Shown piece by piece: positions 1 to 64,000 of a DNA stretch of 64,000 bases. The translations under genes were made by a program, and so were the position numbers. Position 1 is the stretch's first letter. Each line of letters starts with the position of its first letter. The notes beneath the pieces are model-generated. The model did not search any database. It had not been told where the DNA came from and saw nothing but the letters and a program-made list of their open reading frames with translations. Origin of the DNA: Bugula neritina (taxonomy: Eukaryota > Animalia > Bryozoa); contig OZ037765.1 in the NCBI GenBank assembly GCA_964035545.1, forward strand, positions 7,574,698 through 7,638,697, written 5' to 3'.

Positions 1-1876
1 TATAGTTAGAGCTTGTGATAGTAAAGTTGTAAAGCTGTGATAGCTTTATTATCCTGTGTACAGTCTGCAGGGTGGGCCTTTTAACTGTCCGACAATAAGC
101 AGGCAACTCCCAATTAATATGAAATAAAAGTATTCTAATTTTAGATTCTTGATTTGAAAAATCAGCTGTAATAAAAGTTAGCGTTTGTAAATCTGAGTTG
201 AAATTTTGCAGAGTTTTCTAAATAAGAAAAATATTAAATATAATAAATATAAAAACTCGTTAACTGTTGTCACTAGTATATAGCTGTAATGTGCACTTGG
301 TGATACCTGATAACCGATTTTAAAATTAAGAGCTTCTCAATTGACTTAGCATTGCATCATCAACACAATAATAAAAAACTAAATTGAGGCTCTTGGCATA
401 TATTTGTATACTAGCTGTTGACAATATAGTATTGAACAGTAGACACCTCAGGGAAATGAAATTAAGACTGAATTTGTAGCGACAAAGATTCCTCTGGGAG
501 TGTATATAGCATGATATACTTGTAAACTATTTCCATTCTCATACCTTTACTATTAACCATGACCAAGTTACATCATGTTTAATAATTATATGTTTCGGAA
601 ATCTTTTTCGTTGAAGATTTCTTGCTTCAAAGTGCTAATACTTTTACATCTAAAACATCAAAGTGTATCAAATGTTCATTTCAACTTTGTTTCGATAGAT
701 ATAATACAATACATACAGTATATAAGTATGGTTAAGATATTATATTTTCATTAAGTTCAGCAGAAATTCATGTCTTTCTCACAAGCGCATTATTCTCACG
801 CATCAACAGATCTTTGTTTAAACTCCCAGCTAATAAATAAATCATATTACAGTGAAATCATTGCCCTTTCTATATGCATATACACTTAAATGTGATACTT
901 CAATACTGAAATGTGAAAGTATACACTCTCTATGCGTTGTCACTACAATATTTAAATTTAGATAATGCTTATTCTCATTTGAAAACTGCTATATTATATA
1001 AGTATGTGCATAATTTATGATACTTAGAATAAAGTATTACACATAAAGACATGGGAATAATGGAAATAGCCTAACTTAGAAAAATTGTATCCTTTACCAG
1101 CCATCTTAGCTGCCAACACTGACAAAACATCTTTGAAGAAAGAAAATAATAAAAGCACTTTTACACAATGTAGCAGCTTGGATAACTTAGAGTGACTTTT
1201 CCTAATCAATAAAACTACCAATCTCAGTTTGCTTATTAAAAGTGGAATTTGTTCAATGAATTGTACAATCACATATACTGGATGGTGGTATAATATGGGG
1301 AAATTCCATTTTGCCACCTTTTTAAGAGGTGGACTCTCATTAGCCCTTTAATATTGTTATTATATTAATAAGATGTGATGTACACACTGATGGCGTTTAT
1401 TAGAGGAGCAGAATGAGAATTTCTTTTAGCTTTAATAGTTAATTGAAAATCGAAGGATCTGAAAATTTTGTAAACGAGAAATTAATGATACACAATTTTG
1501 TGTATATAATAATTACAGAATACATACACTAATCCATGTAAACAACGAATTAGCCCTGGGGTATAGAATGAACATTACATATAAATTATGATGCACACTG
1601 AAGCTGGTTTCACTCAAGCTAACCATCAGAGCTCATTGGAACTAATAAATTAGCAAGTTGGCGGTTACTATTTCCACTCCAGCTTTATATATTTTTCAAA
1701 TTCATTTTCTAACTTTATTGTAAACATTTGTGAATGATATTGCTGTACTTCTCTAACCTCATCGGCAATAAAATAATAGTATATGCGTATGTAGCTGATC
1801 AATGACTAAAAACATTGAACTTGCAGTTGTTTAGATATAGCAATATATTATTCTAAGATATATAGATTTATATATG

Positions 1877-1981
<105 letters not shown>

Positions 1982-3628
1982 GATATATTTATATATAGAT
2001 ATATATATAGATTTAAAGCATAATACCTGTTCAAATTATACTTATATTGTGGACATCAGAATACTCAATATAATGCAGAGTATAACAGAACTACAAGTTA
2101 CACAATATAAGAGTATATTTTTGATTAAATTATCATTTGCTCTCTTAACCTATGCTGCAAAACATTAGTGTACAATAATACATGTAATAATTGTAGTACA
2201 TTTTCGAAGGTAATACCTTAATAATATTATATCAGAAGTGCAATCATTTCCATCATGCTACAATTTTTGTAAATGAATCATCGCACTTAATTCTTTTAAG
2301 TGCAGCTGCTATTACATAAGAATAAAATTGTTGCAAATAAAAATTTTCTGATAATTACGATTAAATATTATAAAAACTTAAGCATACTGTGCTGCATATA
2401 GTGATATTGATTTAGCGTTTGACAAACTGTGAGTTTATTTATTGGTAACTGATGCAGAGTTGGCAGTTTGGTACTAATGCTGTCATAGTAGTAAATATAA
2501 TATAATCGGTTAAAGGTCAAAGGTGCCTGTTACTAGAAAGTCTATATGTAACACACAGGTTATGGATAAGTCAAGGCTCTAGAGAATTATACATCAAATA
2601 CCGAGTTGTAGTTGACAGTACACCACTGAGCATTGCTTAGAGTTGATGACTTTATATAGCTCAGGTGTGAATCAGATATTCTGCCCCATTTACTTCAAGT
2701 CAATAATGTTTCTGAAAGTATGCCAATAAGAGTGAAAGTTATCCAGCTAATACTTGACTGAACATCTGTAAAGAGTAACAACAATTAACACTGTATAGAT
2801 GAGATACAAATGGAGTAGTTGTAGAGCATAGCCTAAAAATAGATATCCATTTGGCTTGCAGTTCTATACAACTGCTTGTCATTTGTATCACGACAGAGTA
2901 AACCATAGCTTTTAAAGACTCAGTACTGGAGACATCGCTGTAGGCTTATACAACTTGACAACTAACTTAGTGATTTTAAGTAAAGTAAATAACTTAACAC
3001 AAAGAATAACTTATTTTGTTCCTAGCACCTTTTGAATCCTTTGAACATAGCTGTTTACATGACATAGCTATTATAGCATAACTATGATAAAAACAATTAG
3101 GAGAAATGTTAATTATTTAGTTATGTGATTGTAAGTTTCACCCATAACTGTTGATTGGCAAGTTATTGAAATAAAGTAACTTTTGAAAACACAAATCTAA
3201 TAAACAGTAAAGAGTAAAATTTCCCTTTATAACAACCTTATTGCATAACAAGAACATCTTATGTAATATATTGCTTTAATATGAAGTTAAATTAGTTGTG
3301 ATCATTCATTCATTTATTCATTAATACAACTGCATGTTGAAATGACATAGTATAACATGTTTCTACTCTCTAATGCTAAATTATGACATGATATTATGTC
3401 TAGAAGTATATCAATATATAAGAGCACACAACTCCTATTGTAATATAGACTTTCCAAACTTGGCCAGTCACCTTCTAAAGCTGTATAATATTACCACCAA
3501 ACACATTTGAATAATAAAAAATATAAAGAATTCTGGTTTACTAATACTAAAAAATATTCTTTTACATTCTGTGAAACAAATATAGGTCACCATGTAATTA
3601 TAAGTTATTTTATTTTATATGTTTTTAG

Positions 3629-3787
3629 GAGAAACAGTGGGAGGTAACTCTAATGGCTTTGACTGCTACTTTCCTTTCGTATATGAGGGTTTAAAGTACA
3701 CAACATGTATTGGCATTAACCACGATAACCTGTGGTGTTCGACAACTGAGAACTATGACCTACATAAGCGATGGGGAGAGTGTGTGG
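3629..3787 (+). CDS. Exon encoding one fibronectin type II (FN2) domain; part of a gene whose other exons were not identified
   Basis: tttttag|GA...GTGG|gtaagt, 159 nt, phase 1-1. Translation ETVGGNSNGFDCYFPFVYEGLKYTTCIGINHDNLWCSTTENYDLHKRWGECV has the FN2 signature GGNSxGxxCxFPFxYxG...C...WCSTTxNYDxxxxWGxC. A strong pyrimidine tract and AG at 4643-4644 would add only V-stop (stop 4647-4649), a possible terminal exon. Confidence 0.9.
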
Positions 3788-4428
3788 GTAAGTGTGTTAG
3801 TTATTATAATATATGTCACTGTAAGTATATGCTTGGTTATAATAATTATAAATATTTATATGGATTATAACCTAGAACTAAATATTTCAATATTGCAAAA
3901 ACATTGTTGGCTGGCTCCTATTGAGCATAGAGCTACAGTTTACAAAACCAAGTAAGATGTTAACGTACATACTTTGTGTTCCTACTATTATCACTATTAT
4001 ATATTGTATATCTCTATTTCGTTATCTGCATGTTTTGTAAAGTTAGTAATCTTGCTATGAGAACTGCAGCATAATACTACGAAATAAATAAGTCACGCTT
4101 GAATTAATGTGATCATATAATAGAATATATTTTTTAACTATAAGAAACCATTTATCTATTCATAACTCATCCAATAATATCAAGCCTTCACCATTGTATT
4201 CATGCCATAATTGTTGAGTTGTCTACACATGATATAGTAAATTAATTAGTATGCAACTGCATATAAGTGAAAAATAGGGCACTACATTTGATTATAAAAA
4301 AAGATAATTAGTAATTAATTGCTATTACTCTTACACAATGGTTCATGCAACGGAAGTAAAACTGCATGTATTTTATGCAATCTACTTTTGTGGTTGGGGA
4401 ACTGGGAGTTATCTCCAGGAAATACTCG

Positions 4429-4448
4429 GGGGGGGGGGGGGGGGGGGG
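4429..4448. repeat. poly-G tract (20 G)
   Basis: Run of 20 G read directly. Confidence 0.9.
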
Positions 4449-6299
4449 AAACCTACATGTATCATGCTGTGAGCTCTTAGTATGCTACGAAAGTTAGCCC
4501 TTGTCTTAACTTGAATTGCCTGCATATGAATAGCAATGAGCTATAACAAATTTTCTGCTAGCAATTTTCATGGGGCAGAATAAATATCTACTATTTTTAA
4601 TAAATCTTTATCTTTGCTTTCTTTCCCCTATTCTTTTCTCTTAGTGTGACTTTTAGGAGCTCACCGGCCGTCTGCTAAAGTATTATAGAATAGTGACTCA
4701 TATATCCTTTCTTTATACTATATTATTGTAAAATTTCATGATGAATTAAAGTATTAAGAAATAGCATTCACCTTTATTTGCCTGTTCACTCTCTCTTAAG
4801 AGCTTTTAGCTAAAGATCTTATTAGCTCACACTTATATCTTACGCTGTAGTATAAAGACTAGTATATACTTCGATATCAATTCAAATAAACATACTATAT
4901 AGTCTAACCTAATATAAATTATTAGTTTTCTAATCTACTGCCAAACTATAGTCAATTATCTAAACAATACTAAATTCACTAGGATAGCTTATTTGACTAA
5001 TGAAAATATTGCAGTTGAGAACTGATTTTGGATACATCCATTATTTACATAATCAGGCAAGAGCTTTAAAATTCAAATGATTACATACATGGAGTAATAT
5101 ATTCACAACAGAAATCTACAAAATGCAGCTTTTTTATTAGATAATGTGAAACAAAATTTTTAACCCTGTGCCAAAAAACATTCTTTCAAATTTGAATTCA
5201 AGTATTTCAAAGCCAAATAGGTTAATAATATAAATCAGCTTAAAGGTAAAAATACAAAAATTTGACCATAATTTTCTCATTTATCATTTTCAGACTAACA
5301 TGTCTGTATTATATGTACATGTATGTATAATTAATAACTGTAATGCACTCAGGAATGAAAGAATGTCTGCATATATGGGCAGCTTTCAAAGCAAAATAAC
5401 TGAATGATTGCCATCCATTTGTCAGGTTTCTATGTTTTTGCATAACATTAACATCAAACTCTTTACAAGTTGATTGTTGAATATTCACTTTTCTTGCATA
5501 TGCCTTGTATCTGGTAGATCATACATATTCAAGTAAGTAAAAAATAATTTATCTTGCTATAATGTGAAAATACTAGAATTATTTCCAAAAATGTAGTTCT
5601 TACTGCCCTTATGTGTGCATTAACCCTATGAACAGTAGGCCTATAGGCACAAGCAATGTTTACAAAATCGAAATTAGAGTATATATAATCTAAGTTTGGG
5701 GAATTGTAGTCAACAAACAGTGAACAGTTTGTGCAATAGCTTGCAGAAAATATTCTTATATTTATAAACTTTCAAACATTTTATATAATTCTATAATTTT
5801 ATATTATTCTAACAAAATTTTAAATAAGATAATGCACTGTATTTGCATCACTTAAAACAAGTTGACTTGCTCACTAACTTTATTTTGTTTGGGCAGCTGT
5901 AACTACATATTCGTGGTCATTTTATTTTTAGCATGTGCTTGTTGGAAAAGATAAATATAATAGCAGCTAACTACCTACTTATCCAGGTTATAAAAATATT
6001 GCTGATTATATATTATCTAATTAGTAAATGATTTAGATTAGGCCATTGCAATAAGTAGCCAGCATTTACTTCAACTCAGACTCTGCAATGGTGTTATTCT
6101 AGAATATAGTACTTTTAACCTTGAGAGAACACAACTACAGTTGTTTCACAATTTGAGTGAAAACAAATAGATTTCATACTCAGTTAAATTACTGCAAAAA
6201 ATAAGCAACAGGAATTTGTAGGAAAACTGCTACTCTGTAGGTTACACCACTCACTGAATACAATTCAGAGCAGTGAGACAAAGTAAATGTGGGTTTCTC

Positions 6300-6500
6300 A
6301 GTAGCAGATTGGCTGAATGACATAAATAATTAGCTAAGTAGCACGAGAGCCTGCTGTGATTCCAGCTTTATTCAGTGTTTTAAGAAATAGTTGATCACAT
6401 TAGTGGTTTCTGAGTTAACGAGATATCAATAACCACTTATTGAAAGTCTATTGAACGAGCTAATTTAGAGCAGTATGCTTTTCCCTGAATAGCCAATCAG
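6300..6500 (+). promoter_or_regulatory. Candidate promoter of the Dpr-like gene (CCAAT boxes)
   Basis: gATTGGctg at 6308 and agCCAATcag at 6493, 130-320 bp upstream of the ATG at 6629. Motif evidence only. Confidence 0.4.
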
Positions 6501-6628
6501 AAGATGAATTGGAATTTTCTTTATTACTGCATTCAACTATGAATGAAGCTGTATAGACGGCCATTTCAGCAGTTGCTTTTGTCTCCTCTTTTGTAAAACT
6601 TCTCAACTTCCTTTAGAGAAACTTTAAG

Positions 6629-9600
6629 ATGTTTAAAGGAGTCAAATTTGTTTTAGTGATTACACTTATTACTGTAGGAGAAACAGGTGAGTTGTTTTCA
6701 CATTTTTGATCAGATTTCATAATTAGAAATGAAGTTTATTTTAGCTAATAAAAGCTAAACACTTTAAATCTTTGTCACATGTTAAAGTACCTTGCAATTA
6801 TGTTTCAGTAATTCACATCCATGTTATAATAAGCTAATTTTATTAAATTTAGTAACAAAGGCATTATTTGTTAAAAGATTATTTCTTTAGTATTGAGTAA
6901 GACTTACAAACAGCTAACGAAATTGTCACAAGCAGGTGATTGTAACTTGCCTGGACTATAAATTCAACTAAGTGCAATGACAAACTATACTACTAATTTG
7001 TATTTTCTCAATTTTCTCAGATAGTAAAAAAGTAATTTAATAAAACTTCATCTAATAATCTCATGCTTGTGCAAATGTGTGGATTTATAATACAACGGCC
7101 GCTGTAAAAAAACAGTACTACGTTCAAACATGGATTATTAGATGTTTGACTGACAGATTAAAATAACAAGTCAACCAACAACCAGCACGAAAACTGCTTA
7201 AACTTGAGTCTCTAAATTTATACATTCTACACGTTGGGAGGTATTCATAGATTCACAGTAAATTTAAATACTTTTTTATAATGTTTAGTCCATTGGTGCG
7301 ACTAAATGTTACAAAAAAGACTGCAAGCCTAAAAAAACTTTAGAACTTCCACAATAAACAGTTTAAATACTAAGCAGTTGGATTGGATAAACTGAAAGTG
7401 ATAGGTTAATGGAAGTCCTACGAGCATAAATGTTGAACACAAATATTACAGCATACAGCATTCTATTGTAATAAATACTAATTTAACAAAATTAATAAAA
7501 TACTTTACGTTAAATAAAGACTATAGCTGTAGACAATTTATAGCAGTGATGAGTGAGAGTTATATATTTACGTAATTTATTGTATATTTAAACACATATA
7601 ATGTGTTATTTACATCAGACTGAGTAAGCAAGGGTAATTTGCTGCTAATTCAGCTAACTGATTAGGCCAACATTTCAAGTTATATACTATTTTTACTTCT
7701 AATCATTTATTTTAGCCGAAGATAGAGCTGCCTTGCCTAGCTTCAACGAATCCACCCCACAAAATGTTACCCTCTATCAAGGAGAAACGGCTAGACTTTT
7801 ATGCCATGTTTACAATTTACAAAACAAGAAGGTAGGAAAACAGCTAAAGAAACATAGCTGTTCATATCTATATCTATTAATACTTATGATATTATCTTAA
7901 TTGTCTGCATTATGAACTAAAGCTTCCAGCTAGGCTACGTTCTTCTACGTTTTGTATTGTATACCAGGTGCAGAGAAATTTGATAGATGCGCTTTATTTG
8001 TTGCTAGCAGCTATACAACATAGAGATAATATATATTGAACAAATGTGTCTGTGTTCTGCTAGCCATTTCTCTAGGTACTGGACTTCGTTCTGTCAATAT
8101 TAGTACAACGGCAATTACTATAGTAGACACTGACTAGTAACTGATTGACTATTTAACTATTTGACTGACTAGTTGATTGACTCACTAGTTAACTGGTTGA
8201 CCGACTGTTTGACTAGTTAACTGACTGGCTGAGTGACTGTTTGACTGACTAGTTAACTGGCAGGGTAGATGACTGACAGAGAAGTTGAAATGCTGATATG
8301 GTCATCGCTGACAAACTAATAATATAATTTTTCGTATACAAAAGTTATTCAGCCAGGACTGCTACTTTTCATATAGCATAGCCTGTATTACCTGCAGATT
8401 AATAAAATGAGTTAAATTTATATGATGTGCACTTTTTAAACTATATTTGCATAACATTTATGACTTTTCAAACTAGCATATTGCTACTTTCAGCTTTTAA
8501 ACTTTCAGACTTAATAAAGTATTTGCCAAATCTAGTATAAAATATGAATACCATATTCGACACATGCACACGCGGCTATTTTGTATACTGCACAGTCAAT
8601 AGCAGCAGACTTTAGTATAAATCAGTTCTTGTGCTTCATGGTGACACAAGGACAGTATAGCTTTTCATTTAATTTCTAATTCCATTAAACTAACATAAAT
8701 ATCTAAATTATAAAGTATTTGAACATCACATTATTGAACTAAATTATACCCTAGGGCCTAGATAAAATTAGTAACAGTTTAAATATGCTTTGCATATTGA
8801 ATTTTTTTATTAAAAACTATATATGCCAAAAATATGTAAATGATTGTTTAAAATCAAAATACTCAGAATGGTTACAGTCTTTGTGCTAAATTGGCACCAC
8901 CAGCTGCTGATATTAGTATTGTTTATATGGTGTTGCATTTTGCTTTTAAATAATCGTTGGTGTAGTTGCATGCATGTATCCATGTACATATAGCATTGTC
9001 AAATAAATTACCATTAAATATAATTGTAACGCTAATAATTCTTTTTACCAAATAAACTTTGATAGCAAAAAATTATGTTATTTTAATTCAAAAAACAAAA
9101 TAATCATTTTAAGTTGTAATGAAATGTGAGTTATTATGATAGAACCTGCTAAATGCGCTTTTCAAAGTCACAGAACCAAGTTGGGTTGCAAAGGGTAAAG
9201 CACTTTGAAGTTGACATAATATGTATTATAATATAAGGCATTCTGTAGATACATAATACAGTTCATATAGTCACTATCATCATAGAATGGAGTAATAAAT
9301 ATTTTCAATGAATGTTGAATCATTGCATTGTAGGCAACTGTTTTAATTTTATGGTCATTGATGCCTACTAGATATTTCTAGTTGGCTACATATATCCTGA
9401 CATCAGACCAATTAGTCAATCCTGACTATTGGAACAAAACTGCTGTGATGAATTTTAGCAACTGCCAGCTTGCCAACTGCCACCCTGTAACTTTATAAGA
9501 AAGGCAGCGGAGCCAATAACCTTCAGCATTTGACTGCCTTTTCTAAATCCTTTACGCTGCTTATAATACACATTGATTTAGACTGATCTAGGCAATTTAT

Positions 9601-12600
9601 TTGAAAGTATTATATTCATTGAAATAACATAATTATTAGTTATTGCATATATAAAACATATTACCTAATATATTGTGCATTAAACTCGCGGAAGATGCTT
9701 GATGCACAGAAGTAGGTGATTCAAGCTGCTATTATAAAATAAGTTCATATTAAACTTTTATTGAAAAGCTTTTAGCCAATTTATAAAGTCATTATATTTG
9801 TTTTGTGCTGTTGGCTGTTGTAGATCTACTTTCCTTTCTAAAACCTTTAATTTCTTCTCCTTCATTGTGGACTTTACCGTGTATTTGTTAGAGTTGAACT
9901 GTAACACTTGATGACAATCAACAATCAAGTCCTACTTCTCCTTGCATTGGTCCGAGATAGGCGCAGTAATGGAGAAATTGAGAAAAGCCTGTGTTCCAGA
10001 TTAAAAATGTAACATAAGAAGTTATGTTCTCTTGAGAATTTCAACCCACGCCCCAAACCAACAAGCAATAATAAAATTAAAGAACTTGGGCTATCTTAAA
10101 TTTTCTATTACTGCTCCTAAATGATTGGTCTAGCGTGCAGTCTGCAATCTGCAGTCTGGCAATAATAGAGATGTAAACATGTAATCAATATACTTTAGGT
10201 TACCTGGCAAAAGAAAGGACAGCACTACCCTTTGACGGTCTCCACTTTCAGTTTCCTCTCAGATAGGTCGATCAGAATAGAACACGATGAAGACTCAGAG
10301 TGGAATTTGATAATTGAAAAAGTACAGAGAAATGATACAGGCATCTACCAATGTAAAGTAGCGACAAAAACAGCCCTACTTGTCCGTGAAGTACATCTCA
10401 CAGTGAAGGGTGAGATATGTCTTATTCTGCTTGATCTCCAAACAGCTTTCCCTGCTCAGTGTATTTGTTGTGTGTCTCTAGAGGTTAAAGCCTCTGTTTG
10501 TTCCTTAGCATTGTGCAAAACACCATCAGCATGTACACACGGCCTACCAAAATACTGTTGTTCTGTCAAAATATTTGATTTAAAGACAAAAGCAATTCTT
10601 TGCAATATTAGTAATAGACATAATGAGGCAGCCATTGTATTCAACACTGCTTCTTGTACTTGCTTTACAGATAGTTCTATTTCATTACATTGCAAAATAT
10701 AGGAATTAAAATTACTTAAATAAAAATCTCAGTTGACCAACAGAAATGCCTATAATATAGTTTGAATAATATATATAGCTTTTTATATTTGCACTCGTCT
10801 TAGTATATTACAGTGGTTTCTATACGTACAAATTATTATAATCACTATATATCATCTTAACCCTCTTACTTTACATCACTGTTCAACATACTCATGTCTA
10901 AAGATAGTCATTTGTAAAAAAAGAAATGGACACAAAAGAATGACATACAGCAACTACCTGCCTGAATATGTCAGTATGTGGATAATGAATCATGACAGGC
11001 TGGCATATGTTACAGAATAGTTTTCTTATTAGTCATTCACTTTAATAAAACATGTACACCTAAAATATACGACCTAGGTAAAATGTGGATGCGAATTATG
11101 AATACAATGATAAGAACTATTAAAAAGTCTGTGTTTTTATATTGATGAAAAATAAAAGGTAAAACTATAAGGACATTATATAACAATATGTCTAACAGAC
11201 TTTGTAACATTCAACGCTCACAGATGTATAATATATATATATCAATTGTTACAAGTGATGTGTAATATTATTTCTTATTTTCATAATAAGCTGTCTAGCG
11301 CTAAAAGCAGCACTAAATCAATCTCTATTTCCTTTCACATCTTACTATTTGCAATGCAGCGTCATTGGTAAATAAGATGTGTAGACAGAAAAGCTGATTA
11401 GATTGGTATAGATTTTATAATGAAAATATTAGTTACATAATAACGTAACACAGCAGTGATTCTATAAAAATACATGCTCACTCATATCAGAATAATATAC
11501 CAGTATAGATGCCCTCTAGCTGCTGTCATCTGTCTATAGATCTATAAGAGAAAAACATATTGTAATCTTGTTATATCAAATGACATAGTTAGAGAAAATC
11601 TATTAATAATATTGTTTGCAATAAAGCTTTAACTTAGTAAGTAGTAATAGTTGCAATGTTGAGGTACTACCCAAATTAGATAGTTTGGTTCAATTGAAAC
11701 TTCTTTAGCCTGCTTGTAGCACTCTCTAATTCAGCTCCAATGATATTATTGTAGAAAGCACCGATAAATTGAAATGCAACAAGTTCATGATTGCTTTCAT
11801 GTAACCTGTTGTCATGTAGCATATGTAGTCAAAAAAGTGAGGACAACTCCTCAAATAATTTGACCCTCTTCAATTTTGTTACGATTTTGTTAATCTGTTT
11901 CTAGATAAGGTCCCTGTCGATATCCCAGGTAAGATCTTAAGTTGCTAAATGCCTTTGTTGTCATCTTCTAACCCTCACATCTGCTAAGAACCTGTCATAA
12001 TACTAGAAGTAGTTATTTGTTTGCTTTTAGTTTTTTGAACCTTAAACTTTAGTGCTGGCTGCCATTTGAGTTATGTTTTATATAATAACTTTTAAAAAAA
12101 TTTATGTTGTGCTTTTTTACTTTAAGATTGCCTGGTAGCAACTTAATGCTTAGAAATTACAGTAGATGTGCCACTTTATAGACACACTAACAAGTAATCT
12201 GGTGCACTGGGCGGTAGAATAAAGTGTATGAAAACATATTATTGACATGTTTAGTCATGTGAAAGAAAGTTTTGTAATGTTAGCCGAAAGAATAGGTGTT
12301 AATTGCTAACATCTATATAAAGCTGGGAAGTCATTACTGATTGTAATACTATTCATCGCTAATTACCCTGATTGCTCATGCAAATAAATACTATAAAAAA
12401 TTCATGTTTACAATAAAAAATCAATAGGAATTGTCTTAACAGACATTTTAGGTTAACATTCGAGAATATGAATAGGATGTGTTGTACATATCAAATAAAT
12501 TATCAGCAGTAAAGTGGCCTTTGAGGGCAGAATGCAAGTTCTTTGTTATTCCGTTTGATGTCCGTCAGACTAATTCATTGTTATACTGCCATTACTGTGA

Positions 12601-15600
12601 ATGCTGCTTATTACACTTCACTGAACACTCTGTCAGCTATGCCGTGCCTATTATTTTCTACTACTCGGTATGAGAGCAGGCTTATTCATGCTTATTCATG
12701 CTTATTCATGCTTATTGACTAAATTCTCTGTTGTTGAATGTCACCGACGAATTTATAGATTCCTAATGATATTCTGAGAGAGCTGAAAAACATGAAACAA
12801 ATTAGAAAAATTTAAAACTTTAGTCGATTACCCAACACAGTCTGTTTCATGAAATTAATTGAGTTTTTTAATGCATAATTTACTTAATATTTTTTGGTTA
12901 TCAACAGTTTATTGATGAAGTAGTGTCATCTAATTGTTGTTTATGTAGAAACTTACAGTTTACTCCTAATCAGTTGGACAACTCCCCATTTATATATACA
13001 ATGGTTATTCTAGCTGGTGGTTCTTTAAAAGATAAGAAATGTTGACAATAACTCATGTTAGCTCTAAATGCAGCTGCAATAATATAATTTGTTTAATTAA
13101 CTAAATAAATATTATTTTGCTATTATACTAGTTTATGTCCAACTATAACTACCAGATGGCTCTATTAACCTTTTAATGACTTTGGCTGTGAATTTAAAGT
13201 TGCCACTATCCACTGTTTTTAGGCAAAGCTTTTGCTTACAAATAATTGAGGCTGCCTTTTTGATGAACGTAAGTTTTAAGCCAAGAAGTTTAAAACTGCA
13301 ATTCATTTTGTTGCAGCCTTGACCTTGGGTAAAAAGCCTGTAGTGTATGTTGAGAAAGGACAGGAGCTGAGGCTTCAGTGCAATTCAACATTCTCTGAAG
13401 ACCCCCCTCCAGGTTTTGCAAACGTTCCTCCAGAAGTAGAATGGTTCAAGGTTGGAGACTATATTACAATAATATTTTAGCTGGTTTTTTAAATCTTCCC
13501 ACTGTACTCTTTGCATGAGTACGAGGGTTCCGCATAGCAATTAACTCAATAACATGTAGCTTAATTTTTTATTCAAATAATATTTGCATATATTACATAA
13601 CTCCACACTATAACTGGCCAAATCTACTTTAAAATGTCATTTTCTTCAACTTCACTTTATATTGCTAACTGCATGGTACGGAAATGTATGTTACCTAATG
13701 AACACTCTGTTTATACATTGCCAATGCTATTCTAAATGCTTACGACACAACAGTCATTCCAGCTTCACATTTCTAAATATAGATCATACAGTCATCTTGT
13801 CCTGAGTACTTGCTTGTTAAATATTAATGAGAGTATCAAGTATTTTACAATAATCATTTGGTAGTAAGAGTTGTAAGCACTAACATATCGCCTTCCCACA
13901 TCCTGTTTGTGACCACCAAGTAGCTGTTCAGTTTAAGTTGATCCTTAATCAGCCAACTTCCCTTTCTTTGTTGCTTGAGATTTATCGATTCAACCATTTA
14001 ATAAAAAATATTTCACATGTACATATTTCTTGAATAGATATTGTGATTGTGTAAGCTGTTATTATATTCAAAGAAAGCTTAGTCAATTAGGATATGTTTA
14101 GGAATAATTAACTTATTCAAGTATGTTACAATACATTAAACTTAAATTAAATTATAAGCTGATTCATTTTTTGATGCACAGAGTTTGTTCTACTCTGAAT
14201 ATTTCGTCAGCCCACACTTTAGTAGGGGAGATATTTTTTTCGTTTTTATATCCATGGACAGGGGATTGCAACTCAAAATCAAGTGTATATCTACATAATA
14301 ATTTCAGCTCAACTGTTTAACAACATTCAAGCACGTGTCAAATTTAACAGCTAGTTAAATGCATATAAATAAACCTAAATTGAAAACAATTTTATTAGCA
14401 ATTTCCTAACAGAGATAGAACTATTATAATGGCATTATAGCTATTGTATATAGTCCAGATAGAATCTGTATTGTTCCATATGACAATCTGCCTTTTTTAC
14501 TGCTCTAAATAACTTTGTACAAAATGAAATATATTTATTAATATTTTAATAAAATAGCTTTATATAATAACATCATGTATATTTATATAATATTCCTATA
14601 ATCAAAACTTGAATAATAAATATTCTATACATGCTGTATATACATCCTACTGAGCATGTGTTTAGGGTGATGGGCAGCACATAGACTCCAATAGCCTGAA
14701 CAATGTTGTTGTTACCAACAAAATCTACGGGAAGATGAGATTATCCACCCTGATAATAGAGAAGAGTGTGATGGAAGATGCCGGAACATATATCTGCCGA
14801 AACACGGAGATGGCGTATGATGAAGTCACAGTTAGAATTCTCAATGGTAAGTCTTAATATTATAATGTAATATTATTTTATCTTACATATAATGTTACAT
14901 ATATATTACTTATATATTACATATATATATTGCAAATATCTTACATATATTTTACACATATCTTTCAGCTTATGTTGATCTTATGTAAACCTTACTAAAC
15001 TAGTTTTATAGAAAGTCTGGAGTTTATAATTTATATTAATTATAGTTATTGTGTTTTTATGAAATAATTGCTAGCCTCATAATATATGCATAGTAATGTT
15101 AGATATTTGGTTCTATTAATACGAGACAGTACTCTGAGAAAATGCTTAATATATTGGAGATGTAGTGGTAAAAATTAAAGACATTACAACAAAAAACATG
15201 TGACATCCATTTCACTATAGAGCAACTGCCTTTGTTAATAACAACTATAAACTTATATTTTTCATTCCATATCTTAATTTTATATCACGTATTTAATACA
15301 TTTGTAGTTGAGGTTGACAAAAAGAATAAAAGAAGAGGTAAATATGGAATTGTATGATTGTTTGCTTGTATTTTAATAAACAATAAGTTTGATCAAAACA
15401 TATTCTGGCTAACAGCTGTTGGTATTTATTTTGCCCTCTCTCACTAGCTAAGACTCACTGGGTGGATACTTTATTGTTCCCCAATCAGTCCTCAAGTGAT
15501 TCTCATTAAATAGTTCATTAGACATCATATGCATATCCTGCCATTAATTAATAGAATATGACATTGTTCATATGCCATGCTTTGATATCTCCACACTTGT

Positions 15601-15967
15601 ATCTTACCTTCACTCAAAAAGGAAAAAACACATGTTGTTTAAGTTTGATCCAGTTAATTATATTAATTAATGATCAATAGCAACATTAAAGCAGTAGCAA
15701 TAATTACTTTATTCAAATGACATGTGTTTTTTATGCAAGCAAGTGTAAATTAGAAAAGCATGAACTTTGAATACTGTTTCACATATGGTATAAATTTTGA
15801 GTAGCCTAATTTCCACTTGATGTATCAACTATTTTGTAGGCACTGCTAGTAAGGCACCCCCAAGACTAAGCCAGTATACGAAAGAAAACAACTCTTCAAG
15901 TATATCTTTAACTTCTTTAGTTCTATTGCTATTTAGTCAGATAATCGTACAGGCAAACTTAACATGA
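6629..15967 (+). CDS. Dpr (defective proboscis extension response)/ZIG-8-like two-Ig-domain, GPI-anchored cell-surface protein, 8 exons, 293 aa
   Basis: Exons 6629-6686, 7716-7831, 10199-10409, 11905-11928, 13317-13450, 14666-14846, 15308-15337, 15840-15967. All are GT-AG and phase-compatible, 882 nt in total. Signal peptide MFKGVKFVLVITLITVGETA. Ig1 FNESTPQNVTLYQGETARLLCHVYNLQNKKVTW...LTVSTFSFLSDRSIRIEH...EWNLIIEKVQRNDTGIYQCKVAT shows the Dpr pattern. Ig2 VYVEKGQELRLQC...VEWFK...STLIIEKSVMEDAGTYIC. C-terminal NNSSSISLTSLVLLLFSQIIVQANLT* looks like a GPI signal. Confidence 0.88.
8130..8278. repeat. Degenerate (GACT)n tetranucleotide repeat
   Basis: Array of tgactgactagttgattgact-like units in intron 2 of the Dpr-like gene. 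Confidence 0.8.
12680..12716. repeat. 10-bp tandem repeat (gcttattcat) x3.7
   Basis: gcttattcat gcttattcat gcttattcat gcttatt read directly. Confidence 0.9.
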
Positions 15968-17294
15968 TTATAATTTCATTATTTTTAATTTACCTACAGC
16001 TAGTCATCTTGCCAACTTTAATATCTACCACACTCACAATATTTCATAATTATTATTATTGTTATTATTATAACTATTATTAGTGTATATATGTATGTAA
16101 ATTCTTTATTATTAATTAAGCTTTATGTTATGAATTTTTGTGTTCTCTACACATAAATTATATTTTGTGCAAACTTGTTTATAATTTTTTTACGATATTC
16201 TCTGCAGTCTACACTTATAGTAGCTATTCAATACCATGCATACCACAAAGTTTATTATTGCTATAATAGAATTCATCAAACTGCTTGTGATATGATAAAA
16301 AGAGTGAGAGCATGCTATAGCATATATATCCACTGTACAATCTCATTTTATAATAACCAATTATCTTGTAATAATTTGCTTTAGCGGTTTTTACTTATTG
16401 TATTTTTATTTTTTAAATGCTATACTTTGTTATACTATAGCCTACTCTACTTTTTTATGTTATCCAATATATGATTATTCTACAAATAAAAATAAACTAA
16501 TTATTTTGGTATAGAATTGGAAGGTGTAATACTTTGTTTACAATATTATAATTGTAATATTATTAATTTTGTATGCTTTTAAAACATAAAAATAAAGAGG
16601 CATATTAATTGAGCTGTTGAAACAGCTGACAAAAAGAGAATCATTGTTCAAATCTTATGGAGCTGAAATTTTATGAATTTAGTAAATGATTTACAAAATG
16701 CTTGAGCATGAAAATTATTAAGCTTTGTTATCTATCCAAATAAAATAATATCCTGCTGCAATGCTTGCAAATGTGTAGGAATTTCAATATAAATCAAGTT
16801 TTTAACAAAGCATAGGTGATAAATTATATTTGTGAAGGGATATCTATTATCAGCATATTTTTAGTCATAAAACTTGCATAGAATTATAGATTTTGCATCA
16901 GGTAAATTTCATTAAAACCGAATTAGTAATGAGTGTTTATTAATAAAATATTATATTATTATTACTATACATCTTCAACATAACGAAATGGCTTGCATGC
17001 TTTAATATCTTCTTATAGAGTTGCTTGATCTTAAATGACAAATAAATAATATATATTTCTAATGCATAATTTGGATCGTGGCTAAGCAACACTTTTGTAG
17101 AACTTTTCGAATCATTCATTTCTAATTTCACCACAAAATAGAATGGAGTCTCAACATTCCTTAATTGGCAATACCTACTGTACGCAAGGAACCCAAAAGC
17201 TCGGGTAAGCAACTTCCAGCAAGCTTTTTTTACTTATATTAATAAGTGTACATGTTTTTACACAGGAGCAATTATAATCAGGTGCTCTTTCTTG

Positions 17295-17370
17295 TATGGC
17301 GGGAAATCAAACTTATACCTAGTGCATGCATACTGGGCCAGTGCTTTAACCACTAAACCTTGACTGCTCT
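17295..17370 (-). mobile_element. Degenerate tRNA-derived SINE head
   Basis: The minus strand has an A-box-like ggtttagtggttaaagcac and a B-box-like agtttgatttccc at tRNA-like spacing. No intact cloverleaf. Confidence 0.45.
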
Positions 17371-17671
17371 ATTTGCTTTTGCTATTATTGGAAAAGTTCT
17401 CCACTTTTGGGTATCTTATACTCTGAAGCCTTATAGGTCATAACGTATAACGCATTTAATATTAGGTTATGTAGGCAGTTTAGTTTTGCAGATATGTTTT
17501 ACTACACAGTGACTTGGCCATCATCATACATTATTTAGCATGGAAAGCAGGAAGACTAGCTACTATAGAGTTATCTTACCATGTAAAGTCACCACGATAG
17601 CTAAATTGTTCTGAAATATAATATATTTATTTGCTCTTTCATCTGCTTTGAAGAGCTCAATGTTTTAAAAC

Positions 17672-20600
17672 ATGGCTATGTTCACAGAAACTGCTAGGTG
17701 GGCGTCAATAAAAGCAATAATTTAATAATTCATATTTTCTATTTGAGATGTCTTTGTTATAATGTTCAACTATAAATAGTTTTATTTATTATTTTAATTA
17801 TGTAAGTAACTAAAATTTGAAAAGCTAAGTTATTTAAATATTTGTTTTGATAATGGTAATGCCAAGCCCAATGCCCAACCCAAGTCCAATGACTATCACT
17901 ATGACTATGAGTATGAGTGAATGGCAATCACAATGTCAATGTGATACAAAATGGTAGCGTAATCTAATCATAATGATATTGATAATCATAATGATATTAA
18001 TAATTGTAGTGATAATCAACTTAAAGTTAATCATTATCATAATTTCGATGTAATAATTAATATTTATATTATGATTATCATTGAAATTCAAATTATGATT
18101 ATAATTATACTGCACTGTCAATGTCATTAATATTAGTAATAATTATACTAATTATAATACTAATAATAGTATCATTGATGCTATGATTATCAATCTGAAT
18201 ATCATAGTGATAGCGATTTATTGACGTTATAATGATTATGATAATCTAAATCATGTTGTCATTGTTATTCATTTTCTCAGTTACTCAAGAAAGTTAATAC
18301 AATAATTATATTAGCCAAAAAATTTCTTGAAAACAATACAAGTGAGAACACTCAATTTTTTATGGTATTGAAATAATTTTATTAACTTATCAAATTATTT
18401 TTTTTGTGTTCATCCCAAAAATTTTCCTGCTAGTTTCAATGGTTATTAGTATCAATGATTATTGATCTGAACTCTAAATCGTTTTGCTAGTAACAGTATA
18501 TGGCTTAAATTTTGAAATAAAGTATGTTTGTGCCAATGACATTATTTTGATTTATCTGAATTAGAATTATGTTATTGTTACTTTAAGTTGTGCAGGAAAC
18601 ATAGCAAAGTAGTTATTTTTTGTAGCTCAAGAAAAGTTTCGATTACAGGCCCTTTCTAGTCCTATCAGTTATTCATGTTAAATTTGAACATCACATAATC
18701 TCGTACTTTTTATTTTCCAGCTTGAAAGGAGCAGTAGCACTTATTCAAACCATATCCGTAAACAAGTTACAGCTAGTTCTCAAGAGGCTAGTAGAAAATT
18801 TTCACACTCAGGTTTGTTTTCATTTTGATTGCTCACTGGTTGGTTATTCACTAAATTTATTTTTCTAATGACCATCTGTTTCCTATCCATCTTATAACAT
18901 AGTGTTTAGAATAATGTTTGATTTAGGTAGTATAACTCTACACGAATCATTCTCTAGTGACACTTGCATTCTACCAAATATTTTTACTATGTGAAGTTAT
19001 CTACCCAAAACTTATGAATGTTGCACCAGAAGCATCAATTTCAAACTTATAAAAATATTGAATCTAAGCTAAGTTCAAAAGTATTAAAATTAAAGTTTAG
19101 AAATGAACAAAATTGTATTATAACATAAATACTAGCTCTGGAATATTGGGTATTGATTTTGCATTTTTGTGGAATAAATTTGTAATAAAATTTATTTACC
19201 CAACTAATTATTAAGGTCTGGCCTCACGCTCATGAGAATCACACGAAATCGTCTATTTGACACGAAAACACAAACGTACGAACAAGTTTGAGGGAATTCA
19301 AATGAAATCGTTTTCGTTGAGTGCACCCAACGAAGGTGATGGACGAAAAATCGCGATTAACGATAAGCACCAATTGATTGGTCAATAGAATTTTAGCAAC
19401 AGTGATTATTTCATTTCTACCACGTTTCTCTGTTTGCCAATTTTCTGCTGTTTGTATCTCGCGCAAGACTCATTCAGGGAATATTTATTATGTGTTTCGT
19501 CCGTGTGGCTGGTCATAACGAGAGGATAACTCACGGAAATTGTCACACGAGTTTCGTGTGATTTTCACAAGTGTGAGGCCAGGCCTTTATGCACAATTTT
19601 AGAACTAGGTCTTTTTAAACACTAATAAAAGTAAAGCTTCAATATTATGTTTACCAATTTTATGACACAAGTTATTAACCTAACCAATAACCATAATAGC
19701 TAACTAATTCATGTGGTAAGCATAGGCCACACAACACGATTTACCCGCCCGGTCCGTGCTAGAAAACCCGTTTAGCCTAAAAATGGGAAGTGGTGTGAGG
19801 ATTTTCATGCGGATAACATGCTGAGCGGCAAGTGCAGAAAGCTCATGCTGGTTTTATTTAATTAGCACATTATCATTTAGCGAGCACACTTTTTTTATTT
19901 CAGTGAACTGAATTAAAACAGTTTCGTATAGTTTGCATTTCCGCTTTTATAATATGTAAAGTTACTTTGCCGATGACATAGTTTTAAAAACAAGTGTCTG
20001 CAGGCGAGCAGTAAAGTTAAACTCTAAGATCATTAGCTAATAAATTTCCACACTTGCAACACACTCATTGTGTGTGGCAGGTTGCTCCTAAGACGGGTTT
20101 TCCCGCAATTTAGACCCGCGCAGGGAATCCCTTACGCTAATTCTGTGAATTGCGAGATTGAACTGTGAAATAAATTTTATTATGACCGGTTGCTGTCACC
20201 ATTCTCTATCAAGCCTGGCTGCCATTTTAATCTAGCTGCTTCTACTTCCAATATCTATTGTTGACACTAAAATATCTATTTTTAGGATGAAGCAGCATTT
20301 AGTGAAGAAGAACTTAACAAACTTTGCAGTTCGTTTAAAATGGCCAAAGAAGATGTTGATTTAGTGCTCACAACATGCAAATTCTTTCTGTCGCAGGTGA
20401 AATGTTGTTACTGTATGTAATGATGTGAAATCAATATTATTGCTAACTTCCTAATGATTATGTTACATAATTATCTTAAGCCTATAAGAAGAGCTTGGTC
20501 AAGTCGCAGCCTCAAGTCAAATCTGTGACTTACCGAATCAAGTCATGAAAATTTGTATTGAGTCAATTTGAATTGACATCTCATCAATACATTGTATATA

Positions 20601-23600
20601 ACTTCCTACTTTTATTAATTCCACAAAGCATTTTGAATAGACATGATATATACAAAGGTTTGAAATACTTGATCTTGCTTGTCCATTTTCACTTTGAATA
20701 ACTATAATGAAATTGTAATTAATATGTACACTTCGGAGTTGTCTTATTATAAACTGATGAGTAAAATGCAACTATATAGTAGTAAATGATTAACTGGACT
20801 AAACATGGCTAAGTTTTGAAGTCAACTTCAGAATGTTTAGTTTTATGAGCTATATAGTTATATGTATTGTAAACCCCACTAATAAAACTATTGGAACAAC
20901 TTTTAGCAGAGGACAATTCATATTGTAAAACACTTTAAATTATGAAAAAGGAATGTTAACCAAGCTATTCAAGGTGTTTCATATTCTGTTCTATACTTAT
21001 ACTATGTGTTACGTACATATTTAGGCTGCGTACCATAACAGCAAGCCTGGTGCATTTGCCAAGCACTTGGCTAGTATAGGGATGGACCAAGACAGATGTA
21101 TGGTTTTCCATGAGGTGTGGGATGAGAGTGGGAAATCTATAAACTCTCTACTCAGACAAAAATCTATGGCTGTAAATCAGGTACTAGTGTTTAAAGTTGT
21201 ATATTTTTCAAAATTTTTGTTTATTTGTACTGTATTTAACATACAGCATAATTTTGAAACCTCATTGTTTAAATTACTGGGCAACCAATAATTATAGAAT
21301 TGAAACAAACATTCATATAAGCCCAAATAAAATTATAATAACTCTTGTCTTAAGTTAAAACTCTTCTATCCAACATAATCATCAAATCCCAGGATCTATT
21401 TTGCTTCTATATTGGGATTTAGTAAAATTCCAGCAAGTATTAGGAAATAGAAGTTTCTAGAAAAGAATTTGCTAAAGATGAATTTGAAGACAGTTATGAC
21501 ACTCTACAAAACATTGTTGTAATTATATAAACTTTGCTAAGCTGGTTGACACCTGCCTCTTACTGTAACTCATAAATCAACTATAAATGGCATTTGTGTT
21601 TTATTATAAGCAACACTGCATTGCTAAAATCTGCTTTCCTCATGCCAGGAAATCTTATCAGATGTACACTAAATTTAGCAGCTTACTAGTGTTCCAATGT
21701 TGTATGGTATTGTTAAAGCTGTTCAAATACATAAATACACCTGCATACACAAAAAGTCGTATAAGTATACTGTTGGTTGGCCCCAAATATAGACCTTTAT
21801 GGTCTCAAAACTTTGCTAGAAGCAATTTCGGTGTTATCATAGTCACTTTGTTTAGTCACCCGCTCATTCTATTTCAAAGATGTTGATAGTAATTACTAAG
21901 TAGTCATTATAATAAAATGAGGAACACACAGTTATTATTTGGGAAGTTATTTCCAAACCTCGTGATATTATTGAACTGTTGACCCTTGTTTTTTCATTCT
22001 GCTAAATATCTTCTCTTGCTCAATTCTTGCTCATCTTACATCACTTGCCATTGCTTGGCCATTCATGAGATAATTGCTATCTAACATACCAACAAGTAGG
22101 CTTTAGCATTTCAACAGCATTTTAGCAGGGTTTTGGTACTAATTTTTTATTACTGTTTTTTGGTATTCAGTATTTTTTATTATGACTTGCTTCAATACCA
22201 GAAGCTTTGTGTACATTGAGGTTATGTGGCAATAGTACATAAAAACAAGTCAATATCAAGTACATAGAAACAAGTAAACAGCAAGTACATAAACTACTAA
22301 TTTGCCAGCAATACCACAAAAACTTTCTCAATATTGACAGAGATGGTAGAGAAGATATTTAAAACAAATACCAAAACACCTGGGGACAGGCCAACTACCA
22401 GCTCTTCACTACTAACAACCATTTACTATTATTCCATGCTTACAACCATTCAATTTCTTTTAACTCAGTTTTTTCCACCAATTAATCAAATCACCAATGC
22501 CAAATATTGCGTTAACAATGCTAAGTATGTCAGTATTACCACCAAAATTTTAATTCAAAATTGTTGGCAATCAATATAGTAGTCATTAAGATATAGTGGC
22601 TAATAAACTACACTACTATAATCTACTTAAACTACTGTTGCTGTCTTCATCTAGGGACATCACTTGCCATGACATCTCTTATAGTTTGGAATTGTTCACC
22701 TTTCACCGCCATGTCCTGATCAGGTGATGGGTTCTTATAGTTTGGAAATGCCATGTAAATAATCCAGAGTAGATCAACTTTCATGTGGTAGTTGAATTAC
22801 TTGAACGAAGATATGATTGACCTTTGGAATAAGTGCATGCTTTATAAATACACCTTTAAGGCAATATTGATGTAATCATGAGTTTGTTACGTAAAAGAAA
22901 GAGCTTTTTTGTACTCCCTTAACAAAAGACTTATACATGTTTGACTTCTGTGTTTCCAAGGTTATTCTAAGTGTTGTGCAATGCTTTTAAATGAAACACA
23001 GTCTTTGTACAGCCTTTTTGGAGGGAAATTAGCTGTGCTCAACGACAAAAGGTCTTATATAAAAGATGTTCACTTTTTACAAATAAAGACAAACTAAATA
23101 ATGATATCAAAACATGCTTTATTAAAAATTAGATTAAAGAGTAGTCACATTATGGTGAGTCCAGACAACTGCAGGTCTAGTGTCTAAGTAAAAGTTTCAT
23201 ATGCTTTATGTTCATTAACCATATTTACAAATTTACTTTATGCAAAAATACTGGAGATAATCCATAGTTGGAGTCTAAAGTTGAAAGTGAGCATGTCTTA
23301 GGCTTATTATCCCAAATCCCAATCAAATTTCAGAATTGACTGAATTTATCTCATAGTTTAGACTTCAACTAGCAATTTCTAATATTCAAAGTTAAATCTG
23401 CCCTATAAAATATTCATAAATTATCCCTAGAATAATTGAAATGGTCTATAACTGTTTTTATTAGCATAATAATTACGTCTAACCCTTGTTTGCCATCACA
23501 CAGGTGGCTAGTCAGCTTTTCAACTAGTAAGTTAGTTACTTATAATGTATCAAGTTTCATCATGAGCAATGAATTTCGTAATTTCAATGGAAACAACTTT

Positions 23601-26600
23601 CACTCACTTGCAACATAATAGTAAAATGTTGAAATTTTGTCACCAAATACGTAATGGCAAGTAAGAAAGTAAAATTAATGTAACAAGTTAATAAGTGATA
23701 AAATTATATTTGTTGTATGTTGAGACTTGCTTGTAGCTGGAAACCGTTAACTGGCAGCTCAGCCTTCAGATTGCTCAGAAATCTAAAACTAAACAGAAAA
23801 CGCCCCGCGCTGTCTTTGAACTGGGAATAAAGGACAGCAGCAAACAGGTAACAGTTGCCCTCATTTTTACATCTGTGCTATAGCACTAGATAGCCTGCTA
23901 TACTATACACTACATAGTATAGCATACACTATAGTCTATACTATATAGCATAGCATACACTATAGTCTATACTATATAGTATAGCATATACTATAGTCTA
24001 TACTATATATACTATATGGTATACTATATAGTATATTTTGTATTGTGCTAAATGCTATACTATAATATACTGTACTAAATTATACTCTACCATATAGTAT
24101 ATAGTAGAGTATATAGTATAGTGTAGTATGTATGGTATAGTATATAGCATAGTAAATAGCATACTATACTATATACTATACTAAACTATATTATATACTA
24201 TATTTATACTTGGCTAATTGTACTTTACCAGGGGTGGGTAACTGGGGGCCCAAGGGTCACCTATGGCCCTTTGCCCATTTTTCAGTGGCCCTTTTAATGC
24301 TTAAAAGAAGTACAAACTGTCACTGTTATTCTGATTAGTACAGGTTAGGTGGCAAATTACTTTATTATGATAAAATTCATCATGTGTAAAATCATGTGTC
24401 TTTTCGTATTGGCTGACTTCTGGACTTGGCGCTGGAGCAAAAGAAGTTGCCCACCCCTGTACTATACTATGCTATTCTATATACCATACTGTCCTATACT
24501 ATGCTATTCTATATACTATGCTATATTATACTATGCTATACTATATACTATATGCTATTCAATATTTTATAGTCTATACCATGCTATTCTATATACTATG
24601 CTATATTATGCTATGCTATACTCTATGGCCTATGCTATGCTATGCTATGCTATACTATCCTATGCTATAGGCTACTATACTATGCTATACTATATACCAT
24701 GTTACAGTTACAATCAATGCTTGACCTCTGTAATAATGATACTATTTCTTTCACCACACAGATAAGTATCACTGTATCATCTTTCCACCTCATACTAAAC
24801 TATTATATCTCCAGAACTATAAACTTTACATTGACTCCAGTTTCAAAATCTATGAATGCTAAAAGAATTACAAATATTTATCTTCAACTAACCTTTTCAT
24901 AAGCAAAGGGATAAACTTTCATTATAACATGCAATTTTTTATAACTGGTGACACAATGCACTGTTGCGACATAACTACATCTTATATTGTATCCTTTAAA
25001 GAGATAACTGGCTATGAATTGTATAAATCACTTCAAAACAACACCCAAAACTTATAAAAACTGTTTATACAAATATGTATTACATACTTCCATCAAATCG
25101 TAAAAAGTGTGGACTTTAGAGCATTGCTTGCATATCTAGGAAGAGTTTCACTCAATCAATTTGATAAATCACTTGAACATTAATATAGTGTGCTAAAAAC
25201 AATAACTGGTGCGTCTTTATTCAGACAATTGTTTCCAGTATTTGCAAAGATTCTTTAGCTACTTGAAAATTGACAAATTCCTGAACTAATGGGTTTTCTT
25301 GAGAGTAAACCAGTGAGCATTGTGGAACTCCTTAGTCTCCTATCATAGCCCTGGGCTGGTCTACTGTTTGTAATGTGGTCATCGTCAGAATTTAGTTGGA
25401 CACATTTCGTTTTGGGCACAGAGTGGCTTATGCACATTTTCTAGATATATGTATGGCAGATATATAGATATATGATTAGATATTAATGTTTATGGTGATA
25501 CTAATATGGTTATAATACATTTTTTGTCAGATTATATTGGCATGATCCCAAGAATATTATTACTAAATGTATTTTCAGGAAATAAATTTGCTAATGCTGC
25601 CAATGTTGAGGCATAACTCAATTATGCTATTTTCAGTATTTACATGTTATATCTATATATTTTATGTTTGAATAACCTGTAAATATATCAAAATTGGCCA
25701 AAAAATAATATTTTGTTGGCATCTGTAGATACCGATGTGAAATATGAGTGGGTACCACTGCCTTATTGTAATGAGGAACTTATTTTTTTCTGTTTGTTAT
25801 TGTTACATTATGTTGGTAATTATTGTGTCAAATTCCTCACATTGAATTTGGAAACACACATATCGTATTATGATACAACTTTTTCCCTTATGAACATTTA
25901 CGAAAAATTGCTATTTGACTAATGGTAGTCAAGTTACTACCAGCAGGAAAACAAGCTGAATGCCAAGTTTAAATGTTTTTTTTATAAATAATAAAATAGT
26001 TTTGACTTTTATATTCATGTGGTAATTGCTTTTAGTAACATAATATTACCAACTTGAGGTAAAAAATTTAAAACATGTCAGTTTTTGAGATAAAGGAAGA
26101 ACATTATAAACTTCATTACCCAAATACAAAAGTTTGATTAAAGATAATAAAAAACCTGTTTTAATATAAAATTTTTCCATAAGTGGTGATCACTTTGACT
26201 GGAAACTTTTTCGTTGATGTAATCAGTGAGACGAATGAATCTAGATTCTTAAAGCCGAGCAGCCAAAGTGTTGGTATATCAGAAACTTTGTTCCCTGAGT
26301 ATTGAAATGCTATTGATTATATGTTTTTTTTGTTCAACTAACCTGGCTGCCTTCTTTTTCCAAAGTTTTCTAATAAAGTTCTTAGTCAGTTTACTCTAAG
26401 CATTGAATTCAAGTTTTAACTTGGTTAACAGTAGATTAAAGTCCCCTTCCATTTTCTTTTTGAAAGGATATTTATTTACCTGTTCGTTTGTTAAATTCTT
26501 GTGTTCTGTCTAAATAAATATGCAGGTGAAATTTGCCCCTCTAGCAATAATTTCATGTTGATGTTCCACATGAAAGGCTAGCCTCCTCCTTCAAAGGCCA

Positions 26601-29212
26601 TCCTTCCTTCCTTCCTTGTTTTGGAATTGTCATATCATGTTTAGTATACGTTTACAGTATCTTTTCCTATCACTCTGAAGAATATACTACTATATTTAAT
26701 TCTATTCATTTTATAATTTTATACAACCACTGGAATTAATTACTAATGTGTCATGAAATATCTTAATAAGTCGTAGAAATATTAGTATTACAAATTTACA
26801 TATGTACAGCTTTATGCTAACAAAACTACTTATTAGTACTATCTGTGGTTCAACAAGCTAGAAAAAGTAACACCCTGCTTTTATTTAGGTGTAGTAGGGA
26901 GGAAATGTGAATAACCTAAGTTCTTTAATTTTCCTATTAAATTTTGGTTTGAGGTGGGTTGAAATTCTCACAAGAGCATGACTTCTTTTGCTACATTTCT
27001 AATCTAGAACACAGGCTTTTCTCAATTTCTCAGTTACTGCACTTACCTTCCTGCTTTGTTGTTTGTGAGCAAAACATATATATTCATACCAAGTAAAAAA
27101 TTCATTCAATATAGTTTTCATTTACATTTATTTAAGTGTTTTTCGTTAGGTTATTCACTAGTTAAACTACAAGACATTCATCAGCAGATAACATATATAA
27201 GAGATGAGCAGCTTGTAACATAATCCAACTAAACAGCAGTGACTAACTTCGTGTCAACATATTTAGTTCACAGCTGGCTGGTTTGAATAGAATTGAGTTC
27301 GAGTAATACAATCCAAGTGTGGGTCAGGGGGTGCTATGTACAATGTATGGCATTAAGACGTTGTAGCTCATTTATTTTGTAATATTGAAACTATATTTAC
27401 TACAATCATGCTATAAATATGATTGCAATGTAATACATAGTAGCAAAACAAACAGTGAATTTCATGATATCAGGGCTAAATTTAATGGGTAATTAGAGAT
27501 AAAGCCAGTTCATTAGTTTTGTATTCAATTTAAATAGTTGAGAAAGCAAGTCTCAGTAAAGAATAAAGCCCTTGCAGTGTACAAAAAGTTTTGATAGCAA
27601 ATTTAAATTATGTCGTTGGCAGGTTAAATCGTGTAGCTTCTATTCATGGGCTAGAAAAGTAAATTTGAAGTACAATAGTATAAACCAGCAATGTTTTTCT
27701 AACACACATGCAATGAAACCCCAGTGGCTGTCATAATATTGTGAATGCAAGCTTCAAATACTGGATGATAAGGCTTAAAGTATTTAAACAAAACTTGGTA
27801 ATTAACAAAACAAAACCTCAGTGAATAATAGTCTCTACAGCAAACAACCTTGTTGATAGTTTCTCTTGAAAGTTAATTTTAATAATAGTTGAGATTATAA
27901 AACTTAGGAAAGCTCACTGAAAGCTTACAGCTCTAAGAGTCTCTAATGTATTCATCAGCAAAACTCTTTGTTGATAAAGGAAACCAGATTAATTGATACT
28001 TTTCTAATTATAGAAACTGAAAGTTTTTTTGCATTTTAATTGTATCCGTGGCAACCAAATCATCTTGACACTAATGGCTATTCTTCTACATCAATCTTAT
28101 TGTACATGCTGAAGTCTGCTTTCCTTGGCTGTACTTTTATTCAACTGGTTCACCTAGAATTCCACAGCTAATTACTACGATTATTGCCCCTGTCACTTAA
28201 CTGTTGAGTTTGTATTCTCACCATCTTATAATGATGTGCACTTTGGAAATGATGGGCACTAATATGAGCTTACATTAATCATTGAGATTGCCTTTAATTT
28301 ATTGTAATTTCAATCAACTCTGCTTTGTGGCTGACTTGGTAAATTATAATATGATTAAAATGATGTGTTGAAAAGTGGATATTCTTCAAAGTTGACTGGC
28401 TATTTATGTTTTCATCCTTATTTTTTGACTTGGAAAAACTATATGCACTGATTGTGGAGAGACTTCCCTGCTGGATGTTGCTGTCCAGCTACAATACCAA
28501 AATTAGCAGCAGTCTTTTTCTCAAGTTTTGGTTTTAGTATTTTGCTGCTTGGTAAATATTATGTCAATGTAACATACACTTATTTTTGTAAACACAATAC
28601 CGGGACAAATATGAGTGATTATTTAGACCTTGTTTGTCTAAGTCTTTAGTTACCTCAAATCCATTCACAGTGCAGCTACTGATGATAATTCTTAGCACAC
28701 ACACCTGTCGACTCCTTAACAGCCAAGAAATTGACAGTTTTAGCTTTAATAAATTGTATTTTTCTACTTGATATGCCATTAAAAGTATATTCAAACAATT
28801 GTAATCATTTTTATTCATAGTAAAAATACTATTTTTTGTATACTTGTAATTGATATTTTTAAATATTGCAAGTTTCACTGGTATCAATACCTTCATTGGT
28901 GTGTAAGATCCTGCAATTCCTTCTGTCACACTCCATTTCCTCCCATCAAGTGTTTGGCTAGCAAACCTTTTATTACAAATTTGAGTCAAATAAACCACAA
29001 TTATTTTCGTGGCAGACTTTTATTTTGTAAGTTTTATTAGTGTTGATGTAAATAATGTTTTAAAAAGCTGCTATAATGGTTAAGATCATGTTAATTACTC
29101 TTATCTTTTGTAGACCAGCGACAGAACACAAATTGAATTTGATCACGAAGAATTGTATCAATTTTTCAATCATCTAGACACAATACAAAGTCAATTAGAT
29201 GGTCTGACATAG
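17672..29212 (+). CDS. COMMD10: COMM domain-containing protein 10, 6 exons, 197 aa
   Basis: Exons 17672-17697, 18721-18811, 20286-20396, 21025-21180, 23737-23847, 29114-29212, 594 nt, phases consistent. Translation MAMFTETASLKGAVALIQTI...DEAAFSEEELNKLCSSF...AAYHNSKP...LETVNWQLSLQIAQKSKTKQKTPRAVFELG...IEFDHEELYQFFNHLDTIQSQLDGLT* matches the recalled COMMD10 pattern (FSEEE, AVYHNVKP, LETVGWQLNLQ, EFSHKEL..F..KLETIQAQLDSLT). Confidence 0.95.
17850..18270. repeat. Low-complexity (ATN)n / (ATGATT)-like repeat in COMMD10 intron 1
   Basis: Long aat/gat/cat/tat triplet array. It explains the Asn/Ile ORF at 17936-18127. Confidence 0.8.
19214..19586. mobile_element. PIF/Harbinger-type MITE (373 bp)
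   Basis: About 35-bp imperfect TIRs: aggtctggcctcacgctcatgagaatcacacgaaa and tttcgtgtgattttcacaagtgtgaggccaggcct. Flanked by TTA on both sides (19211-19213 and 19587-19589), the 3-bp TSD typical of Harbinger. Confidence 0.85.
19722..20130. mobile_element. Probable decayed non-autonomous DNA transposon (GC/CpG-richer island with internal inverted repeats)
   Basis: gaaaacccgttt and agacgggttttc are inverted relative to each other, as are ggccacaca and tgtgtggca. Termini and TSD were not resolved. Confidence 0.35.
23880..24700. repeat. Compound pentanucleotide microsatellite (TATAC/TATGC/TAGCA) interrupted by a MITE
   Basis: Arrays at about 23880-24210 and 24460-24700, including a roughly 31-bp unit (tagcatacactatagtctatactatatag..) repeated three times at about 23920-24010. 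It explains the Tyr-rich ORFs at 24349 and 24642. Confidence 0.9.
24229..24459. mobile_element. hAT-family MITE (231 bp)
   Basis: TIRs caggggtgggtaact and agttgcccacccctg (14/15 match). 8-bp TSD tactttac / tactatac (7/8 match). CAGGGG termini are typical of hAT/Charlie elements. Confidence 0.9.
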
Positions 29213-30860
29213 TTATCGTCACCCTGGAGCCATGGTGTGACTGATATTCTGTATTATTAATAAACTGACTACCAGAAGAGTTCTGAAGACAGTTTCATGT
29301 AATAAAATACATCTAGTAGCCTGCCTGGGTTTGTAACTGAGGAGTTACTGTTACTAGAACCAGGTCGCTATCTGATACTCTGTTATATATATATACAACA
29401 ACCAGATTCACTTTATACTTGTACTCAATTTACTATAAGTTGCATCTGTTATAAATTAAAAATAAATATTATTATACATTGCCTATCCCTTGTTGTCTTT
29501 CACAAATGAAAGTTTACATTTAAAGAACTGAGTTATAGCTTTCCTAAGTTGAAGCATTTTTGTAGTCTGAAATTTTATTGCATCATAAAGAGTGACCCAC
29601 TTTCAATTAGTAGCAACTATGCTTATGTTGGTTTTGCTAGCTCAGAAGTCTAAAACCTGGTTTTGAATACACATTTTTCAGTTGATTTTGCCCTCTTCAA
29701 GCATTGAAGTACCCATTTAGGTGAAAAGGGGCTTTTTAATTACTTAATCTCTATCACTGGTTGACTTTGGAGATTTCATTTTTTTGTAAAGGACCGAGTT
29801 ACAGATTTTATTCCCATCTGGATTACCTCAACACCGGCATGCCAAGCTAGTTAGTACTACTAATGAGATATTGTATGTTATCTCTAACAAAATGTCACTT
29901 TACCACAAGTCGTGATTAATTAGTCTATTTTGAGAAAAATCTAAATGAAAATCTGTCATCCTTTTCCATTATTTAGATTTGTTCTGGTTATGTGTTTATA
30001 AATGCACGTTATGAATTCACAACGAATGATGGTTTTAGTGATATAATCTAGGATTAATTGGAAGGATATGAAAGTATAAGACTACTATATATTCTAGTTC
30101 ATTGAGATATATATCTGCATCAGCTGATGACACAGGTGTCAAAGTGCCTGTCAGCTGATGTCAATTTCGAGGCCTTTTTAAAATGTTTATTTTATTACAC
30201 TGAGTTGTGAAGTGCCCTATAGTGAAACGCATTAGCTTTATTAAAAACAATGACCAATGAAATACATATTAGTTTTCGAATATTACAAATGAAAAAATAT
30301 AAAAGTTATAAAAAAGGTTTTAATTTTGTCAAATAGTGATGGTGTTTCAAAAATGGTAAAAATAGTATTTCAAAAGAAAATAATGTTAATATTCAAATTT
30401 TACCATGAAATTGTTCAGCTTGACTTGATTGTATTCAATACAAAATAACAGAGAGTTTCTAAGTTGAATCACTTCAAACCAGTCGAATTTTTGAATGAAA
30501 CTCAATTCAATAAAGTATATTATAAACATACCTTTCATAAAATTAATTTACATTTGAAAAAATAAACTATACAAATTCTAAAGAATTCATTTTAGATCTT
30601 ATATACATATTATTTACAAGAACTTTGTTAAAAGATATAATAACAATAAACATATTGTATAAAGAATTAGGAATTTATAACTGAATAAGTAGCTTGGTGT
30701 AGGTTAGTAATTCAGTAGAACGTAGATAGACATACACATGTTTATACAGTAGAGACCATGAGATGGCTTGAGCAATAAGAAAGTTTATTTAAACCCCCTA
30801 ACCAATAACTTATAGTTCGTAAGACATTTGGCCCTAGTGTGGAATGGATCAAACAGAAGC

Positions 30861-33800
30861 TCACACATACACTTGCTTCTGTTTATTCATATTTCTGTCC
30901 CCTGCATCGCCATTGGGCAACTTTCCATTCAGATTATTCATCAGTTGAAGGTTGGATTGCTTAGGAAGGATCTGGTAGGCATCACAATTTAATGGATCTT
31001 CTTTAGACTTAGTTAACTCTTGATCCAAATGCTGTGTTGAACTGGAGAATTTCTTCTTACTGAACATGTAACCAGCAGCAAAAGACAAGACAGCAACCAG
31101 TATTGGCAAGATCACCACCAGAGCAATGAGCACGGAGCTGCTGGTTGGATTCATTGGGTTTGGGCCCATGTCTTCTGTCATACTTTGCCCCGAGTTGGCT
31201 GAAAAATAGAATAGAACTTGATGACTAATACTTTCACAGTATAAAAGCTACATTATTTGCAACTATGTATATATACAGCAATAGAATACTCCAGGTACAG
31301 TCGAGCTGTTTGTGAACACCACTACTTAGTACTTATACTTGTACATGTCTTGTGTAAGTTCTGAAGCAGCTACAGAATAACAAACTTACCGATTACTACA
31401 TTCCCTTCTGGAAGCTTGGTTGTTAGTTCAATTACAGCGGGCTCTTCAGCTGTAACAATATAGTAAATGAATTAAGTTGATGCATTAAAACCTGTTTGAT
31501 GTCCATTAAACTTTGACTATAATTTGAATTTGAGTCTTTGCTGACCTGAGGACTTGAAACTCTTTAATTTGAGTTGACTTGACTTGAAATTACTTGACTT
31601 GACTTGGTATTGCGGCCTATCTTAAATTTACTTTCAATAGTTTATTTTGAGTTTGTCGAAAAGTTCAAAGTCATCACCTGTTGACACTCCCTTTTATTGA
31701 TTTTGTTTTAATTTTACTTGCATTTTATTTCCTAGGAATTAATCTTAAAAAACTTGCTGTTGCCAGAGTTCAAACCAAACAAGGCTGGTGTGCTGCTCAA
31801 AGGGTCAAGGGCATTCTACACCAGGGCTGAGACTCTACTAAGCAGCCAGTAGGAGACTTTACAACATATAACCAGTACACTAACAAAACTAATCTTATTA
31901 TTACAATAAATTTCTCCATGATGAAACCATAACAATAGACATGCCCATCCTATATGCATTACAGTGCAGGGAGCATCAAAGATGCATTATATGTGGGCAT
32001 TGAAGTTGATAATTGACCAGTAGAGACATTGCTTTACTCAGAATTGAGAGTTACATAGTATTCAAAATGGAAAGTTATTGACTTGACTTGTACCCAGGTT
32101 TCTTAACTGGACCCAAAACCAACTTTCATGAAAGACAGTTTTACAACAAGTTTGAGAGTCAAATGTAACAAACTATTGTAGTACGAGTTAGGGTTGAAGT
32201 GTCCAGTTACATTTGTCTTTCTCCAACATAAATATTATGCTTTCCATACACACTGGCAGTTATAATCTATACAAAACCCAAACATGCTAAGCCCTCACTC
32301 AATAAGTTTTTCAGTTCACATTGTTATGTTGTAAAGACACAGCAAAACCCAAACAAAAATAAGCAGAACCCTTCATCAAAGCCACTGACCAGCTAAATAC
32401 GTTCTCTTTGGGTAGGTTTCTAGGACAGCTATAAACATACAAGATTACAGTTGATCAACTTTAAAAATTAATCAACCAACTAGTGCCTTTAGCCCTGTGT
32501 CCTGAAGCATATGAAGTGAAATCAAGATAAGACTCCAATGGTGCCATAACCGCTAGTGTTGGTATGATAAAAACTGGAATAAGTACACAGAACTAACTAT
32601 TGTTGAATGATAAAGAGATAAGTTCCAACCACTACTTACTTATATTATCCTCTACACATACAGGGCTGTGACCACTTGATATATTCTGATATCTAAAATA
32701 GATGTTACAAAATTAAGATACATTCAAACTTCAAATTCTCTTATGAATGTCATCCAAGATAAGTGACTGATATACATTGACTTGTCAACCAAAATAGTTT
32801 AATATTCAGTATAAACAAGACAGCCAATGTTTGAGGTGAGACAATGTGGCTAATTAACTTACTTGTCCTGAACTTCGTGAGTTGTTGAGACACACTTGGC
32901 TATGGATGGACTCCACGAGCAGTATGGATCCTGCAGAGCCACACAGTCTGTACACGTTGAATGGAAGTGGCACTTCTCCAGTGCTACACGTTTGATCTCC
33001 TCCAGTGTGTTGACTAACAAGTGCTTCTTGCCTTCTACATCCACAATTAGCTTCATTTCTACTATAGCCTTGTCTGGGAAGATGATTCTCTCCTCAACTA
33101 TATGGTACTTTTCTGCCATCTCATTCAGCTTCTTAAACTTAACCAATTTAAGGAGCCGGCCATCGTCTGAAATGATGATCAATTATACTTATTACAGCAT
33201 TTACATAATTATGGCAATCTTAATTACATTTTATCATCAAATATAATAAATCTTCATAAAATAGGTTTATTATAATTATGAGTAGCTTGTGATGGTTAAA
33301 TAATTTGCCTGCTCAACCAGACTTACCAGTAGAGATGAAAATCACATCATATTTTTTGCCATCATGGCTCTCCACCTGCCATTCTACTACCATCTGTGTC
33401 ATTCTATAACTACAAATCACAGAGGAAATTGTAAAATCTAGTAGATTGCCAGAATTGCATTCAGCAGTAGCTGATCAATGAATTTCACATAAATTAATGC
33501 AACAAAAATTCAGAGAGCCATCAATCAATTATTTTACAGTATTTCAAGTATGTTTTGTACATTTATTGTTTACCATATGCTAGTAGAAATGGCAGTTGAA
33601 AGCAACTTACTCAGTAGAAGCTAAGAAAAGGGAATGATTGTTGATAGGGTAGATATGATTGGCTAACAGATAGTTGTTCATGTTAGCTCGGCTTTCACTG
33701 GTTTGATTTCTGCTGTCCTCGTAACACTGAATAAAACACAATAGTTTTGTCACATGTCAGCTAAAACTGAATCATCAGCTTCAGTTAGAGATGAGTAAAT

Positions 33801-36800
33801 CCAGATGTTGAAACACATCAAATAGAGAAAGATAATTTAATGAATGCCCTTTATCATCTTCAGCTGACATCCATAAAATTTATTAACAGTAGAGGCACAA
33901 AAAATTCAAATAACTAACAGCTGCAGGGTTGATTGAGGCCAAGGATTTTATTTCTTAAACCTGATTGCTGAATACTATTTGCTCAGGTGATACGTATGAC
34001 TATTATCATTAGCAGTGACTGAATAACTAAGTACACAATACTAGTTAATATAAATCTAATCAACCACTATGACTGCCTTTAAATAGCAAACCAGTTGTAA
34101 TACAGGAGCACAAAGAACACTTATAAAATATTGAAAGTAAAAGTTATTTAAAACAAAAGTAAACAGGTTAATGTGCTTGCTTAACTATTTGATAGAATTC
34201 ACACAAATTTATTGTTTGTTGTACTGATTTCTTGGATGCAAGCCATTCATTACATTATTAAATTCTCACACTAGAATCCTTGGTAATCTGAAACTAAGAA
34301 ATTATAAGTAAAAGTATCTTAAAGTTTACCGTTGCAGCTGGGGGAGTAATGCTCTTGACTTGGGGTACTTGATTTGTGCTGAATTTGATCTGATCACTGG
34401 TGTCGAATATTCTGTCTATGTCGGCAATTCTGTAGGCACAGATGGCTGATGCTCTACAACCAAACACTATTAGCTAGAGCCAGGGATGTGCAATGTTTGT
34501 TGGTAGTTTAATTAATAAAGTATAAAGCAAACACAGTTTAGATTTCGGTATCACTAGATAGTCAACATTAGAAAAACTAGCCCCTAGCCATCTTTGAAAC
34601 TGCAAGTTAATGGTCAGTCCTACACAAAGAAATTTGATAGCCCTAATCTACTACCTGCCAAAAAACTGTGTGCCTGCTGTGTGTGATTTATTTAGGCAAG
34701 GAAACAGCTTTGATATTTTACTGTAAACATGGTGGGCTGTAGTGTAGATTAAAACACACTGTAGATATAGTTAACTGCTTACTTCGGCGAGTTGAAGACA
34801 GCCATGATTATCTTTTCGCCATCAGCACCAGTTACGGATGACAAGTGAGGGGCAGACGTATCGGCTAAATAATAAAAGCAGCCATGTTTATCAAATCAGA
34901 AAATCAACATTATACTTTTATATAGAGATCTTATCAGAGAGACTTACAATACCACCAAATCACTTGGTGACTCCAGCATAAGACTAATTACAAATTAATG
35001 CTAGAATATATTTCAGCTTTGAAGTCGATAATTCACACTATCAGCCTAACCTAACAAGTTTAGGTTTGTAAAGAAAATGTATAAAAAAGTGATTGACAAA
35101 CCTATTTCATTGATATAGACTCCGTAGTAACCAGAGAATTGTTGTGAAAGATATCCGGAAGAAGGTTTTTGCAGCAGAACGCCAGCGTCACCGCACATGA
35201 GTCTGGTTTTAAACAGAGTCGCAAAGAGATATTCAGCAAGTGGGTTTTCATCATCTTTTCCTCGACCCCGATCATTTTTACACACTCGGGCTATTCTCGA
35301 GTAAGCAGTTGGCTCAGAACTTAAGCTAGAGAGAGTCTCAATTGCTGGCTCACTGTAAGTCAGATATACGTAGTCTTCCGTCTCGAAAATGCTGGTAAAT
35401 TCTGTAGCTCTTTCACTGTAGTAATCTACAAGCAACACATATACATGGAACTAGTGGAGAATATAGAGAGCAAACCAGACTTGGTAAAATGAAAGGCCAC
35501 TTTCAAAAAGCAGACATCTTTATTCAGAGTAAATTAGGTGTAATGGTATTTTTATGTGTGTATATCAAGAAAAAAGTTTCAACTTACCTATTTTGAATAA
35601 CTGGTCATTAAAATCTGTTTTCAGGCCAGGCACAACTGCATTAGTGGCAGTGCTGATTGAATTACCCCTGAAAAAGCTCGGCTGCCAAATAGAGGCAGAT
35701 TTGAGTATATGGCTGGCCACGTACACAGTATTTGTGTCTTTTGTAGTCATAACAATCATCTCATTCCAAGGCAGAAGTGGGGAGAGGGATTGAACCAATT
35801 CATTATTCACTTTAGTGTTTGTCAGATTCCATTTTCCCTGCAAGACATAAGAGTCATTAGTGAGTGTCAAATTAACTGACACGCAATTGAGAAACCACCA
35901 GAGTTGCTATAATTTGCTAGAACTAGTAGGGGTGCTTACATCAACCACCCGATATTCTCTGCACTGAGGCTTCTTAGAGCTGCTGGCACAGACGTGGAAC
36001 AAAGAGTCACTTCGTTTGATGACAGATCTTATGTAACTGTTGCAGTCCTGAGCAAACTTTTCAATTTCTCCTTGACAGTATAAAATCTCCTCAGAAAATG
36101 GTGACCATCTTTGTTCACTGTTGACTGTCATGGTTTCCGTGCTTACATTGTACAAATTGCTTCTGAAAAGACCACCACAGGGTAAACATACCTCTATATA
36201 ACTAAATGGTGTGAGATTTCAAAAGGTGTTAAATCCTATCTTCAAAGAGATTTAGCATAACATCAAGGCTTCATCAAGTAACATTACTTCAAAGGGTAAG
36301 CTAGACTGAATCTTTGATACTGCCTTTCAGTGACAATAGCTACTTCAGTGTAACCTAAGGTCTAAACCACACGGTTCATTGTGTAGAATGCCCCAGGCAT
36401 AGACCTAGTCAGGTTAGTACAGCTCAAGCTGTCTACAGATCAGATTTTTGTAAGCTATTTATGTCAAGGACAAAACCATTACCATTTTCATTACCAACCA
36501 TTACCATTAGAACCATTTTATATAATTTACTGTCTAAGCTCACAAGTTGAAAGAATATGTTGAGGCCATCTTCTCAGAGTATAAAAGTAAAGTGAGATTT
36601 GCACTTACTTGGAGCCAACAAGAAAGTAGCTTTCTTCCACATGCAATATCCGTAAATATATGTTATCAGTTGGAGATTGACTGGTCTTGAATACCTTTGC
36701 ATTTGTATCTACAGCACAGAAAACAATAAATATAACTATTTTAATCAACTTTGGCCCTATTCAATGATATTACATGAAAATATGCACAGTATGTATACAA

Positions 36801-37923
36801 GGAGATATGACTTCACACAGTCATTGCTATACACAACATACTCAATTTTTTGGTAATAGTGATTTTACTTGTAACAATCAAAACCCAGTACAGGTGCAGG
36901 TCAAGCATTCATGGCCTTGCTGTTGTAGCATACACTCCAAGTCAAACTAATGAATGAAAACAAGATATGAATTGCCGGTTCAAGTTGACATAAGTGGTAG
37001 GGTGTCATAAAGGTTTTTGGTCTACTTCTATGCCATGTGGCTGTCACTAGTTGGCATGCTATTTGGGTATCACTACTAGTATAATAATATCCATCAACTA
37101 CTAGTACCTAGTGGCTAGTACTAGTACTTAGTATACCAGTGATGAATGAAAGTGGTACGATCACCTTATACACGTGAGGGTAACCTAAATGACTGCTATC
37201 AAATATTAGCATTGTGATGTGACGTAATGCAATTATTATTATGTCCAGCAGAGCACACATGTTCACGTTCACATATTGATATAGTAACCCAAATACACAC
37301 CATTCTGATCTCAAACTAGGCCAATTCACACCTTAACCTGTGGTTGTACTACATTCACTGTAGAATCAGCACTTCTATTTTTATATATTATAAGTATATA
37401 TTATAGGGGTATATAAATACTATGGTAGACCCAAATGTTTCTATGAGTTAAATAATATTATATAATATTAAAATTAATAAGTACTATAGCCCAAGGCTAC
37501 TGTCCTTCTGACCCTATTCAGTTAGTGAGATTCAATGTAGCCAAGAGCGAAAATGTGTGCATGCTACCAGGTACTGTTAGTATAACTATAACTATGAGCA
37601 CACACAGTGAGCTTGATGAAACTAAATTCCTAGTGAAAAGATAGGCATGAACCAGCTCAAAAAACGCTGTTAAATACTCTAATACTCTAAGTCGAAATTA
37701 CATACGGCACTTGACAGTAACTATAAAACACAGCCGTTGGTGTTAGCGTGAATGAAAATGCAGACTGTTAATACTTGCAGACTATGAGTATTAGATTTTT
37801 ATAGCCTAAACTCTTACCATGTGGTCCTCCAAAGGTCGTACCAATAAGTAATAAAGTTGAGCACCAAAGTAAAAATCGGAAAATGTTGGATATCCTTACT
37901 AACATCATAGCTGCCATGGTCAT
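30861..37923 (-). CDS. Transmembrane semaphorin (class 1/6-like: signal peptide, Sema, PSI, TM, cytoplasmic tail), 13 exons, 720 aa
   Basis: Exons on the minus strand: 37923-37818, 36708-36609, 36162-35940, 35837-35588, 35425-35102, 34864-34783, 34453-34330, 33726-33611, 33409-33327, 33166-32863, 32692-32640, 31449-31390, 31198-30861. Total 2163 nt, phases consistent. Sema motifs: DCNSYIR, YSRIARVCKNDRG, FKTRLMC, AVFNSP..SAICAY, YDVIFISTDDGRLLK. PSI: CTDCVALQDPYCSW. TM: VLIALVVILPILVAVLSFAAGYMF. No Ig or TSP1 domain. Confidence 0.93.
31500..32160. mobile_element. Probable decayed DNA-transposon fragment with (GACTT)n subterminal-type repeats
   Basis: Clusters of gacttgactt at about 31575-31605 and 32080-32090. 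Reverse-complement caagtc clusters occur at about 20500-20545. Boundaries are uncertain. Confidence 0.3.
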
Positions 37924-38394
37924 TTGTGATAAATTAAAAGCTTAAATGTTCAAAAATCACTAGAAATCAAAAACTATAACTATTCAAATCAAGTTCGACC
38001 ATTTATTTGATTCTTTTTATACTTGTAGTTTCTTATAGAAATACTTCAAGTTTATAATCTCCTGTCCAGTTTTAAAGGTTGCAACAGCATTGCCGTGTTT
38101 TCTACTCTTCAATGTAGCTGGTATCAAAAGCAGTGGTAAGATATGTAATATCCAGTCAGGTAATAAATATTAGCTTGTCTAAGCACTAAATTTAAAAGGT
38201 ATAAACATTCAATCTCTCTTCAGGTTTAATCCTCTTTTAATCTCGTCTTTAGCTTTCCGAGTCGTTGCTGACACGCAATGCTAAGGCAGTACTAGTTCAG
38301 TAAAGGCGTGTCAAGACCTTGAATAACCTAGTTGTAAACCTAGCTCGCGAAAAGTCTTTAGTCTAAATAAAGTTTCAGAGTTAGCTGTAGAAAA

Positions 38395-38590
38395 GCTAGC
38401 CAATGCAAACAAGATTGTAACAATGCAGCTGGTGGCACTACTTCAGCTACACTAAGCTAACGACAGAGCTACAGCAATGGCTATGAGCTATTGACCAATC
38501 ACCTAATGGCGCTATTCGCGCGCTCTGTAGCGTATCGGTGGTAGGGATGTCTAAGCTACGCTAACTACAAGTTAAATTATTGGCCAATGG
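38395..38590 (-). promoter_or_regulatory. Candidate proximal semaphorin promoter
   Basis: Three CCAAT motifs (38400, 38495, 38584) about 90 bp apart and a local CpG-rich patch (ttcgcgcgc), about 0.5 kb upstream of the ATG at 37923. Confidence 0.45.
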
Positions 38591-41500
38591 GAAACGGGAT
38601 CAAGAAATTGTGCTACTTAGAAATAATTTATCTGAATGTACAAATAGTTTTCAGCTTATCTGTGACTTTTGGTCAACTTAAATAAAATCTAATCAAATTT
38701 TGCTGATGACAAGTTACCCAATAATAAATAATGAGTAATAGGCTCTTAGTTTAGTATATGACTGTTTTGCTATGGAATAAATAGAATCACTGGCAAAGTC
38801 ATGACATCCAATAATTTAGTAACTCTCTCTGCTCATTGAGTGGTTTTGGGAGTATTTCAGATATTTTGCTATTTTAGTAACTAATCATTTTGTAAGCTGC
38901 GGTATAATAGAAACATTTTAACAAGTAATTAATAAAATACAAAAACACTGCTTCACAAAGCAGATGCTGTCTTGTTTGCTAAACAATGAATTCCATTTTG
39001 TTCCGGAAACTTTTACATTTTTCACCCAAAATACAAGCAACCACAAAATTTAAAATATAAAGCTTTTAATTAATGAACTAAATTACAATTTACTGCTCTA
39101 AGAGGGTAATGAAGGCAGCCATTATAAGCAGCTCTTTCATTTATAATTCAGTGGTTAGTCTCATTACAATAAAGATCAAACAATGCACTCTACTCTCCAA
39201 TTTAATAATTACCAGCGATGTGGCTATTGCTGCGCACGGGTTTTACACAGGACGCATTTATTGCACGACAGTGCAGACAACTCCAAATTTTACAGGACAC
39301 TCATTAGAAAGACAACTCTTAACCAACTGACAATAATTATCATGCTTTAAAATGTTGTGTTGCCAGTTAAGTCAGAGGAGAGAAAGAGCTAATTTCTATG
39401 ATGAATAATGTCTAATTGTAAAATAGAGCTATTTGAGCTAGCATTCAAAATACATAAATATATAATTGGTATAATTAATTGAGCTAATTGACCTATATAT
39501 TATAATGTAGCAATATAAAAATGATGTTAGAATGCTGATCATTCACTCTTTGTGAACCCATCATAATCACAATCTGACATCACCTCAGTCTTTAGCATTA
39601 CTCAGCCACAACTAGTCAGCACTGATATTTGATAATGAAACATGTAACTGCTAAAGCAGCTTCACTACTTACTATAGAAACACTATCAATTATTATCCTC
39701 ATCGGTTGAATAACAGGCAGATAAACTATGTTAAATCATTTATGAAGCTACAAATAGTCTTTTTCAGTTACAATTTACTACTAGATCATAAATTCATTTT
39801 TAATACATAATGGAGTTATGCACTCTTTAAATGAAGCCTTGCCATTGCAAAAGAGCACTACTAAGATAGAGAGTTGTTTCCCCACTCTATGAAATGCAAC
39901 AACTCATGGAGAATACATGTTATTATATATCTTTGTAGTTTGATTAATCTATATTATAACTCTATTATTTGAAATACATATAATTCCCCCAATTGTTGTT
40001 TACATGAAATCATTGGCAATAGAAATATAATTTTTCTAACATAAACTGTTTGCTAAGAACACAAATCCATAGTTATGTCTTAAGAGTTTGATAATATTTG
40101 GCAGTTATTATGATAAACTAGAGCAGCTTCTAGACTAATTTAAGTAACTGGAAACTGTGTTGACAGTTTATGAACAGGTTGTTTGTATGAGAGACGGCCA
40201 TCTCAGTTGTCATCTAATCTAAGGGTGACAGTCATTAAAATGATACTATTCTTATATATGCAAACACTTGATATTGAAGTGGGGAAGGAACAATATAAAT
40301 TACTATGCATATTTAATAGCGAGTTAGTGTCACAGATATATTTACATGCAACGAGACACCAGGCCAGGCATTGTCCCACTTCTTCTAAGTTTATAGTCTA
40401 CTGTAAGAGACAAAGTTTTCAAGGAGTAGAAATACATAGAATTTTAAAATAATAGTATATAGCTGTATAAGACAAATCGATAGCTATGATTATTAAACCT
40501 GTTTTGGGTATGCTGGAAACACTATTCGAGATTTCATTTATCTTGTTGAACTAGAGAAGCTGCAGCTAACTGAGCTGGTCATTGATGGTTGATGTCCTTA
40601 CTGAAAGCTGTTATTAGGTCAGATAACTAAGGCTAAGATAAGTGGTGTGTCAGATGCTAGAGGGGGTCAGACACTGAATCCTTACGATATGATATTTACA
40701 CTAGTAGTGTACACAAGATCAACATATTTATAAATCTCAGATGCACGTTGTTTGTTTAACATCCCATATTTGATAAACCCTTGACTTGATCAAAGATATG
40801 TGTGGCTATCGTAAACATTACCCAGAGTTACTCCAACAGCACAAAACTGCAAACTATATCATTCACTGACGCACATCACTGATTCATTCTAATGCCAACA
40901 CAAAACAATAAAATTCAAATGAGAGATTGTTATAAACATGGAGCAATTTTAATAATATGCTGATAGCATAATTGCCAGTTCAAAGGTGAAATGCTAAGGG
41001 AAATCACCTTTAAAACTTGTTTCACCTTTCGCTCTAATAGACATTATCAACTTATTGCCCTGCATAGAAATTATCTGCACCAGTGACGGCATTACTATCT
41101 ATAATAAGCTTTCCTTCATTGTTAATAATAGCTCAAGCTATTGTAATAAAAGCTATTATTAATGCATAATACTAGCATTGTAATGATAAAATAATATACA
41201 ATTCTGGCATAACTATAATAGCACTATCATAATTGATAATATAATGCAATAAATAATTATTTATTTTCTGCACTGCAGGTAATATCACCTCATAATGTGT
41301 AATTAGCATTTGTTATCATGGACTATTATATGTGTTTGGCATTACAGCCTCGCTAGCTTGTAAGCAGAGAGCTACATCAGTGGATCAAGTTTCACAGGAC
41401 TTGAAGGCAGTTTTGAATTTAGGGTATTAGTAACACAGGACCCTGGATTTCTCAAGTCAAGTTGATGGCTGACTGGCAGGAAATTTGAGATTTGACAGAA

Positions 41501-43719
41501 GTTAAAATAACAGATAAAATAATATGAATGCAATGCTGTAGAGTAGTTGCTGTGCTTTGGTTAGTAAGTTTATACTACGTGGTACTGCAGAGTTGTTGAT
41601 GGGAGTTGATCTGACTTTCTGTGTGCATGTTAGTGATCACGGATACAGCATGCATTCTACACAGTTAAAAGATAAATCCTATTATTTATGTATTGCAATA
41701 CATATTAAAATAGAAATCTAATAATAGAACTGACTTCCACCATTAAAGTATAAGCATGATCAACACCAGGTAATCAATTTCAATGAAATAATAACTATTA
41801 AATAGAGACAATTCATTTGTATAATTCCCAGTAGCTTTAAGGTAAAACAATGACAAATTAAAGTTGTTTCTGCTCAGAGACTTTGTATAGCAACCAATTT
41901 GACAAATTAGATTTTCTCCTTCTCTAGAGACCGGACTACAACACCATCTGCCATAGAATAAGGCTTCCAGAGATAACAATGTTTACAGAATACACAAAAA
42001 GATGCAACGATTATAAGTCACAGAGCCTAGCTGAGTTTCTTGTTCTGTTCTTTGGTATAAACAGAGAGTAATAAATAAATAAAATCATCTCTGCATCTAT
42101 AATATATAAGTACTTTGCACAGACACACTCACATTACAGGCACAATATGCCCTCCTTTATTGTTTCTGTTACCACAACAATAATCTCTACCTGTTTTGCT
42201 AGATTTCGTAATTTCTATCTAGGAAAAATTTGGTCATCAGCTTGCCTACAGCTTCATCTTTACTGCTTATTGTTATCAGGGTTGCCAGCAAAATACGTGA
42301 GGAAATTACTAATGTGTATGTGTGTATGGGATAAAAGTGTGGCATGGCAGAAAGATGAATGAAAAATGCATGTTTTTCTCAGCTAATATTACATCTGCAT
42401 TTGCATTGGTTATCATTTCTACCAGCCAGTGAATGTCAAGCTAAGTGTCTACCCTTAGCATTGATAGTGACTGAATGCCTTCACCAATAGAACTTGGCTG
42501 AATATAAAGCATTGCTTCAACTTATAAGAGGCTCTTCCAAGTTGTGGCTTGCTCATGGAGTCACTTTAAGTTGCTACTGGACTATAAAAACCTTAAAACT
42601 GAGCAAACCCTTGAAATATATGGCTTTAAGGCAGAAAGTCCTTGTCATGTAATGATTCATCATATTTTGCAATTCTTAAAAATAAGCCCATCTATTTCCA
42701 GAGAATCACTCGAAATAATAATTGCTATTACAACATATAGTAATATAATAGTATAATATACTAGGTCAGTGATCTACTATAAGTTTGTACACTCTAGTCA
42801 GAAGGGAACGAGCTCAGCGAGGATGAGTAATTCACAGTTACTCTGACTTTATACTGTGGGTTGGCATACTATACCACTCAACTACAAGTATAACTACACT
42901 ATACTTACACATACTTATGTATTCTATACAACTGTAGCTGTTAATTATACAATATCAGCTGTAAACTATACAGTGACAACTGACAGTATATACACCCTAT
43001 ACAATTACTATACGTAGACTACAGCACAGCCTACAGACCGGGATGATGCCAGATTTCCTATTCTACTTGATGACTTTCTCTTTGTCTCGATAGTCATAAA
43101 CTAGACCTACATACTACCCAATAAGCCACCTCCTCAGTGAGAGGTGTGAAGAAGTGAGATATAGATTCAATTTTATAGTTAGAAGATTAGACTACAACTT
43201 GAATAGACAGAGGGCAGGTGTTACAGGTGCTCTATAGTCTATATTATAGAAGATTGTGATCTATACTGGAGTCTGGGATAAAATCAGAGCTACTGAACAA
43301 GAAGAGCAGAATTTTAGAACAACTGGTGGTTACTAGTATGAATTATTTAGGTTACAACAAATTAGAGTGAGAAAAGTGGGGTGCACTTTGTACACGGCTG
43401 TTGAAAAGTGTGATGGTTATGGAATAAAAAGATAATTAGTATGTCAAGATACCAGAAGTCATGCCATAATCACTATTATCATTCATAGGAGAGAATAACA
43501 AACAAGTACACTCAAAACCACATGCCACTGGCAGCTGATGATATGTTTTAGAAAACAACCACTCTGTGGTGTGAAGCCGAGGTGCATAATCTGGTTAGTA
43601 GATTGTACAGATTGGTTGGAGAATAGAAAGACACTAATGAAAGACCCCTAAATACCATACACAAAACATTTGTTGATAAAGTTTTAATTATTGTAAAGGA
43701 AAACCAGGCAACCAGTTCT

Positions 43720-43780
43720 CACTCACTGTCTTTCCATTAATTAATCTGAATGGGATCTATCCATGGAAAGACAATGAATG
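43720..43780 (-). ncRNA. Pre-miRNA-like hairpin (61 nt), unverified
   Basis: Minus-strand RNA forms an 18-bp stem with two G.U pairs, then 7 more pairs in 9 positions, and a 7-nt loop. Not matched to any miRNA I recognise. Confidence 0.3.
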
Positions 43781-43883
43781 TTTTACCAAATCCAACTCCA
43801 GAGCATGTCTTGTGAACAGTATATACTCTCAGACATATTCTATTTGTGCAGGGTATCTAAACATGAATCTTGGCACTACTTAC

Positions 43884-43953
43884 CATCGATAACAGGGTAG
43901 CCATTCACAAGCACATCAAGGCCAAGCACTATCATCAGAGATATCAACATCAT
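43884..43953 (-). CDS. Signal-peptide-encoding exon; candidate alternative first coding exon of the semaphorin
   Basis: ctgttttag|tctggaggaagaATG ATG... encodes MMLISLMIVLGLDVLVNGYPVID, followed by G|gtaagtag. The phase-1 donor is in frame with semaphorin exon 2 (36708). Confidence 0.6.
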
Positions 43954-46900
43954 TCTTCCTCCAGACTAAAACAGTGAGAACTATGAGCCAATACTAGTTA
44001 ATAGGTAAAGAGAGTTGGCCAGTGAATGGGAGAGGAATTAGATTGGGACATGGCATGATATCATCAGTTTCTGTCAGTCAGTCTGTAAGTGGAGAGCTTG
44101 TCAGTAAATGCATGAGTAATTCATCCGAAAACTAAAGACTGTGGTGTCAGGTTTATATCCAGCTTCCCCACATTTGAATACTAATAATGCACTTCATAAT
44201 TCATAGTTATTGAGAAATGTTACCCATCCAAACTAGAATAGGTATATAGCATTACTCAGCCCAATTGTGGTTAATGTACATTTCGAGTAAATAAAAACTG
44301 CTCTAAATGGCCCCTTGTCACAATGGAGTCTTAATTGTGCTTTGATCTAAGGTAGTTGGAAGCACTTTGGCACACCTGGCCATGTCAGTCTTTTAAAATA
44401 TAGAGAATCATGCTTCCTGCTGGACATCTTCAATTTGTTTACAGAAAATTCATTCAAATTGTTCTTTTAGAGTTTTAAAAGCCACATGTGTTTCATCTGA
44501 TTAAGTGCACATTTAACACACAAAAAACCTTTCATATTCAATTAAAAAATATTTAAACTCTAGATAGGCAGATATCCTAAAAAGTTTTCAGACCAAAGCA
44601 CTCATATGAATAATTATTATTTATAGAGAAAATTATGACTTGACATGCATATATTAATTTTTCATCTATTAATCTTTGAGTCAGTCGACCTGGAAGCTGT
44701 GACAGCAGACAATACATTAGCGACGGTGCTGAGCATGCTCAATAGACTCCCGAGTCTAGAGTAAGGATCAAGAGAAGAACTTACACAAACACAAAACGTC
44801 TCAAGAGTCACATACTCACTATTGGCCAGGCAATCATTGTGATCCTACTTTAATATACGAGTGCATATCATACATCATTTAATATGTATTCTTTCAAACA
44901 TAGCTTCATAAATTATAAATTAGTTAGATTAAGGGCCTATCATGTTAAACACACTAGAAGATAGGGGAAATTTCTAGGTTTTATGCTTTAGTTGCTGTTT
45001 GCAACATTATTCTAAATCTATCCTACGCAGTTCCAACTAAAAACAAAAAACAAAAACATATGTACATCATTAAACATTTCTGTTTTTTATCAGTGAACTT
45101 TTTAGTTAATCATCAATTTATCTGAAAAATCACACCCGATATTAAAGTCATATTCGAAACAGTCACACTCTGATAATTTTGGAGATTATCTGCAGAACAA
45201 GAAGAAAACTAAAAGGATGTTATGCTCTGGACTTTAACAAAATCTCTAGCTGCATTTAATCAAGTCACTGGTGCAATATTTAATGAAAATCAGTTGTGTT
45301 TAATTGTAGGTCCCCAGTATGCATCATTTTCAAACTAAGAACAGGCAAATTCAGCAGAGAGCAACAATTGATTTGATATTAGGCCCCTGGATTGGGATTT
45401 GGCATTAACTCCTTACAGGGCGTTCAAATTGTTGGCTAGTGGGTACACTTTATCAGATTATAGATGGCTTCTACTCTAAACTTTACATCAAATTTGGTGC
45501 AGCATAGTGTGTACATCAGAGTATATCAGTGACCGCAACCTCTAGTGATAAAGAATCACAATTACACAATATTATCGCTATTATGGCTAAATTGACACGG
45601 ATGGCCGCTGATGAAGCCTAAAGTGTTATAATTTCCACACTCATAGTCCCGTTACTATAATATGTAGTAGTCAAAGAAATTAATGAGAATAAGCAATAAC
45701 AAATGCAGCAAATATTAACTTTATAAATGGCTATCATCACCCACTTGTATTTGTTGAAATGAAAAATGAAAGGTGTACAACTTTGAGCAAAAGGCATTAA
45801 GTCTAAAGTCTTTTGTGTGGATGTTATTCTTGCTCCCATTAGCTTCCACTGGGCTTTAGAGTTTAGAAAATGTAAACAAAGGGCACTTTCCTATCTCAAG
45901 ACTGTACAACTTTATAGAACTACGCCTTTCATGTCAAAAAGGAAGTGTTTCCAAGAAAAACAGATTGTAAAGCTCCAATTTCAAGGCACTTAAATGAGCT
46001 TGCATATGAAAAGAACAAGCAATTTTCGTTTTGTGATAGAGAAAAAAACTAGGTCTCAAGATAGCTTTTTTATCTTCTATTTATTTAGCAACAGTGCCTG
46101 GGAGCAAACTAATTGAAACCTATATTTTCAATGGTAGAATAAAAATAAAAAACATAATTACATTAAAGGGAGTGTAATACAAATAGGTTAATATGAATCA
46201 GCTAGAAGTTTTAAGAAACTTCAATAGCCTAAGTTCTAAGCATTTCCAACTTTTTAGCATCAGTGACAGTATGCTTGTCACCAAAACCCAGACTTAAACT
46301 GAAGTCCACTATATACCCACGTTCTGATTCTTACTTCAATACAAGAGTTGTTAACATAAATATGTGGGAAGTTTTTCACTTTGAAAAGAAATTAAACAAG
46401 AAAAAAAAACAGGGTTTCAAAATGCAAAATGCTAAGCATAATAAAACTACAAACCTGTGCTAGGCCTAACAGAGTAACACTAACACTAACAGTAACAGTC
46501 TATCAGTCTTCATGAGTCTATCAATTATTAGGAATCTTTTTTAGTAAGACCTCAAGCAATGATTTGAGTTCAGCCGAATTTATTACTACACATGAACTAA
46601 GAGCACAATAGTAAATTGTAAATATTAAATTATATCAAAATGAGGATATAGCCATGGTTCAAATGCTTATGCATAACTAATTACTATTAGCTGGTGGTTT
46701 TATATTGATAATAATATCCATATGAAATTATATTATACAAGTCAAGATTTATTACTTAGGTAAATAACCAATACGTACCAATGAAGGTTCAATCCAATAG
46801 TAATTAGTCTACAGATACGATATTTGGACTCTAGTGTTGGAGAGTTTGAGTATTGTGGTTTCCAGCAGTCAAGATCAAGATGGCTGCTGAGAGAAGTTCT

Positions 46901-47099
46901 TATGCTGTACCACAATCAATACGTAGCAACTATATCTTTGACAGTTAGAAAGAGTAACTTTTTGAACAGTATGTTTTCCAGCTGTTACCCTATTTCCATG
47001 GAATCATAGAAATAACAAACTTCAACAAGTCATTTGAAAAGCTAAAATAGGCAATATCAAGGATAGCAAGTAGTATAAAATATGGTCATGTAAAGAAAT

Positions 47100-47220
47100 C
47101 ACGTGTATATTTGTGCTAAGTAATACGATTGGCTAAAGTCCCAATGACGATTGGTTGAAATAAACGCACTCTGCACCAGACGTAATATCAAAACATTTTA
47201 TTTGCATCCTATTGGTCATT
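47100..47220. promoter_or_regulatory. CCAAT-box cluster, candidate distal promoter
   Basis: CACGTG at 47100; ATTGG at 47128, 47150 and 47211; CCAAT at 47141; TGACG half-site at 47145. Confidence 0.4.
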
Positions 47221-49256
47221 GCAATTCTAGAGCCTAGATGTTTTGGCAGGGAAGGCAAAGTACTTCTGCAGTCAAAATAGTAATATGCATTACCATATAG
47301 CATATAACCATATAACTATATAGTAACCATTATGCAGCAGTTATCATTTTTTAGTTTCATTTATTTTAATTTCAAACTATCAGCCTTTACCTCTCTCTCC
47401 AGAGCACACTGTAGTGGGTATAAAATGGAACAACTAAAATGAATAGTAGAAATACTGTATAGTAAAACTGCTTTGATGCAAATCTAAATCAAAAATCAGT
47501 TGAGTATAATTTAGAAAGATTAAATTATTCAAGCTGTAGTTGATTATGTCACCATCATTCTATAGTACTTTCCATTTGAACACATCTATGTTAGTATTTT
47601 TGGTGCATATATAATAAACATCAAATATTTTGATCCTAGTGATTACTGTATTTATAGTGTTATGTAACTTAATGTTATAAAATTTCTTATAACATCACAT
47701 ATACACAATAATTTAAACTTTATTTTATTGCCTAATTGTTGAAGAGCAGCTATAACCTAGAAAACTTATCAACATGTAGATCCTGTGCTACTCTGAAAGC
47801 CCTCAGGCAATCTTACCAGCATAGCTTGAGGTAAAATTCCTGTAGCCCACCTATGCCACCGCAGGTTCTTACTGGAACTGGGGCTATATAAAATAATATG
47901 AGTTTATAAAATATAATTATAACGTATCACAATTATATATATTATATAATATACATAAAAACTGTTTCTGTATCTATTCTAGATCATTTAGGAAAGTGTA
48001 TTCATCTACAATATCTTTGTTACATTTTGAAGAAAATATGCTAAATGCAAATAACAACAAAATTCGCAGAAATTTCAATTTCAAGTGACTGGTTTTGCTT
48101 GACGTACACGTTAGGTTTTATTTTCACGCAAAAGGTCACAACATCCAGGCTCTAAAGTTTTCGGGTAAAATGTCTCTGTGCCCGTATCAATTTTTTCAGT
48201 CTTAAAACAATTAAATTGTGCTTTCAAAATCTAAAAGGATGCTAATATGGAGCAAAAATATGTGAAAGTGTTGCAGCTTCAAGACTGATTTTTGTCCCTA
48301 AACAATGCAACTAGTTTATATAACTTTGTATGTCTCTTTTTTCATGACACATCAGCTTTCTGGATGCTTCAACTTCAAGTCTAAGTGACTCTCACGTGCT
48401 TCAATGAAATACAAATCAAATTAAATATTCTTGACTGATAAAAATAAGCTTGCATTTGGACATCTAGCTGGATGCTGCACTATTATATACACGTACATGT
48501 ATATAACATGTAAACACGTTGCAAATGCAGATATATGATTAATGTATGACATGCAAAACCAATGGGAATATATTGCTTCTAAACATACGTATAAGCTATT
48601 CACTAAAATATAATTTATATGCAAAGTAGAAGAAAAGCATATTTCTGTTGGAGAGTGTTGAGATATATAATAACAACTAGTTTTTTAACTGGTTGTTCAG
48701 AAAATGAATGGTAGCTATGCAGAGATGTATGCAACAATAACATATTTAGTAGAATACCATATAAGTTAAAAGCAAATCAAACTTTACACACATTAAAGAA
48801 ACAAGGTAAATTCTGTGTAAGCCTATTAGGTCTGAGAATTTTTGCTTTCCATTTTTTTATGCAAGACAAACTTTACAAGTTTACACCTGCTTTTCATAAG
48901 CTGCATGTATTTTACTTTAAAATATGTGCAGCAATGGTTAACAATTCTTACACATTTGCTTACATGTTTCGCAAAGCTTTAATGACGTCTAGTAACCAGC
49001 GTGGCACACCATTTACTAATTTCTTATGTATTCTTCTAAATTACAATTATACAGTTAGCAACCTGCTGAATTAACCTTCAGAAAACAAGAGAAAATAGCT
49101 GACCCACTAATTCAATAAAATCTGTCTATCTTTTATAGAAACTGCTTTCTGATTGAACTTATAAGAAGTAAGAGCTCCTGCTGAAAAGATAGATAGACTG
49201 AATTAGTTGATTAAAGCCTAATATTATTTGCACTATCACTAAAATTGCAAAGTATT

Positions 49257-49269
49257 GGGGGGGGGGGGG
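49257..49269. repeat. poly-G tract (13 G)
   Basis: Read directly. Confidence 0.85.
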
Positions 49270-49349
49270 AATACAGAATGAGCCAGCAGTTTAATAGTTA
49301 GGTATTAGTTGGCAACCGCTGTTTAAAGTTTAAAGAATTTGCAAATCAA

Positions 49350-50200
49350 GACTTAAGCTTAGTTCGAAAGTGTATACTCTATAATATACAGAATGAAATT
49401 ACAATTTTGTAAAACTTTCAACTTCTTTCCAAGACGGTCACAAATTGAATTTCTTTCAGCACAGATGCGCTTTGAATTCAATCACCAATGCTTCATTTAA
49501 AAATTTCAATAAGACTCTTCACACAATGAATTAAAAGCAATCATTACTAATTAGTGCTGATTGAATTATCTCCAACTTGTAGCTTCACCACACAATTTGA
49601 GTCTAATATAGCCACTAGCATAATTTCTATTAGACTTTAAAGTCTAGTTAGAATAAAAACCAACAACTCATTCATCAATGAGCAGATGTTGAGAACTATC
49701 TAAGATGGCAGACAAACTAGATCATTACATTTTATCATGCAATAATAAACAGTTAAACTAATTTGTATCCAATTTAAACTTCATTAGTTCTGCTGTAATA
49801 CTATTAAATATGATGTCTAATTCTCCATTACCAGTCTGAGCCAAGTTTTCTATGGCAGAATAATTACATAGTGCAACAATTTTGGTAAGATGCGCATTGA
49901 GCATAGACTACAGGTACAGCCCATAGGTATAGCAGCATTTAAGCCAGGACAGCCAGTCAAAAGATAGAGAAAGATGTTAAGCAGCAATCTTCAAGGATGT
50001 GTAGAATTTGACTGACTCTACAAGACTTTAGTTTTCTCTTACTTACTGCAGTCACCAAGACTGTATGACGAATGGACATGCTAGAACATTATGTTACCAT
50101 TATAAAAACTGCCGTTACCAGTGAACATTGCATGGTGAGAAGAATTTGGCTAATTTCTTTAGATGAAAGGCTCAAGATGAAAGCTTTAACTGACTTTTTC
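49350..50200 (-). mobile_element. Possible highly decayed hAT transposase remnant
   Basis: Stop-interrupted minus-strand fragments (HVHSSYSL.GDCSK; ...SSLSAILDSSQHLL...TLKSNR) loosely recall the hAT motifs xVHCxAHxLNL and LSxxLQSxxxDL in the right order. By-eye judgement only. Confidence 0.25.
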
Positions 50201-50886
50201 ACACAAGAGTCATATTCAGTTTTTTGTTTGGCCTGGGCAAAGAATTATGTTTTGCCTTGAACATGATAATATATGTATATGTTATGTTTCTTGTGTTATG
50301 TGCTGGTGGTAAGAATGTGAACAAGCTGGTAAATACTGGTAGATCTGTTATAAACATTAACAATATAGCTGATAAATTATACACGACAAAATATTGAAAT
50401 TTAGTAACTTTGGTATTCAGCAACCAATCCCTTGGTGTGTTACTTGAATTGTTATCATATTAATTACTTACATATTAAATTTAAATATCAAGTATAAAAC
50501 ATAATTAAAATATGTGAAAAAACTAGATATCTTTTTACATTGATAGGCTTACTTTAACAGTAAAATTTAAAAATAACATTTCCAATAATTATCTGCATAT
50601 TCAAACAATCAAAAGTACAACTTCAAAGATATTTTAGTTTCTGAAATAAAACAAGAAGATGTATAAATAGTCTACTTACAAATAACATTTAATTTTTCAA
50701 ATATTACCTTTGATTATAGCAAGTGGTAAACATGAATTTAAAAACTTTAGCAGTACTAAAAGTCTTTTTAATATTATACTCTAAAAGCTGATACCGACTT
50801 TAGCTGAAAATTTAGGGTCTAATGTAGTCTAATCTAGTCAATTCACATCTGTTAGAGTTGCATTTCGTATGACGTAACGTGTGGAG

Positions 50887-53800
50887 CTAACTGTCTTGGA
50901 ATCTTTCATAAGGAATTCGATTGGTTATAGAATGAAAAATCTGCGAAAGCTCTGCCATATGGTTTTGTTTGCTTATTTTGTGACTATATGATTGTCTAAA
51001 AAACCCAACTATCAGTAAAATTAAAATGACTGATATAACGATCAGCCAGGCTAGGAGCCCCAGCAAGATGTTGCCATTCGAAGTCTCCAAAGATCCTGAA
51101 GCTGACTGGGAGAGTTGGGCACCCGCCAAAGAGTCTACAAAATATGCCAAAGAGTCTACAAATATCCTAGAAACATAAAAACACTAAACAAAACCATACA
51201 CACACAACCCATGAAATCTCCAGATTAAAGTACAAAAAGTAGACATTATAATATTAGTATTTAACTTCCTTCTACTTGTTTTCTGGGGCTTGTGACCTCA
51301 AAGCTTAGTATGAAATAACCCTAGTGGTGGCATCAAGAGTTCAAACGTAACAAAAATATAGTTTACTGGTCAACACTGCCCAGTAAAAAAGCCTGCATTT
51401 CTAAGAACAATGCAATATTGACCATAGAATAAAGGGGAAAAGGGGATATTTTTCTCTCGTTTACAATTACATAAGTTATCATCTGTAAGCTTAACTTACT
51501 TCTCCTTTAATGATTTAAACAAATTAATTGACCTTAAAAAACCCTTGATGAAGCATTATATACCAACCAGCAGGGGTTAAACAGAGATAGCTTCCAAAGG
51601 AATTAATACAGATCTCAGATTCAGTACAATCATTGAATTGCACAGCACATTCGTCCATATCTACACACGAGTGACCGTCTCTAGCCAGCTCATAGCCGTC
51701 GGAACAAGCACAGTAATAGCCACCATCTAGATTATTGCACCTATCTGCACATCCTCCATTTGCTTCAGAGCATTCATCAATATCTAGAAAATATTGGAAA
51801 ATTGTCAGTAATATATATGCTACTATGAAATAAACAACATTTTAACTGTCAGAGTTCAAAACTATCCTAAAATTAAATTGTCTAATTTTAGTAGAAATCT
51901 GTAAAAATCAAAGAACTTGAATTCACTTTAAAATATTTACATTGAACAAATTTTAAACATGAGATGCACATGAAAATAAAATGTAGTTTGTCACTACTAC
52001 TTTTAGTTTAAAAAGATAACAAAGTTTGAACAATGGCATTCAAAGTTACACAATGTGGTGCACGTCACAATGAACTTGGTGAAAAACACAAAATCATACT
52101 TAGCAACCTAATGATTCTTCTGTGAGTGAGCAGTAATAAAGTGACTAACAAGAAAAATAAAAGATGAATAAGCTTCTTGTATTTCAATTCCAGGTTCTTC
52201 ATTCTCTCAAACAAAAGATTGTGAATGTATATCTACTATTTATCTTGACTCACTGAGAATATACATCATGTAAGCTAAGACAAACAGCATGACAGCAGCC
52301 AATATATAAATACAAAAAGATTTATATATAATTTTCTAATAAATGACTATTACTAGTTGATACTAGGTACATCTACCCGCTTTATCTTCCCTCTAGTACA
52401 GGTGTATGTATTCATAAACCCTCTTCAAGTGTGGCTTGTTGCTACTACTGAAATATTTTCGTCTAGATAGTTTAATCATAACTCTTGAAGCTAGTCAACC
52501 ATGTTTTATCAAATAAATTATTAGGCCTGAAATGATTATTAAAACTTTCCAATGATGTAGCATTTGCAACCAAACACTATAGTATCTCCAGAAACTTATC
52601 CAGTGATTTAGTCAGTCTGTCAACACATGGGAGCATCAGTAGGGCTGAGAGAGAGGAGAGTTGGTAGAGAAATGTTTTGCAGAGACAATTTACCAATGAT
52701 TCTTAAAATATATTGCTGATAACTAAAATCAAATCCAGCTGCTCTGCATTTTATTTCAAATGTATCAAACTTTAAAACCTGTGAAGATATAGGTATGAGT
52801 TGAATGAGAGAACTCTACTCAGAGAAACAAAAATAGCCTGAAATGCACTATTGCTTAGTAACTAGTCAGTACTAGTACTAGATGACAGGGTGTTCAGCTG
52901 ATTGTAAAACTCTCATTATCAATGAATAATACTGCAATAAAGTACTTCTTGACATATCTAGCAAGGGAAATTGATAAATGATTGGAGAAAAACAGAAGGT
53001 AAAGGTATGGTAGAGTAAGGGTGTCAAGAGAGCGTGTGGAAACAGGCTGTGACAGTTATGGCTATCGTAAACTGGTGATTCACAATAGCTCAAAAACATT
53101 GAGCTTCAACACTTTATGCCTGGTTCCAAGAAGTTGCATAAGTTACTGCAGTTGTGAAAAGCCGATCAGCTGTGAGGAGTGCAACTTTCTATAAAGCAGA
53201 AGGAGGAAGTAATCTTACAATATAATCGTGCCTCCGATAAATATATTGGCAAGTTATTGGTTATATGCAAGTAGTGAGTTGAAAAAATGTCCACAATTGG
53301 AATATTTCATAGTCATACTTCAATAGTCACATTTTGGAGAAATTGGGCAGATTAGCTATACAGTTTACAACAGCAAACAGTGATATACAACTCCAAATTT
53401 CACCTGCAACAATCACTCGGAACCAGGCAGAGCACAACGCTCTATGTCACTGAGATTTCGTGAATGACGACCAAAGAATGACCAATTATTAAAATAGTTT
53501 TCCTTGAAATCTAGCACTTGGACAAATGATGCATGATTGGGCAACAGCTGTTACAGTACAGTATTAGCCAATATTGCATTTTGATTGATTTGTTTTGGAG
53601 AAGTTGCCAAAACAAGGTTTTACTATAAACTACAATATTCAGATATTGTTGCAGCTGATGATTAGTAAGAGGCAGTTGAAGATGGAGACTTATAAGTACA
53701 AACTGCAGCTGTACAAGTACTAACTTGCAGAGTCAACACCAGCTGGTGATATCGTTTCTAATCATCCAAGATATAGTATGGTTTAACTTCCACCAAACTC

Positions 53801-56800
53801 CTTGCAAAATGATTATAGGGCAGATGCTTGGTGCTATATTGGTAGGCCTGCATCATTAAACTAACTTGAATGATTTATTTTTCCAACAACTAAAAGTCAA
53901 TTCTGCACAAACACAATGCTGACAGCCCTTTGAACAGCTGCTGAATAGAGTCTAGAATGAGAGATGAAAAGCTAGAAATAGATATTGTAAATGCTTTTTA
54001 TCTGTTATACACTTAGGCATGCAGTTAAAATCAACTTCTTACCTCTAGCTTCAAAAGAGACAAATTCAGATACAAAATAAAGTAAAAACTAAAATAGATA
54101 TATTTTTAAAGCTATAAATATAAATTTTTATATCAAATTAGAAAGATGAGGAAAACATTTGGTCTCATGGCAAAATAATAATGAATGATGTCAACCATTG
54201 ATTAAACAGGCGTTTTATAAACTAAATAGAGTGCCAAGAAACATGGTGTTATTTATAATACAATGTAGATGACTGTAGAGATAGCAATTAGTCAATTTAC
54301 ATTACAACACCAAAACAAATTATTTATATATGTATAATATGAAAACAATTGCATTGAAATAAGCTTTTAAAGATTATTGGCAACTGGTTGAAGTTACAAG
54401 CCACGCCTACAAAATATTATCTATAAGCATATTGCAGATTTCTAGTTACGTGTATATAAATAATATTAAATATTAGAAAGATGACTAAGCTAATGACATT
54501 TTGCTACCAAAATTGCATTTCCAAATGCCACATCAGTTAAACAAACATTATTTTTAACAATTTTCACGTTCAGCTTCATGTTTGATATCTTCCCAGCAAT
54601 ATCCTTTCTGCTAAATGACTGAAAAGTATATTTCATACCCTGGTAGGTTATAAATAGATTCAACTTTTCGATGTCAACTTTCAGCAGTTTAAAACTTGGC
54701 AAGCATAAAGGAAATGTAACTCCATCAGCTTACTACAGATGCTGTAGTTTGATAGTAATGAAAGTCTGAGACTTAATGCAAATCAGGGGTTATAAGAAGC
54801 CTCAGTTTCAAATCCATAACCTACCTATACATTGGTTGGAGACAGTGTCCACAATTTTACCCTCCGGACAACTCAATGTTTCAGCTTGAATTGCAGTCGC
54901 TGTAGCTAAAAGTATAATATTGAAGACTTAGCATGAACACAGCAACAATTTGACAGAACCCAAATATTCCACAAATACATTGCACTGTAATCACCCTAAA
55001 TACCATCTGTTGTAAAAACTACTAAAGAAATAAAAGCATAGAATATGGTAGTTTTTGACCTATTAATACATAACCAAAATGGTAATGCACGGAATATGTT
55101 AGCTGTGTGTTATTTTTACCATGAGCACAGTACAGGTCAACATTATGTAACAACTCAGAAATACCTCACAACCCTAACTACATAACTTAAAGGGCAATAG
55201 GACTTAAGACTAGATTTCTACAACGCAATACCCTAGATATGACACTCCTCGCACCACACCTAGGCTGATGGAATAAAAACTGCGGCAATAGGAAATCAGA
55301 TGTTCATTTATAGAAGGCAGCAAAACTGAGCTTAAAAACAATGCGCATTGTGCTGTCTTCAGTTGTCAGTGCCAACATTTTAACACGTATCTCTTGTGCT
55401 GCCGTCTCCCTGCTGACAAGGGCTAGACAGCTTCCTGTCAACTAATGCCACTCAAACTTGTTTGAGATCAAAATATATGAAGTAAAATTAAAGACAGTCA
55501 GTAGCTGATCATAGTATCAGTTTGTCAATGAGTATTGGGAAGATGTTGGTATACATTGTGTTAGGAGGTGATGGAGCGGCTGTGATAAGAAGTTTTAAGA
55601 ATCTGACTAGTTGGGTTTCAAAATTTCTGCTATAATCTATAGATTTTAATTACAAAAAATTTAATATCCAGCTGTACCAGCAAACACCAGCCACTCGGCT
55701 GAGCATATATAGCCAGAACTTGTTTACGGGTATCAAGTGAGACAAAATAGCAAAACACGTAGTGTATTATTTTTAGCAATTTAGGACCTCAAATACTGAG
55801 AACTTTGAATCAAAGTTGCTAAAGCAGTATTGTAAACTGTATTTCTTTGACATAGAAGCAATATGCTTAGTAGAGCAAATATCTTTAGGTCAGCCAATGA
55901 CTTAGCAGTTAATTTTATCACTCAAAGTTCACAAGACTCTGATATGCACCCTCAGGCATATAGCATGATTACCTTTACTGGATACTAGATTCTGTAAGGG
56001 AACGCAGACATGACTACCCATACTATTCACACAGGTCTCTTGCCCAGAACATTGATGTGTGGCAGCGCGACATTCATCCTGATCGATACATGTCTTGCTG
56101 TCATTGGCTAGAGCATAACCCGGCTGTGTGCACAGGCAGTAGTAACTCCCAGCAGTGTTTATACATTCATCTATACATCCTCCATTATACACTGCACATT
56201 CGTTCAGATCTAAAAGGTCATAGTCAACATTACAGCAGAAGTAAGAGAGGCTAGTAGAAAGCCTAGTGGTAGAGTTCAGCCATTCTATCACATCAATAAT
56301 ATATGACAATTTTGTTACTAGAAAAATGTTTGGTGGAAACTGATAAGTGTGTAAAATTGATTTAAAAATTGGCAGTTGATGCAGTATTATTTATAAACAC
56401 AGCTCTGCTTCCACAGTTGAGAATTTATACTTTAAATTCAGTAGCATTTGTACAGCAGAACCAATGAAGAGAATCTTTCAGTTTGAAATATCCCTGGTAA
56501 TGACCTTAGCAACGAAAGTTGCAACCTTAACCAACCTTCCCTCTCTCCCTTAACTCAAAGCAAAGAAAATATTGATACAAGAACTAATTAAAAGATTTCA
56601 TACAAAGCTATATAAATCAGATCAATTATGAATAATTAAAACAGGGGAATGTATCAAGTTTTTTTCTTTTTATGGCAGATTTTGGGTTATTCCATTGTTA
56701 AATCCTGTATTGTATGTAGAATAAACATTCAGTCCTCCTGTACATATATAACTACTAGAATCAAAATCACAAGAAAGAAGTAGGTTCTAATTTATTTATT

Positions 56801-59800
56801 TCTGCTAAAGCAATGTGAAAATGTATGTTTCTGTGTGACAGCTATTAGGGTTACAAAACCAAAGCTGCATCCTTGTTGGACAATGTTATTCATACTATAT
56901 TATGTGTTTGTAATATGAGTAACATATATCATATTATTTATTTACTAATTAAAATTGTCAATTAGAAAACCTACACCATCCTCCACCCCCACCAACCCAC
57001 TCCATGTAAGAGTATTGGCATCAATACAAACATCAAAGTTTATTGGAGAGGATACAATAATTCACTTCAACCCTCAACACATTAGAATGCAAATGATGAA
57101 CTCTGGATGTTGAGATATTACAATTTTAATATGGCCGCCCAGTCAACAAGCTGCCAGATATCAAGTGATCACATGAGATGCAACGCAGAAGTACTATACT
57201 ATTGTATAGAATATCAACATGTTTTCGTTCAATCAGGAAGCATGTCTATTTTTCCAAACAGCTATCAACATTTTACAAAGTTGCTACCTTTTGAGGCACA
57301 CTGTGTAGACACTCCTGGGAATATTTAGAATAAAACTTGATTAAAATTACCACCTATGATGTATCAGAAATTCATTAACTAAAATTAATTCAGTGGTTAC
57401 AACAACTTAATACCCAAGTGTAATGAATAGTGCTATATGTGACCAAAACATAACAGGTGGAAGTTCATCAATCAATCACCACTATTGCAGATCTTATTCT
57501 ATGCTGAAACCTGTAACAAGTGTTTCCAAACCTTAATCTGTTAATTAGTTGCATTAATTTGCATTTAATAGCCTAAGCTAGATAAGATGCAGTACGGGTG
57601 TTGAGGAAAACGCCTTGTGCTGTTTGACTTTTCTTTCAAGCCCAAAGTCTTGAAAACATTTTGAACTTTTGATCAAACTCATAACTTTAATTGTTCCTGG
57701 AATTACTCATCTCTCGCTCATTTCCACATCCTTTGTATTAGTCACCATATATTCATGTTATAATATGTTAATAGTTCTCCAATAATGATGATAAATACTT
57801 CCTTACAAGCAATTCTTTTGATAAATGTAAGAATAGTTGCAAGCCTACCAATGCAATTTGTCTCAGTCTCATCAATTTTATAGCCGCCAGGGCATGTGCA
57901 GTAGAAACTTCCAATAGTGTTTATGCAAATGTCAGAGCAAGGAGCATTCCCAGCTGTACATTCATCCTCGTCTACAGAAGTGCAGTGTACAGGTAAACTA
58001 ACAACATATAACACCAGGATACTTTATAGTGTATAGTGATATAAGACATGGGCTTATGGCGAATAAATGAAAGAACATTGCATGGTAAAGTCTATCACAA
58101 TCTTACTTAATGCAAGTTTTAATATGCATATTGAATTAATATATCTTTCAATAAATCTATTGACCTTGGTATGCTGGTCCCATTTCTCCTTTTATGCCTT
58201 GGTCTCCTTTAGCACCAGGTGAGCCAAGTTGTCCAGTAGCACCTTGAATGCCAGTTGCTCCTGTAGAGCCAGTAGAACCAACAAGACCAGAGAGTCCAGT
58301 GGCACCCATGTTTCCTGGAGCACCGATTGCGCCCACATCACCTTTGATGGACACACCTGGAGCTCCTTTGGCTCCTGTAAAAGAAGAATATAGTTTACAA
58401 GCATTGCAGGAAAGAGAATGGTCACATTTCCTCAATACTACTTTGCTGTGCATCATATTTCCTTCAGTACTTCAAGTTACACGCTGATATAACTGACGCT
58501 ACTGTAATATATGATCACAAGATGTACACACAACACTGTTTTAAATAATTGGAAAATTATACAATAAATTTGAGCCAAAAATATACAAACGTCCATACAC
58601 TAAATTTCTTAGTTGCCATTGCAAAATTTCTGCTTAAAATGCAACTAAAATGAAAATGATTGTAGCTACACAGTCAATTGGCAACTACTATCTGCACACC
58701 TTTTGAAGTATTCCATTTTTTGACAGCAAAGGAAGTAACTAAAATGATAATTTACACCAAAAAATAAAACCATACTGCTTGTGAAGAATTGATGTATGCA
58801 ATAACAGGTGATCAAAGCTTCTGACATTACCTTTAGCTCCTTTTTCGCCTTCGAGTCCTGGTATTCCAGTTGATCCAGTTGCTCCAATGGAACCCATCAG
58901 TCCTGTAGATCCAGTAGCACCAGTAGAGCCGGTGACTCCTGAAGCTCCAGAAGCACCAACTTTGCCATCTAAACCATCTTTACCATCTATCCCATTAAGC
59001 CCTAAAAATGATTCACGATTCCAAACACTTGTGCATCGATATTATCTACTTATAATTGAGAAGTTAAATATCTGATGTATATTGCACTCTTACCAGGACT
59101 GCCAGGAAAACCATCGTTACCAGGAATTCCTGGTGCACCAGTATCACCTGGTGGACCAGGTTCGCCTGGAATACCTGGAGGCCCAGGTATATTACCACCT
59201 GTACTAGGGGACTCAGTGGGAGAGGTACTTTCTGAAACAGCTGTTGAAGGAAGTGTTACTGATATATATACAGCACAGTCTTCATTTACCAACCCATCCC
59301 CATCAGTATCTATAAATTGAAATGTAAATAACTTTAAACAATTTCAGATGTAAAAACAGAAACGGATAATGAAATATGCTAGATGAATGATATTTTAACA
59401 AGGAAGAAAAGAGAGGCTGTGACATTAAATTAAATTGCTTTTGTCATGGGAGGAACTTTCATCTATGTTTAATGCTTGGGTGTTGTCAGATAATACAAGC
59501 CTTGTGAGTTTGTAAGTTTATTAAATTTAGTAAATGAAGTCATACTGTCACACCACTTTATAACCAACCAACCAATAACAAAAGCCGTAGAAGGAAGATT
59601 ATTTATAACATTGGCACTATAACGTGTAGATACAGGCATATTGGTTTTTTAAAAAAGCCTAACTAAAATCTAATACAATAAAGTTTATCAGTAGATATCA
59701 CAAGCAATAAGTTGCAACAGATTGATTAGGAAAAAAAACAAACAAAAAATATTCCGCACCGGTTTCGGAGTTGTCATCTTCACATATCTCCTCATCAATT

Positions 59801-62800
59801 CTTCCATCACAGTCATTGTCAATTCCATCTCCTAGCTGAGTGGGGCTAACATCACAAGGCTGCGTATACCAAGAAAATTACGGTGTTATGGCAAGATTAT
59901 TATGCAAAAATCACATAAACTTGAAATCAGCTGGTGGGTTGAGGCTCACAGTTGTTAGCAAAATATTTCAAGGCGAAACAAAGTTTTTAACAGGTGCTTT
60001 AAACGAAAACTTAAAAGTGTATATAGAACACAAATGAAAGTCTTCAATCTAGTGTAATGAACGATATAATTCTATATTCTATAAAAAGCAAAAATAAAAA
60101 TACACATTAATATATACTAGATCAGCACAACGCATTCAAAGATAAAACTCAACTAACAAACTTATGCTGCATAGTTAGTTTTATTATCTAGATACAGAGC
60201 TCTTGTGTGTTCACAATATATTATGTTACAGCATGTTGCAATTTTTAACACATGTATCTCCGATCACAAGTTAATGAAATTCTCAACTCCCACATATCCC
60301 ATTTCATACTCTTAGAGACTACAGAGCTAAGATAACAAATTTTGAAAATGGAACTCAATAGAAAACGATAGCATTCCAAAGGCAGTTCTTTTTGTCAGAG
60401 GTCAAGGGGGTATAACCCTCACAACTGTTTGATTGAAAAAGAATCTGAAGTCAAGCTCTCAGTTTACAAATAATGATTCCTGTAGCTCTCCATTACAGCT
60501 ACATCATTGAAGAAGAATCATCCAAATGATGTTAGAACGACCCTTGACCCCTGAGCATGAACTTGAAGAGTAAATAATGAAAAGTTTAATTGTTATGTAC
60601 ATAACCAGTGTACAATACATTGTAAGTTCATTACACTATTGTTATAAACAGGATGTGTGATGAACTTTTACGTGCCTGTGACACATGCACATAACTACTT
60701 GCATTAATTATCAACATGATTTTGATTATGTGACTAAGACAATTATTGCAACTGCCCACATCATTTCGAATTACGCAGCTTCTGTGGTCAAACACAGGGA
60801 TTCAACAATTGACCAGAATGATCAACGCGATGAGAAATATAAAACTATATATTATTTAATATAAATACATCATAACAACAAAAAATATCTAAATTAATTT
60901 GTTGGCTAACGAGAAATGCAGAAATATAGATACCAAAAGAATCATTCTTTTCGTCAAGTTGCATTGCAAAACAAAATGATGAGAAGTTCCCCATCGATAT
61001 ACCAAACTGACATGTGTTTTTATAATAATACTACAAAAAACAGCCAGTTTCATATTCTGTAGAAGGCAAGTCAACATAACACACCGCAAATCATTTACAT
61101 CATTGTGGCCTGTTTATTTTATATATACATTTATATGTCAAATGTGACTACTTTGCTATTGTGTGTATAAGTAAGTGCTTTAAAAAAGCCATAATATTTT
61201 TTCAATCCTATGTTTTTATATAGAAACTACAACTGCTGCACCTCAAACGGCCTCGTCACCAACCTGTGAAACTCTAGCACTGATATTACTGCTAACTGTG
61301 ATAATACTATCCACTTACAGCGTTTATTCTAGCAAGTCTCATGCCAGCAGCAAACCCATAGCTTTCTTTATCGGCATTCCCATACACAAGTACACTGAAG
61401 GTCACCGTGGGGTCAACATGCTGAATGGTGTGTGACCCTCGGCTGATGAGGAATGACGTACCAACATAGTCTGTGCCTGTCACGGTGTACCATGTGCTGA
61501 ACAACTCTGGTAAATACTACAGAAAGACAACGGCTGGTATTTAGTATGTACAGAGTTATTTTTTCATATAAAGCACTAACAAAAGAAAGACAACTCCAAA
61601 ATATCAAATTATTGATATATAAAAGTAATGGAAAATTTCAAGAAAACTGGGCAAATATTGAGCAAAAGCAGGTGAATAAGCTATGCAGTAAGCACAGCAA
61701 AAAAAGGAAAGAGTAATAAAAGCATTTGTTTACCCAGCAGTAATTTCTAAAAATGTATCTAAGAAAAATCTTTAGCTAGTTTTACATGCCATATTTTTAT
61801 TTCAATTTATTATAGCCACTTTGAATTTTTTAAAGCATATCTTGAATTACTTTAAAACCAAAATTCAACTCATCTAATTTTCAAAATTCTATGTCTCATG
61901 ATCAATCTCAAACAACTTTATCATACCTACACTCAATAAATAAGCACAATTCCAGATCTCATTTACAAAAAAAACCTGCAATATTTTTCTCAAACTAAAG
62001 CCTCTCAATGCAATAAAAGCTTTGCAATCCATTCTAGTAGCTAGACAAAAAATGGCGTTTAGATATGACGTTTTTGTTTTCAAAACTTACAGATATAGGT
62101 AAAAGCATTAATTAATCAGTTCCAGGAATGTTGTTTATCTAATTTAAAACATTGAAATTAATGTTTTAATTGATACTCAATTGTTTCTATGCTATACTTT
62201 TGATACATAATATTTTGCCTTTACATCAACACAATCCAATCAAAATTAAAATGATATTAGACTTTATTAGATTTTTTACTTTGACTTTGAAACAAAATCA
62301 ATTTCAATGACTAGTTGTTTTCAAACTAAGTAAAATATGAATCAACTCATAATGAACTAGCAGATTGAAAAGGGAATTGCAAATAGTGCTAGACTCATTT
62401 ATTCTCATAAACAGACCATAAATTTAGAATTGCAGAATAAAAATTCATCTAGTTATTAACTTCAGAGGTTTTTTATGTGCTAAAAATACCAATGCATGAT
62501 TCACTCTGAACAGTACTCAACAGCAATGACTATAAACATAAATAATATTGCATATTTATAACTATTGTGTTATAAATAGATTATGATAGATAGTCCTACA
62601 ATCAGCTGTAATAAAGTAGCTTGTAATTATACAGTATTGCCATGGCTTCCTGCCACATCACAATTGTCCTAAACACACCACACCTTATCTAAAGTGAGTA
62701 ACATATTGTTACTGTCAAGTAATTGCACCACCGGGGAATCAAACCTCACACTTCTAACTTAACCAAGTGACTACCCATTACACTACGGGAGAGGGGGGGG

Positions 62801-63958
62801 GTTGAAATTTCAACCCAACAGCTACATTGCACACACATACCCTGTTATATATAACTTATATATAACACACTTAATATAATAATAACACTGCAAATGTTGC
62901 TAGTGAGTTAGAACTCGTGCTTGTTATTATGTTGAAAACGTTAGCAAGCCGTGTTATGTTTGGTCTAAGAGAGAACCAATAGTATACTGCATATCAGAAG
63001 CGAGTAGCCAGCTAGAGTAGAGGTTATACAGCACCTGGCCATCAAAGAGAAGCCCGCTGACTTGATCAGCTGGGCACACCATCACCATGTAGTCTTCAGT
63101 GTCAAAGTTACTTGGATCTTCTCCTGTAGAGCCGGCGGTAGAGAATGTGTACGCGTTAGCCCACTGTTCTACTGCAGGCAATATAATCATGGTAGGGTCC
63201 CCTACCTCTGATACACTTCGCTGACTCTGAGAAATCTACAGTCATGTGTTGTGGAATTGTGGCTAGCCATAGATATGAAAGTATAACCAGCCGCAGCACG
63301 TTTGAACCCCCGCCCCCAAACATACATCTTAGCACCAGTACCCGAGAATATTTTAACAATGGCTACCTTGATTTAATTAGAATAATGACAAGTTTCGTAC
63401 TTTTTGTCAAAGAATTTGAAAGTAAATGACTGAAACACATGGACCATGAAATCACAAATGCAGTGGCAAATGATCATTATTGGAATAAACATGTAAATGT
63501 CAAGGTTTTTCAAGCAACCTCAGTGCAGATGTACCAGAGTTGCCAAAGGATATCAATATATTTGAAACCAGATCATTTTAATCAAAAGGATAATAGAATC
63601 TTTATAGTTTGATTCAGCTTTCTTGAAAAATATTCAAATTTTAGCATATCATTTACATGATGAGCCGTCGAAGGTGTAAGAAGGGGAAACTCATCAAACA
63701 AAAAATAGTACATCAAACAGAACTGCCAGTATTGTATTTCGATTCATACAAAAGCACTAAGAATAGCAGAAAGTGTTCCTACTTATACCTGTGTTACAAG
63801 TATTGGTTTTGTAGACGAAATAGACAAGTGCTCGTCTGAAGGTATAATGTAGGTCTTGGCTTCACCCGCATTCAGGTAAAATGTAGCTTTAGTAATTATC
63901 ACCACCATTGTGTCATTCTCAGCAGCCATTATGTTGAAATAGTCACCAGTAGTTCTGC
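50887..63958 (-). CDS. 5'-partial type I membrane protein: IgGFc-binding domain + DNDCDG/DxDGDG acidic motif pair + Ser/Thr stalk + collagen triple helix + 5 Ca-EGF units + TM + short tail (12 exons visible, about 730 aa)
   Basis: Exons on the minus strand: 63958-63789, 63235-63035, 61516-61319, 59859-59760, 59309-59094, 59001-58831, 58374-58165, 57971-57849, 56209-55973, 54905-54825, 51783-51568, 51155 (or 51134)-50887. All are GT-AG and phase-compatible. IgGFc-binding motifs: GDYFNIMAAENDT, LNAGE, STKPILVTQ, GDPTMIILPAVEQW, VYGNADKESYGFAAG. GDGIDNDCDGRIDEEIC. About 51 Gly-X-Y triplets. D-x-D/N-E-C EGF starts. TM: ILLGLLAWLIVISVILILLIVGFF. The gene continues beyond the window end. Confidence 0.9.
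51125..51165. repeat. 21/20-bp tandem duplication over the last splice acceptor
   Basis: gccaaagagtctacaaaatat (51125-51145) followed by gccaaagagtctacaaatat (51146-51165). Confidence 0.95.
62724..62790 (-). mobile_element. tRNA-derived SINE head / tRNA pseudogene
   Basis: Minus strand tcccgtagtgtaatgggtagtcac (A-box-like) ... gaggtttgattccccggtggtgca (B-box/T-arm-like). The acceptor and anticodon stems do not pair, so it is not a functional tRNA. Confidence 0.55.
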
Positions 63959-64000
63959 CTATAGATACAATGAACTCTCCGATGCATTCATATTAATGAG

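What the first reader, a model, noticed from the sequence alone, without database searches (positions are those of the whole stretch)
50887..63958. Unusual receptor architecture: IgGFc-binding head on a collagen stalk with Ca-EGF repeats, TM and endocytic tail
Seen: one continuous spliced frame joins an IgGFc-binding (FCGBP N-terminal type) domain, an acidic Cys/Asp motif pair, a Ser/Thr linker, about 51 Gly-X-Y triplets, five EGF units, a C-terminal TM and a tail containing YERF. Known: most membrane collagens (MACITs, class A scavenger receptors) are type II; collagen-stalked recognition heads (C1q, collectins, ficolins) trimerise for avidity; YxxPhi motifs recruit AP-2. Inference: this is a type I, trimeric, endocytic recognition or mucus-associated receptor. 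I do not recognise the architecture as a described family.
Basis: partly seen in the sequence, partly recalled or inferred. Interest (0 to 1): 0.8.

Follow-up and report, generated by a model that had tools for sequence, protein, structure and literature searches.

The report
Tail-anchored collagen-stalked surface protein gene
This is a real, transcribed gene of a marine invertebrate (probably a bryozoan) for a cell-surface protein with two "IgGFc-binding-type" head domains on a collagen stalk, five EGF units and a C-terminal membrane anchor; the layout is shared with uncharacterised Lingula proteins and is anchored the opposite way round to all described membrane collagens, but its ligand and function are unknown.

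Summary
On the minus strand, 22 GT..AG exons form one open frame of 1498 codons (the first, signal-peptide exon is only inferred). The gene runs from window 50887 to about 6.5 kb beyond the window edge. RNA-Seq contigs from a ~95% identical strain show spliced joints linking IgGFc exons, Cys/Asp motif and all three collagen exons. The collagen→EGF→TM joins rest on phase, a colinear paralogue and homologues. That paralogue (contig C2) has an identical stalk: 50 Gly-X-Y triplets plus one G-x-S-[VI]-K break. Four Lingula anatina "uncharacterized" proteins share the layout with 53 triplets. So the architecture is conserved but undescribed; Luo 2015 noted only Lingula "EGF collagens".

Type I topology and trimerisation are likely. 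"IgGFc-binding" is a misnomer, as FCGBP's IgG binding was not reproduced and the domain's function is unknown. YERF is not conserved in the paralogue or Lingula, so the endocytic reading is weak. Nothing mucin-like is present.

Verdict: a new variant of the membrane-collagen kind, of moderate interest. An earlier scan note reports another type I membrane collagen in this genome.

The parts
63789..63958 (-). Exon D2e, the middle of the second PF17517 (IgGFc_binding-type) domain. The upstream exons lie outside the window: D2d-D2a at L003 350-2246, the first domain D1e-D1a at L003 2916-5839, and the putative signal-peptide exon at L003 6638-6740.
   Evidence: Pfam PF17517 profile positions 147-193. 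The RNA contig's loose end joins 63789 to 63235. Upstream exons.
63035..63235 (-). Exon D2f, PF17517 domain (ISQSQRSVSEVGDPTM...)
   Evidence: Pfam. RNA joint 61516<-63035 with GT..AG ends, absent from the DNA run.
61319..61516 (-). Exon D2g, the end of the second PF17517 domain (...YGNADKESYGF...)
   Evidence: RNA joints on both sides. 70% identical to the paralogue exon.
59760..59859 (-). Exon D2h, first half of the Cys/Asp motif (GDGIDNDCDGRIDEEIC)
   Evidence: PF11617 at E 2e-4, below the cut-off. RNA joints 59859<-61319 and 59309<-59760.
59094..59309 (-). Exon D2i: second half of the Cys/Asp motif (DTDGDGLVNEDC), the Ser/Thr linker, and the first 10 Gly-X-Y triplets (Pro-rich at Y)
   Evidence: Pfam Collagen. 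A single 416-nt RNA contig spans this exon and the next (record 3).
58831..59001 (-). Collagen exon 2, 19 triplets
   Evidence: RNA joints on both sides.
58165..58374 (-). Collagen exon 3: 2 triplets, the GVSIK interruption, then 19 triplets
   Evidence: Pfam Collagen at 38.8 bits. RNA joint to collagen exon 2. The paralogue has the same break and the same length.
57849..57971 (-). Exon EGF1 (cbEGF)
   Evidence: EGF_CA at 39.8 bits. Covered by an RNA contig, but no joint to the collagen exon was shown. Phase 1 with GT..AG.
55973..56209 (-). Exon with EGF2 (cbEGF) and the first four Cys of EGF3
   Evidence: EGF_CA at 51.6 bits in two stretches.
54825..54905 (-). Small exon completing EGF3 (...SCPEGKIVDTVSNQC)
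   Evidence: Phase 1 in and out with GT..AG. No RNA or homologue support; this is the weakest exon of the model.
51568..51783 (-). Exon with EGF4 (cbEGF) and the truncated 4-Cys EGF5
   Evidence: EGF_CA. 54% identical to the paralogue exon. 94% identical between strains against 90% for the introns.
50887..51155 (-). Last exon: juxtamembrane Ser-rich linker, TM helix (ILLGLLAWLIVISVILILLIVGFF), 38-aa cytoplasmic tail containing YERF, and the TAG stop. An alternative in-phase acceptor at 51134 is created by a 17-bp duplication.
   Evidence: The only relative in this genome is the C2 paralogue. 95.5% identical between strains.

Best explanation
This is one gene of about 19.7 kb and 22 exons. It encodes a protein of about 1,500 aa anchored in the plasma membrane by a single C-terminal TM helix, with the N-terminus outside. 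From the far end inwards, each chain carries two PF17517 beta-sandwich domains, each followed by an acidic Cys/Asp motif (probably Ca-binding). Then come a short Ser/Thr linker, a 155-residue collagen segment, about five Ca-binding EGF units, the TM helix and a short unconserved tail. The collagen segment most likely winds three chains into a rod of about 44 nm (my estimate from 0.286 nm per residue). Six head domains would then stand roughly 60 nm above the membrane on a semi-rigid collagen/cbEGF stalk. I read it as a trimeric tether or adhesion/recognition molecule of the cell surface or apical matrix, whose tail does little more than anchor it. It belongs to a family shared by this (probably bryozoan) genome and the brachiopod Lingula. 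Shown here: gene structure, transcription and splicing of the head-to-collagen part, the domain content, and conservation of the architecture and stalk length. Inferred: the signal peptide and topology, trimerisation, Ca binding, and the binding or tethering function.
For: Open exon translations and a closed frame of 4494 nt with 21 GT..AG introns. Spliced RNA joints D2e->D2f->D2g->D2h->D2i->Col2->Col3, absent from the DNA control run. Pfam hits per exon. The paralogue on C2 has the same exon order and an identical triplet layout at about 42-53% identity in the collagen-segment alignments. Lingula proteins P0006, P0154, P0155 and P0156 have a clear signal peptide, three IgGFc/Cys-Asp units, TSP1, exactly 53 triplets directly abutting cbEGF, a truncated last EGF, TM and a short tail. 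Between strains, the three changes in Gly codons are all synonymous and the seven non-synonymous changes within the triple-helix region all fall at X or Y positions. Exons are more conserved than introns. The AF2 model of the head exon is a confident all-beta sandwich stack.
Against: There is no RNA evidence for the first exon or for the collagen->EGF1, EGF->EGF and EGF5->TM joins. The putative signal peptide has an acidic n-region, and the paralogue's better signal-peptide ORF lacks an in-phase GT donor. There is no trimerisation domain such as a coiled coil next to the collagen, and imino-acid content is low outside the first 10 triplets. No ligand is known for PF17517, and the fold search is non-specific. 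The tails are unconserved, so a signalling or sorting role cannot be read from them.
Confidence: 0.6

Rival explanations
1. One reading: an endocytic pattern-recognition or scavenger-type receptor. The trimeric heads bind microbial or mucus ligands, and the YERF motif recruits AP-2 for uptake.
For: The layout of heads on a collagen stalk attached to a membrane is functionally analogous to class A scavenger receptors. The window tail has YERF and the paralogue tail has YTDL(L).
Against: The two Tyr motifs are at non-homologous positions: YERF aligns to QSDR and YTDL aligns to MAEL. The Lingula tails have none. One YxxPhi in a tail of this length is expected by chance about 0.3 times (my estimate). 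The head's name does not reflect a proven binding activity.
Confidence: 0.12
2. A membrane-bound precursor or organiser of an apical extracellular matrix or skeleton (cuticle or zooecium). The ectodomain would be shed or built into the matrix, like the 'EGF-domain collagens' found in the Lingula shell proteome.
For: Lingula shell-matrix proteomes are dominated by EGF, collagen and TSP_1 domains, and Luo 2015 defined a Lingula collagen group with EGF_CA and FXa_inhibition domains. That is the C-terminal module of the Lingula homologues. Both phyla secrete an exoskeleton from epithelium (general knowledge).
Against: No dibasic or furin-type site lies between EGF5 and the TM in the window gene, the paralogue or Lingula. 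None of the Lingula accessions could be traced to a shell proteome.
Confidence: 0.22
3. Artefact: two or more adjacent genes (an IgGFc gene and a collagen-EGF-TM gene) read through by eye.
For: The collagen->EGF and EGF->TM joins lack direct RNA evidence. The Watersipora relatives stop right after the third IgGFc domain.
Against: RNA joints cross from the IgGFc domain into the collagen exons. There is no stop codon and no signal peptide or start between the parts, and the phases are compatible. The order is identical in a diverged paralogue and in Lingula RefSeq models.
Confidence: 0.04

Closest known systems
Lingula anatina uncharacterised proteins LOC106163541 (XP_013396611.1) and LOC106153735 (XP_013383271.1), plus UniParc relatives (P0006, P0156)
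   Same: Signal peptide; tandem PF17517 domains each followed by the GDGxDNDCDG...DxDGDG..EDC motif; a single collagen segment of almost the same length (159 against 155 residues) that runs straight into cbEGF; a truncated 4-Cys last EGF; TM; a short tail.
   Different: Lingula has three heads rather than two. It has 1 to about 17 TSP1 repeats in place of the Ser/Thr linker, an uninterrupted and more Pro-rich helix, three EGFs rather than five, a longer helical-looking juxtamembrane linker, and an unrelated tail. Identity in the heads is only about 40%.
Lingula 'shell-associated collagens with an EGF domain' (Luo et al. 2015, PMC4595640)
   Same: The combination of collagen with EGF, EGF_CA and FXa_inhibition domains, without a COLFI domain, in a lophophorate.
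   Different: That description has no PF17517 head and no TM. Whether those shell proteins are the same genes as the Lingula homologues found here was not determined.
MACIT collagens (XIII, XVII, XXIII, XXV; COL-99), colmedins, ectodysplasin A and class A scavenger receptors
   Same: Single-pass membrane proteins with a collagenous, presumably trimeric ectodomain, some with globular binding heads at the distal end.
   Different: All of those are type II, with an N-terminal anchor (PMC7848082). Here the anchor is C-terminal. There is no coiled coil, SRCR, CTLD, olfactomedin or TNF domain, and no furin shedding site.
Human FCGBP
   Same: Shares the PF17517 (N1) domain.
   Different: FCGBP is a secreted mucus protein built of 13 VWD assemblies. 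The present gene has none. FCGBP's N1 domain has no known function and is missing in mouse (PMC11796319).
Defence collagens (C1q, collectins, ficolins)
   Same: Globular heads multiplied by a collagen stalk, which gives avidity.
   Different: Those are secreted, their heads are C-terminal (gC1q, CTLD, fibrinogen-like), and they have no EGF rod or TM.

Membership tests
PF17517 (IgGFc_binding) domain-containing proteins | Pfam match above the gathering score (25.6 bits) | tested here: met
   D1b exon 147.3 bits and D2d exon 50 bits. The other D2 exons score 17-24 bits each but lie at consecutive profile positions. The genome search gave 146.5 bits at this locus.
FCGBP orthologue (mucus protein) | Repeated VWD/C8/TIL assemblies with GDPH autocleavage sites | tested here: not met
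   No VWD, C8 or TIL hit in any exon. The domain order is head, collagen, EGF, TM.
FCGBP orthologue (mucus protein) | Binds IgG Fc | not testable with these tools
   Invertebrates lack IgG (general knowledge), and even for human FCGBP the binding was not reproduced (PMC11796319).
Lingula IgGFc-collagen-EGF-TM family | N-terminal signal peptide directly before the first PF17517 domain | tested here: inconclusive
   A candidate exon at L003 6740-6638 has a phase-1 GT donor that fits D1a, but there is no RNA evidence and its n-region is atypical. Lingula has a clear signal peptide.
Lingula IgGFc-collagen-EGF-TM family | Tandem PF17517 domains, each followed by a Cys/Asp motif | tested here: met
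   Two units here and three in Lingula.
Lingula IgGFc-collagen-EGF-TM family | TSP1 repeat(s) between the heads and the collagen | tested here: not met
   A Ser/Thr linker sits there instead. The family assignment is therefore at the level of architecture, not strict orthology.
Lingula IgGFc-collagen-EGF-TM family | One collagen segment of about 53 triplets abutting cbEGF, a truncated last EGF, a C-terminal TM and a short tail | tested here: met
   50 triplets plus a 5-residue break, 155 residues in all, against 159 in Lingula. The junction reads GPAYQ-D-EDEC against GPPGNKEVDEC.
MACIT / type II membrane collagens | N-terminal cytoplasmic domain and signal-anchor TM (type II) | tested here: not met
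   The only strong hydrophobic segment is in the last exon, 38 aa before the stop.
MACIT / type II membrane collagens | Juxtamembrane coiled-coil nucleation and a furin shedding site | tested here: not met
   Reading the exon translations by eye (no prediction program was run), I saw no dibasic motif and no obvious heptad region next to the collagen or the TM.
Class A scavenger receptors | Type II orientation, an alpha-helical coiled coil, and an SRCR or C-type lectin head | tested here: not met
   No such Pfam hits, and the orientation is opposite.
Triple-helical (trimeric) collagenous protein | Formation of a protease-resistant triple helix | not testable with these tools
   Indirect evidence only: an unbroken Gly register apart from one conserved break, identical length in the paralogues, and Gly codons that change only synonymously.

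The most novel reading that the evidence does not exclude
Bryozoans and brachiopods share an ancient, undescribed class of type I (tail-anchored) trimeric membrane collagens. Their PF17517 heads would be the real ligand-binding unit. That would give the first functional context for the orphan 'IgGFc-binding' domain, for example glycan or matrix recognition at the skeleton-secreting or mucosal epithelium. It would also be a membrane-collagen topology that must fold its helix differently from all known membrane collagens.
Probability: 0.3. Interest if true: 0.7.

Novelty: new variant of a known kind. Interest (0 to 1): 0.45.

Why it matters
All membrane collagens and collagenous receptors described so far are type II. 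A conserved family anchored by its C-terminus raises the question of how and where its triple helix nucleates. It also offers a tractable setting (two paralogues here, four or more in Lingula) for finding out what the widespread but functionally orphan PF17517 domain binds. It may also link to the EGF-bearing collagens reported in lophophorate skeleton formation. Against this, it is built from common extracellular modules by domain shuffling, no function has been demonstrated, and homologous models already sit unannotated in public databases.

Tried and rejected
1. In one search I scanned the Cys/Asp exon in the wrong frame; I redid it.
2. My first acceptor for exon D2f (63205) was wrong; the RNA places it at 63235.
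3. Shared collagen-EGF-TM cassette in this genome: the TM/tail exon has only the C2 paralogue as a relative. The two best extra EGF-exon hits are fibrillin-like cbEGF arrays without collagen. I therefore found no evidence of a cassette at those loci, and I could not locate the other type I collagen noted by the scan.
4. The word search with the TM exon, meant to find transcript fragments crossing the EGF5/TM junction, found only unspliced genomic contigs of a related strain.
5. Fold and sequence searches of the head against solved structures gave nothing specific. The best match is Z 9.9 over 95 residues, and the profile search found no PDB hit. The Cys/Asp motif also had no meaningful PDB hit.
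6. Literature searches for the architecture, for bryozoan IgGFc proteins and for the Lingula accessions found nothing. The supplement of the 2026 proteome paper is not held.
7. Comparing the regions upstream of D1a between the two paralogues showed no conserved first exon.
Whole-protein InterProScan-style scans, architecture queries with the spliced model and trimer prediction were therefore left out.
Full report
WHAT IS THERE

The window is G000:C1:7574698-7638697 of a 216-Mb, AT-rich (about 32% GC) eukaryotic genome. Pfam, run exon by exon by reference, gives:
- IgGFc_binding (PF17517) at consecutive profile positions;
- Collagen, in three exons;
- EGF_CA, FXa_inhibition and cEGF, in four exons.

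The last exon holds a 24-residue hydrophobic helix and a 38-aa tail ending PYERFQDS-stop.

The first IgGFc exon in the window starts at profile position 147 of 297. I therefore fetched the next 20 kb of the contig (L003 position x = window 63800+x). That region contains:
- the four missing 5' exons of this domain (D2a-D2d);
- upstream of them, a complete first PF17517 domain (D1a-D1d, including one 832-nt exon scoring 147 bits) with its own Cys/Asp motif (D1e);
- about 0.8 kb further up, an ATG-initiated hydrophobic ORF whose phase-1 GT donor fits the D1a acceptor.

Beyond that lie a Gypsy-type LTR element and an unrelated plus-strand gene.

A script confirmed that all 21 introns are GT..AG, that every phase matches, and that the frame closes at 4494 nt, which is 1498 codons. 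Each exon translation is open. So the gene has two heads, not one, and spans about 19.7 kb, of which 6.5 kb lies outside the window.

IS IT ONE TRANSCRIPT?

One RNA-Seq library (X1, coded; labelled a symbiont metagenome) holds about 11% of the words of the 6-kb stretch 57740-63739. The probable source DNA run (X2) holds all of them.

I laid both runs on that stretch. X1 contigs are 93-96% identical, so they come from another strain or a sibling species. They show joints with CT..AC ends on the plus strand (GT..AG on the gene strand) that are absent from X2:
- 61516<-63035;
- 59859<-61319;
- 59309<-59760 (the aligner shifted this one by a synonymous SNP);
- 59001<-59094;
- 58374<-58831.

A loose end at 63237 also reads into the end of exon D2e. 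This moved my D2f acceptor to 63235 and adds ISQSQRSVSE, which matches IVQSQQSTNE of domain 1. One 416-nt contig covers the linker/collagen-1 exon and collagen exon 2.

The joins collagen-3->EGF1, EGF->EGF and EGF5->TM were not shown, because read laying is capped at one call of 6 kb. They rest on phase, splice sites and homology. A word search with the TM exon found only unspliced genomic contigs of the ~95% strain. Those contigs do show exons at 94-95.5% identity against 87-91% for introns and the 3' flank.

CONSERVATION

A genome-wide PF17517 search pointed to a paralogue on contig C2. I ran tblastn with each exon peptide separately against 30 kb of that region. It shows the same parts in the same order with nearly the same exon structure, at 29-79% identity:
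- D1, including the big exon;
- Cys/Asp motif;
- D2 in small exons;
- Cys/Asp motif in two exons;
- linker and three collagen exons;
- five EGF units;
- TM and tail.

The triplet layout of the paralogue's collagen is identical to the window gene's: 10 + 19 + 2 triplets, a G-x-S-[VI]-K break, then 19 triplets. The collagen-segment alignments are only about 42-53% identical.

An exhaustive HMMER search with the large head exon found 6115 relatives, none above 58% identity. I screened the best 150 for Gly-X-Y runs, cbEGF signatures and hydrophobic ends. This singled out P0006, P0009 and P0096.

A word search and cluster look-ups show these are Lingula anatina proteins, all labelled "uncharacterized" or "collagen alpha-2(I) chain-like" (XP_013396611.1, XP_013383271.1, XP_013416786.1, XP_023933091.1). 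Four of them have this layout:
- a clear signal peptide;
- three PF17517 + Cys/Asp units;
- TSP1 repeats;
- exactly 53 uninterrupted triplets running straight into cbEGF;
- a truncated 4-Cys last EGF;
- a TM and a 36-37-aa tail.

The stalk length, 159 against 155 residues, is thus kept between two phyla.

Between strains, the three substitutions in Gly codons are synonymous. The seven non-synonymous changes within the triple-helix region are all at X or Y positions (chance about 0.06, so only suggestive).

WHAT THE PARTS SAY ABOUT FUNCTION

Head. The name is misleading. [quoted passage not shown] The N1 domain (PF17517 type) has unknown function, is absent from mouse FCGBP, and also occurs in gliding bacteria.

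I made an AlphaFold2 model of the single-exon part of head 1, built on a 41-sequence alignment. It is confident (pLDDT 85.6, pTM 0.85) and consists of stacked beta-sandwiches. Foldseek found nothing at E<=0.001. VIA-align gave only generic sandwich matches: Z 9.9 over 95 residues to TM1070, then GH32, CBM, CUB and MG-like domains at Z<=7.7. A profile search of PDB sequences found nothing. So the fold fits a binding module but does not identify a ligand.

Cys/Asp motif. It matches PF11617 below threshold and has DxDxDG-like loops. Ca binding is therefore an inference, and one search gave no useful PDB hit.

Stalk. It has 50 triplets, with Pro at Y in 12 and Thr at Y in 12. The first ten triplets are Pro-rich and the rest are Ala/Ser/Thr-rich. 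There is no adjacent coiled coil.

Tail. It has no known domain. YERF aligns to QSDR in the paralogue. The paralogue's own YTDL(L) aligns to MAEL here. The Lingula tails have no YxxPhi outside the membrane-adjacent YKxx. I therefore give the endocytic reading low weight.

No VWD or mucin domain is present, so "mucus-associated" has no basis. No dibasic site lies near the membrane, so shedding is not indicated either.

COMPARISON WITH WHAT IS KNOWN

The review PMC7848082 states that MACITs, ectodysplasin A, colmedins and class A scavenger receptors are all type II. The present family is anchored at the C-terminus.

Luo et al. 2015 (PMC4595640) and a 2026 proteome paper (PMC13425148) describe Lingula shell collagens with EGF, EGF_CA, FXa_inhibition and TSP_1 domains. 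That matches the C-terminal module of the Lingula homologues. Neither paper mentions a PF17517 head or a TM, and I could not trace the accessions to any paper.

Bryozoan (Watersipora) relatives in the database are a signal peptide plus three head units, and they end at the position of our D2g/D2h exon boundary. They could be a secreted form or truncated models.

I did not verify that locus. The TM/tail exon of the present gene has no relative other than the C2 paralogue.

VERDICT

The architecture is real, expressed, duplicated here and conserved in a brachiopod. I found no description of it in the searchable literature, although it is not new to the databases.

Topology and trimerisation are likely but not shown. 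The recognition, endocytic and mucus functions are not supported by anything beyond analogy. I class it as a new variant of the membrane-collagen or collagen-stalked surface-protein kind, with interest 0.45.

LIMITS

All searches were run exon by exon by reference, or with natural database proteins.

Noticed in passing
window 51125-51164 (minus strand): A 17-bp tandem duplication (TTTGTAGACTCTTTGGC x2) sits at the acceptor of the TM exon. It creates two in-phase acceptors, 51155 and 51134, which differ by 7 aa (SLAYFVD). The duplication is also present in the ~95% identical strain (P0269, L012, L013).
   Followed up: partly
L003 1130-1560 (about window 64930-65360, beyond the window edge): An array of about 20-bp tandem repeats (CACAGTATCACTATTGTACT-like) fills most of the intron between exons D2b and D2c.
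   Followed up: no
L003 7140-9650: A Gypsy-type LTR retrotransposon lies just upstream of the gene's putative first exon. It has a 667-aa RT/RNaseH/integrase ORF on the plus strand, flanked by repeated LTR segments. The scan has already noted it (s1-478864).
   Followed up: no
L005 2300-2503 (G000:C2:11703299-11703502): The C2 paralogue has a coding-looking tandem repeat (PSTIPVQVGVAT, several copies) right after its D1a exon. Whether it is exonic is unknown.
   Followed up: no
L004 5150-8370 (+): A plus-strand gene with repeated PGPGxYD motifs (like sperm-tail PG-rich repeat proteins). This is the next gene upstream.
   Followed up: no
window 35907-36155 (-): An ORF containing ...DCNSYIRSV...C...KPQC..., which resembles an exon of a Sema domain. 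It may be the next gene on the 3' side.
   Followed up: no
P0159, P0160 (Watersipora subatra XP_067949903.1, XP_067948374.1): These bryozoan proteins, a signal peptide plus three IgGFc/Cys-Asp units, end exactly where the present gene has an exon boundary. They may be truncated gene models that hide a similar C-terminal module.
   Followed up: partly
L012, L013 (JGI samples 3300002729, 3300003318): Host genomic DNA of a ~91% identical strain (95% in exons) sits in public 'metagenome' assemblies, with exons called there as prokaryote-style genes.
   Followed up: partly
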